The notes below the pieces were generated by a model. The model was given only the letters and a program-made list of their open reading frames with translations, was not told the origin of the DNA and made no database searches. Source: Eledone cirrhosa (taxonomy: Eukaryota). Taken from it: 64,000 nucleotides of DNA. The translations under genes and the position numbers were made by a program. Within the stretch, counting starts at the first letter, position 1. Each line of letters begins with the position of its first letter. The stretch spans positions 131,998,001 to 132,062,000 of the forward strand of contig OZ024742.1 of the NCBI GenBank assembly GCA_964016885.1, read 5' to 3'. Shown here one piece after another: positions 1 to 64,000 of this stretch.

Positions 1-109
1 AACATAAGATATTCCTGTACCTGAAATATGAAATCCTACCTCTAAAATAAACAGCCGAGCCCGCAAAACTATGGACTCTCATGAAAAGCGCCAAATAAAT
101 ATCCGCTTG

Positions 110-430
110 ATCAACAGTATGACATCAGAGCCGTGATATACGAAGATGAATTCACATTATCAAAACGAAATGTAAACTTATACAGACATGTAGGAAAGTC
201 AATATTACGACCGTTTCCTTTATCAAGAAACGACGCGACATTTAGTCGCTCGGACGCGTGGAATACCACAAGGCTACCAAGTAACGTATGTAAACTCAAT
301 GTGTAAAAATATCTCCATAAAATGGTTAGAACTCGATTAATCTAGACCCTATATAACCGGATAAAGAACTTGTAATTTATGCACCGACGAAAGGTTGTTT
401 ATCCTGAAAATCTTTCCACCAGAAAGAGAT
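110..430 (+). pseudogene. Degraded Naiad-like PLE GIY-YIG endonuclease fragment
   Basis: Manual translation gives AVIYE..., TTRLPSNVCKL and SIKW...SRPYITG*RTCNLCTDERLFIL. These resemble the C-terminus of the 56861-58162 ORF ([25 protein letters not shown]). Stops and frameshifts present. Confidence 0.45.
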
Positions 431-1112
431 TCCTAAACCTTCACCAGGATGTTTTTAATCGACATTCTCATGCTTCTAAATACCATGTAATAGATGGCTC
501 ACATGAGCTTTCATATTTCTTATTTTCTAATTATTAATATTTTGTCACCTAATATCTGTCACAGATCTCTCATATGCTTTCTCCTTCCGGAAGTTTTCAT
601 TTACGTTGAAACAATATATGTGTGTATGTGTGTGTCTATAAACAATATATGCGCGTGTGTGTGTGTTTATGTGTATGTTTATGTGTGTGTGTACGTGTCT
701 GTGTGTGCATGTCCGCCTACGCGTCTGTATGTGTAAACAACAAAGAAAACATTTACATGCAAAATTCGATTCGTATTTGCAATGCACACGTACATATAAA
801 CTCAAACACTCTTATATATATATATATATATATACCTCAGCACTGAGAGTAAAAAAAAATAAAAAAATTATGTATTAAGATTCTACGAGTTCTTTGATCT
901 AACGTACCTTAGAACGTAACAATATATATGCGTAGAAACACATTAACACTTCCATATTCACAAATTCATGTATATATACAAGCGCGTGTATGTGCATACA
1001 ATTAAATAGTTGATAGCTTGTAACATTATTAAAATATTTCTCATGAAAGAAAATATAGATTCCTTTACTTGGATTCACTATCGAAAATATAACATCATTA
1101 TTATTATTATTA

Positions 1113-1166
<54 letters not shown>

Positions 1167-1168
1167 GG

Positions 1169-2215
1169 TACAGTGCGGGAATTCAGAGATGGAATGTTGT
1201 TGAACAAAAAGAAATGGATAGGAAGACTAGGAAGCTATTGACTATCTACATGTGCCACAAGAGGAGTGATATCGATAGACTCTACTTGAGGAGATCTGAG
1301 GGTGGAAGAGGTCTTATCAGCATAGAGGACTGTGTTCAGATGGAGAAGAACAACCTACACAAATACGTGACTGATAGTAAGGAGCCAATGCTCAGAACTG
1401 TACTGAATGAGGGGACAATAGGCCAGGGATGTCCAAGGAGGAAATAATATCAAGGAGAAAGAGCAGCCTTCAGGAACAATCCCTTCATAGTACCTTCTTT
1501 GAGAGAACTGAATTTAGAGATCCACAGACATGGAACTGGTTGAAAAGGGGAGACCTTAAAAAGGCTACAGAAGGAATGTTAATGGCTGCGCAGGAGCAGG
1601 CCCTCAAAACGAAGTGGTTGAAACACCACATTTACAAGGAGGAGGCTAGCCCACTGTGCACATTGTATCCGAGTGTAAACACCTAGCCCAGACTCACTAT
1701 AAGGGCTGGAAACATGATGTGATGAGCAAGGTGATCCACTGGCACCTATGCAAAGTAAACAATTTACCACATTCTGAGAAGTGGTATGAGCATAAGCCAG
1801 AGGCGGTGATAGAAAACGATCAGGTGAAGGTGCTGTGGGATTTTAGGATACAGACGGACAAGAAACTGGAACACAATAGACCTGACCTGGTGGTTTTGGA
1901 CAAAGAAAAAAGATCGTGCCTGATTGTGGATGTGGCCTGCCCATTCGACACGAGAGTGCAAGAGAAGGAGAGGGAGAAAATTAACCGATACCAGGAGGTA
2001 AAAAGGATTTGGAACTGCCATGAAGTCAAAGTGATCCCGATTGTCATAGGCGCACTAGGGACTATCTCAAAAAGTTTCCAGGGATGGTTAAAGAAAATTG
2101 GCCCCTTCACGCTTTTTGGAACGCTTCAAAAGGCATGCTTGCTGGGAACAGCAATAACCCTCAGATACGTCCTGAATATCTGAGGCTGCAGGTAGTGGCT
2201 TGATATTCATTTCAA
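1169..2215 (+). mobile_element. 5'-truncated R4/Dong-like non-LTR retrotransposon (RT thumb, zinc finger remnant, restriction-like endonuclease)
   Basis: ORFs 1010-1447, 1429-1686 and 1656-2183 give DIDRLYLRRSEGGRGL, LMAAQEQAL, HIVSEC and VLWDFRIQTD..LEHNRPDLVV...IVDVACPFD...KE.EK..Y. Flanked by (TAA)n, the known Dong/R4 target. Confidence 0.85.
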
Positions 2216-2266
2216 CAAACTTTCCAGTTAACTAACATCAATGACTGATACTCAAAGAGTAATAAC

Positions 2267-2327
<61 letters not shown>

Positions 2328-2339
2328 CAGCCACACACA

Positions 2340-2439
<100 letters not shown>

Positions 2440-2554
2440 CATACTTAACTATATGTACAGATTTAGCTATAACCAAAAATATACAATTATATGCTTATAT
2501 GGATATATATATATAAATAAATATATTTATATATAGACACATAGACACACACAC

Positions 2555-2588
<34 letters not shown>

Positions 2589-2949
2589 ATATATATACAT
2601 ATATATATACACCCACACACACATATATATATATATGTATGTGTGGCTATGTGTATGTCCATGCATTTGCGTCCGTATATGTATATATATATATAATTGA
2701 TCTAACACTCATTAACTTATACTGTTTCCACAAGTAACATCAAACATTTATTGGTTGTAAATATGTTTTATAAAGTTATAAAAAAATTCATCATCTGACA
2801 TGTAAATATTAAAATAAAGTTACAACCATGATAAATACATTTCCCTTTCACAATATCTAAAAATACGTTATTTCATTGAGTTAACGTATTTTAACTAAAT
2901 AAGAATTTCTCACTTTTGAAGTACTGGAATTTCATTAGTAAACAAAGGG

Positions 2950-3201
2950 TAATTATACAACTCTCATCACAAGTACAATAACCGCAAACACACAAACACA
3001 CACTAGCGAACTAAGATACAATACAAAAACACATACACCCAAACACGAACACACACACCAAACAGGAAACACACGCAGACGCATGCGCAAACAGAGACAG
3101 AGACAAGAATAAATAAACAAATAAAATAAAAGTTGCGTAGGCATTACAATACAACGGGAGGAAACATAAAAGTACCACTGATGATGTCACATATGTTTGA
3201 T

Positions 3202-3205
<4 letters not shown>
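2950..3205 (+). repeat. Fragment homologous to the 3' UTR/pLTR of the Nematis-like PLE at 19640-20710
   Basis: Shares acgcatgcgcaaa, aacgggag.aaaca and ccaCTGA(T/C)GAtgt with the reverse complement of 19860-20130. Truncated by (TA)n within the HHR. Confidence 0.55.
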
Positions 3206-3254
<49 letters not shown>

Positions 3255-3277
3255 ATATATATATATAGGAACAATTA

Positions 3278-3509
3278 TGACCCCCACGGCAGAGCTGAAG
3301 CCTTTCGACGGCTAATTCTGGACTAAATAAGAATGTTTAGCCTGGTAAATAAATAGCCGAACTTCTCAGGAGGTAATTGCTTATATGGCAAGATAGTAAT
3401 TGGCAAAATGATTGGTCAAAAATTTGTTGTAAAGACAGATGATTCTATCATTCCATTTGGTGGGAGGTAGGGTAGCTGAACTGGCCGGTTACTTACCGCA
3501 TTTCCTTCG

Positions 3510-3512
<3 letters not shown>
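3278..3512 (-). mobile_element. Family Y non-coding PLE-like element with degenerate hammerhead
   Basis: Minus strand reads acctc-CTGAGAA-[cggcta...tagccg stem]-GAAA-ggc..gcc-GTG-gggg. Same family as 17482, 41870, 49494, 49751, 60025 and 62494. Confidence 0.6.
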
Positions 3513-3557
<45 letters not shown>

Positions 3558-3731
3558 GTATTTATAACTGTTGATCAATCAATGATACTCATTCTGTTTA
3601 AGTAAACAGAAGTCCGATGAGCTTTCGATTCAAAGTCGGGCCCGATCGATAGAGTTCGAAACTCTGCCTGTGAATCACGAGAGGCACGTCAAACCCGAAT
3701 AAACTTAATAGTAATTTGACAACTCGTCATT

Positions 3732-3857
3732 ACTACGATCTGAGTTCAAATCCCGCCGAGGTTGACTTTGCCTTTCATCCTTACGGGGTCGATAAAATAA
3801 AGTACCAGTAATGTACTGGATAATTGCTGGCCCTGTACCAAAAGTAGAAACAATTAT

Positions 3858-3858
<1 letters not shown>
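3732..3858 (+). mobile_element. tRNA-derived SINE family 1 (5'-truncated)
   Basis: B box gagttcaaatcc, core gcctttcatccttacggggtcgataaaataaagtacc, tail aaagtagaaacaatt. Confidence 0.85.
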
Positions 3859-3900
<42 letters not shown>

Positions 3901-4134
3901 TATAAACATACATTATCTATATCCAAATAGATTATGTTAAAAAATATTACCCATCGACCTATTTCAATAATGCTCCATATACAACTTCTTAACTTCATGA
4001 TTCTCATATTTGCACACGCGCATATGTCTATATGTATGTATGTAAATACCTATATCTATCTATCTATCTCGCTCTCTATATATATGTATATATATTTATA
4101 TATGTATATATATTTATATATGTATATATACAAT

Positions 4135-5022
4135 ATTAAATTAAGGGTTGTCATGTCTGAGAGACATGCGCCATATCCACTGTAGAATAAGCTCAAATAT
4201 TCCAATGAATATATCCGAGCATTTCATATCAACGAGAAATAGATTGACATATATATATATAAAATAAACATATGAAACAATCACAGGGAATAATTTGTAA
4301 AGAATGTAAGCACACATAGCTTTTAAAATGATTAATCTCCTTTGTATATATTTCTTTAAGTAAAACATACCACTTAATCAGTAAATCACAGTAGTCAAAT
4401 CCTGGATGGTCACCAAAGGAGAAGATCCAACTATCTGCGTTTACAATGTAAATGCAGATGCGTGAATAACTCGAACCACGTGTTGCATTTAAAAAAAAAT
4501 ACACACATCGCAGAGCGTCATCCCAGTGGCGTGATTAGGATTATCGACAGCTAGAAATAGCAGGCGAGACCATTCAACTGAGTTAGCTCTACAATAAAGG
4601 GGCCGTATATATATCCAAAATTAAATAAAGGGTTGTCATGTCGGAGAGACATGCGCCATATCCACTGTAGAATAAACTCAAAGATTTCAATGAATAGATT
4701 CGAATGAATAGATCCGAGTCATTCACAGATTTGCATTTGCTTTGTAAACGCAGATAGTTATTTTCGTCTCCTTTGGTGACCATCCAGGATTTGACTGCTG
4801 TGATTTACTGATTAATTGGTGAAATATATTTTTTACTTAAAGAAATATATACAAAGGAGGTTAATCATTTTAAAATGTATCTATATTTGAAGTTCTAGTT
4901 AAACTTTAATTGGTTACCTACCTTGCTATGTGTGCTTACATTCTTTACAAATTATTCCCTGTGATCGTTCCATATGTTTATTTTATATATATATATATAT
5001 GTCAATCTATTTCTAGATGATA
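4135..5022. repeat. Composite direct plus inverted repeat
   Basis: 4135-4220 is repeated directly at ~4615-4720. ~4225-4473 is the reverse complement of ~4713-5022, with indels. Confidence 0.75.
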
Positions 5023-5032
5023 TATATATATA

Positions 5033-5190
5033 TTTAATATAGAAATGAATTCTACACCACTAGAACTGTTTCATTCGGGAGAAATAATCAGTTCTCGTCC
5101 TGGAGAAGCGATTTCTATATTAAATATTTATACTATGTATTGAGTACCTTACTTACTGTGGTTACCCCCGATTGAACCCGGGCTAAACTT
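5033..5190. mobile_element. Family X fold-back element, degenerate
   Basis: Homologous to 9158-9372 and 10757-10955 (ctagaactgtttcatt; tgagtaccttacttactgtggttac). Lies between (TA)n tracts. Confidence 0.7.
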
Positions 5191-5499
5191 ATATATATAT
5201 ATATATATATACTGTATATATATACATCCGTAGGTGTTTGACGGACGAGAGGAACGAGTATGTAATACCAAAGTATAATTTAAATATTCATTTTTTTATA
5301 GTTAAGTAGTGAGTGTCGTTAATCTCTAGTTTCACCTGTGCACTGAAAGGATCATCACATTGTCTGCTGTACATATATATGTATATATACATAAGACAAA
5401 ATTTAGTACATGTAACAAACGAATGACAAGGGATTTCCATATACCATGTCTATTTGGTGCCTGAGTAGTTTCAGTTGCTAAGAGAGTTCCACACTCTCC

Positions 5500-7010
5500 A
5501 CTGCCGCAGTAACTCCTAAAGAAAGACAACTATTCATGAAATCATACAAGGCATACGATACAAGAAAAATATGAAACAAAATGAGGATTTTTCAACCTAT
5601 TGAACAGGGGACAATGTATAATAGTGTACATACCGTTACAAAATAGGGGGGATTCTAAACATATCATACTGAAATGCTGCATAGATAGTATTGGAAATCA
5701 TAGAAACTTCGTATTGTTCCTCCTCCAAAGGAGGAATTTTTTCTGGTGCAGTGTTCCTTAATTTATGGACAGTGAATTCTATTTTTTGCCGAAGTGCTAG
5801 GCCTGTTTGACAAATAGCAACACTTATATTCTCTTTATTTCGAAAATATATGTCCTTGAAATAACATTTGAGACCTTCTAATAAATAGCTGCATAGGCGA
5901 CAGCTAACTAGCTTATAATATGTCCTGACTTTAGAAAATGATTTGTATTTACCACGACACTTCTTATTGTCATTTTATCCATTTTGCTTTATATAATTGA
6001 ATATCTCTTTATAAAGTGTTCATTATTTCCTACTTTACTATTTACTGCAATATTGAAAACATCCCTATTAGCTATGTTATCAACACAAAGAAACACAAAA
6101 CTAGAAAGTAACATATATTTACAACCTACGGACTCCCGACAATATCGCCTTTTTACATCTTCGCATACGATGTTGTTGCCTTTAAATGGGTTGGATATGT
6201 TCGATGGAGTGGATTAATATAAATTCAGGTGTTTGCGAATGCATTCAATAATGTCTGGGTCTTTCAAAATATGACAATGACGTTATTCTGGAGAGGCTAA
6301 TGTTGTAAACAACACAGCTTACTTGACATCACGAGTTATTAGGACTACTGACATATACATAGATAGACACACACACTTGAATATATATACAAATCTACAT
6401 TTCCAACATTATACTTACACTGACATATCTTTCCTCACTTTGCACCTGTGTCCACGAAGAGTTTCATTACAATCTGTAGGAAAAAGGCCTACTAACAGTC
6501 ATTTAAGGATAATATATATATATATTTCGTAGACTACATAGCATCCATTAAGCATAGCCACCGTTCCTAACATAGAGAGAAAAGTCTTTTAGTATACAAC
6601 ATTATACATGCAGTGGTCTCATACCAGCTACAAGAATTCTAGCGGCATGTAGAAAATATATCTATGTTGCATATTTTCCACACATATAAACATAATCCCA
6701 TGTTATCAAAGACGAGAAATTGAATAATAGATTATAATCACAGATAATTCTAAGATATTCACAAACATTCCAGTTAACTTAGCGAATTTGTACAATGGTC
6801 TCACCACACCTAGAAAAGATGAAAACAATAATCAAAAGAAGTTATACTCTAAATGTGATCAACAATAGTATTCCAAAAGCAAATAATTAATAACCAGGAA
6901 CTCCGGGAAACAAAATAAAAAATATAAATTGTTATACCACATATTTCAACTATTAATCCAAAGAACACCGAAAGGTACAAATACATATACTACTAACCTA
7001 TCTCATCTAC
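5500..7010 (+). pseudogene. Highly degraded Neptune-like PLE RT
   Basis: Peptide remnants NIPVNLA..ICTMVS, IIKRSYTLNVINNSIPKA and IVIPHISTINPKN align by eye with ORF2 at 52996 (NIPYCLARRICTIVE, LLKQKYPSLLIENGIQRA, LVIPFIMTHNP). Support for the 5' half is weak. Confidence 0.5.
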
Positions 7011-7247
7011 TAAAAGACAATTATTTTTGCCGAGAGACGTCAAAATATATGTGATGTTTCGAGGTTAATGGTATTGAATTGCATAACAACCATCAAGTGG
7101 TATGTTCATCCATAATTTTGCACCCCAAAACGGTTGAAGAGCAATGGATTAATCAACTACATGCACGGTGTCTCATACTTTCATTGTTTAAAATGATATG
7201 TATTTATAAACAAACACACATACATACACACACACACACATACACAC

Positions 7248-7300
<53 letters not shown>

Positions 7301-7303
<3 letters not shown>

Positions 7304-8109
7304 TACCGAGAATCGTTTTCAGCTCAGGAATTAACGAAAATCAACGTCCGATATGTGTGGCAAGCGCTCGATGAATCATATGAATCAGAGCTACAACATA
7401 CGTTAAGGGCCAAACACACTGAGATGATGGTTAAACATATCATCCGCACAGCCAAAATCCAAACGACCAAGTAATTCGGGTCAAAGAATAAAAATATATG
7501 TGTTGATACTTTCCCGGACCCTGGACTGATGGTAAAATCCAGTATTGATTTCTGCGACTCCAAATCAGGTACTGTCCGCCTACATAAAGAATGTTGGGCT
7601 TCTGGTGAGATGATGAACAAGGCAGTCGTGTTTTCAGCGGGTTTTGCTCCAATATGCTATAGATAGTGTAGCTATTACTGACCCCTCGTGGGATTCAGCA
7701 AGGGAGGTAACACCTCTATTAAGCGAATGATTCAGTTGTGTAATATTGCGAGAATGCAAAATATCACAAATCGAATAAAGCTCTCGACAGAATGGTTAAA
7801 TATAACAGAGCCATTCAACAGTCAATATAAGTAACTGAAAAAATCAATAAAATTAACTGCTCAATAGCTAGACTCTGGAGATTAATACAAATATAAATTA
7901 GCGAGAATCGTTTTCAGCTCAGGAATTAACGAAAATCAACGTCCGATATGTGTGGCAAGCGCTCGATGAATCATATGAATCAGAGCTACAACATACGTTA
8001 AGGGCCAAACACACTGAGGTGGTGGTTAAACATATCATCCGCACAGCCAAAATCAAAACGACCAAGTAATTCGGATCAAACAATAAAAATATATGTGTTG
8101 ATACTTTCC
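7301..8109. repeat. Partial tandem duplication, 595-bp period, between (TA)n tracts
   Basis: 7301-7514 recurs at 7896-8109 with few substitutions. Confidence 0.9.
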
Positions 8110-8127
8110 TGTATATATATATATACA

Positions 8128-8435
8128 TGAAGGCGCCTGGCTTTGTGGTTAGGGAGTTCGACTCGTGATTTCGATTCCCGGCGCCGCGCTGTGTTCCTGA
8201 GCAAGACACTTTATTTAATTTTGCCCCAGTCCACTTAGCTGGCAAAAATGAGTTGTACCTGTAATTCGAAGGATCAGCCTTGTCACATGCTGTGCCACGC
8301 CGTATCTCCCTGAGAACTACGTTAAGAGTAGATGTGTTTGAGGAACGTTCATCTACGTGCACGTTAATTTAACGAGTAGACTGTTCCGTTGACCGGATCA
8401 TATGGAACACTCATCGTCGTAACCGACGGAGTGCC
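8128..8435 (+). mobile_element. tRNA-derived SINE family 2
   Basis: A-box-like tggctttgtggttagg, B-box-like ttcgattccc, then ctgagcaagacactttattt. Related copies at ~40057-40180 and ~38600-38740. Confidence 0.7.
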
Positions 8436-8490
8436 TTATCTCTCTCTATCTCCCTCTCTCCCTCTCACTCTCTCTCTCTCTCTATATATA

Positions 8491-8569
<79 letters not shown>

Positions 8570-9125
8570 GAGAGTGAGAATATTATAATCTTACAAGACA
8601 CGTTCTGTTTCTTTGATGAAGTAATATTGGAGAAATCATCTAGTCCTCTCAATGACATTTTAAATATATTATGCAAACATTCATATATGTGGAACTTTAA
8701 TCGCGCATGAAACATTGTTATCACCTCAGTATAAGCATAAGTCTATCAATAATCAGATATACAGAATATCATATCGCAAACTCTTCCTTAACCCTTTCTT
8801 GAAATTATTTGTAATGAAATACACATGAAGTTAATTGATTACTGAAGAACCTTGAGTGATCTAATAAATCAGTAAGAGTTGCATTACTAAGTCAGTAAAA
8901 CATTATACAATTCTTAAATGAAATGATGTTGTAAGATTTAAAATGGGATGAACAAGAGCTGTCTTTTGCCGGATTGGTATCTAAAGAGATAAAACAGTAT
9001 TCCATTCTGGTAGAACAAAATCTCCCTCTAAAATGTGTATTGAATTTACACCTTTTTGCAATGCAATGATATTATTGATATTATTAATTCTAGATGTATT
9101 TAATTCATGGCAATTCCAGTAGATT

Positions 9126-9157
<32 letters not shown>

Positions 9158-9367
9158 CGTTATTCCGGGTTGAATCGGAGGTAACCACAGTAAGTAAGGT
9201 ACTCAATACATAGCAGAGTATAATAGTTTTAATATAGAAGAGATTCTACAGGACTAGAACTGTTTCATTCATTAGAAATCATCAGGAATCTCCTGAGATT
9301 CCTGAGATTCCTGATGATTTCTAATGAATGAAACAGTTCTAGTCCTGTAGAATCTCTTCTATATTAA

Positions 9368-9372
<5 letters not shown>
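9158..9372. mobile_element. Family X fold-back insertion in (TA)n
   Basis: Perfect inverted repeat ~9224-9372 with an unpaired tail on the left. Confidence 0.9.
9304..9356 (+). ncRNA. Type I hammerhead ribozyme (GUA); mirror copy at 9240-9292 on minus strand
   Basis: gagattc-CTGATGA-tttctaatgaat-GAAAC-ag ttctagtc ct-GTA-gaatctc. Stem I is 7 bp and the core is intact; stem II is weak. Confidence 0.8.
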
Positions 9373-9434
<62 letters not shown>

Positions 9435-9439
<5 letters not shown>

Positions 9440-9826
9440 TTAGTTTGATGGTTCACCACTGGATGGAACTGGTCATACCGTATGGTCAAACTCGATGTAA
9501 TATTAGGAAGTGGACTCGACGTAATGCAACTCACCCGTCTTCGTTTGTGTTGTTGGTGGTGCGAGTACGGAGTTAATTATTATAAAATAACAGGAGGCTG
9601 GACTGGTGTAATTCCTTAAAAGGTTTATTATACTATGCTCATTTCAATGACCAGGTTCAGTATGAATCCGGTAACATCATCGGGTATTCGAAATTTAATT
9701 CCTTTGTTAAATTTCTAATACCTGATGATGTCACCGGATCCATACTGAACCCGGTCACTTAAATGATCATAGTATAATAAACCTTTTAAGGAATTACACC
9801 AGTCCAGCCTCCTGTTATTTGATAAT
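9435..9826. mobile_element. Fold-back insertion with two complementary-mutated hammerheads
   Basis: Inverted repeat 9579-9826. Right arm: atac-CTGATGA-...accgg..ccggt..-TAAA-tgatca-TA-gtat (9718-9775). The left arm keeps GAAA but has CCGATGA. Confidence 0.8.
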
Positions 9827-9870
9827 ATATACACACACACACACACACACCCATACACGAACACCCCCCC

Positions 9871-9931
<61 letters not shown>

Positions 9932-10756
9932 ATGTATGTATATATGTATGTATGTATATATATATGTACATATACATATATAAATTTCTTTCCTATCATC
10001 CTTCCTTACTGCATCTCATTCTTCGAATATATGTGTGTTCATAATTCTCTTATATAAATTTCATATGTAAGCTACACCTATTCGAGATTTGGAACTGCGA
10101 CTGCTCAGACACAGCTGGAAATATTGTATCCGAACGTAGACACGAACTATAATATATGTCACATTTTAACTATAGTTGCAGTTTTATATTTTTTGTTTTC
10201 GTATATTTAGATAACATATAATTCAAATTTGATACATTATGCTTATGTTTTCATAATATCAATACGTCTACTATGTATATGTGTAAAACATTCATCAGTT
10301 ATACATTTTCCTTTATTTTATTATTTAATGCCGTGATATCTTTTCGCTTCTATACTTCCATTTCCCACCTGTTATTCCTCTAATTAAATTAAATTTCCTT
10401 TGTCTTTCTCGTTTTTCTTCATTCGGCTACGTGTTGAACTCTGTGAAACTCCTTCCACGATCTAACATTTTTTTCATCTTCATTTGTTACTATACTATTT
10501 CTTTTCAGATGTCAAGTAGTTTCAGTTTTCTAAATTATGACACATGCGTAAAACTGTACGGCATGTTCGTACATTATTTTGTTTTAGCTTTTCTTCCATG
10601 GCGTCTTTTATACTTCCATATCAAACGAGATAGATTGAGCGATATCGTGTTTTCTTTTGCACAATTTTACATTCACAACACTATATATTTGAACTTGTGT
10701 TGCGGTTCCTTCAATAATTCACGACTTTATTTTTTATAAGATTCAGTGATATATAT

Positions 10757-11065
<309 letters not shown>

Positions 11066-11249
11066 CGTGTGTATGTACATAATATGTATTTATTCATTTT
11101 CTTTAAATTGATTGTACGTTCCGAAAAAAGCAAATACATTTTTTATCAACTGGCAAGATGATTTGTGAACGAATGTACTCCGAAAGCAATTGCCCTTCTA
11201 ACCATCCGAGCTGCTATGATTGCGTGATCAATACCAGATATCCTTATGT

Positions 11250-13250
11250 CAAAAACGATTTTATATAGCCCTTATTGTATATCCGAACAAAAATCAATGG
11301 AACAAAATTCTCGACTCGGAGAGGCAAAATACAAACATAAACGCCACCTAATAGGATAATACAGTTAAGTTTACGCATAATCTGACAAAATAATAAATAA
11401 CGATGACTTTTTGGAATATTTGTTTCCATCGAATATGACAAGAGATATGTTAAACCTTGTGCAAACCAATCAGGAAGTCTCAATAGATTGTGCATAATTT
11501 CTCTGGAGATGTCACTAAAAGGCTGGAAAACTGTCATAACATCCACAGAAGTTTGAGTACTGCTTCAACTGAGTATATAACATTATCCGATAGTGTTTCC
11601 TACTCCCGGAATTTGAAATCATTGGATGGTCAGAAAATATTCAAACTTCCTGAAATACATCTCTATGGAATATAAATTTTTTATTGTCACACAATGATGG
11701 AACTATAATTTCTACCACCATAAGTATTACCTTTGGTATTTTCAAGGTGATTCCTTTTCTCCTCTTATATTTTGCATTTCACTCATGCTCTTCAGTTTAG
11801 AACTCAACAATAAAACATATGAGTAGAAAATAGACGCACCCATACATCATCTGTGTTATATGTAATTGTATGTCAATACTACGAATTGGAAGGACAGGTA
11901 ATAGATTCAGGGATGATGTAGCGATGGTGTTTGGACTAGATAAATGCGGAAAAGGTAGAATGAAACGCAACAAGTCAATGGAAATAGATGTGAATACAGA
12001 AACAAACTCGCAAATATTTAGGCGTCACTGAAAGCCAAGGTTTTCATACGCCAGCATGAAAGAGAAAATCAAGAGGGAATGATACCGGAGAGAATGTGCT
12101 GTCTTGAACACTGAGCTCTACAAAAATAATAAAATATTTGCTAAAATGTTCTTGCAATCCCAGTTGTTTCTAATAATTTCAACATCACGAATTGGAACAT
12201 TGAGAAAATAAAGAAAATGGATACTGAAATCAGGAAACATCTAACCCGCAATAAAGTCCATCACCCAAAAGCAGATGTGGATAGCCCTTATCTCCCTAGA
12301 CAAAGTTTGAACTGCCATGCAAAATATCAACCAGCGGACTCGAACAATACCTTAAACGTTAAACCTTCATGGATGCTAAAAATGGTTGTAGATCATGAAA
12401 GGAAGAGGCGGCTAGCTCCAATCACGTAGAAAAGTAGTAAGTTGTTAAATAATTGGGAAATGCATTTTGAAAATAATGGCGATTCTGCAACTAAGGCTAA
12501 AGAAAACATCAGAATGTTGGTGAAAATAAAGTTCAAGAACATGAGAGGTCAATCTCTTACCCAACAGTGCCTACGGAGTCCTGAGTTAAAAGGAGCGGGT
12601 GAGGGATTTATTGTAGCTGTACAAGATCATTGTCTTTCAATGCACAACTTTCAAGCCAATGCTATCAGAAATGGAACTGACCCCAAAGTGTCGATTCTGC
12701 GATGAGCATGTTGATACCTTTGACCAGCTGATTCTAGGCTGGAAATTAGTAGCTCACCCAGAGCATAAATTTAGGCATGATAGTGTAGGGAAATATTTAC
12801 CCTGGGTGGTATGCAGATTTATGGTTAAAAAACAGAGGTAACATAGTAGACGCATCACCCAAATTCAGTAATATTAGGTGTGAATATGACAATCTTATTC
12901 GATCTTCCTCTGTACACCGACATAATGACGAAGGTCAATAGAACCGATATAATTTTTGAAGGACCAACAAACGAAAATATGTTTTTTTAATTAACATGAG
13001 CATTTCAACATATCTTAACATATCATGGAAAGGGTACCGAAAGCTCACTATATAAAATGATCTGTTATATAAAATAGAGAAAATGTGGCATCTTAAAGCG
13101 CGTACAGTACCAGTTACAGTCGGTGAACTTGGAAAGATAAAAAGGAACTGAAAAACATTCGGAACCAATACTTGAACAGCCATCTCTGCAAGAGTTACAG
13201 AAAATAGTACTGACTGGCACTGTCCATGTCCTGAGAATAACATTACTAAT
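11250..13250 (+). pseudogene. Degraded R4-like LINE (RT to endonuclease)
   Basis: ggtattttcaaggtgattcc (frameshifted GIFQGDS), MDTEIRKHLT..KVHHPKADVD..YLPR, EGFIVAVQD, CRFCDEHVDTFDQL, RHD. Many stops. Confidence 0.7.
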
Positions 13251-13317
13251 TTAATTACCTTGTAAGAAAATTTACTGTCGGTTATGCCCTTACGGCATCA
13301 TTCGTATGCCAATTACA

Positions 13318-13729
13318 GCATGTTCCACAAGAGGAGTGATATTGATAGAGTCTACTTAAAGAGATCTGAAGGTGGAAAGGTATTATCAGCATAGAGGACT
13401 GTATTCAGATGGAGAAAAATAGTCTGCACAAATATTTGTCTGGGAATAGGGATCCAATTCTTAAAGGTGTACTGAAGGAGAAGACAATAGACCAGGGGAT
13501 GTCCAAGGAGGCAATAACAAGAAGGAGGAAGGGCAACCTTCATGAAAAACCCCTTCATAGCACCTTCTTTAAGAAAACCGAATTCAGCGATCCACAGACA
13601 TGGAACTGGTTAAAAAGTGGAAACCTTGAAAAAGCTACAGAAGCCATTTCGGCTGCACAAGAACAAGCCCTCAGAACGAAATGGGTGAAACACATATTGA
13701 CGAGGAGGCTAGCTGACTGTGTAGGATCT

Positions 13730-13794
<65 letters not shown>

Positions 13795-14160
13795 AAGGGG
13801 GGAGACTGTGGGTCACATCGTATCCAAGTGTAAACACCTGATCCCAGACTCACTATAAAGGCGGGAGACATGATATGATAGAAAAAGTGATTCACTGGCA
13901 TTTATGCAAACTAAACAATTTACCACATGCTGAGAAGTGGTATGAGCATAAGCCAGGGTCGGTGAAAGAAAAAGATCATGTGAAGGTGCTATGGGATTTG
14001 AGGATACAGACAGACAAGAAAATAGAACACAATAGGCCTGACCTGGTGGTTTGACAATGGAAAAAGATCGTGTCTGATTTTAGATGTAGCCTGCCCCTTT
14101 GACACAAGAGTTCGAGAAAAGGAGGAGGAAATTCACCGATACCAGGAGTTAAAAAGGATT
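13318..14160 (+). mobile_element. Second copy of the R4/Dong-like family at 1169-2215, interrupted by (GA)n
   Basis: Nucleotide similarity to 1250-2010; ORF 13409-13858. Confidence 0.85.
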
Positions 14161-14680
14161 AGGGACCAGCTAGTTTCTGGATGTAAAGTGTTAGCCCCAA
14201 TATAGACATGGCAGAATTGGCCAATATCTACACTGGGTAATATGTCGGCATTATTAAATCAAAGCTGCTGACAAGTAGTACAATTACCACCCTGAGGCTG
14301 TAACTGAAAGAGAAATGTAATAATTCTTTGGGACTTCCTGTACATAATGACCGGACCATAAAAACAAATAGACCAGACTTCATTGTAAAAGACCAACATG
14401 GCAAGGTCTGTTTATTAATTGATATGAGCATCCCATGTGATCACAATATCTCGGCAAAAGAATTTGACAAGCTAAGAAAATATAAAGAACTGCTTATTAA
14501 AATCGAAAGTATGTGGCACCTCAAGGCCGTTATAACACCAGATTGTCGGAGCAATGGAAATTATCAAGAAAGCAACAGAACAGTATTTGCAAACTATTCC
14601 TGGTTTACCCTTTCTGCAAGAGGTACATAAAATTGTTTTGACTGGTACTGCACATGTATTGAGTACAATATTATCTCTGT
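14160..14680 (+). pseudogene. R4-like restriction-like endonuclease fragment of another family
   Basis: ORF 14328-14630: TIKTNRPDFIVKD...LIDMSIPCD.NISAKEFDKLRKY. Confidence 0.75.
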
Positions 14681-14911
14681 GATATGATATCCCTCCTTGT
14701 GTGTATGTGTGAGTTGAGTAGAACACTATCTCTGTAAGAACGATATCCCTCAGAAAGAATGATAAGCAATAAATTATATTCAATGCGGTGTTAACTGGCT
14801 TACCAATGTATAAAGTGAATTTATTTACCCTAGGTGTCAAGAAGACACTCGGCATATATCAGAAATAATACTGAACGAAAAGGAAAAACAAAATAAATAA
14901 TGATAATAATA

Positions 14912-15128
14912 ATGTTTTCTACTATAGGGACAAGGCCAACAAATTTGGGAGAGGGAAAGTCGATTAAATTGAACCCAGTGCATTACTGGTACTTTATTTT
15001 ATCGACCCCGTACGGAAAAAAGGCAAAGATAATCTCGGCGAGATTTAAACGCAGAATGTAAAGGGCCGTAACTCAATGATGTGAAGCAGGGTGTCCGGCG
15101 CACTACCGATTCTGCCAATTCACCGCCA
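14912..15128 (-). mobile_element. SINE family 1, diverged
   Basis: cagtgcattactggtactttattttatcgaccccg core; 5' end ctgccaattcaccgcc. Confidence 0.75.
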
Positions 15129-15809
15129 AAATTATAAAAACAATGATAATAATAATAACAATAATAATTTTCCTCGGGTGTCAGGTTGACACCCAGCATG
15201 TTATGGGAAAGAAGCAAAATTGAAAGGAAGTTTAAAATAATAATAATAAGTATAGAAGTAAAATGAGATCGATAGACTAAAATGTGATCGATAGAGGATT
15301 GGAATGAAAAAAAAAGACAGAAGAAAAGAAGAATTAATATCAATCGGTGGCGAGTAAATGAACAATTCCAAGTACTTCCAGAGCACGCATGCTTTACTTT
15401 CAATGCCACCATTAAATCTACGTTTGAATTGCTATAATGTCCAACATCGGGTCATATATTTTCCTTCGGTCGGTTTTAAATGTGGAATTAGAATTAGATG
15501 CTTTTCTTTTCACAAACCATTTAGCGTAGGGTACAGGCTGTAGTTTTAAGAGCGAGAACAACTACAAGAGAACCAAATATCGCATGACTTATTGAACAGT
15601 TCAGTTGATGTTAACAACATCATTATGCCAGCAGATGTCACCAATTATCAATAGGGCTGAGCAAATGACGCATACAAATGATATTGTTGAAAGAGGAGAG
15701 GAAGGATACTATGCGTGGTTTTAACGATTAATTCAAAAGAAAATGCCGTGTCTCTTGCACAAACAAATATGTACATAACCTTTGCTATACACGCATATCT
15801 ATATGTATA

Positions 15810-16240
<431 letters not shown>

Positions 16241-17407
16241 ATATACGCATATGTCTATATACTTACACATATATGTCTATATATGTTAATGCCTATTTTC
16301 TTTTTACGAGTCTGTGTGTATGTAGGTGTGTGTGAATGTATAGCTGAAAATCAATAGATAGGAGAGCGATGAGAAATCATGAGAGATAGAAAGAGAAATA
16401 AAAAAAGAAAGAAAGAGAGAGAAAGGGAGAAAGTGAGAGAAAAGGAGAAAGAGTGAGGGAGATTTGTGTTTAGTAATTTATTTCCAAGTGTTTACAGTAT
16501 ATATAAGCTGTGATTTAAACAAACGGCTTGATTACACCTTTTTTCATATGTTTCATAGAATTTCAATAGATGAAACTCAAGAAAGAATTTAATAGAAAAG
16601 AGTAATATTGATGCCACCATCACTGTTATCGTCTATATCATTATCATCAGCCACGTACCTCTTCTTCTTCTTCTTCTTCTTCTTCTTCTTCTTCTTCTTC
16701 TTCTTCTTCTTCTTCTTCTTCTTTTTCTTCTTCTTCTTCTTCTTCTTCTTCTTCTTCTTCTTCTTCTTTATCATCACCATGATTGCCGACGTTGTCACCA
16801 GCGTCATCGTTATCATCTTCACCATCATCGTCATCATCACCACCATCACTATTGTAAACAACATCCAAGACACTAGAAACAATATCCACAAAAAGGTTTA
16901 GTGTCAAAACAGCAATAATGACCGTTCGTAGCCATCAAGATCAACAAGCTGCTATTTAGTTATTCCCTCATTTTGCCATCCCAGAATCAATAGCAACAAG
17001 TTATATGAATGAAATGAAAGAAAAAGAAAATAATGACTATTGCAATAGCAATAAAGATATCCATTAAACAATAAGAAAAATGGGAACTACAAAATTGCTG
17101 TTGCTTCGATCACTAAATTAACAGCGGTCATTGCAACAACAAAAGCAACAACAAATATAGAAACCGGTGTAACTACAGCAATCGCTATAAAAACAACATA
17201 TTCCTTACAACAACAGAATTGCAATGGTCAGTGTACAATAAAAACCGCTACTACAACCAGCAACAGCATTAATAAAGTTCTTGGAACGAAATTCGGAATT
17301 CGATCAGCTCTCCGTTAGATGCTTGTTCGTCTCTTCCCCCTCTCTCTCTCACTGTCCCAGCATCTCTCTCTCCTTTTCTCAATTTTTCTATGTATCTGCT
17401 TGTGTAC

Positions 17408-17477
<70 letters not shown>

Positions 17478-17570
17478 CAAGTATGACCCCAACGGCAGAA
17501 CTCTACTACCCTAAGTATTGAGTACTCTGGTGCGTTATGGTGCATCTGGTTCCTTACCACTAATCCATTG

Positions 17571-17618
<48 letters not shown>

Positions 17619-17749
17619 TCATTAGTTAAGCAAAACAAGACCACACATTTCACAAGGAAGACATTATTAAAAGATTGTCAACATATTTTAGTTTGATGTA
17701 AGGAATGTAGAGAATAATAATAATAATAATATTAATAATAATAATCTCC

Positions 17750-17868
17750 GTTTACAATTGTTTCGCTACTCCATATAATATTTTTGGATCAAATGACTAT
17801 ATATCATTATTGATCTGGTTCAGTTAAAAATAATTAACATATTTAAAAACATAGTGGCTCGTCGGAAC
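17750..17868 (-). ncRNA. Hammerhead with long stem II in the 3' region of a Naiad-like fragment (core CCGACGA)
   Basis: gtt-CCGACGA-gccact[long insert]agtagc-GAAAC-aatt-GTA-aac; palindromic stem III ACAATTGT. Confidence 0.55.
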
Positions 17869-18256
17869 TTCAAAGGAATATAAATTAAGATAAGGAGAGA
17901 ATGTTACATAATGTAATGTTCCATATATTGGTATTTCACTATGGTGTCCTGGCTGTATCAATTGTCAGCCATAATCAAGCAGTATTCATGTGTCGAGGCT
18001 GCATTGTGTGATATCTGCCTATGGGTAACAAGATGGCCGCCATTGGACATATTTATCTTACTAATTAGAGGGTCGTTTCAGGGGAAGTAACTCCTCGAGA
18101 GATTAGAAATTTTGGGTAGTTTATAGTTAAGTGCTAATTTTTTAATTTTTTAATTGAGAGACAATGTAGGGGAGGTAATTTATAATTATCTAAGTTAGTT
18201 ATAGCTATTTAACTTATTAGCTACAAGTAAAGATGAGGCTAAATGACTATGTTGGG

Positions 18257-18754
18257 TCAAATATTCTGTTGGCGATGTTGACAGATAATAGTTACCTCCG
18301 TTCTATCGTTAATCGGTAGAGGTCGTGATAGAGTTATGTAATATGATTCGGTAATACAGAGATCACAAGATTTTCTTCGTCTATTGAACGGTTGGGCCCT
18401 AGGTAAAATATCCCATGATAGTGAGTGTTCAATGTTGTTTAATTTATGGTTTTTAATGAGCCTAACTAGAGATGTCGAACATCTGTTGTTAGGGTCTCGG
18501 AAGGAAAAAGAGTGCGCGTTATAGCGTACATTAAAAGGGTTAGAGGTAGATCCGATATAGGAGCTGGTATTCGAAGCAGTTTTAACCGTGCACCTATAGA
18601 CTATGTTGGGTGTCAGGCAGTGTCCAATTAGTGGGCATGCATTAGGGTAACGGCAGTTGCAGTTGCTTCTGCGGTTAGTAAGAATAGGGTAGTTTAACCT
18701 AAGCGGTAGGTCAGTGCTAGAAGGATTAGATGGGGGAGGTGTGCAACTAGAGTA
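18257..18754 (-). pseudogene. 5'-truncated Naiad-like PLE GIY-YIG domain in an open frame missed by the ORF track
   Basis: Manual translation without stops: NCNCRYPNACPLIGHCLTPNIVYRCTV...SYIGSTSNPFNVRYNAHSFSF...LSWDILPRAQPFNRRRKSCDLCITE...CQHRQQNI*. Homologous to the 56861-58162 ORF. Confidence 0.85.
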
Positions 18755-19457
18755 AAATTTTAGTAAGTAAGTTGATTTTTAATTTTTAAAATTTTCTTAT
18801 TTTACGTCTTTCATATAATTGTTCTGCACCCCCCCTGCATATAACCACATCGGTACTAAGACATAACTTATATATTTGCTAGCATGAGTGTACATCTGTA
18901 CACATATGTTGGAAGATGTACTAATTCTCTATATTTATCTCCAAATTATTTGTTGAGCAAAACTTGCCAAAATTTACTGCTGTTTCATGGCAGTAGTAGG
19001 CTCTTGTCATAATACCACCCCGCTCCTAACTGATTAACCTCGGTGTCACGTGATTGATTCTTTAGAATCTGCCACTGACCGGAAGCATTGACATTTTTTC
19101 AGTGCTCAGAATTTAGTCCTCGCTAGCTTTATTTCATCCACTGAATTATTATTTTTATATGGGTTCCTAGTGTCCGCTCATTGCCTGAGAACTTAACTGA
19201 GAATAGAATCCCTGATGACGTAAAGAATTCACTATAGTTATATTATGTAACTATATTTATCCCATTACAGAAACTAATTAGTTGGAGTGAAAAGTTTAGT
19301 AAGTTGATTTTTAATTTTTATAATTTTCTTATTTTACGTCTTTCATATAATTGTTCTGCCCCCCCCCCCCTGCATAGAACCACATCGGTACTTAGACATA
19401 ACTTATATATTTGCTAGCATGAGTGTACATCTGTACACATATGTTGGTAGATGTACT

Positions 19458-19465
<8 letters not shown>
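18750..19465 (+). mobile_element. Retrozyme/pLTR-like partial tandem, ~535-bp period, with hammerhead
   Basis: 18750-18930 recurs at 19284-19465; HHR at 19207-19288. Confidence 0.8.
19207..19288 (+). ncRNA. Type I hammerhead with extended stem II (GUU)
   Basis: aatcc-CTGATGA-cgtaa[tatagttata/taactata hairpin]ttaca-GAAAC-taatta-GTT-ggagt. Confidence 0.7.
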
Positions 19466-19543
<78 letters not shown>

Positions 19544-19553
19544 CCGCTCTCTC

Positions 19554-19639
<86 letters not shown>

Positions 19640-19646
<7 letters not shown>

Positions 19647-20710
19647 ATACTTGGGGAGGGTCATATTTGTGTAATATTGCCAGACTTAATAACAGAACAG
19701 ACTCACTGTTTGGTTGGTTTTCGCTTTTCGCTTCTGTGTCTTTTATATCGGTAATCTAATTTATTCGGTCCTCAATGCTGCCATTGACTGACCAACGGTC
19801 AAAAATAATACAGATACAATATAGACACAAACACAATAATATAGTTTTTCAAAGTTCTTTCGTTGCACATCTGCAACATCGTCAGTGGTGCTATTGTTTT
19901 CTCCCGTTACATTGTATTTTGTATTTTTTACGCCATCTTTATTTAGTCTGTTTATATATTTATTTATTTGTTTATTTTATTTTGTCTTCTTTGCGCATGC
20001 GTTTGCGTGTGTGTATAGTGTTTTGTTTGATGTGTGTTCGTGATTGGGTGTATTGGTTAATATGTTCTATCTTTACTAGTGTGTATTTATATGTGTTTGT
20101 TGTTATTGTGCTTGTGTATGTTTTCATTTATTTATTTATCTATTTATTTATTTATTTATTTATACTTCTCTTAGGTCAGTGTTGTTTGTTTGGGTGTTGT
20201 TGTTATTCCATTCATTCTGTCTGTTTAGCCTTGGCCTTCTATGTTCTATTTCACTGGCCTCTCTGATTTGCCTATCTGCTGGGTCATTTCTATGTTAAGA
20301 TATTATTCTAATTTCTATGTTGTCTATGTTTCCGTCGTGTTGTTGTCGGGCATGTTCGTATAGTACTGATATGTTTTTTCGTCCTTTTTAGTTCCCCCCA
20401 GTGTTGGTCTATCCTTTCACCTATGCTACGAGCTGTCTCGCCTATGTATGTTGTTGTCATGTTTCTGCAAGTACCCTCTGTACATCTTATGCTATAGACT
20501 ACGTTTCTAGTTTTACAGTTTATCCGGGGGTTTACCTTACATATGATACATTTCCTATTAGTACAGTGGGTTTTCTTAAAAGGGTAGGTTTTGCTGATCA
20601 GGGATTTTATGGTGGTTCCTGGCTTTTCGACCACCTTAATCTTTAAGTGGGTCTTTCTCAGGGCCTTTCTACACTGGTTAGCTAATTTCCCTCCAGGGGT
20701 AGCGTCCAAG
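19640..20710 (-). mobile_element. 5'-truncated Nematis-like PLE (Cys linker, GIY-YIG, 3' UTR); inverted arm at ~21140-21262
   Basis: ORF 20308-20733: TPGGKL..KVVEKPG..PF..CTNRKCIIC..CKTRNVVYSIRC..YIGETARSIGERIDQH. 19640-19700 is the reverse complement of ~21195-21262. HHR core CTGACGA-gttgca/tgcaac-GAAA-gaac-TT at ~19849-19888 has a weak stem I. Clade assigned by motif recall only. Confidence 0.8.
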
Positions 20711-20779
20711 TATAACAATATTTGTTTCGACACACGATTTCATATCAAAAACCTCGCAAAACTATATATATATATATAT

Positions 20780-21120
<341 letters not shown>

Positions 21121-21256
21121 ATATATATAACGGCGATGAATTAGTTTTGCGAGGTTTTTGAAATGAAATCATGTGTCGAAACAAATATTCTTATACAGTG
21201 TGTTCTGTTATTAATTCTGGCAATACTATTATACAAATATGACCCTCCCCAAGTAT

Positions 21257-21301
<45 letters not shown>

Positions 21302-21396
21302 TCAGCCGTTAATATGCATAATTAGGCTGTTGATCCGTTAATATCCATAAGGAAAGTATATGCTGGCAGACGTTCAACCATCTGGCAGGAAGGTAT

Positions 21397-21439
21397 ACGA
21401 TGCTGACGATAGCTAATAAGCTTGAAACTAGTACATCGT
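21397..21439 (+). ncRNA. Minimal type I hammerhead (GUA)
   Basis: acgatg-CTGACGA-t agct aata agct t-GAAAC-ta-GTA-catcgt. Confidence 0.9.
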
Positions 21440-21836
21440 TCCTGTGTCCGTGTTGAACAAAAAGGTGACGTGGTTGCCTAAACACTGTACGGCGTAATTC
21501 GGGCTGTTTGTTTGTTTACAAACAAACCGAGCATTATAATAAATGTTCGGTTAACCGATACGTGCATATATATATATGTGTGCATGTATCTATATATATA
21601 CATACTACTGTACGTCTGTATACATATATGTATGTACGTATACATACATACTTACATTTAAGTAACTGCCGTACTAAGAGTGAGAAATGAAATTTCGTTT
21701 CATTCTATTCCATTTATCGATTTCGGTGCGCCCGGCCGACTAAACTCACTCGATATGCAAATTAGGCTGTTGAGCCGTTAATATGCATAAGGAAAGTATA
21801 TACTTTCAGACGTTCAACCATCTGGCAGAAAGGTAT

Positions 21837-21879
21837 ACGATGCTGACGATAGCTAATAAGCTTGAAACTAGTACATCGT
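21837..21879 (+). ncRNA. Minimal type I hammerhead (GUA), second unit
   Basis: Identical to 21397-21439. Confidence 0.9.
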
Positions 21880-22044
21880 TCCTTTGTCAGTGTTGAACAA
21901 AAGGATGACGTGGTTGCCTAATTATAATAAATGTTCGGTAAACCGATATGTGCATATATATGTGTGCATGTATGTATATATATATACATACTACTGTAAT
22001 CTGTATACAAATTTCGTTTCATTCTATTCTATATATATATATAT

Positions 22045-22360
22045 GCGTGGGAAAGTACAAAATCGGAGAATAGACCGTTAAAACATATTTATTTAAAACA
22101 GCACCTACGTACGTTTCGCCCAGTTGGGATTCTCAAGGGCATAAATAATCAAAAGTATTCCTTATATTGCTCGGAAAGAGTTTTTGGGGTTAAATCCACA
22201 TCAAGGTTCATTGCTCACAAAAATATCTTGTTTTGATTTTGCAGCAGGTCAAGGGAGGTAACTCTGGCCGGTGTTAGGGCAGTCTTTCCCGGACAAATTT
22301 TGCAAGGATTGTATCACCTATCCTCCCCTTTTTTTCTCATTCTCGATACGTAAATACTGT
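22045..22360 (-). mobile_element. pLTR-like fragment with degenerate hammerhead (22101-22141)
   Basis: tgcc-CTTGAGAA-tcccaactgggc-GAAAC-gtac-GTA-ggtg; palindromic stem III ACGTACGT; non-canonical 5' core. Confidence 0.5.
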
Positions 22361-22464
22361 ATATATATATATACATATTTGAAAAAAAGGAAAAGAATGA
22401 CTTCACTCGTAGTTCTAAGCAATTTGATTTAATTTTATAATATTATATTTATACAGAGACACAG

Positions 22465-22514
<50 letters not shown>

Positions 22515-22605
22515 CACATAAACAAAATTATAATTTTATTTTTCGCTCTCACATAGCGAATTAAGTAAAGTATTTATGATTTTTATATCATATAATAATA
22601 GTAAT

Positions 22606-22792
22606 AATTGTTTCTACTTTAGGCACAAGGCCAGCATTACCCTGTGCATTACTGGTAGTTTATTTTATCGACCCCGTAAGGATGAAATGCAAAGTCAACC
22701 TCAGCGGGATTTGAACTCAGATCGTAAAGGGACGTAACTATGCTGGAAAGCATGGCGCCCGACCTTCTACTGATACTGCCAATCCAGCGCCC
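22606..22792 (-). mobile_element. SINE family 1
   Basis: Near-identical to 20935-21120. Confidence 0.9.
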
Positions 22793-24257
22793 TATAATAA
22801 TAGTAATAATAAGCAATCACTTTGGAAGGAAACAGCCACATTACGGTATCTTTTTTTTCCTGATGACCATGTTCGTTCAACAGTGACATCAAAGAACAAT
22901 CAACATGTTTCTGGGTTATTGCCCTTTGTCAAGACGTTGTTCATAATAAAATATAGCGTAATCTCTCTCTCGCTCTCTCTCACACAACTTATTTGGAGGC
23001 AATCGAAAAAGAGAGGAGTGGGCTCTACATGTTTCAGAATGCCGATGGCACAGTGTGTGCCAGAAAGTTGCCCCTACGACTCTTTCAGATGTTAAGAAAG
23101 CTTTACCATTTGTTAAAACAATACATTATTCTCAATATATTTGTATTTCGTTCTAGTATCTCTGATGACAAGGGGCGATTAGTGTTCCATTTGACCGAAT
23201 CTGGGACATCATGTTGGTGAAATTAACGAGCAAGTGGCCAAACATTCCACAAACACGTGAACATTCAATCTACTACTAAGAGTGATTCAGTGTGATATAG
23301 CTTGATAGCACTGGCCCATTGAATTACAGATATTCTAAATTGTTTTTATCTGAGTGAATACAAAGTAAAAGAGAGTGCCTTGTAGAAGCATAAACCGAAA
23401 CCAACTGAACTCGCAACTTTACATGCAGTCACAGACACTAACCACTAAGCCACGTACTTTCATTTGTATGTATGTGTATTTCTCTGTACTGACATTTTTT
23501 CCTATATATCGTGCATGTATCTATGTATATATGTATATGTAAGCATACGTGTCTGTTCAATGTTACAATCTCCACTCCATAATAGAAGAACATTATTTCC
23601 ACGTATAAAACCACCGTATTCCATGATTAAATCACATAAAATTAATTCGTGTTTCGAAAGTGCTGACATTTCAAAGTCACTATGAAGAAAAAAAATACTA
23701 AGCTAAACAAAGAATCCACAGAATATATCTAAATTTAAATTATAAAACGTGTGACGAAATGTCACGACCAGCAAGTAATGGTTAATCTTTTTATGATTAA
23801 AAAAAATCTTTATGGTTTCCTTATTTACATATTTATGTTTCGTAATTTTGATTGAAAACCCGTTCATACATACTAATTATTCCAGTTTTCAACTTTGTTT
23901 TATTCCAATGTCCTCATTTGTATATTTTACTTTAATGTCTAGATTTTGTTCTATGTTTCTTTTACTTACATGCACGTAAAACAAATGAAATCAACACATG
24001 CATCCACTTATCTAAGCTTTCATTCCTTTCTACTTCCAACGAGGCCTTAAGGGTATTCAACATAATGATTTCAGTTGTACATTTTGTTTAAAAGAGCATT
24101 CCTAAACATGTATTCAATGTTAAAGTTTTATAGGTTTTCATAAGTCAGCAAGTAAGTATGTATGAATGTATCTATGTATGTATGAAGGTATCTATGTATG
24201 TATCTATGTATCTATGTTAGTAAGGTAGTGATGTAGCGAAAATAGGTTTATATACAC

Positions 24258-24344
<87 letters not shown>

Positions 24345-24362
24345 CATATGCATGAATATATG

Positions 24363-24397
<35 letters not shown>

Positions 24398-26799
24398 ATG
24401 TGTTAGTGCGCATGTGTGTATATATTATATATCTGTATGTATGTCTGTGTCTGTACGTCTCTGAATGTGTGTGTGTATTTTGATCAGTGCTTTAGGAAAC
24501 ACATAAATTTTATCAGATGACTTGGATTATTGTAATGTACGTTGTTGAAGAGAATAAACAAACATACAAACACAAATGCGATAAAAACTGTATATTCGTT
24601 TTATTCTTCCAATAATCGTTTGCTATGGGTTACATCTGAGTTTTATTTCAAATGTTGTCTTCATACATCAAGTCTTTCTCTTGTTCCGTATTCGTATCCT
24701 TCTTTCCTCCTATGTTATCTGCTATACTACACTAATGTGATATACTTTATGTTTGAGATTGACACAAATAATCAAAATATTAAGGGCCTCGAAAACGGAA
24801 AGCTGTAATGTATGTCCATGGCTAACGTAATCGTAATGAAAAGGTACTAAACACGAATCACAATTTGATCATGATTTTGCCACACTATGCTTTTAATAAC
24901 AACATCACAGCTTTCAATACATAGATTTTCTGATAACATCTGTTTAACATGTTTTTAATTTCCCAAACGTGAAAAAAAAAAAAAAAATATTCGTCGTCAT
25001 TATTTGCCTGAAATCGGAACACTTCAAAATTATTCGATTTTGAGATCTTTAAACACGTAATAATATTGCAAAAAAAAACAACTTCCTTCTCCATTTTTCG
25101 TTCTCCCGATAGAAATACTGAGAGTTCTACACTCAGTGTTCAGCACTTAACATTCTATGTATGTGTCTTATTGTTTCACTAGAGAGGATGAGACTACTAG
25201 TCAGCAAGCACGTGGCTTATTAGAATTGTGAGATTTTGTGTTCGATTTCAAGATCGAGCTGTACGTGGCTCTAGTTGTAAAGTCACGGTAAATATTGGTG
25301 GCGTGGAAAGGAAAGACTGGTATGTATGGGTGACTGCTGTTTACCTACAAAAAACACCTTGCCTGCATATTTGGCTCGGAAAATTTTCTAGATGCAAAAC
25401 TCTTTAATGAAATTACTTATGCTGCAGCTATTTCTGTGTATATACCTATTTTATGTGTTGTGTCTGAGTTAGAGACAGTGGAATTTTTATAAATTGTTTT
25501 CGAGTGACTGTATATAAGCGCTATTGCTTTTTCTGCTTTTGGCATTGATATTTCTATGGCTTCTAGAATGTTCTGAAAGGCTTTTTGTAATGGGGCTGCT
25601 TGATTCTTGATTTTGTAAAGTTTCTCAATATTTACAAGGCTAATTCTCCGATTTTACATGTCATCCAGACGTGAAATACATAATTGTGTGTGTCAAATAC
25701 ATCTTTCGAACGACAATCTCCAAATTGTCTCCTCATCTGGCATTTTGTATTTAAGACTACTTTATAGTATATACATTCGCCATCTACATTTATGAGTGTA
25801 TGATACGATTTAAAGAAGGTAGGGCAAATTTTCTGAGATTCATTTGTTAGTTCGACATTCTGTTTATACCTTTCGAATATAATTGAAACGAAAGGTTACT
25901 CAATGAGAAATATAACAAGGTCAGATTCAACTCAACTACTGTTTATTGAAAATACAATTTCTCTTGACACATCAATTTCCATATTGGAATTCAGTCGCGA
26001 AAAGATGATTTTGATAAATTTCCAATTTTCCGAAATAAAATACAGAAAAACATCGGCATTACATGATGTAATAGAATGTCATCTGAAGATAGAACATGAC
26101 AAATTGTTAAATTTCATAATCTTCACATAGGCCACATTACTCTACGAATAAATTATCCTGCGTACTTTTTAAGAGATTTCATATAAATCTTTTTCCTAAT
26201 TCGTAATATTTTTTCCAATCTACACTTCCTACAATAAATATTTTTTGCATTGTGAAAACGTAGCTTCTAAACGCTTGCTCTTTAATTTGGAACATACATC
26301 AATATCATTGAACAGGTAAAGAAATCAGGGTTGATATATTAATTAATTGTTCATTCAACTTGTGGTCTAATCATATGTTATGTCAGGAGTAACAAAACTT
26401 TTCATACACCCGAATGCATTTAATTTAGTGCAATCCAGGGATAAATGAAAATCATTGCTGCGAAAACTGAGACACATATCTGAGTTCAAATCCCATCAAA
26501 GTTTACTTTGCCTTACCGGGTCGATAATATAAAATATTAGCCATGCACTGGGATAATTGTTAGCCTTGTTCCAAAAGTAGAAACAATTATCAATATTTGA
26601 TTAGTTTGCATGCAAATAGCCTCAAACTATTGTCAATAAACCTAAAAAACAACAACAACAAAACACGTCATGTGTCCTAGACAACTAACGTCATCCCTTT
26701 GTTTCAGCGGAACAAATGTATATTGTGTCCCTCTCTGCTCTCGCTGGAACAAATGATGACGTTAACCATCTGGAAGAAATGGCGTTAAGAGGCTGTTTT

Positions 26800-26980
26800 G
26801 ACAGTATCGGTAGAGGGTCGGAGGTCACGCTTTGCAGCAAAGAGTTACGGCCCTCTAAACTCTGAGTTCAAATCCCGCTGCGGTTAACTTTGCCTCTCAT
26901 CTTTACGGGGTCGATAAAATAAAGTATCAGTGATAGACTGGGATAATTGCTCGCCTTGTGCCAAAAGTAGAAACAATTAT
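26800..26980 (+). mobile_element. SINE family 1 (a further deleted copy at ~26480-26590)
   Basis: cagtatcggtagagggtcgg head, gagttcaaatcc, cggggtcgataaaataaag. Confidence 0.85.
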
Positions 26981-27686
26981 TATTATTCACTCATGAATAA
27001 TATACGTATCCGCTATGTTAGAGGGAAGAGAAATTTCGTTTTTAATTTTCGACAAATTGAGCCGTAAAATCCGATGTAAATTAGGTATGTTAATTAGGCT
27101 AATAATTCGATGTATACTTTAGAGAATAATATATATTTTCAAGAATTCCAGAGGGTAGAAGAAAAGGGAGAAATACACGAGTAACGAATAACTAGTAATA
27201 ATGATGAAGTGTGAAGTGAAAATCATAAGGTACGTGGATTTCTTTTTATTAGCAATACTGGCAACATGACCTCTCCCAAATATAGACAGTCGACCGTATA
27301 GAGCTAGTAAGCCACGATAGACTAGAGGAAGTATCTAGTACCCCTTGTAGTTAATACCTAAAAGAAAGATAGACAGAGTTTAAAAGATGGGGATGGTCAA
27401 CGGGAAGCAAAAGAGGCAGAAGATATTGAGGATCAAACCTGGAAAACAAGGAACGCTGCAACCAGTTAAATGTTGCTGTTGTTGTATCTTATCGTAACCT
27501 TGTTTATAGTTGGTTTATATATTTCCCGGCTATTTATGTTTAGATGTCAGATTCTGCCGAAGGGGCAACTACCATGAACTACTACTCAAGTACACGGTTC
27601 ACTTACATGGATTACACAGCCCACACATTGCTGTCCTTGTGCTTGAATTAGGAATCATTCTTCTTCTTCTTCTTCTTATTATTATT

Positions 27687-30600
27687 GGTCTAATCGGACA
27701 TTTATTGCTCGCTCCCAGTAAGTCGCTTTATTTGCCTGTTAAAATTATTTGTTGTTAAATATTTCTTGTTGTGTAAGGGATATAAGCCTTAGACTTAGTC
27801 CTATGGAGGGAAAAGTATAATATATCGGCCTTTTGGTCCAAACATTAGAACATTTTAAGTTTAAAAAAAAATTATTTAAAAAAAAAAACATGGCTGAGCC
27901 ACGACCCCAGCAATATGTCTGCTGTCGTGTGACAACGGCGTAAACGTTGTTACAACAGACACCACCACAAACAACGTGAACAAAGACAACACTGAGAACA
28001 CTGATTTTGAAAACATTACCTCAACAACTACAACAATAACAGCGTCAACCAAAATAGAGACAACAGAAAAAAATGACAACAAATACAACAAAGATATTAA
28101 CAACACTAACAAGAAAATAAACAACGACAACAGCAACAGCAACAATACAAATTGCACCGAGAACAACCACAACAGTGCCACCAAAAACACAACCAACTAC
28201 AACAGTGATAACAGCAACAGCACCAACTACACCGTTTGTAGCAACAGCAACACCACCAACAAAATGACCGGTAGCAGCAGTAGTGGCAGCAATAATGGTG
28301 CCGCTGAAAAGGGACCAGTTCTTTCGCAGGTGTGGCCCGGAATATAGAGACAGTGCTAGTCACGGAGGAGGGGATGGCAGTCGCAAGAGCCATGGTGTCG
28401 AGAAACGACAATAGAGTTTCCCTGAAACCTCCACCCGATTCTTCAAAGACCAGCATCGGGGAGAGAGAGCCACGGAGGCTCAAATCCAAAAGGCATTGGG
28501 GTGCGTCTGGGCGTGCAAAACCCACATAAACCGGATTAGTAGACACCGGATTAGCAAATTAATTATGCGTGCGTTGACGGGTGCGATCGTCAACAACGGG
28601 TGGTGGTTTGCCCTGAAAAGGGCTATTAGAGTAGAATCGATAAGATTTCGCAAAGGAGAAATGATAGAGGAAAATAGAATAGAGGGAGAGTTAGTTAGAA
28701 AGCTAGAAGAGGCGTTTAGGACAGGCATCACAACCGACGTGCTTGCGGCGAGATTAGCACTCGACCAATTCTTCAACGCAAAGCATGAAGGCTGCGTTGT
28801 CAGAGCTGGAGCGCGTGCTCTAAGACACGACGGGACGAAAGCCGTTCAAAGTGCCCGGGAGGTGGAGATGCAACGTGGAAACAAGTCCACAATTCGGCTT
28901 TTGCCTGATCAAAACGGGCGCATGTTGCTCGAATCAGAGCAGATGTGTGCAGCTTTCCAACAGTATTTTGCTCAATTATTCTCGGCGGCGGCGGGCCGGA
29001 TCGGGGTATAGACTTCGGTGTATACCTCGACGAACTGGTGCGGCTATCGACGACCGCAGCGCAGTCCTGCGAGAAGCCTATAAGAGCAGGTGAAATACGG
29101 GAAGCGATGTCTGACTGCGCGAGGGGTGAATCGCCAGGTTTGGATGGTCTGCCCTACGAGCTTTTTACGTATATGCCAGCCTTCTTCGGTGACCTCTTGG
29201 CAGATGTCTAATGCAACTGGCAGCAGAACAGGAGCATTCCCAGTTTTGTGAGCCGGGGAGCCGTGGCGCTGCTGAGAAAAGACCCGAACAAGGGGGGCGT
29301 TATAGACAACTTTAGGCCCATAACTCTGCTAAACGCAGAGTTTAAGATTTTGGCCAAGGTGTTAGCAAAGAGATTGGCGCCTTGTCGTCGGTGTTCTGGT
29401 GGGAGAGGCGCAGGGATGCGCCATTCCGGACAGTTTCATCCACAACAACCTCCATCTCATGCGATACATCATAGAGAAGGTGGTTAAGGAACCTGGCACG
29501 GGTGAGGCCCTGGTGAACTTGGATCAATCTAATGCATTTGATAGGGTCGACCATCGGTACCTGGCTGCGATCATCCAGGCGGATTGCTGCGATGCACATC
29601 GACATCTGCTCGATTGTGAGGGTGAATGGTCACCTGTCGCAGCCGTTCAGCATCATGCGCTAGGTCCGCCAGGGTTGCCCCCTCTTGTCCCTCTTGTACG
29701 TACTAGCCCTCGAACCGTTACTGCACAAATTGGAGACGATGAGGGGTGTCCCACGCGTACTGGGATGCGCAGGTACGTGTCAGCTTACGCTAACGACGTC
29801 ACCGTGGTGGTGTCGAGCACCAAACACGTCCAGATGCTCGACACCGCTCTCAAGGAATACGAAGCGGTGACAGGAGCAAAGATAAACCAGGAAAAGTTGC
29901 TGGGCTTGCAACTCAGCACCTGGTGAGGCAGGTCTATGCCGTCCGATAGCGTCGTGGGGCCCTGGACGGAAGGGCCGGTGAAATTGCTCGGAGTTTGAGT
30001 CGGTCCGTACCTCCAGATGGAGAAAATCTGGAGCGAGAAATGGTCAGACAGGAGGCTGTCTCTGAAAGGGCGGGCGGAGGTGGCGAATGCATACATAGTG
30101 TCCGTCATCTGCTACTGCCTGACTGTCGTAGCTTGCACCCGCCTAACTCTGACCAACATGGAGCGCATTCTCTTCCGCTTTTTGTGGAAAAGACATGCTC
30201 CCATGGTCAGACGGTCCATTTACTGTCAACACCCTTTGTGTAGAGGACTAGGCATGCTGTGGCTGATGATGCGCACACATGCGCTGAGGCTGCAACATCT
30301 CTGGTGCTTCCTTGACGGTGAACCGGTGTGGTCGCCGTTTGCCAAACGCGCTTTTCCCCAGCTCGTCTCCATGAGGGAACTGCAGTCCTGAATCAGGAAA
30401 AGACCGAGGCATAGCACTTGGAAGCTGGAATGTCTCCAAGCGCTCACCGCCCTCTACCAGCTGGGCACTAGTATCGGTGGAACGTCCACCTCGGCGTTCT
30501 ATAGAGGGTTAGTGAAGGGAAAGAGCGACAACGCTCTCGGAGATAATCTGGACGTCGAAGACGATCAGCTGCTCGCTCTCTTCAAGAGTACTTTCAGACC

Positions 30601-31330
30601 GGGACCTATGGACAACTTCCAGAAATCCCTAGGCTGGCAGTGCTACTGGGGAGCATTGCCGGTTCGGGATAAGCCCTACAGGCACGGAGGTGCTGTCAGC
30701 CGAGCCTGTCCGAGATGCGCGCAGGGCGACGAAACCGACCTGCACGCACTCGTTCACTACCCGATGATTCCTGACTTGTCTAACAGCTATGTCAAACAGC
30801 TGATGTCGCGTGTTGTACGGATCCGGTTATCGACTAAGTCCATTGTGCAGATAGCCCCGCCATCATCCTTTAAAGAGGAGGAAGGACAGGCAGTTTTAAA
30901 CTGCCTGGTGGCCATGGCGAAAGAGATTGTGTGGTGGACAAGGTTGAAAGGGTTCAAGACGGGCACTTTCCATTTCGGCCAATCCCTGATTAACTTTTTC
31001 AAGTTTCTCTTGAAGAGGAAAATCAGGGTGGAGAGGCAAGTGCTGTCTTCTAGTAAGTTTGTTGAAAGGTGGGTGAAAGTGGTGAGTATGCGCCTGTAGA
31101 CTGAGGAGTGGGAAATCTGAGAGAGGGCGCCTGCCCTGGTGGCCGTGGCCATTTTGTGTGGTTTTCGCCTTTTTGGGGAATTTTTGTTGTTTGAATTTTT
31201 TTTTTGATTTCTAGCCCAATTTTGTTATAACCTGTTTACACGACCAAAACCCACTTTGTATCGTCCTGTACTGTTCTGTGCCACCTCTAATGTTTTTCTT
31301 CATGTTAGCCCTTGTGGCTAATAAAGAAAG
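27687..31330 (+). mobile_element. Tx1/L1-like LINE copy 1: 5' UTR, ORF1 start, internal deletion, disrupted RT and C-terminus, 3' UTR
   Basis: SPGLDGLPYELF, NFRPITLLNAEFKILAKVLAKRL, NLDQSNAFDRVDH, vRQGCPL, SAYANDVTV, GAKINQEK, CPRC..GDETDLH. Ends with aataaa plus (ATT)n. No AP endonuclease (APE) domain seen. Confidence 0.9.
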
Positions 31331-31349
31331 AATTATCATTATCATTATT

Positions 31350-34300
31350 GGTCTGAACGGACGTCTTTTTGCTCGCTCTCGTAGATCTCTTTATTTACCT
31401 GTCAAAACTTTTATTGAATTTTGTGTAATTTTGTAAGGGATATAAGCCCTTGGACTTTGGCCTGTGAATGGGAAAGTATAATTGTTTCTACTTTTGGCAC
31501 AAGGTGCATTACTGGTACTTTATTTTATCGACCCCGTAAGGATGAAAGGCAAAGTTAATCTCGGCGGGTTTGAACTCGGATCATAAAGGGTGGTAACTCT
31601 ATGCTTCAAAGCTTGGCCCAAATATTTTAACTTTTTTACATTTTAAAAAATTATCGAAAAAAAAAATCTTGGCTGAGCCACGCACCCCCAGCGATATATC
31701 TGGTGTCGAGTAACAACGACGTAAAAGTTGAGAGGAGCGTTACGGCGAAATTTACAGAAATTAACACAACAAACACCACCACAAACAATGTGAATAAAGA
31801 CAGCAATGATAACAACACTGAGAACTCTAATTTTGAAAAGAAGGAAAGTAACAGCGACAACCAAAATACAGATAACAGAAAAAATGACAAATGCAACACC
31901 ACTAACATTAAAACAAATAGCGACAACACCAACAGCAACAATACCAACTGCACCGAGAACAACATCAACAACAACGACGACACCAAATATATAGCCAACT
32001 ACAACTGTGACAACAGCAACAACATCAACAAGAACAACGACAACAACAACACCACCACCTACGACAATAAGAAGAACACTTTCGCTGCGGCAGCAGCCAA
32101 AAAGAGGCCATGCTTCAGCATGGACCTCTCAAACAAAGATTAAAAGTTGGCCCAGGCCTGGAACCTCATCTAGCAATAGCAAACCTGAGCCAACTTAACT
32201 GTCCTGGTAGAAGCTATTGAAGCAGTGGAGAGAAGAACGGTGCATTACATATACATCTCAGCACAAACCAAAACAGCAGCTTTAATTCCACAAGCAGATG
32301 CGCTGAGGTGCATAGGGATGACACCGAATACATAGCGAGAGGCTGACAATACGGCACCATTTCGGTGCTGTTTAAGCCAGAAGCCCTCGCTATGAAACAC
32401 GCTATGACACCTTGCAAAACCAGCAAGGTCATAATGTACCACTCCCACATCAGAAAAAGAACGGCCCGTCTCCGCATTCTCAGAATCCCACCAGGACTTG
32501 ACATGTGGTGGCTTCTGGGATGTGTGATTGTGGAGGGGACGGATACCGTCCCGATAGAAGTCACAAGAACGGCCAGAGAGGACTGGTCTGGGGTTGATCT
32601 GGAGATACTTCTCCAGATCAGGCCGGAGAATGACCGCGGGGAAAATGCCGCTTTGTTTTGTTTGTGGGCAAAAAACCCATTTGCGAGCCTTCTGCCCTCA
32701 ACTGCTGAAAGATGCAAGAGGTCGAACGGCTCCACTGCTGCCGACGCCGGGGCAAGGACCACAACCAACACAAGCACCGGCAAAACCACCAACAACAACA
32801 CCAATAGCAATAGCACCACCAACATTATCACCGAGGGGCGAAACGAGGAAAATTGTCAAATTCCCACTCCCCCAAAAAATACATACATCAATAAAAACAT
32901 AAACACACGCACAGACACACTTACAGACACAGACCCCTCATCTACCAGTAGTGAAGATGAGGGAAAGCCTAATACTCCCAAATTACAAGAAATGAAACAC
33001 AAAATGTAAAAAAAAACTCAACAAAGCACATAAACACCCACCATAAAAAATACAGACACCACCCACGCAAACATCTCCCCAACAACACCATCACCTTCAC
33101 ACCCCCCTCCGAACGCAAACAACCTAAACAGACGCAAGAATAAATACACACACAAACATCTGAAACCACAGACACCGCACTCACCACAAACAGAGACACA
33201 ACAGAAACAACACCACCAAAACCATCACCACCACAGACACACAAACAAATAAAATCACATCATCAAAACATACAAAACTCTGTGCTCGTCAGGAGGGCTA
33301 ACAAGGATCTGATGGCCTTCGTAGCACGAAGTGAAGAAATACAAAAAGAGGGGGACATTTTTAAATCGAGCACATTTCGCGTGCCTGATTTGTTTCTCGT
33401 GCGAATGTCGCTCGCTTTATACAAAGAGATACGAGACAGCTTCCTCGGGACGTGGGAACCCCGAACGTAAAACCCACTTCAAGAATTTTAACGGGGTTCT
33501 GAAAAGAAACCCCACCAACTATGGAGGTCGAACAACCCGACCTTCACAAGAGTCCGGAAGGTAAGTAAACCTTTCCTCTCTCTCTTTTAGCCTGCCAACA
33601 AGGCCGTATTAAGAGTAGGATGTTTAAATGTTCGAGGCCTGGGATGGTCCTGGAAGCAGGGTCAACTGCTCAACGACCTCAGGTCTCTAGATATGGATGT
33701 AATTGCCGTTAGCGAGACCAGGATTTCCGACACGCGCGTACTATCCCCCATGTTCGACCACTATCAGTTCTTTGCATCTGTTAGTCGTCTGCGAATGGGA
33801 GGTGGGGTGGCAGTGCTGTTTAGGAAAGGTCTTGATCTCGAGGTAAAGTCGATCTTCCGGGACCCAGATGGTAAGTTGTTGGTCCTGGACGTGAACAATA
33901 ACGAAGGTGGTGCATTTAGACTGGTGGCCGTCTACGCCTCTACGGCAGGACAGCCGGACTTCTTTAGACGCCTGGAAGCCTTTCTGGGTACGCTTCGCCC
34001 TTTACTTTTAGCGGCGGACTGGAACGGCATCTTAGACGCACGCTGGGACTGTGTGAGAGTATCCGATAGGAGGGGGGGGGGGCAAAAGCCTCAAGAACCT
34101 GATTAGCCAGTTCCAACTATCTGAGAGACACTGACTAGATTTCCCTAGTGCGCCAGTGTGGACTTGGACTAGACGCATAGGTTCACCTAGATCGTATATA
34201 GACAGGATAGTCACTAGGAATATAGCGAAGGAAGAGGTTGGCGCTTGTCGTCGGGGATTTTTTGGCGGAGGCGCAAACTTGCGCAATCCCAACCAGGTCC

Positions 34301-34690
34301 ATCAACTTTTTGAAGTTTCACTTGGAAAGGAAGGTGAGGGTGGAGAGAGAAGTGCTGCCCCTCAGTAAATTTGTTGAAAGGTGGGTGAATGTCGCGAGAA
34401 TGGCCCGTGTGAGTGGGCCTACTCCGATCATGCCCCTGTAGGTGGGTAAATTTGAGGAGGAGAGGGGTGCCTTCCCGGGTGCTCTCGAAGCATCGGGTCG
34501 TTCGGGATTGGTGGGGTACCTGAACGAACCCTGAGTGGTCACCCCCCCCCCTATTGGGGAATTTTCCTTGTATTTTTATTGTTACTTTGTTATTGTTATT
34601 CATATTGTTCACTCGGTTTCTGTAAAACCCCACTGTCCCAGTCTTTTGTATTGTCCCCTATGTCGGCCCTTGTGGCCAATAAATGAAATC
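31350..34690 (+). mobile_element. Tx1/L1-like LINE copy 2: ORF1 with CCHC knuckle, AP endonuclease, RT deleted, 3' end
   Basis: 5' region homologous to 27687. CFVCGQKTHLRAFC; GCLNVRGL, DVIAVSET, GGGVAVL, LVAVYA, AADWN, SYIDRI. Then jumps to INFLKFHLERKVRVERE..KFVERWV, matching the copy 1 C-terminus. Confidence 0.9.
31481..31612 (-). mobile_element. SINE family 1 nested in the 5' UTR of Tx1-like copy 2
   Basis: SINE core present; absent from the homologous position in copy 1. Confidence 0.85.
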
Positions 34691-35715
34691 ATTATTATTA
34701 TCATTATTGTTTTTATTATTGATGATGTTGTTGTTGTTGTTGTTTTTATTATTAATCTTCTATTGACGGCCTTCAGTTAAAACATGATTTGGTCTTAGAC
34801 TAATGCAATTAAGTTTTATTCATATGGGCTTTTGGCACAACATCATTCATATAGATTAAAGATCATCATGCAAAGTTATATAAATCGTAAAGTATAGCCG
34901 AAAATAGCAGCAATTGTGCCATACAATAGAAAGATCTTTTCTGTTTTGTTCTCCCTTTTCTAACCTGCCGTTTGAAAAGCTTTAACGATAAACTGGTGAA
35001 TATTTTGTACAAGTCAAAAATGATTTCAATGCATCGCGGAAATTCTTGCTCGATTTTCAGGAAGTCTCTATCTATGGAATTCTGACAAATGCAATCCGTA
35101 GTTACAAAACATCTGCCGCTAATGACTAAGGGTCAGTTTCATGGTTATTTCATATATGTAGCTTGACTGGTTTAAACATGAGGTGGCGATGTGTGGAATG
35201 GAAAGTTAAAAGTGGCGTCGACCAAACTCCTACGGCTCCTACCCCAACACCACCAGCGTGTAAGAATGTCGACAATGCCCCGAAGACTAAGTAGTACGCT
35301 TACATCAGCAGGGCATCGTTCGTCTTTCTTACGATCAATTCCCTTGGCACAGAACTAGACTGACTAATTATGACAAGCCGTGGCATAAAGCAACGCTCTT
35401 CACTGCATGATCACTTGTGCCAGCCATTCTGTCATGAATACAATGGATAGTCACATTTCCTTTGAGGCATATCACACCACGTGTCGCCTGCTACACTGAC
35501 AGTTGAAAAGAACAGCGTACAAAATGCGTTGGTCAGTGTTTATTTTAGAAAAACCACCATGGATCTGCGAGAAAAACGCCATGAAAAGAAATCATAATTT
35601 GACTTTGGCAATCGTTTGTGAAGAGTGGGTTGTAAGGTGTGCAGATGGGGGTAATGCCGTATGTGTGTGTGCGCGTGTAATATGCCCTCTTTATGTGTGT
35701 GTGTATACATATATG

Positions 35716-35775
<60 letters not shown>

Positions 35776-35865
35776 ATTGTTGTAAAGTTAGTGTGTGGTA
35801 AAATCTGCTGGTATATGATGGTGCCTTTGTACAAGGAAGTGTGTGCGAGAGTGTATATATATATA

Positions 35866-35942
<77 letters not shown>

Positions 35943-36699
35943 TACTATTATTGTGAGTAGATTGTGGTATATTGCTTTGTAACAGTATATAGACGACCTG
36001 TCGTATCGGGAAATGAGATTAGCCATTGTTGTTATATGCATCAATTTAAATCAGCATTTTGAAAGCGCTTCACTTACTGATGCTTGTCGCTAAACAAATT
36101 ATTGATGGAAATATTGTTTAGATGCATCACACCACTCATCCAATACACTCACAAGAAGTAAAACTGTTCTGAATATAAAAGAAGGCTCTGATTTTTGATG
36201 ACCCTACCATAGAGTATACTCATCTCAGAAGAATATCATAAAGCACGCACACGCATCAATACACTCACACGATCATGTATCTGTATGTTCTCTTCTCTGA
36301 ATTTTGAATATATTTTTGATCGGGAACCTTCCCAGTGGCAGGGCTTGAAGGAGTGGAATTTGTTGTCGCATCTTGTGTAAATGTTTATCCTTCGAATCGT
36401 AAAAATATTTTACAAGTTCTGAGGTTTCCGGATATTGTATCCATCTATAGCATAATAATTAAGAAGCGGCATTCTTTCACCTCAAATCCAATCTCAGTTA
36501 CATGTTGGTCTAGGCTGTGCAGTATATAAACAGTGGCTCCAATAATGATGGGTATGAAACCGAATGTGTATCTTCGATACTGAATGTGCACATTTCTCTT
36601 CAATGGGCCGTAGATATCCTTCTTCTCTTGCATTTTTCTTACCAAACTGACAACAAGTGCACTCCTGGCTTCTACAACAGACCATGTTCTTAAAGTGTG

Positions 36700-38480
36700 G
36701 TCTCATCTCAAAGAACAATATCTCACTAGTTGCGCTTTAATATGGTGGCAGTGTTTATATTTAGGTTCCAACAGTAATCTTTTGATCCATTATTCTCGTC
36801 ATATTCCTCCCTATTTGATTTCATTTTCGTTTTCCGTAATACGTTCCAGATCGTTCTAGCTATCACATCTTGCCTCACGTGGAAATATTAACGAGAAAAC
36901 CTTCTTTCACATTTGCAATAATACGTTTAACATATTCAATCCTTGTTTTGTACACTCTACATATATACTCAACTGATGACCTTCCTATTTTGAACAGTAG
37001 GTATGTATTGGGGATTTTTTATTCCTGGATTGCATGAAGATAACCTTCAAGATGGGATGTTATGAATATGTCGGAACTCTTTGTCAGGCTTTTAGTATGA
37101 TTTTTCCCACTTCACGGTTTGTGTTGTTCGTCTCAAGTAACCATGTACAGCATTCTTAGTTAATTAGCTATATTTTATTAGCTTTATTTTATCCGAGCAT
37201 TGTTTAGAATTTTCCGATGATCCTTGGAGAGAGATTTTTGTCAGGTTTTATTTCATGTCTCTCTTGTAGTTCAGTGTATATCCTAAATATATTGTTATTG
37301 CCATGCTCATGCATCTGGGCAAGATCTCTGCTGATATTTTCCTTCTGTTGAAGATGTTGCTTCACTGTTATCCCGGTCACGTATGTTACTAATTTGGATT
37401 TTAGGCCCTGGCCACGTTCCTTGCATGAGAAATATAGCCTATTCACATCAACATTGATATTAAAGTTTCCAGTAACACTGAGTAACTTGCGAGTTGTTAT
37501 ATCCATCTCGCCTAGTTTGTGTAATGACCAGTTCCGCAGGTATATTGTTGGCGTGAGGATAGGCACAGCAAAATATTGCGAGAAATGTGCTTGTTGCGCG
37601 TGGGGAGTTCTGATCACCTTTACTCTTCTGAGGTATTCATTCCTGGTTTTCTCTTTATCTATGAGTCCATCGTAACTGACATTCCCATACTGCACATGTT
37701 ACATATAATTGTCACCTCACTGTAGAGGTTTAATTACCAAGCTGGGTATTTTTAGGTTTTTAGAGGAGGGCACAATACTTCCGCGTTTATTGTCAAAAGG
37801 TACATTTGTACTCACCAATTGCATTACTATGTCTGTAGAAAATTGGGTAATGAAGTCCAATAGTTGTTTTTATATGATTGATATTTTGCCCACATAATTT
37901 CAGGTCATCGACAGAGAAAATATGAGAGAAACTTCTAAATGTATTTCTAGATTTGTGATCAGGTATAATAATGAATTTAACCGTCTGGGTGGTAATCTTT
38001 AGCAAGGGTGCTGTGGCTCTTTTGGGGGATAGTGAGAGTTGAGGCAGTTGATAACATTAGCGCATTTCTTGTGTACCTTCAACATTTTTTACCATATGGT
38101 ATCTCAAAGATAAAAGGTGAAATTATTCATTCATTAAATGCTCGGGGTCTGGCGATTTGCTGTTTGACAGTTTCTGTAAAGCCGTTTCCAGTATAGCATC
38201 ATATGTTTCATATTGTTTTGACTCGTCATGCTGGCAGTAGTTCGGCTGTTGACTCGACATGCTGGTAGTAGTCCGGCTCAAATTCCTTTATTCATAGTGC
38301 TTATTTTTTGAATTCCCCATTTGTTTCCCATAAACATTTTGTAAATGTATGGTTGTATGAATATATTTTTGCTGGTAAAATGTAATTGTTTGGAGTCACT
38401 TGGTGCACATCAAGTAACACAGTATCTTGCATGATTTGTTAATGTACTTAGCCAACTTTAACGTCTGCTTCTCTATCTGC
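36700..38480 (-). pseudogene. Degraded R4-like LINE RT
   Basis: SHIFSVDDLKL; EYLRRVKVI...FAVPILT....W....L..MDITTRKLL...DVNRLY..CKERGQGLK. Confidence 0.7.
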
Positions 38481-39428
38481 GTACTTACTTCTGTTAAATG
38501 GGTTTATGCATGCATGATCATATTCGTTAAACATACATGATATCATGTTAACCTTCTCAAATTTACGGATTTTAAAAACTGAAATTGCAAAGGCATGCAG
38601 CTGAAAGGTTAGAGTTGGATTTGTGGGGTTGTGAATTCGATTGCCTGACCGAGCAAGGCGTTATGTTCTTCGACAATACACTTTATTTCAAGTTGCACTT
38701 TCTGCCAAGAATTGCGACAGGCAAATAATATCAGCGATTGGAAAAATCAGTGGAGACATTGTCTCCTTGGTCTGATCTGGCAAGTTCCACCCAATTGGGT
38801 AAGCGAATGAGATCTGAGATCCTGTTGATTCGAATAATATAAAATAGACATGCGTTTGTTTTTTTTTAAAACCCCTCATAGTATAGGGATTCATGTTTAT
38901 AGCTTAATGACAACGTTGAATTATACAGATTTAAATGTATATATATATATATTAGATATGATGAATCTAATTTTCTTTTTCTGATAGGCCTATTCACTAG
39001 ACGATATGCTCATTAATAATATGTGGAATTTTCTTGAATATCTTCAATAGTGTTTGCAGGATGAACACATTGAATCCGTAATTGTGAACTAATCTGTCAA
39101 CAATTGTGTTCCTTGCGTAAGTTCAACTAGAAACATGTGTATTAAACAAGGCTACTAGGAAGTATACAATGCACAGCAATCAAATCATATATCTTCAGTA
39201 AAACAGAAGTCAGAATTACGGATTGATATCTAATAAAATTAAACGGAGTTATTAACGCAATCGACTTTTCACTAATTTAAAGGAAGCTATTGTCATAGTA
39301 ATTGCATATACAAGTAAATATATATATATATATATGGGGATTTATTTCAGCCGAAGCATTAATGAATATACTTGCATATCCCCAACCTTCCGTCCATGGC
39401 GTTCACTCTCCCTCTCTCGCCCCTCAAT

Positions 39429-39570
<142 letters not shown>

Positions 39571-39917
39571 GTATATATATATATATATACACATATTTGT
39601 GCCGAAAGGGTTGTTATTTGAAGTGCATGAGATTGATTAGAAGTGGTTTTGAATGGCAAGTATTTAGCTGGAAGCAAATCAGCATGTAGCGTGTTATGGG
39701 GCATGGGAAATACTACAAGATATTTGAACCACATGTGTTTTTTCTTCCAGAAAATCATCAAGATGTACGAAGATGCAAAATATTCAAAATACAGCTTGAA
39801 GCATGATATATCACTATAACAATGTTTCAATGTTTTTTTAACAAATATAGTACATTATTGTGTATGAAAGTATATTCTCAATTTACATTGAGTTGATTAC
39901 ATATAATTTGAGAAAAT

Positions 39918-39951
<34 letters not shown>

Positions 39952-40056
39952 GTATATTCACACGCATATATATATGCACATAAATTATATATACATACAT
40001 ATATATATATGTGTGTGTGTGTTTGTATGTGTGTGTCATATATATATATTTATTGT

Positions 40057-40180
40057 GAAGGCGTGTGGCTGAGTGGTTAGAGAATTGGATTCGCAATCGT
40101 GAGGTTGTGAGTTCGATTCCTGGACCAGGCGAGGCGTTATGTCCTTGAGCAAGACACTTTATTTCACTTTGCTCCTTCTA
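40057..40180 (+). mobile_element. SINE family 2 head
   Basis: gcgtgtggctgagtggttag (A box), gagttcgattcc (B box), cttgagcaagacactttattt. Confidence 0.8.
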
Positions 40181-40375
40181 CCTGGAGTTGCGGCCGACAG
40201 ATAGTATTAGCAATTGGAAAGACCAACGGAAACATTGTTTCCTCGGTCCGATTTGACGAAAGTCAATCGTTCCTTAAAAAAAATATATATGTATGTGTTT
40301 GTGTGTGTGCGTCATATATATATGTGTGTGTTTGTGTGTGTGTGTCATATATATGTGTGTGTTTGTGTTTGTGTC

Positions 40376-40456
<81 letters not shown>

Positions 40457-41059
40457 TTAATATACATTTAATATATATTTAATAAGCAGTGGAGGTTCAC
40501 TGGGCACTCGCAAGATCATTGGACGTACCTTTTCTCATGATTCTGCGAGTGTACAGTTGTAAATCCAGATTAACAAGGTTCACTACTTATCCATAATAAA
40601 CGAATATTTAAACACTACTTCACTATGGAGAATAATTTCTGAAGTCTGTCAATTAAACATGAATATATATTGTGTAGTAGAAATTAGATAAACAAACATC
40701 CAAATTTGTTAGAGAACTCAGACTATAAGATGTGATGTGCATTTAGATTAAATCACAATTACATAGCCTGAAAATGGGTTAGACCCTTTTAGTATATAAC
40801 ATTAAAGCTGCCTCCCTTTCATTATCCAGCATTTTCTTTTCAAACCACATCCCCTGAAGTTTAGACCTCCTAATTCCCTCCCCATCCTTCTAGCATTCTT
40901 ATACGAAATAAGATATTCGGAGAAACTATCTCTTATGATATTGCGAAGAAATAAGTTGGCGTAATTCAATATGCTAATGAAATACGCGTATTCGTTTTAG
41001 GTAATTGTTGTAGTGATTCAAACTAATTATATATATATGTATATATATATATATATTTA

Positions 41060-41797
41060 TGAAAACAGGGAGAAAGAGACGATTATTAGGAAGAAAAATA
41101 TATTTTTTTCCCTTTTTGTTTCTCTCTCTCTTTTTTCTGGGTTAGAAAATGATTAAAACGAAATGTTTTATTTTGTGTGAAGTGTTAAGGTATTAGTTGA
41201 TTTATTTATTATTTAACAATGGCATTTTTTAAATCTAATTATATATTTAATAATTGTCTATTACCCGTTTCAGCATTTTTATGCATTATCAAATGATAGT
41301 GAAATGTATTAGTGTGGTGTCGCACATGTTAAACACAAGGTGCAGAAAGAATAATGTTATTTACAGGCATAGTTATTGAAGTTAAGCAGATCAAAATGTG
41401 TTGATATAGCAAGAGTGCTTAGTTGATCCATGATTCCGTGATGGAGGCAAATGGTGGACTGAGGTTTGATATGATTTCCCTTTTTAGAGAGTTAATATGC
41501 AGTGGGAAGCATTTCTTGCTGGATAATATTTAATTTATTTAAGAAAAAGGATTAGGTAGGGTTTGAGGGAGGTAACTCTTGTAAATGTTTGATTGTTTGT
41601 TGCAGTTTTAGATTGGCCCGATTTTTATAACATTAAATAGAGGTTGGAATTTGTTAATGAAATATGTTTTCTTATTGGTACGTTGGATGAAAGTAGCGTT
41701 GTCTATGATTTTGTAAATAGGGAAAATTTTAAAGTATGGATGTTCTTTGTGAGCACAATTGGGAATATGTTCATTAAATGCAATCTTTCTGTATCCC
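41060..41797 (-). mobile_element. 3' fragment of a Neptune-like PLE with degenerate hammerhead (~41258-41300)
   Basis: YRKIAFNEHIPNC...FKIFPIYK...R..K.TYFINKFQPLFN matches the C-terminus of ORF2 52996-55182. Downstream: TTGATAA-tgcat aaaa atgc-t-GAAAC-gg-GTA. Confidence 0.7.
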
Positions 41798-41816
41798 TGT
41801 ATATATATATATACAC

Positions 41817-41862
<46 letters not shown>

Positions 41863-41984
41863 AAGAGCGAGTAGGACCCCGACGGCTAAGCTCAAGCCGG
41901 TTCGAAGGCTAATTCTGGACTAAAAAAAAAAAATATATATATATATATCTAAGGCGGGTAAAATTCCCGAGATCCATGGACGAG

Positions 41985-42178
41985 TTCTCTCCAGCGGTCT
42001 CTGTCCCTCATTATCGCTGCCATATCCTGCATCTCCAACAGACCAGTGTCTGTCCTTAGGGCATCAACATATCTTAACCTTGGTCTTCCTCTTCTAGTGT
42101 GTCCATGTAGGGGCTCCCAAAGGAGCACTCAATGCAATGTCAACTCTGGATGTCGGTGAGCATGTCCAGCCAACCTCA
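41985..42178 (-). pseudogene. RTE-clade LINE 3' fragment
   Basis: LRLAGHAHRHPE....VLLWEP.HG, then GRPRLRYVDALRTDTG....MRDRDRW after a frameshift. Confidence 0.75.
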
Positions 42179-42812
42179 AATAACAGATTAAAGTTTAAGC
42201 AAAGAATCGCTGCTTTCACCCTTAACGGGATCTTCTGAAACTAACAAAGTCAATCTGTAAGCGCAGAAGTGGATATTTCAAAAAACGTTGCAACCAGAGG
42301 AAGACAGGAAAACGATACTTTGGTTCGTGGAAACGTTCGCTGGCAAAGAACGGGAAAAAACGAATATAATACGTCATTAATAGGAGCGGTGAAAAACAAT
42401 TACGCGCAAAGACAGAACCACGTTTATAGTATAAGAGAGGTCGTAGACTAATGTTCTCTCAGGTGGTTCATAGAGACGTTCTCTAGCAATGAACGAAAAA
42501 AACGAGGATAATACGTCATATGTGGAGCGTGGAGAACAATAGCACGCAAAGACAAAACCACGTAAATGGTATAGCAGAAGTCGTAGACTAAAATTCTAAC
42601 TAGGAGACCTAATGAATCTCCGCTACAGAGTTAAGAACAAAGTAAATAAATACAATACAGAAGTAATAGAAATAAATAAATACATACACGCAAACAAATA
42701 CGTACATACACAAGCATACGCAAAACACTTACCATAGGTATACAAAACCACGCACATATAAATATGTGTGTGTGTATGCGTGTATACAAATAAATAAATA
42801 ATTATATAAACG
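42178..42812 (-). mobile_element. Solo 3' UTR/pLTR of the Naiad-like PLE at 55859-58300
   Basis: Highly similar to 55869-56500; includes the HHR variant at 42192-42242. Confidence 0.9.
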
Positions 42813-43010
42813 ACATGTTTTAGTTTGTTTTGCATCTGCTTAGCAGATGTCGGCGTAAATGTTTGGGCTGTTTTTTCAGCAATTTCATTTAGACATGACG
42901 CGTTAATGTTTGATGTTTGTGACAGAGAAAACCATGTGTTTATTAAGAGGTCAATTTCATTTTCAGACCAATTTCGTCCGCTGTGAGCTTGCTGGTCAGT
43001 AGACATATAC
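42812..43010 (-). pseudogene. Myb/SANT-like (trihelix) domain fragment
   Basis: RNWSENEIDLLINTWF....CLNEIAEK......SAKQMQNKLKHV fits the W..E...LI..W...IA......Q...K pattern. Cut by the pLTR copy. Confidence 0.5.
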
Positions 43011-43079
43011 ATTTTTTTTTTTTTTTCAATTATTATTATCATCCTTGTGTGCGTTTTAAGATATTTGTTATTTGATACG

Positions 43080-43283
43080 TGAGTGAGACTTTGGTCATTT
43101 GAAGAAATTAAAGAATCGGGTATATATATATATATATATTTTCTCTCTTATGGATGTGAGTTTGGTTTGAGGATGTTAATAGTTTTTGGTTGTTTGAAGA
43201 TTTCCAAGGAAAAACGAGTGTATATAATATTATTTGAAAAAACGGGTGTATATAATATTATTTGATGAAATTAAAGAATCGTG

Positions 43284-43316
<33 letters not shown>

Positions 43317-43620
43317 CTCTGTTATGGATGTGAATTTGGTTGTTTGAGGATGTTAATAGTTTTTGGTCATTTGGATGTTTGAAGATATCCAAGGAAAAAC
43401 GAGTGTATATAATAGTTTGTAGTTAAGAAGACTTACTTTCGAGTTTGTAGGGAGAGCACGTGTATTTATATATACTTTTATTTTCCTTATGTGAGTGAGC
43501 CTTTGGTTATTTGAAGATATTAAGGTAGCGTATATATATAGATGTGTATTCTCTTTTATGGATGTGAGATTTGGTTATTTGGTTGTTTAAGGCTGTTAAC
43601 AGTTTTTGGTTATTTGGTTA
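43080..43620. repeat. Degenerate tandem repeats
   Basis: Recurrent ttatggatgtga.tttgg, gatgttaatagtttttgg, ccaaggaaaaacgagtgtatataata and aaattaaagaatcg. Confidence 0.7.
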
Positions 43621-43766
43621 AATATATAATTATATATATACATAATTATATGTATATAATTATATATATATATATATAATTAAAAATATATATATATATT
43701 CATATATATATACATAATTATATGTATATAATTATATATATATATATAATTATACATATATACATT

Positions 43767-43833
<67 letters not shown>

Positions 43834-43835
<2 letters not shown>

Positions 43836-44582
43836 GGGGTCTTTCCTCATCCGAGTGCTCAAGCTACATACTGATTATGTATATACACTAGCTTGGCCGT
43901 ATTCTAAAGCTTCGTCAATGCTTTACTAAAATTTATATTTACTCCTAGAATTAACGATTAACTGATTAATTTAATTACATGATTCTATTGATTGATTAAT
44001 TGTTTAAGTTTGTTTGATAACTTCTGGTTGAGTGCTTTATTCGGTTTGTCTAAAGGGATTCATTGCTTTATCTCAAATTAGAATTCACCGCCTAAGCGGT
44101 GGTTACTTCCCTTGCAGTAAACCACGTGTCTGTGGCGACATTTAAAACTACAACATACCCGCTCAGGCTAAGAACAAAAGACTTGCTGATGAAGTAAATC
44201 CTATGTTCTGTCGTCAAAAAACATTATATTGCAGACTCCTGCAATAGGAATTTGTCGATCTTGGATTTGCAGAAACTTAGCGCTGGTGTTGAATGAGTTA
44301 TGTGATCTATATTGTTGATATACGATGTAAGTTATATATTTGGCACTCAGCCTCACCGCTATGTCCGGGTCAATATTAAATATTTTCCTGGGTCTTGTAT
44401 TTTCGTTGCTATAGTGATGCAGCTGAACTGCCGACCGCTATATCTGATTTGCTAAGGTGTCTGAACGTAATGTTATTACTCTGGGGTCTTTCCTCATCCG
44501 AGTGCTCAAGCTACAGACCGATTATGCATATACGCTAGCTTGGCCGTATTCTAAAGCTTCGTCAATGCTGTACTAAAATTTA

Positions 44583-44588
<6 letters not shown>
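43834..44588 (+). mobile_element. Partial tandem, 647-bp period, with long-stem-II hammerhead-like motif (44180-44299)
   Basis: 43834-43940 recurs at 44481-44588. CTGATGA-a gtaaatcc[insert]ggatttgc a-GAAAC-ttagcgctggt-GTT; stem I is poor. Confidence 0.7.
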
Positions 44589-44629
<41 letters not shown>

Positions 44630-44769
44630 TATATGTATCTAATTATATATATATATAATTATACATATATATATTCACATTTATATATATATATATATAT
44701 ATATACATAATTATATGTATATAATTATATATATAAAAATATATATATATATAATTATACATATATATA

Positions 44770-44848
<79 letters not shown>

Positions 44849-45019
44849 AATTAATATATCTACCGACATATGTATACAGATGAATACCTATGTTAGAAAA
44901 TATATATGTATTGCTTTAGTAACTTTGTGGTTCTATGCAAGGGGATGCAGAACAATTCTATGAAAGACGTAAATAAGAAAGTTATGAAAATTGACTTATT
45001 TACTAAAATTTCACTCCAA

Positions 45020-45115
<96 letters not shown>

Positions 45116-45316
45116 CATATATGTATATAATTATATATATATATATAATTATATTTATATATATATCTTCACACATATATATAGATATACATATAATTAT
45201 ATATAAATACATAATTATATTAGATAATTATATATATATAATTATATTTATATATATATATTCACTCATATATATAGATATACATATAATTATATATATA
45301 CATAATTATATGTATA

Positions 45317-45386
<70 letters not shown>

Positions 45387-45701
45387 TATTTATATATATA
45401 TATATTCCCATACACACATATATATATATATATATATAATTATATATATACACAATTATATGTATATAATTATATATATATACAATTAAGTTAAAGTGTA
45501 CATCTACATATGTATACGGAAGTATTAGTATGCATATAAATACACACATGTATACATATGTACATGTACTGAGTTTTTCACTAGACACTTTACAGTGAGT
45601 GTCAGCTAATCTGTATGTAACCACACAGACGGACCGGGTTTTAGAGTGATACGAGTTTTCAAGGTAACACATTTCCTCTATTCTCCAGAGAGCCAGACAG
45701 G

Positions 45702-45746
45702 AATATTGGACTAGTTTCGATGTTATTACATCTCATCAGCAATATT
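45702..45746 (-). ncRNA. Minimal type I hammerhead (GUC)
   Basis: aatattg-CTGATGA-gatgt aata acatc-GAAAC-ta-GTC-caatatt. Confidence 0.92.
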
Positions 45747-46170
45747 TACCCATCTTCCGGCTTCTCTGGAGAATTGTAAAAGCACATATCGTTATATGCT
45801 TTTTCTATGAAAATTAGTAGTGGGTAGACTAATTTGCATAGAACGTGAGTCATTGTACGCATCGGTTCAGCGGAAACGATAAAAATAAATAACGAAACGA
45901 AATTAAATTTCGTTTCGCTTCTAACTCACTTTTGTATGACTGACGCTTAAACAATTAAGTTAAAGTGTACATCTACATATGTATACGGAAGTATTAGTAT
46001 GCATATAAATACACACATGTATACATATGTACATGTACTGAGTTTTTCACTAGACACTTTACAGTGAGTGTCAGCTAGTCTGTATGTAACCACACAGACG
46101 GACCGGGTTTTAGAGTCATACGAGTTTTCAAGGAAACACATTTCCTCTATCCTCCAGAGAGGCAGACAGG

Positions 46171-46215
46171 AATATTGGACTAGTTTCGATGTTATTACAT
46201 CTCATCAGCAATATT
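46171..46215 (-). ncRNA. Minimal type I hammerhead (GUC)
   Basis: Identical motif one unit away. Confidence 0.92.
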
Positions 46216-46570
46216 TACCCATCTTCCGGCTTCTCTGGAGAATTGTAAAAGCACATATCGTTATATGCTTTTTCTATGAAAATTAGTAGTGGGTAGACTA
46301 ATTTGCATAGAACGTGAGTCTAATACTTCCGTATACATATGTAGATGTACACTTTAACTTAATTGTTTAAGCGTCAGTCATACAAAAGTGAGTTAGAAGC
46401 GAAACGGAATTTAATTTCGTTTCGTTATTTGTTTTTATCGTTTCCGCTGAACCGGTGCGTACAATGACTCACGTTCTATGCAAATTAGTTTACCCACAAC
46501 TAATTTTCATAGAAAAAGCATATAACGGTATGTGCTTTTACAATTCTCCAGAGAAGCCGGAAGATGGGTA

Positions 46571-46615
46571 AATATTGCTGATGAGATGTAATAACATCGA
46601 AACTAGTCCAATATT
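46571..46615 (+). ncRNA. Minimal type I hammerhead (GUC)
   Basis: Identical motif on the inverted arm. Confidence 0.92.
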
Positions 46616-47021
46616 CCTGTCTGGCTCTCTGGAGAATAGAGGAAATGTGTTTCCTTGAAAACTCGTATGACTCTAAAACACGGTCCGTCTGTGTGGTTAC
46701 ATACAGACTAGCTGACACTCACTGTAAAGTGTCTAGTGAGAAACTCAGTACATGTACATATGTATACATGTGTGTATTTATATGCATACTAATACTTCCG
46801 TATACATATGTAGATGTACACTTTAACTTAATTGTTTAAGCGTCAGTCATACAAAAGTGAGTTAGAAGCGAAACGAAATTTAATTTCGTTTCGTTATTTG
46901 TTTTTATATATATATATATATATATACATATAATTATATGTATATAATTATATATATGTGTATATATAATTATATTTATATATATATATATACAATTATA
47001 TTTATTTATATATATATATAT

Positions 47022-48666
<1,645 letters not shown>

Positions 48667-48746
48667 TATATATATATATATTTATATGCATATATATATA
48701 TATATATATAATTATATTTATATATATATATATATATATATAATTA

Positions 48747-48792
<46 letters not shown>

Positions 48793-48813
48793 TATATATA
48801 TATATTTATATGC

Positions 48814-48866
<53 letters not shown>

Positions 48867-48970
48867 TATATATATACATAAATATATTATATATATAAAT
48901 ATATATATATATTCATATATATATATATATATGTATATATAATTATATTTATATATATATATTTATATAT

Positions 48971-49067
<97 letters not shown>

Positions 49068-49115
49068 TATATATATATATATATATATATAATTATATTT
49101 ATATATATATATATA

Positions 49116-49421
49116 GATTTTGAGTATATGTTGGTTGTATACCAACACCTCACTATGCAGGCTGGAGCACTGGGCGAGTTGCGCAGGTTGGTTTGGTTAT
49201 TCCGGAGTAATGTAACATAAAGTTAAATAAAAAGTCAAATGTTTAAAATTTAGCTTCGTTTATTACTGCTATATATATTTCAGTGACAGCCATCTTTGGC
49301 TGTGACCACTTCAGGCAGTTTGTGACCTGAAGAGGTGACAGCGGAAGATGGCTGTCACTGAAATATATATAGCAGTAATAAACGAAGCTAAATTTTAAAC
49401 ATTTGACTTTTTATTTAACTT

Positions 49422-49424
<3 letters not shown>
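49116..49424. mobile_element. Fold-back insertion centred on a degenerate hammerhead
   Basis: Inverted repeat 49217-49424 plus left tail. Centre gtgac-CTGAAGA-ggtgacagc-GGAA-gatggct-gtcac. Confidence 0.75.
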
Positions 49425-49493
<69 letters not shown>

Positions 49494-49496
<3 letters not shown>

Positions 49497-49699
49497 AACC
49501 AGTAAGACCCCGACAGCTGAGCTCAAGCCGTTTCGACGGCTAATTCTGGACTAAAATCTTTAGTCCAGAATTAGCCGTCGAAACGGCTTGAGCTCAGCTG
49601 TCGGGGTCTTACTGGTTCCTATTACCCACTCTACTACCTCAAGTATTGAGTACTTTGGTGCGTTATGGTCCACCTGGTTCCTTACCACATTTCCTTCGT

Positions 49700-49738
<39 letters not shown>

Positions 49739-49914
49739 ATATATAATTATATAACGAAGGAAATGTGGGAAGGAACCAGGTGGACCATAACGCACCAAAG
49801 TACTCAATACTTAAGGTAGTAGAGTGTGTAATAGGTACCAGTAAGACCCCGACGGCTGAGCTCAAGCCGTTTCGACGGTTTGAGCTCAGCCGTCGAGGTC
49901 TTACTGGTTCCTAT
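49494..49914. mobile_element. Two adjacent family Y fold-back insertions (49494-49702 and 49751-49914)
   Basis: Each is a hairpin whose arms carry the HHR 3' half GAAAC-ggc ttgagctca gcy-GTC-ggggt. Their tails are mutual reverse complements across a TA tract. Confidence 0.85.
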
Positions 49915-49943
49915 ATAATTATATATATATATATATAAAATTA

Positions 49944-49987
<44 letters not shown>

Positions 49988-50097
49988 TATATATATAATT
50001 ATGTATATATATATATATATATATAATTATATATAATTATATATATATATATATAATTATATATATAAATATATATAATTATATATATATATATATA

Positions 50098-50145
<48 letters not shown>

Positions 50146-50393
50146 TATATATATACATATATATTGATATATATATAATTATATTTATATATATATATAT
50201 ATATATTCATGTATATATAATTATATTTATATATATATATATATTCATATATATATAATTATATTTATATATATATATATATTCATATATATATAATTAT
50301 ATTTATATATATATATTCATATATATATATATATATATATATTCATATATATATAATTATATTTATATATATATATATATTCATATATATATA

Positions 50394-50439
<46 letters not shown>

Positions 50440-50442
<3 letters not shown>

Positions 50443-50987
50443 GGGAAACATGCATATTAACGGCTGAGTAGCCCAATTTGCATATCGAGTGGGTTAATCG
50501 GCCGGGTGCACAGAAAACGATAAACGGAAAAAATGAAACGAAATTTCGTTTCCCACTCTTAGTACGGCTGTTACTTAAATACAAGTATGTACACGTACAT
50601 ACATATATGTATACAGTCGTACGGTAGTATGTATATATATATATACATACATGCAGACACATATATATATATATATGTGTACGTATGGATTCACCGAACA
50701 TTTATTATAATGCTCGGTGTGTTTGGAAATAAACATCCCGAATTAAGCCGTACAGTGTCTAGCAACCATCGTTGCTCATTTGTTCAACACTGTCAAAGGA
50801 ACGCTGTACTAGTATCAAGCTTCTCAGCTATCGTCAGCAACGTATACCCCGGCCGATTAACTCACTCGATATGCAAATTAGGCTGCTCATCCATTAATAT
50901 GCATAAGGAAAATATATACTTTCAGACGTTCAACCATCTGGCAGGAAGGTATACGTTGCTGACGATAGCTAATAAGCTTGAAACTAG
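50440..50987. mobile_element. Family R2 head-to-head copy fused to the Neptune-like PLE
   Basis: Minus arm 50440-50847 (HHR with GATA instead of GAAA at 50801-50843). Plus arm 50848-50987 ends at GAAACTAG. Confidence 0.85.
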
Positions 50988-51147
50988 GGGTATTACTTCT
51001 ACTACCACTATGACCACGACCACTAACAACAACAACAACAACAATAATAATAATAATAATAAAAGTGATGTTGATGGTGATGATTAATAGAAAATGCTAT
51101 TTTCATCATTTCAAAAAAGCAAAACAATTGATACGTTGGATATGACT

Positions 51148-51318
51148 ATTGGTCGTTAGCATGCTCAACCAGCCGTGACGCTTAAACCAATCAGCTGTAG
51201 TAATTCAGTGAAACTACACACTGATTGGTCGAAATACAGTTTACAGGGCTTTTCATTCTGGAGCCACTTTTCTCTGTATAAAATGTATAAAAGGTAGGAA
51301 ATTTACCCATCTCATTAC
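51148..51318 (+). promoter_or_regulatory. Candidate Pol II promoter in the pLTR
   Basis: CCAAT/ATTGG boxes at 51148, 51187 and 51224; TATAAAA at 51277 and 51286; Inr-like TCATT at ~51312. Confidence 0.5.
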
Positions 51319-51355
51319 AGTTGAAAATTGCAAACTCGACTGTCACCACATATCA

Positions 51356-51394
51356 TGAACCTGAAGATTGCGAAAGCATGAAAGTACTTGTTCA
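51356..51394 (+). ncRNA. Minimal type I hammerhead in the 5' pLTR (CUU)
   Basis: tgaac-CTGAAGA-t tgc gaaa gca t-GAAA-gtac-TT-gttca; palindromic stem III AGTACT. Confidence 0.88.
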
Positions 51395-51598
51395 ATTAAC
51401 ACTTAGAATTTAATATTCTATCATACTATTTCATTATAATACCATTATATATATTTTAAAGGATTGTAAATAAAACGAGTAAATCAGACAAAGTTGGAAT
51501 TCCTCTTATTAATATAATCTTCTATACACAATCATACACACCCGTGTATATTTACCTATCTATATCTATATATATATTCCTATTGTGTATATGCCAAC

Positions 51599-52948
51599 AT
51601 GTCTGGAAAGCAACAAATGAAACCAACAGAATCAGAAAGAATTCTAAAGGAGATATCATCGAAATTATCAACACTTATCACGATGATGGACACACAATCC
51701 TCTATTTTAAAGGAAATAGAAAAACAATCTACAGACGGAAAACTTATAACTGAACATATAAACTCTGAAATTAAGAATTTAGCTGAAATTATACCAACAG
51801 TTATCAAAGATACAAGAGAAAGCCTACCACAACCCCCTTGGATGTCAGAAATAAACGAAAGAAATTTGGAAAACAAAACACATCGAATAAGAAAAGAAAT
51901 GTGGAAGACATGGAAAAAATTCCTTAACATAAGAAAACAAAATTTCTGGAAAGCATACAGATGCGAAAAATATGTCGAAACACATTCGAAATGGCTCTCT
52001 CTAACGGCACCCATACTCCCTCGTAAATACCTAATTACAGAAATTGCAGGAGAACCAGAAGAAGAAACAAAACTCCGATGGGAACTTACATTGACAAAAT
52101 TCAGGACCGACATCTCCATTTCTGAATGTAAACAATCCCGCTACAAAGCCAAATATGAAGCTATTGATGACCAAATTGAAGTTGAAATTTCAAAGCTAAC
52201 GACTGGTATTATAGCTGAAAAACTACGAGAACTATGGATCGGAGATATCTCAAAAGAAGAAAACAAATCAAGAAAGGTATGGCAGCAGAAACAATTATTT
52301 CTCGATGAATATGCTGCAAATTACGGTAAAGACTCTGGAACCCTGAGAAAAAGCATTAAAAGTGGACAATCTCATCAACACAACATACGCCAGAACACGT
52401 GCCAACACAAACACTCACCTTACCTTGAATCAAAGAAGAACTACGGTAATAACTCTTCGCTTTTTCTACAAAAACACCCTATCGCACACAACATGAACAA
52501 AAAGCACAAACACGATAGGTATTCCTTTGACCAGACCATGAGAAGTAGTAAAACCAGGAGATCATTCTCAAGATCTCAACAGAGACTACCAACAAGGAAT
52601 GTGGAAACAAAACGTAGAATAACCAGATCACTCTCAAGATCTCAACAGAGATTGCCCACAAGAAACTGGACGAAAAAACGATCTAAACCTGAAAGCAAAC
52701 CTAGGTCATTTTCCCAGATTGTTAAAAATAATGCTAACAGGAAGAAAAATAATATACAGAATACCAAAAATAGGACAAAATACATAACGAAACCAAATAT
52801 AATATCACGACCAAAAGTTCATCAAGCGAACACCAACAGGAATATAAATCCTGAACAGAGAAACATTCATTTTTTAACGTCAGGACAACAAAAACCGGAA
52901 AAAGAAAAACTCCAGGAGGAAACATACCCAAAACAGCTGTACACGTAG
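51599..52948 (+). CDS. PLE ORF1, 449 aa: helical/coiled-coil-like N-terminus, basic R/S/K-rich C-terminus
   Basis: Long ORF with ATG just after the 5' pLTR; duplicated SRSQQRLPTRN. Function unknown. Confidence 0.8.
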   Translation: MSGKQQMKPTESERILKEISSKLSTLITMMDTQSSILKEIEKQSTDGKLITEHINSEIKNLAEIIPTVIKDTRESLPQPPWMSEINERNLENKTHRIRKEMWKTWKKFLNIRKQNFWKAYRCEKYVETHSKWLSLTAPILPRKYLITEIAGEPEEETKLRWELTLTKFRTDISISECKQSRYKAKYEAIDDQIEVEISKLTTGIIAEKLRELWIGDISKEENKSRKVWQQKQLFLDEYAANYGKDSGTLRKSIKSGQSHQHNIRQNTCQHKHSPYLESKKNYGNNSSLFLQKHPIAHNMNKKHKHDRYSFDQTMRSSKTRRSFSRSQQRLPTRNVETKRRITRSLSRSQQRLPTRNWTKKRSKPESKPRSFSQIVKNNANRKKNNIQNTKNRTKYITKPNIISRPKVHQANTNRNINPEQRNIHFLTSGQQKPEKEKLQEETYPKQLYT

Positions 52949-55182
52949 ATCCTAAAATAATTAATTTATCTAAAAGAGATCTTGACAATGATGAAATGCA
53001 AATTCTGTCAAAAGGACTGAAATTCACACCGACTCCAACAGTCAACCACCAAGAACTGAAGGAGGATACCCAAGAATTCTGTCGAAAATTACGTCTTGTA
53101 GAATTCTTCGCTGATAAAAATAATGAGAGTGATGAATCACTAGTAAAGAATAAATCAAATTTCACTCCGCCAAAAGGAAGAAATATCTATCTCGACCAAT
53201 ACATTGACATCCTGTCTAAATTTCCTCTTAGACATAATACTAATGTTAGGCCAAACATTAACAAATCAGAAATGTCTGCACTTAAACGTATACAAAATGA
53301 TAAAACAATAATAATTAAACAAGCAGATAAAGGGGGTGCAGTTGTTATAATGGATACTGAATACTACAAGGATTTGGTTGAGGAACAACTGAAAGACACA
53401 ACATTCTATCATGAAATACCGTCAAATATAGACCACAACATCATGAAGAAGATCAACAACCTGGCTTCAAAATACCACAACTCATTTACTGATAAGGAAA
53501 GAGACTACATCACCAATTTTGAGCCGAAACCCAGCAACCTGTATGGCCTACCTAAAGTTCACAAGTCAAAAGAAATACAACTGGCAGTAAGAGAACAAAA
53601 CAGTGAGTACATTAAATTATTACACCCAAAAGACTTAAAACTTAGACCTATTATAGCTGGTCCAACATGCCCCACTCACCGTCTAAGCAATTTTGTTGAC
53701 ATTATTTTGAAACCACTATGTATTCACATACCCAGTTTCATCCGGGATGATATCGACTTCCTGTCCCATCTTCCCAAAACCACGGAAACGAATTCACTTC
53801 TACTCAGTTTTGATGTGGTAAGCCTTTACACCAACATTACACATGATTTAGGAATAAAGGCGGTTAAATACTGGGTGGAAAAACATAGAGAAGTGATTCC
53901 CATTAGATTCACAGCGCCATTTATATTAGACGCAGTTAAACTTATTCTGGAAAACAACACTTTCTTCTTCAATGGAAAGAATTACATCCAAATTAGAGGC
54001 ACAGCGATGGGAACGAAGTTTGCTCCCGTTTACGCGAACTCTGTAATGGGATACTTAGAACAACAACTCTACCAAGAAATAGAGGAAAAATATAGTACTG
54101 ACTTTAGAAAGTACATTGAAAAATCTTGGAAGAGATACCTTGACGACTGTTTCATCATCTGGACAGAATCTCTAGATACTCTGGATGAGTTCAATATCCT
54201 CCTGAATAACCTACACCCATCTCTCCAATTCACAAAAGAGATGAGTAGGACCAAATTACCATTCCTAGATATAATGATAATCAAAAACGACACCACCATT
54301 ACCACGGATATATATTATAAACACACAGACACCCATCAATATCTGAATTTTAAGTCGTGCCATCCACCTCATACAAAACGCAACATCCCATACTGCCTAG
54401 CCAGAAGAATTTGTACCATTGTAGAAGATACGAATAACAGGTACAAACGCCTAACAGAACTAAGAGAATTTTTGCTCAAACAAAAATACCCATCTCTACT
54501 TATAGAAAATGGCATACAGCGGGCTATAAAAATACCTATACAACAACTTAGAACAACCCAAAGAAGAAGAAACCAAGAACTGGTCATACCATTTATAATG
54601 ACACACAACCCATGTCACCAGAATATCTTCAACACTGCCAAAGCAAACCTACCGATCATTGCTCAAAGTAATGAATTAAAAGGCTTAATCACAGATCGAT
54701 CTTTGACTCTTAGTAAAAGACAGCCAAAAAATTTGAAGCAATTGCTAACAAAAGCAAAGTTTGACCTTAACAACAAAGACCAATCATTCACTGTATCTAA
54801 ATGCAATGATAATCGATGCGGCACATGTCAATCCATACACGCCGGTCAATATATGAAAACAAAAACTGGAAAAATATTCACAAATGCAAATATGAACTGC
54901 AAAAGCAGAAATCTAATTTACTGCATTAAATGCCCGAATTGTGAAGAACTATATGTCGGTCAAACTGGAAATGCACTATCGGAACGTGCACGGGTACACC
55001 GTCAACAAATCAGAGACCCAAATGTCCGTCAGATACCCCTAAGCGGCCACCTGGCAACATGTGGTCAGGGAATATTTATAATATTCCCATTCTACAAATT
55101 ACACAGCCCAAATGAAATCAAGAGAAAAATCAAAGAAAAGAATTTTATTGATAAATTCAAACCCAAGCTAAATGAACAATAA
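52855..55182 (+). CDS. PLE reverse transcriptase + Cys linker + GIY-YIG endonuclease (first ATG at 52996)
   Basis: IINLS..L...E..ILSKGLKF, ADKGG, YGLPKVHK, LRPII, SFDVVSLYTNI, GTAMGT, RYLDD, LPFLD, CNDNRCGTC, LIYCIKC..C...YVGQT, R..HR. Confidence 0.97.
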   Translation, partial: TEKHSFFNVRTTKTGKRKTPGGNIPKTAVHVDPKIINLSKRDLDNDEMQILSKGLKFTPTPTVNHQELKEDTQEFCRKLRLVEFFADKNNESDESLVKNKSNFTPPKGRNIYLDQYIDILSKFPLRHNTNVRPNINKSEMSALKRIQNDKTIIIKQADKGGAVVIMDTEYYKDLVEEQLKDTTFYHEIPSNIDHNIMKKINNLASKYHNSFTDKERDYITNFEPKPSNLYGLPKVHKSKEIQLAVREQNSEYIKLLHPKDLKLRPIIAGPTCPTHRLSNFVDIILKPLCIHIPSFIRDDIDFLSHLPKTTETNSLLLSFDVVSLYTNITHDLGIKAVKYWVEKHREVIPIRFTAPFILDAVKLILENNTFFFNGKNYIQIRGTAMGTKFAPVYANSVMGYLEQQLYQEIEEKYSTDFRKYIEKSWKRYLDDCFIIWTESLDTLDEFNILLNNLHPSLQFTKEMSRTKLPFLDIMIIKNDTTITTDIYYKHTDTHQYLNFKSCHPPHTKRNIPYCLARRICTIVEDTNNRYKRLTELREFLLKQKYPSLLIENGIQRAIKIPIQQLRTTQRRRNQELVIPFIMTHNPCHQNIFNTAKANLPIIAQSNELKGLITDRSLTLSKRQPKNLKQLLTKAKFDLNNKDQSFTVSKCNDNRCGTCQSIHAGQYMKTKTGKIFTNANMNCKSRNLIYCIKCPNCEELYVGQTGNALSERARVHRQQIRDPNVRQIPLSGHLATCGQGIFIIFPFYKLHSPNEIKRKIKEKNFIDKFKPKLNEQ
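52870..52876 (+). other. Candidate -1 ribosomal frameshift heptamer U UUU UUA
   Basis: caT TTT TTA in the ORF1 frame, inside the ORF1/ORF2 overlap 52855-52948. Confidence 0.6.
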
Positions 55183-55557
55183 TAACGCCTAGGGGTATTA
55201 CTTCTACTACCACTATGACCACGACCACTAGCAACAACAACAACAACAATAATAATAATAATAAAAGTGATGTTGATGGTGATGATTAATAGAAAATGCT
55301 ATTTTCATCATTTCAAAAAAGCAAAACAATTGATACGTTGGATATGACTATTGGTCGTTAGCATGCTCAACCAGCCGTGACGCTTAAACCAATCAGCTGT
55401 AGTAATTCAGTGAAACTACACACTGATTGGTCGAAATACAGTTTACAGGGCTTTTCATTCTGGAGCCACTTTTCTCTGTATAAAATGTATAAAAGGTAGG
55501 AAATTTACCCATCTCATTACAGTTGAAAATTGCAAACTCGACTGTCACCACATATCA

Positions 55558-55596
55558 TGAACCTGAAGATTGCGAAAGCATGAAAGTACTTGTTCA
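55558..55596 (+). ncRNA. Minimal type I hammerhead in the 3' pLTR
   Basis: Identical to 51356-51394. Confidence 0.88.
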
Positions 55597-55813
55597 ATTA
55601 ACACTTAGAATTTAATATTCTATCATACTATTTCATTATAATACCATTATATATATATTTAAAGGATTGTAAATAAAACGAGTAAATCAGACAAAGTTGG
55701 AATTCCTCTTATTAATATAATCTTCTATACACAATCATACACACCCGTGTATATTTACCTATCTATATCTCTATATATATTTATATATATATTCATATAT
55801 ATATTTATATATA

Positions 55814-55855
<42 letters not shown>

Positions 55856-55882
55856 TATATATTTATTAAAATAACAGATTAA

Positions 55883-55933
55883 AGTTTAAGCAAAGAATCG
55901 CTGCTTTCACCCTTAACGGGATCTTCTGAAACT
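55883..55933 (-). ncRNA. Hammerhead variant with CAGAAGA core
   Basis: agttt-CAGAAGA-t ccc gttaa ggg t-GAAA-gca gcgattctt tgc-TT-aaact; same at 42192-42242. Confidence 0.6.
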
Positions 55934-56860
55934 AACAAAGTCAATCTGTAACCGCAGAACTGGATATTTCAAAAAAAGTTGCAACCGGAGGAAGACAGGA
56001 AGACGATACTTTGGTTCGTAGAAACGTTCTCTGGCAAAGAACGGGAAAAAACGAATAATACGTAATTAATAGGAGCGGTGAAAAACAATTACACGCAAAG
56101 ACAGAACCACGTTTATGGTATAAAAGAGGTCGTAGACTAATGTTCTGTTAAGTGGTGCATAGAGACGTTCTCTGGCAATGAACGAAAAAACGAAGATAAT
56201 AAGTCATATGTGGAGTGTGGAGAACAATAGCACGCAAAGACAAAACCACGTAAATGGTATAGCAGAAGTTGTAGACTAAAATTCTAACTAGGAGACCAAA
56301 TGAATCTCCGCTACAGAGTTAAGAACAAAGTAAATAAATACAGTACAGAAGTAATAGAAACAAATAAATACATACACGCAAACAGATAGTACATACACAA
56401 GCATACGCAAAACCTTACCATAGGTATACAAAACCACGCACATATAAATATGTGTGTGTGTGTATGCTTGTGTACAAATAAATAAATAATTATATAAACG
56501 TATATAAGTAAATAAATACGTATATAACAAGCGCACACACATACCTACAAATAAATACACGAATGTTCGGAGACGTAGGTCAACTAAAACAAGAAGTACA
56601 CATATACACACACCCACCATACGTACGAACCTGCATACTCACGCAGACGCATAACTCCCGTATACACATAGCCAAACCCTAAATACCAGAATATGTAAAA
56701 ATTATACGCCATAACAGTCAAATATACGTACGAGAAGGTATACATACCTTCACAAAACATACGGGTAATATATACCTACCTATGCAAATAAGTAAAGGAA
56801 TAAACAAAACATATATTTAGCTCCCACATCGAGACGTAAAATATCCACGTATAGATCGTG

Positions 56861-58162
56861 CTATCCGTTAGGGTATAACGTGGGGCTGTAATACAGGAAA
56901 GGTTTGTGCAATTTATGTTTACAAGCCGAAATTGCCTCAGATTTTTTGTTTAAGATGTGGTCTGTGGCGTAGAGTATTTCCAGGGCCTCAGCGGCGCAGA
57001 GGTCACATGGTCTTTTATTTCCGTTATACGATCTAGCGCTAGCTAGGATCTCCCAGTGTAACTTATATTGGGTGTGGTTATCTTTTAGACTCCAGATATA
57101 AGCTGAAAGTGACGTCATATTCCTTCTTAGAGGGTAACGAAAAGAATGGGTATGCATGTAAAGACGCTGCTTGAAACTATTGGCGGTTAACCCTATGTAG
57201 GCCCTACGGGACGTGGGTGTTACAACCTTACATTTGTAGACAATGTTACTAGAGAGGCATTTCCCGGATAGGGGGCAATCAGCCCGATTCCTACAATTAA
57301 AGTTAGTACTAACTACAGGGTTGCACGTGTTCCTACGGCTAGGTAGTTTAGCTAAATTTGAAGCTGTGATGTTATGTGCAAGGTTAGGAGTCGTAGAGTA
57401 AGAAATTTTAATAGTATTTCTATTAAACATTTTAGTATATTTATGTGTAGGGGGAACATGCTTCGTAATAAGGGAAAGAAAGATCTTAGCTAATGGTGTG
57501 GCCACCTCCATATTATATGGTGGGTTAAACCAACAAATGCGACGGGATCTATTTCTTCTAGGTCTATTTTCGTACTCTGTATATGCTACCTTATCGACAA
57601 ATCCACTTCGAGCAAGAGCTTCATTGTAATAAGTGGAATGGTCGTTGAAAATGCGCTCGTTGGTGGAAAGACGGGAAAGCCTCAACGAAACGTTTTTTAC
57701 CAGGTTCTTGGTTATGCTGGCAGGATGGTTGGAATGCATACTTATGTAATTAAGCGTATCATTCGGCTTTCTATACGGGTAATACAACCCATTCAATAAA
57801 TTGAGGGTAACGTCGAGGTAATTAACGACCGAGAGATTGGCCTCAACCTGTATAGAGAGGTTGAAGCCTTTAAAGAAGGCTGTGAGTTCTTTTCTGAACC
57901 TGTCGCAAGCACGAGGTCCGCACTTAGTCATGGTCAAAAGACCATCGTCACGGTACAAACCACCGCCCGCGTTGGGGAATTCGTCCTTGATAGAGAAAAG
58001 AAGGAAAAGGCCAATAAGATCAGTAACCTCCGCAGAGTCACTGGCGCCCATACTCACGTTGAATGGGGTACTATTGGATTTTTTAATCCAAATAGAGTCG
58101 TCGAAATTAATCACCGACTTTCGGGCATTAAGGATGACATCAACTTCGAAATCCTTAACCAC
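56861..58162 (-). CDS. Truncated PLE RT (C-terminal part) + GIY-YIG, 433 codons, no true start
   Basis: [40 protein letters not shown]...[30 protein letters not shown]. Confidence 0.9.
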
Positions 58163-58453
58163 TGGGTGAAACTTAAGGGTGAAAGCAGCGATTCTTTGCT
58201 TAAACTTTATTCTGTTATTTTAATAAATATTTGCTCTACGGTTCTTATATATTTCATATATATTTTCCTTATCGAGCCCTCTTTGGATTTTAGACTTCAA
58301 TTTTATTATTATTACTATATATATTCATATATATATTTATACATATATATATATATATTCATATATATATTTATATATATATATTCATATATATATATTT
58401 ATATATATATATATTTATATATATATTCATATATATATTTATATATATATATA

Positions 58454-58532
<79 letters not shown>

Positions 58533-58553
58533 TCATATATATATTTATATATA

Positions 58554-58598
<45 letters not shown>

Positions 58599-58619
58599 TC
58601 ATATATATATTTATATATA

Positions 58620-58687
<68 letters not shown>

Positions 58688-59189
58688 ATTTTATATCGGT
58701 TTTATTTTACATATTTTTATTCCGTAAAAAGGAATGCGTGTGAAGCTCCAACGTATTTGATTTACTTGGGGCAGAATATAACACATTTTCAATCAATAAA
58801 ACGTTTTCATGTAAGGGGAATTATTCCTAACTTTATATGTGTGTGTGTATATATATATATATACGTTTAGATTTATATATATATATATTTATGCGTTTGG
58901 ATTTATGGCTTTCAATGCGGCCAACCAATGAAAATTGTGAATCATCTCTGATAAATGTGAGTGTTCTATTACTTATAGGTGAAGATACATGCAACGATAC
59001 ATTAGCCCTTAAGGTCTATTATAAATACGTTAGATCTTCATATAAGATGCCTTTTTCTGTGGAAAATATATAAGCTACAACCTATTACACATATATAAGC
59101 ACATTCACTGACATACACTCACATTCATACGCACACATATACTATTTGCATATGTATATATGAAAATATTTGTATATATAAATGATGTA

Positions 59190-59232
<43 letters not shown>

Positions 59233-59700
59233 TGTGTGTCTGCGGGTGTGTGTGTGTGATGCATTGATTTGTGCAACGTGATATAAATTGTCTTATTCAA
59301 GTTCACAACTCGCTGACAAGATTCGAACTAACGGTCTTACGATTCTGTATAAAAGACTCAATACCCAGTAAGCTACGTTTCAATACGTGCTATTAGACGA
59401 ACGTTAATAGATATTTCAGAATGAAGTTTCCATAGAATGCTATCTTGATATTTGCGTCATAAACGGAGAGACAAACAGACAAATATTTATTTCGGATGTT
59501 CCGTAGTTGGGTTTTAAATTATTCCCGAAGATTTCCCATTTAATTGAGAGATATTAGTAAATAGTATACACGCGCTTAATTATATTTCTTTCACTCACAC
59601 ATATATCTATCTATGTATTTATACATGTATAAAACATCGAATTTTTAACTGCATCACAGCATCAGAATCAGAATTATATATATATGTATATATGTGAAAT

Positions 59701-59917
59701 TAATTGTTTCTACATTTGGCACAAGGCCACCAAATTACCCAGTGCATTACTGGTACTTTATTTTATCGACCCCGTAAGGATGAAAGGCAAAGTCAACCTC
59801 GGCGGGATTTGAACTCAGATCGTAAAGGGACGTAACTCTGCTGGAAAGCATGGCGTCCGACCCTCTACCGATACTGCCAATCCACCACCATATGGTGGTG
59901 GATTGGCAGTATCGGTA
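59701..59917 (-). mobile_element. SINE family 1 with a palindromic duplication of its 5' end
   Basis: Full SINE to ~59890; perfect palindrome 59866-59917; direct repeat tatatgtgaaattaat on both sides. Confidence 0.9.
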
Positions 59918-59984
59918 TATATGTGAAATTAATAAACATTCGTTGTACTGCCTCTCTGTTTTGTCCCTGTTCAAATTTTTCCAT

Positions 59985-60024
<40 letters not shown>

Positions 60025-60168
60025 CGACAGCCAGATGCGTTCGAATCTAGCTGTCGAAATAGCCAGAGCTCAGCCGTCGGGGATCTACCTTTTTTACTGT
60101 ATATATATATATATGATATGCATATAAATTCATGTAGCTGCATCTCTTTCCCTCACCCACCCTCTCTT

Positions 60169-60219
<51 letters not shown>

Positions 60220-61497
60220 ATATATATATATATATATATATAGCTATCTGTCTCTCTCTCTTTGTATTTCTGTGTACGTTTCAATATGTATATATGCTCT
60301 CCATATTATTTACAGTCACTATTATGCTTCGGTGAACATGTTAATGTAATTTCGATACAAACCAGCCTGATAAGTGATAATTTAATAATATTTCCTGCAG
60401 CCCGTATTATCACTTTCAGTTCATTTCAATTATTTCTGATTTATTGCTCAGTTGAGGGTAAACCTAATTGATAATTTCTAATGTTATCATAACTTATTAT
60501 TCATATATTTCAACATACGTAGAACTATCTTTCTGTCGCCAGGTGCTTAAGATCAAGTGGTCTTCATTTTAGGGATACATGCATACATACACATACACAC
60601 ACATGTGTCTGTATGCGTGTGTACGGGTCGTATTTGTGTATATTAGTTTATTATGCTTTGGGTTTGGACGGGTGATTTTACTTGTCTAGTTAACGTGCTT
60701 GGCTTAATGATTAGTTATCTATAATTTGATAGGGTGTCGCGACGTTTTTGCTCAAAATATTGTATTTCACGCTGGTCATTCTGTCAGTGTTTGTGACCGG
60801 CAGAAAGTATCGGCAACGAAAAGATAAATGGAATACCATGTTCTTTGTCCTATCTGACAATCTGACCTTTTGAATTCCTTTTGATTTTACAAACTCCAAT
60901 TTTATAAATCAGGTAAATTACCTTTTTACGCTTTCTTCGGCTGGCACTTCTACCATAGCCTTTTGCACACCAAAACACTATATTTGTAATTTCGTATAAT
61001 GACAATTGTAAGCCGGACTTATAATTATATAAGCAATACATATCAATCATCTTCCATTTATCTCATCTTTCCCCACATTCCACTATTCTCACCTTATTTT
61101 TCGTAGAAGTACGTTACGCCATTCCTCATTACTAATTTTATTCACTTCTTCCGCGGGTCAACATCATAACTTTACTTTGTATAACACCCGTCATAGTGTT
61201 AATTACATATGCAAATGAGTTTCATTAGCTCATAAACATAAGCAGAAATCTTTAAGATTCTGGCTTATTTAAACCTCAGCGAAAGTAAGGAGATAGGTAG
61301 TCTTGATAGAGGCGAGAAGCGAGGCAGTGTCGATTAATTCACCCTGCTTCAGCTGAGGCGAGGTGTGTGACGTTATTCACATCCTTTAACATTTATAGTT
61401 AAAGGCCTTCAAATAATTTTCATAAACATCCCATATATTATTCAATATACAATACGTACATTTATATGTATACCACTACGTAGGAGCACCAACACAA

Positions 61498-61605
<108 letters not shown>

Positions 61606-61607
61606 CT

Positions 61608-62265
61608 GTGTACATATAAAGATATATAAGTGCCAGAAGAAAGTTTCACTAATTTGATGCCTCTTGTAGTCTGGAGGTATGGTCAAACATGGGCATTGAA
61701 ACCCTGTATAGTAACTTTGTTCCGTGTATGAACATAAATAAATAATATAATTGTTTCGACTTTAGGCACAATGCCAGCAAATAAAGTACATTACTGGTAC
61801 TTTATTTTATCGACCCCGTAAGGATGAAAGGCAAAGTTAACCTCGGCGGGATTTGAACTCAAATCGTAAAGGGACGTAACTATGCTAGAAAGCATGGCGT
61901 CCAACCCTCTAGCGATACTGCCAATTCACCAAATAATATAATATACCTGCTTCCTTCCCGATTGAGCAATTTTCCTTTTCCCCTTTCAAACCTATGGATA
62001 TTGCTACATACACACACACGTATATATATATGTATATATACAGTAGCGGACAGGGTTAAAAAATATTGGTTGCTTCGAGATTAAGGGGGCCCTCCTACAT
62101 ATAGAATGCTCTCATTAATTTTTATAATGAATAAATAATATAAAAAAAAAAATACATAAGTGCAAACAAAACAGCGCAAAAATATCTTACACTATCCAAT
62201 AGAAAATATGTATTTTGCAAAATCCAGAGACTTTCAATATTGACCATTGGTCTTTGACACTCATT

Positions 62266-62323
<58 letters not shown>

Positions 62324-62407
62324 ATAATAATAAATGTAAAGATTCTGTTAAGGGTGAAAGCAGCAATTCTTTGCTTAAACTTTAATCTGTTGTTTTAATA
62401 TATATAC

Positions 62408-62495
<88 letters not shown>

Positions 62496-62697
62496 CAAAG
62501 AAAGTGTGGTAAGGAACCAGGTTGGCCATAACGTACCACAGTACTCGATACTCAGGGTAGTAGAGTGGGTAATAGGAAAAGAGTCAGGACCCCGAATGCT
62601 GAGCTCCGGCCGTTTCCACAATTAGATCCTTTCGGATCTAACTTTGGAAACGGCCGGAATTTAGCCATCCGGGGGGATGGGGGTGCTGGACTCTTTT

Positions 62698-62751
<54 letters not shown>

Positions 62752-63222
62752 TTTGTGTTTGTGTGGTAATTCTGGTCTGAAGTTTGATCCAAGTTGGATC
62801 TAGGGTTCCCGGTAAAACCTTTTAGTTTTTTTTCTATGCGATGTAAAATCAAAACTGAAAAAGATTACATGTACCTTTCGAGCAGGGTTGAGCCCAAAAC
62901 GTGGATCTCCACCCTCAATAGGACCTACAGCCAATCCACTGAATCATTTACGTAAACCAACCGAAAATTCATACTTAGGAACTTACTTTCAAAACTTTCA
63001 AAACAAAATGTTATGGTGTCTTTCATGTCTTTCTTAATGTTATTGTTCCTACAGTATATTTCTAAATCATAAGGGAGCTACTACAATCACATTTTGTTCC
63101 TCTTCTATCAAGACTATAGTTTAAGCTGTAATCGATGTTTCCTTTCTATTGCACCTCATTTCTCCACCCCTCTCTCTTTCTATTTGTGATATTTGAATCT
63201 ACTATGACTTGGGATTACGTTA

Positions 63223-63300
<78 letters not shown>

Positions 63301-63962
63301 TGTGTGTACATATAAAGATATATAAGTGCCAGAAGAAAGTTTCACTAATTTGATGCCTCTTGTAGTCTGGAGGTATGGTCAAACGTGGGCATTGAAACCC
63401 TGTATAGTAACTTTGTTCCGTGTATGAACATAAATAAATAATATAATTGTTTCGACTTTAGGCACAATGCCAGCAAATAAAGTACATTACTGGTACTTTA
63501 TTTTATCGACCCCGTAAGGATGAAAGGCAAAGTTAACCTCGGCGGGATTTGAACTCAAATCGTAAAGGGACGTAACTATGCTAGAAAGCATGGCGTCCAA
63601 CCCTCTAGCGATACTGCCAATTCACCAAATAATATAATATACCTGCTTCCTTCCCGATTGAGCAATTTTCCTTTTCCCCTTTCAAACCTATGGATATTGC
63701 TACATACACACACACGTATATATATATGTATATATACAGTAGCGGACAGGGTTAACAAATATTGGTTGCTTCGAGATTAAGGGGGCCCTCCTACATATAG
63801 AATGCTCTCATTAATTTTTATAATGAATAAATAATATAAAAAAAAAAAATACATAAGTGCAAACAAAACAGCGCAAAAATATCTTACACTATCCAATAGA
63901 AAATATGTATTTTGCAAAATCCAGAGACTTTCAATATTGACCATTGGTCTTTGACACTCATT

Positions 63963-63967
<5 letters not shown>
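61608..63967. repeat. Near-identical ~660-bp direct duplication (61608-62270 and 63304-63967), each with a family 1 SINE
   Basis: Period 1696-1697 bp with very few differences; SINEs at ~61749-61930 and ~63445-63626. Confidence 0.92.
62494..62702. mobile_element. Family Y-related fold-back insertion
   Basis: Imperfect hairpin centred on ttagatcc tttc ggatctaa; tail homologous to 49751-49860. Confidence 0.75.

Positions 63968-64000
<33 letters not shown>

Follow-up and report, generated by a model that had tools for sequence, protein, structure and literature searches.

Two homologous hammerhead repeat families of Eledone cirrhosa keep a predicted RNA fold and an octamer-bearing hairpin, and one of them adjoins a Penelope-like element

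In a 64,000-nucleotide stretch of the Eledone cirrhosa genome (GCA_964016885.1, contig OZ024742.1; hereafter, the window), two kinds of repeat, R1 and R2, carry the octamer ATGCAAAT, a TATA-like box and a hammerhead ribozyme in the same order. The initial annotation of this DNA took the octamer for the POU/Oct site of snRNA gene enhancers and proposed that each unit bears its own promoter upstream of the ribozyme, making the array self-transcribing. The question raised by this locus is whether the shared motifs are promoter elements of the DNA, helix arms of the RNA, or both.

When the units were cut from predicted cleavage site to predicted cleavage site, the complete R2 monomer measured 440 nt (21434-21873, + strand) and the complete R1 monomer 469 nt (45709-46177, − strand), the lengths originally given for them. 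R1 and R2 are indeed diverged homologues, with 292 of 426 aligned bases identical (~68% between the families, against ~98% among the R1 copies themselves). Their global alignment had a z of 14.9, and z was still 12.5 after removal of the hammerhead; neither score was reached by any of 500 shuffles. The motifs are colinear in the two units, and the layout of a motif block upstream of the ribozyme in every unit holds in both families, as first described. The weakest homology was found in the segment from the octamer to the ribozyme (global z 1.9, reached by 30 of 500 shuffles). The local GC content of R1 and R2 is 0.32-0.38, and neither contains a meaningful ORF of at least 150 aa.

The complete R2 monomer lies between a 5′-truncated first copy (R2a, 21299..21433, +) and a trailing partial copy (R2b, 21874..22029, +), the latter with two internal deletions and an end in (TA)n. 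R2a has a short duplicated hairpin arm, an octamer disrupted at the truncation point (ATGCATAATT at 21314), TATATG with a broken hairpin, and a hammerhead core (21403-21433) with a predicted GUA cleavage after 21433. R1 forms an inverted arm of ~1.8 units (45483..46320, −; cores 46208 and 45739, octamers 46301 and 45832) and a forward arm of ~1.25 units (46321..46904, +; octamer 46478, CATATAA 46519, core 46578-46608 with GUC), whose 3′ end reads TTTAT and then (AT)n. At the third locus, an inverted R2 arm (R2c, 50450..50848, −; octamer 50476), with its core mutated from GAAA to GATA, meets a forward arm (R2d, 50848..50987, +; octamer 50871) that breaks off at CTAG, 2 nt short of the cleavage site. 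Each of the three loci has (TA)n on its flanks, and in two of them the 5′ arm is inverted. The surrounding window is AT-rich and crowded with (TA)n arrays. No ORF intervenes at the head-to-tail joints, and the joint 21873>21434 was also found in reads of X21 and in a contig of X4, a second organism, in a read and contig comparison that covered four of the 23 listed runs. Among 12,467,656 RAD reads with the same species label, 42,922 were R2 reads, mostly 90-95% alike, a measure of read abundance and not of copy number.

The R2 ribozyme is a type I hammerhead with an extended stem I (21812..21898, +; core 21843-21873, predicted cleavage after 21873), in which the base of stem II is a U.U and stem III is the palindrome ACUAGU. 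The core and stems I-III were found in three R1 and three R2 copies. Stems I and II had been described as completely different in sequence between the families while still paired; the covariation was confirmed, and the complete difference was not, as identical pairs remain. The six pairs at the core of stem I comprise three identical and three compensatory pairs, and the five of stem II two identical, two compensatory and one broken, the last because R2 has U.U where R1 has G10.1-C11.1. This base pair is described as highly conserved in hammerheads (PMC4209133). Since a U.U also occupies this position in the pLTR ribozyme of a Penelope-like element (PLE) and in a third hammerhead family of the window, it may be tolerated at the base of stem II. 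Stem III, ACTAGT in the DNA, is kept in both families, as had been noted; the AATA loop is present in both units as well, but is not invariant, because 21857 T>C occurred in 5857 of 7747 and 3383 of 11203 reads of X21.

The Rfam model HH9 gave each of the three R1 ribozymes 32 bits, short of the 52 that its gathering score requires, the hammerhead models of Rfam did not match the R2 ribozyme, and no Rfam match was obtained in the whole window at the gathering threshold. Sub-threshold miRNA matches were rejected because they arise from TA-rich hairpins. Ribozyme-pattern scans of viral contigs and of metagenome contigs returned no match, and eight loci from an octamer-plus-core scan were rejected as chance, stem I pairing being just 0-1 bp in all eight. 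A major subfamily of the R2 reads has R1-like bases just upstream of and inside the core (21830 T, 21831 G, 21836 A and 21847 T, within 21829-21847), which are intermediate states.

Several of the features by which retrozymes are recognised were found in R1 and R2: head-to-tail tandems with at least two ribozymes (cores 21403/21843 and 46208/45739), dispersed copies (three loci per 64 kb, together with the RAD reads), a strongly self-paired monomer (0 of 100 shuffles for each unit) and one type I hammerhead per unit (three R1 and three R2 copies, a fourth R2 copy being mutated). R1 and R2 are new representatives of this already known class of elements, and we consider it probable that they are sister families of non-LTR retrozymes. 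Like the metazoan non-LTR retrozymes, they are non-coding, self-paired tandems of low GC content that co-occur with PLEs; unlike them, they measure 440-469 nt and, in the R2 ribozyme, have U.U at 10.1/11.1. Retrozymes were described in 2020 as non-coding elements of ~170-400 nt with a GC content under 45%, the mussel units being 350-390 bp (Cervera and de la Pena 2020, PMC7229834); R1 and R2 are above this size range and within the 51-972 bp given by Li et al. 2026 (10.64898/2026.07.22.740005). The terms hammerhead, ribozyme and retrozyme are absent from the main text of the 2026 Octopus vulgaris repeat annotation (PMC13282606). We found no literature report of a cephalopod retrozyme or of an octamer-bearing one, in a search that left subscription papers mostly outside; supplements may hold such a report.

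What is added to the known class is a fold kept over the entire unit between two families, together with the fusion of an R2 copy to a PLE at the cleavage site, described below. The computed folds were better than those of shuffled sequences (R2 z −6.9, R1 z −12.1; 0 of 100 shuffles each) and consisted of matching chains of helices. Of 137 aligned R2 pairs, 103 could still pair in R1 (null 85±5.5; 5 of 5000 simulations), and 13 pairs were compensatory from R2 to R1 (null 6.3; 43 of 5000 simulations); with this sequence-only alignment, only 44 pairs coincided exactly in the two computed folds. Ten helices were compared in registers hand-picked from the two folds, and the nine other than the octamer helix had 15 compensatory changes in 59 pairs. 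An RNAalifold comparison of four pieces gave no information on the 3′ half, which two of them lack. In one of the stems, H6 (21679..21750, +), agtgag (21679-84) and ctcact (21745-50) are the paired strands, and between them lie the tttcgtttc hairpin (21686-21704), TTTAT and the ccgg stretch. The agtgag and actcac motifs, listed separately in the initial annotation, are therefore both arms of a single stem, and tttcgtttc is a hairpin arm. In the predicted folds, every motif of that list except tttatcg belongs to a helix in at least one family. As agtgag/actcac, tttcgtttc and the TATA-like box are helix arms, the motif list would mostly be the footprint of a conserved RNA structure.

The octamer was found at the four sites originally recorded (21755+, 46478+, 50871+ and 50476−) and at two further R1 sites (45832− and 46301−). 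Six of the 13 octamers in the window are within R1 or R2, and the other seven agree with the 6.4 expected by chance. In R2, ATGCAAAT (21755-21762) is on the 5′ arm of a hairpin (21754..21789, +) and lies, over the units, 119-131 nt before the predicted cleavage site. Between R1 and R2, 12 of 12 bases of the 5′ arm and 9 of 12 of the 3′ arm are identical; all three differences sit on the 3′ arm and none is compensated. Stem H6 is likewise without compensatory change. Among the 40 of 75 read variants listed, those that touch the octamer's own pairs lie at 21783 and 21785, in the partner arm, and in each of the four runs they change it toward the R1 state; beside the octamer, the 5′-arm variant 21764 A>G retains a G.U pair. 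None of these 40 variants fell within 21743-21763 (p 0.09; four other variant gaps were longer), a stretch in which the variant count is biased, because the RAD library was cut at AATT inside the octamer and reads pile up there. The initial annotation had taken conservation of the hairpin pairing alone as a point against its promoter; what we observed instead was a fixed octamer arm and a varying partner. Because the partner varies without compensation, these data suggest a sequence-level constraint on the octamer arm, compatible with a DNA site and an RNA protein-binding site alike. Read ends at 21691 and 21760-63 were rejected as biological ends, as they probably represent AATT restriction cuts, and contigs beginning at 21753 were rejected as transcription starts, since this position, 30 nt short of the variant at 21783, is where a k-mer bubble would be expected.

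No run of identity between R1 and R2 exceeds the 12 nt of the octamer block, with runs of 11, 10 and 9 elsewhere, and a run of at least 12 appeared in 61% of 5000 null simulations. The chance survival of a given octamer had a p of 0.06, and an octamer was contained in 132 of 4000 R2 shuffles and 80 of 4000 R1 shuffles. R2a and R2d have weak local folds (z 1.0 and −0.4), and the R2d octamer is intact nonetheless. On balance, we regard the octamer's being a POU-type promoter element as close to an even question, leaning slightly against.

The TATA-like box, reported for both units, proved to be TATATA in R2 only (21797-21802, within a hairpin at 21792..21807, +); R1 contains no TATA[AT]A, just CATATAA. 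The T-to-C change of R1 is offset in the partner arm, and two of the six pairs of this hairpin are compensatory. TATAT nevertheless outlives the loss of the hairpin in R2a, in R2d and in the subfamily with an 8-nt deletion at 21802 (2639 of 16217 reads). The distance from the octamer to the AAAG of the box is 38 nt in one family and 37 nt in the other, TATATA in R2 lying ~42 nt after the octamer. That the box is a working TATA seems doubtful to us.

The best-surviving rival explanation holds that all of the motifs, including the octamer, are kept at the RNA level, as helix arms or as a hairpin bound by a protein or a reverse transcriptase (RT), and that the units are transcribed from some other internal element or by read-through. 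It accounts for the helical position of every motif but tttatcg, for the nine identical pairs of the octamer stem, both arms of which are largely kept, and for the compensation in the TATA-like hairpin, and it agrees with an octamer block that is no statistical outlier. The confinement of the three uncompensated changes to one arm argues against it, as do the weak local folds of R2a and R2d beside the intact octamer of the latter. We consider this explanation a serious contender, somewhat short of an even chance.

The next is the model of the initial annotation, in which every unit has an snRNA-type DNA promoter composed of octamer and TATA, on the pattern of newt satellite 2, and both motifs owe their conservation to this role. 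The near-constant spacing, the fixed octamer arm, the rarity of octamers in shuffles and the persistence of TATAT without its hairpin all favor this model, and transcription starting 25-30 nt beyond the box would begin at the 5′ edge of the extended stem I of R1 (46544). On the other side are the compensated CATATAA of R1 and the frequency with which so long a run arose in the null simulations. In vertebrate snRNA genes, moreover, the octamer is ~200 bp upstream, and to our knowledge Pol II snRNA promoters are without a TATA. We found no mollusc PSE in the literature searched. The octamer has been shown to be an snRNA enhancer element for human U6, but it is not a general invertebrate rule, because sea-urchin U6 relies on an E-box (10.1101/2023.01.09.523328). 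Newt satellite 2 is the precedent: it is also a hammerhead tandem repeat, and has an internal snRNA-type Pol II promoter (PMC2220036). R1 and R2 differ from it in that their octamer is in a hairpin, only 119-131 nt before the cleavage site, and is followed by a TATA-like box, with no PSE identified. Coats et al., in 1994, are said to have found an octamer and a PSE in newt satellite 2. Taken as a whole, the snRNA-type promoter is in our judgment rather unlikely.

Hammerhead repeats with a promoter of their own are already known from the newt, the schistosome and PLE pLTRs. In Schistosoma Sm-alpha, each unit has a promoter followed by a hammerhead, and the upstream unit transcribes the next (PMC6765202); Sm-alpha uses Pol III; in R1 and R2, simple patterns matched neither an A box nor a B box on the sense strand (a SINE control recovered the B box only). 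The accessible text of the retrozyme papers (PMC7229834; Li et al. 2026) describes neither a promoter element nor a fold conserved between two families. The proposal of one promoter per unit retains its layout and its precedents, and is weakened by the finding that most of its motifs are RNA helix arms; by analogy with these systems, the units would probably be self-transcribed.

Immediately downstream of R2d is a PLE (50984..55781, +), bounded by two pLTRs (50984-51578 and 55189-55781) that are 97% alike. Its coding region consists of two overlapping frames (51518-52948 and 52855-55182, +), the second with RT and GIY-YIG; the first had no match in Pfam. The linker CX4CxxC is of the Neptune/Nematis type, and the named protein relatives, with 46-62% identity, are mostly from bivalves (Mytilus, Saccostrea, Pinctada) or bivalve-symbiont assemblies. 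Each pLTR has a hammerhead core (51361 and 55563) and CCAAT and TATAAA boxes, and no octamer. Within 51187-51400, and in its counterpart in 55189-55781, CCAAT/ATTGG and two TATAAA are upstream of a small hammerhead whose stem III is the palindrome AGUACU and whose stem II has a basal U.U. PLE pLTRs are described as having the order promoter, hammerhead and 3′ end, a short palindromic stem III and partial tandems (PMC8557442, PMC11167929, PMC6765202, PMC4209133), and R1 and R2 resemble them in these respects, as they do in 5′ inversions and microsatellite or AT-rich targets. They differ from pLTRs in having no ORF and in being dissimilar to the adjacent pLTR (scores 39 and 38, versus maxima of 44 and 48 in 200 shuffles). 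It is improbable, in our view, that R1 and R2 are pLTRs, single or in tandem, that belong to autonomous PLEs not seen here, or satellites that have fallen silent and are alike by descent only: known elements, for the most part PLE pLTRs, are matched by 24 of 57 retrozyme families of Xenopus (10.64898/2026.07.22.740005), and the copies in the window are truncated, one with a mutated ribozyme, but the compensatory changes exceed the null, the R1 copies are nearly identical, the head-to-tail joints are free of ORFs, and the single pLTR tested showed no similarity.

For retrozymes, mobilisation by PLEs has been proposed, with the mechanism not demonstrated (PMC7229834; 10.64898/2026.07.22.740005). 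The CTAG at which R2d stops is common to the left pLTR of the PLE, and the remainder of R2 is absent after the PLE. This joint probably arose when the RT switched template to cleaved R2 RNA, or when a read-through transcript was copied; insertion of the PLE at a later time, with a deletion, is a possible alternative. As a fusion near the cleavage site, it points to PLE-driven copying. Further support comes from the (TA)n flanks and inverted 5′ arms, because 5′ inversions and microsatellite or AT-rich targets are among the described features of PLE insertions (PMC8557442). The TTTAT of tttatcg (21713..21717, +) is a candidate preferred 3′ insertion boundary: the R1 forward arm ends at the homologous site, three X5 contigs continue as (AT)n after 21717, and the end of R2b is ~8 nt earlier. 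An internal start of reverse transcription has been shown for an anole PLE (PMC11167929); a preferred internal start at TTTAT is only a lead here, because the two inverted arms end elsewhere. A depth drop after 21713 in X5 and X6 was discounted, as it was missing in X21.

As for the polymerase, Pol III appears unlikely to transcribe the units, given the T5 inside R1, the T6 inside R2c and a sense strand without A or B boxes. The R2 unit 21434-21873 is free of runs of four or more T, whereas the R1 unit has a T5 and two T4 and R2c a T6 and a T4. A U6-type Pol III promoter (a compact octamer, PSE and TATA) would fit this R2 unit and its TATATA but is very unlikely, because TATA is not common to both families, the T runs of R1 and R2c would end Pol III transcripts ahead of the second ribozyme, the T run in question is spanned by the conserved H6 helix, and A and B boxes were not detected. 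An internal promoter without a TATA is described for Penelope (PMC2377424).

As a whole, this information leads us to the following mechanism. Pol II would probably transcribe each unit, as mainly precedent suggests, from a start that lies inside the upstream unit, some 45-65 nt ahead of the cleavage site. The multimeric transcripts very probably self-cleave at GUA or GUC, presumably as dimers through the palindromic ACUAGU, and the monomers would circularise. A short palindromic helix III is associated with dimer cleavage (PMC4209133); of nine Xenopus retrozyme dimers, just one was cleaved in vitro (10.64898/2026.07.22.740005). A Penelope-like RT would then probably copy the R1 and R2 RNA into (TA)n sites, giving rise to the 5′ inversions and the R2-PLE fusion. 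Most of the motifs would be retained as RNA helix arms, with the octamer arm under an added sequence-level constraint.

More tentatively, and rather against the odds as we see them, a compact octamer promoter may be written into the RNA hairpins, the same bases acting both in the DNA, as a promoter, and in the fold of the circular RNA, with copying by the PLE RT recorded in the fusion and in TTTAT-(AT)n. R1 and R2 would then belong to a molluscan, probably cephalopod, retrozyme lineage parallel to newt satellite 2, and the copying of cleaved retrozyme RNA by a PLE RT, a step so far merely proposed, would be recorded in DNA. These observations bear on the source of the abundant transcription of animal retrozymes and on the enzyme that copies their RNA back to DNA. 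The pair of ~68%-alike families provides a natural covariation test of the whole RNA and names the exact bases for promoter mutation, and the R2-PLE fusion provides a concrete enzyme-template pair for in vitro retrotransposition.

Other elements were observed in the window. The third hammerhead family (9226-9370, 10829-10952 and 5034-5123) consists of fold-back inserts in (TA)n with a longer stem III; in its copies at 9285/9311, stem II has a basal U.U, and both arms end ~15-20 nt past the cleavage site. Near-perfect fold-back inserts beside (TA)n that were assigned to no family are located at 9578-9827, 49217-49424, 49495-49911 and 4123-4983; the occurrence of several such inserts suggests a single inversion-making insertion mechanism. 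PLE-like ORF fragments with RT- or endonuclease-like motifs were recognised by eye at 56861-58219 (−) and 18257-18778 (−), and had no Pfam match at 0.001. A SINE-like dispersed repeat of ~190 bp, whose minus strand contains a B box, is present in at least 10 copies, including 20934-21124, 22601-22796, 59701-59893, 61747-61930 and 63443-63626. Finally, a pair of repeats that are 93% alike (42178-42812 and 55869-56500) contains an internal tandem unit of ~140 bp.

Follow-up and report, generated by a model that had tools for sequence, protein, structure and literature searches.

How does a short non-coding hammerhead repeat come to stand in two back-to-back arms inside a TA tract? The question is raised by a locus in the genome of Eledone cirrhosa, which we studied within a window of 64,000 nucleotides (assembly GCA_964016885.1, contig OZ024742.1, positions 131,998,001 to 132,062,000, forward strand); all coordinates below are positions in this window unless a genome location is given. 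The repeat, here called R1, has a period of 469 bp and contains no ORF, which bears out the unit given in the original prediction, although the layout of three hammerheads in tandem did not hold. The locus consists of a minus arm (arm A, 45483–46320, 1.8 units, ribozyme sense leftward) and a plus arm (arm B, 46320–46907, 1.25 units, ribozyme sense rightward), set head-to-head within (TA)n, with two hammerheads on the minus strand and one on the plus strand. Both arms are 5'-truncated and meet in an inverted junction at 46320 with an overlap of 1 nt. Arm A ends outwardly at a fixed terminus A (..ACTTTAACTTAATTG, then TA repeats) and arm B at a fixed terminus B (..TTCGTTATTTGTTTTT, then TA repeats), flanked by (TA)n target tracts at 44581–45482 on the left and 46905–47025 on the right. 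The stretch between sites A and B (46835–46907, plus strand) is a PLE-type tail that is found at the arm B end only, is near-invariant between subfamilies and includes a hairpin (46869–46894, plus strand); a long AT-rich hairpin is predicted directly 5' of site A (46748–46819, plus strand). R1 is an abundant non-coding hammerhead repeat, and this back-to-back insertion in a TA tract is one of its young copies.

A scan of the window with strict stem requirements, covering both strands, returned exactly three matches, at 45739 (minus), 46208 (minus) and 46578 (plus), confirming the three identical hammerheads with a palindromic ACTAGT stem III that had been read from the sequence beforehand. These type I hammerheads lie at 45702–45746 (minus, predicted cut after 45709), 46171–46215 (minus, predicted cut after 46178) and 46571–46615 (plus, predicted cut after 46608), the third within a long stem I extension at 46541–46638. 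All three share stem I AATATTG/CAATATT, core CTGATGA/GAAA, stem II GATGT/ACATC, the ACTAGT palindrome and a GTC cut triplet, and so carry the type I core CUGANGA/GAAA, an NUH triplet and stems I–III; many old-type R1 copies have GTT as the cut triplet. The Rfam check proposed in the original prediction gave a mixed outcome: Hammerhead_HH9 matches all three at 32 bits (E 3e-4), short of its gathering score of 52, and Hammerhead_1 was absent among the matches listed (150 of 185).

The long stem I extension and the further hairpins fold as described at first reading, with z-scores against shuffles of −5.8 for the hammerhead region and −11.2 for the whole unit. As a monomer, stem III of R1 amounts to 2 bp and a 2-nt loop (palindromic ACUAGU), and in the fold predicted for the monomer the catalytic CUG is taken up in pairing with UAG. 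Cleavage would therefore likely depend on a dimer, whose second copy would supply its ACUAGU palindrome to the active fold, or on a protein. In frog retrozymes, only one of nine dimers cleaved in vitro (10.64898/2026.07.22.740005).

Six compensatory pairs, one of them in stem II, were found among 34 R1 sublineage units from different loci. The predicted structure is 99.4% paired in these 34 related rows, from which it was itself derived, vs 31–50% when slid, and the relatedness of the rows makes the shuffle control lenient. The earlier claim that the hammerheads stay invariant while the rest of the unit varies had to be abandoned. With 13 single-copy changes in about 1,430 nt at the locus, about 1.3 would be expected in the three 45-nt hammerhead spans, so their identity does not exceed what chance would give at such low divergence. 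Of the 314 within-locus variants counted in 85 young loci, 25 fell inside the hammerhead vs about 30 expected, on which count we rejected special within-locus conservation; conservation of the hammerhead appears between sublineages only. Unit positions 232–235 (46631–46634), at the 3' entry of the long stem, form a hotspot of within-locus substitutions of several kinds at many loci, which may reflect RT errors at the hairpin base.

Exact R1-type hammerheads number 9,294 in the 3.0-Gb genome, and a wider hammerhead class has 40,090 exact genome matches (control, 3). Copies at 97–100% identity occur on many contigs, and together with the B-end matches given below (2,538) they mark R1 as dispersed and recently mobile. 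Its arrays comprise at least two successive non-coding units, each with a type I hammerhead, and reach 31 units; the unit is highly self-paired, as the z-score of −11.2 and the six compensatory pairs attest. Having no ORF, and therefore neither RT nor GIY-YIG, R1 is not an autonomous PLE. The consensus units of young and old-type R1 are 89% identical, with the end region almost unchanged. Among the seven RNA runs on record, none is listed as containing the R1 unit. A sister family, R2, is 62% identical to R1 over the whole unit (about 430–440 bp; 50440–50987 and 21300–22040), is far commoner than R1 by hammerhead count, and its loci carry paired A/B ends of their own. At G000:C1:55968-55990 kb, one R1 insertion with identical flanks is present twice, 18 kb apart (L118 and L119), which may be a segmental duplication or an assembly repeat.

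R1 arms abut (TA)n directly and have two stopping points, site A and, about 70 nt 3' of it, site B. Site A followed by AT repeats has 331 genome matches with the young-subfamily pattern and 1,732 with a broader one, and site B followed by AT repeats has 2,538, with minus-strand matches partly double-counted in these figures and no matches for the controls of either end. We sampled loci in list order from the A- and B-anchored searches. At 68 B-anchored loci the opposite arm ended in A 37 times and in B never; no arm was detected at 13 (four of which hold, by eye, an A-like remnant of 7–11 nt), another end was found at five, and 13 were unresolved. At 62 A-anchored loci the opposite arm ended in B 40 times and in A never (none, 7; other, 3; unresolved, 12). 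The 130 end-anchored loci thus yield 76 distinct A+B pairs, one locus being in both resolved sets, and no A+A or B+B pair. One best-match locus, L010, was not part of these samples; both of its ends are B, and its flanks mirror each other.

An inverted truncated copy with a one-sided tail of 30–40 bp is the known signature of PLE insertion (PMC8557442, PMC3846280). R1 loci likewise show an inverted 5'-truncated copy and a tail at one end only, and the target is (TA)n, as in the Hydra and Neptune clades. It is this signature, a head-to-head layout with two fixed ends, that the original prediction missed, while the retrozyme reading that it proposed is supported. We consider it very probable that R1 is mobilised by a PLE. 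In vitro, a lizard PLE starts reverse transcription at two adjacent internal sites that bound its tail, and both strands are extended (PMC11167929).

We infer the following course of events, in which R1 would probably be a non-LTR retrozyme, that is, a non-autonomous PLE whose 469-nt circles are copied by a PLE enzyme from both sides of a (TA)n break. R1 transcripts would cleave themselves and close into 469-nt circles. A PLE protein, probably a dimer, would bind the tail region and cut both strands of the (TA)n tract. Both priming events would use a single RNA molecule, with one DNA end starting at site B and the second at site A, which lies 70 nt upstream. Each cDNA would then travel round the circle over a variable distance, and the two free cDNA ends would be joined head-to-head through overlaps of 0–4 nt. 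Any A-to-I edits of the circle would likely be repeated in every unit, and some long arrays would grow later by DNA duplication. That the template was a circle seems a reasonably good bet. The fullest version, in which each insertion records one circular RNA reverse-transcribed by two PLE active sites at once (with starts at A and B) and A-to-I edits enter the germline, is offered tentatively, as a reading that may fail about as readily as it may hold.

The inner ends of the arms bear on the priming step. They lie within 20 nt of each other in eight of 84 pairs vs 7.4 expected, and the lengths of paired arms are uncorrelated (rho −0.02). Ends that are independent in position and length fit neither fold-back self-priming, the model of PMC3846280, nor twin priming on one linear RNA of the L1 type, and we rejected both. 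Overlaps at the junctions average 1.8 nt vs 0.75 under the null (35 of 45 junctions; the remaining ten have inserts). The strict pairing of one A with one B, together with the independence of the inner ends, leads us to favour coupled priming from both DNA ends rather than fold-back. In L1 twin priming, two priming events give a head-to-head inverted product in which the second start varies and the segments do not overlap; R1 insertions are head-to-head too, but they begin at two fixed sites, and whole units are common to the two arms.

What was copied can be read from the variants. At each R1 locus the units share one haplotype that differs from those of other loci, and of the 124 variants that are fixed in one arm, 118 recur in every copy of the opposite arm. 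Variants common to all units suggest that a single molecule was the template for many rounds of copying. On the ribozyme strand these all-unit variants are biased: A>G outnumbers T>C by 14:4, counted by distinct site, in the 85 young loci (p 0.03; three of 88 loci fell below the identity cut), by 4:1 when only sample-private variants of young loci are taken (p 0.4), and by 10:2 among sample-private variants of 51 old-type loci (p 0.02). Repeats of the same insertion were excluded (L067, L119, L034, L038, L040, L049, L053, L058), and a first per-locus count of 26:3 was dropped as inflated by shared ancestry, its loci being non-independent. Selection for G-U pairs alone would predict an excess of C>T, and none is present among the all-unit variants; such selection could add to the A>G bias. 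The enzyme of A-to-I editing would presumably be ADAR; no clear ADAR neighbour preference appeared at 14 A>G sites (5' G at 0 of 14 vs 26 of 146).

One locus, L128, has ten A>G changes specific to it within 125 nt, and every copy that spans them shows them again; an edited stretch of 39 nt has two genome matches, both at L128. An edited monomer would be expected to leave this pattern if it had been copied repeatedly. Two units of L128 are identical and a third differs at four sites, so one of them may be a DNA duplicate. A second candidate was rejected as a private edit: the A>G of L243 is a mosaic, present in five of ten units of one arm and none of 12 of the other, and proved to be a sublineage mark with 285 matches in several arrays.

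The alternative that survives best, though we hold it unlikely, takes uncleaved linear read-through transcripts of existing arrays as the template of a non-autonomous PLE, with DNA duplication supplying homogeneity and length and the hammerhead a mere passenger. PLE insertion in vitro did not need hammerhead cleavage (PMC11167929), and 5' ends are weakly enriched at the predicted cut (11 of 198 within 8 nt vs 6.1 expected). DNA duplication, too, is evident in long arrays: higher-order variant patterns, mostly within one arm, mark L241, L244, L245, L248, L091 and the 31-unit array (L151 and L152), and with L107 included these one-arm patterns have periods of 2, 3–4, 6 or 7. They may stem from later DNA duplication or from multimeric templates, and they imply that array length is not a pure rolling-circle product. 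Edits of a linear multimer should, however, differ between units, whereas single-unit variants are strand-symmetric (A>G vs T>C 37:42 in 460 units from 64 loci, with no unit holding at least three private A>G) and it is the all-unit ones that are biased. The haplotypes moreover span both inverted arms, at 118 of the 124 fixed variants, and no shared junctions or carried-over flanks occur among the loci listed.

A cleaved linear monomer might instead be copied again and again without ligation, if the RT, on reaching the 5' end of the monomer, jumped to its 3' end or to that of a sister molecule. Three observations would suit this course: 5' ends are in slight excess at the cut, L106/L081 show a small duplication there, and R2 joins a PLE two bases before the R2 cut (a junction described below). 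That excess is weak at best as a sign of RT stopping at the hammerhead cut (p 0.04, with the 8-nt window picked post hoc; L045 was left out of the count). Most arms, 138 of 190, run across the predicted cut, 42 of them twice, so the template was continuous there. Long arrays have no indels at the cut, the 20 identical units of L242 are seamless and span both arms, and identical edits would require a jump onto the same molecule every time. We regard such jumping as improbable, and copying of a circle remains the reading we prefer. Arm lengths are not exponentially distributed (KS p 0.02 and 0.0007, arms running off the fetched DNA left out).

The partner PLE presupposed by that reading was sought in the window and around R1 loci. 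The window holds two PLEs, a Hydra-clade element (PLE2) and a Neptune-like one (PLE1). The family of PLE2 is abundant, has intact ORFs of 712 aa and shows the Hydra-clade motifs RWR, DKT, CxCX5C, CxxC and CxH; opposite arms ending in A' and B' were seen in about ten of 30 loci, those with both ends in the fetched DNA, and the rest show one end. The window copy (55869–58296) is 5'-truncated, its main arm ending in A' and a short inverted arm in B', and a second end copy lies at 42178–42636; directly before A', both copies have, by eye, a hammerhead-like fold with core CAGAAGA instead of CTGANGA. PLE1 has RT and GIY-YIG domains, a Neptune-type linker (by eye), copies at 99% identity and one clear A/B pair in 30 loci. 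Its young window copy (50985–55770) has direct pLTRs at 51063–51511 and 55265–55714 that are 99.8% identical, a coding region in two frames (51518–52948 and 52855–55182) and a minimal hammerhead with palindromic AGTACT near 55558–55594.

Other elements of the window share this setting. At 50985 an R2 plus arm joins the 5' end of the young full-length PLE1 through a CTAG overlap; the rest of the R2 arm is absent at the far PLE end, and the join is unique in the genome. It may have arisen when the RT switched to a cleaved RNA as template, or from an insertion accompanied by a deletion. At L233 the inverted junction of a Hydra-type PLE is occupied by an R2 element flanked by TA. A partial tandem of a 997-bp unit in (TA)n (47026–48534) has a left end resembling the Hydra PLE end A' and is probably another non-autonomous PLE family. 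Partial-tandem elements with periods of about 647 and 1,696 bp, also bounded by (TA)n, lie at 43834–44588 and 61612–63964, and long near-perfect inverted repeats, some around (TA)n tracts, at 9219–9378, 9578–9827 and 49575–49878.

R1 might also be a pLTR, solo or in tandem, that belongs to a coding PLE yet to be found. This would accord with its insertion marks, every one of which is of PLE type, and with frog retrozymes, which are related to pLTRs (10.64898/2026.07.22.740005). PLE coding sequence does adjoin an R1 arm at four loci, but all four junctions differ, and the neighbours belong to two PLE clades and are decayed copies; they look like insertions of R1 into older PLE copies. Neither window family has an R1-like pLTR, tail or terminal sequence, and R1 showed no sequence likeness to their pLTRs. 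A PLE protein screen of 150 fetched R1 loci and 20 sister-family loci, of thousands, found no recurrent ORF junction, the sister-family loci gave no pLTR-ORF join, and arms of up to 31 units run with no coding insert. We give this origin a very small chance. Satellite DNA, or fold-back palindromes arising from DNA processes alone, could account for the higher-order repeats of long arrays but hardly for thousands of dispersed loci, asymmetric junctions, strand-biased variants and compensatory pairing, and is already largely refuted by the fixed paired ends, which leaves it scarcely credible.

The assignment of R1 to the retrozymes is thus supported by dispersed non-coding hammerhead repeats, a fold with compensatory changes, the absence of an upstream coding partner in the loci examined, and the signs of a repeatedly copied monomer template. 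As in the metazoan non-LTR retrozymes described in PMC7229834 and 10.64898/2026.07.22.740005, its low-GC tandem units are non-coding, highly self-paired and bear one type I hammerhead each, and thousands of dispersed copies coexist with PLEs. In contrast to the elements described in these two sources, R1 has a palindromic minimal stem III and forms head-to-head insertions with two fixed paired ends in (TA)n; RNA and cleavage have been demonstrated for the coral, mussel and axolotl retrozymes treated there, whereas for R1 both are predicted. The term "inverted" is absent from the available text of PMC7229834, a head-to-head layout was not seen in that of Li, Clavereau and Pollet 2026 (10.64898/2026.07.22.740005), and the accessible parts of both leave head-to-head arms, paired ends and the sharing of edits undescribed. 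A wider search of the literature on retrozymes, including those of cephalopods, and on edited genomic copies, with subscription journals mostly outside its coverage, found no head-to-head retrozyme layout. Copying of circles into tandem cDNA by PLEs has been proposed for metazoan non-LTR retrozymes (PMC7229834; 10.64898/2026.07.22.740005).

Compared with endonuclease-bearing PLEs as described in PMC8557442, PMC3846280 and PMC11167929, above all the Hydra and Neptune clades, R1 shares head-to-head arms, a tail at one end, two start sites, the (TA)n target and a hammerhead in the repeat. It differs in having no ORF, a tail of about 70 nt rather than 30–40, and many units in both arms. Non-autonomous Chlamys elements such as MRC1 are, like R1, non-coding PLE derivatives with multicopy head-to-tail insertions, but they mostly have no hammerheads and share 3' sequence with known partners (PMC8557442), whereas no partner of R1 was found among the PLEs examined.

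Overall, R1 fits the sequence definition of animal non-LTR retrozymes. Two steps in the biology of these elements have so far mostly just been proposed: the movement of animal retrozymes by PLEs via circular RNA, and the origin of the inverted arm and one-sided tail of PLEs. With thousands of natural insertions, all built on a template of 469 nt, R1 makes both steps open to counting. If the fullest version of the reading given here is true, these insertions would be genomic evidence for circle-templated retrotransposition, and the inverted arm and tail of PLEs would be explained as coupled double priming. The young, intact Hydra- and Neptune-type PLEs of the same genome allow a direct test in vitro.
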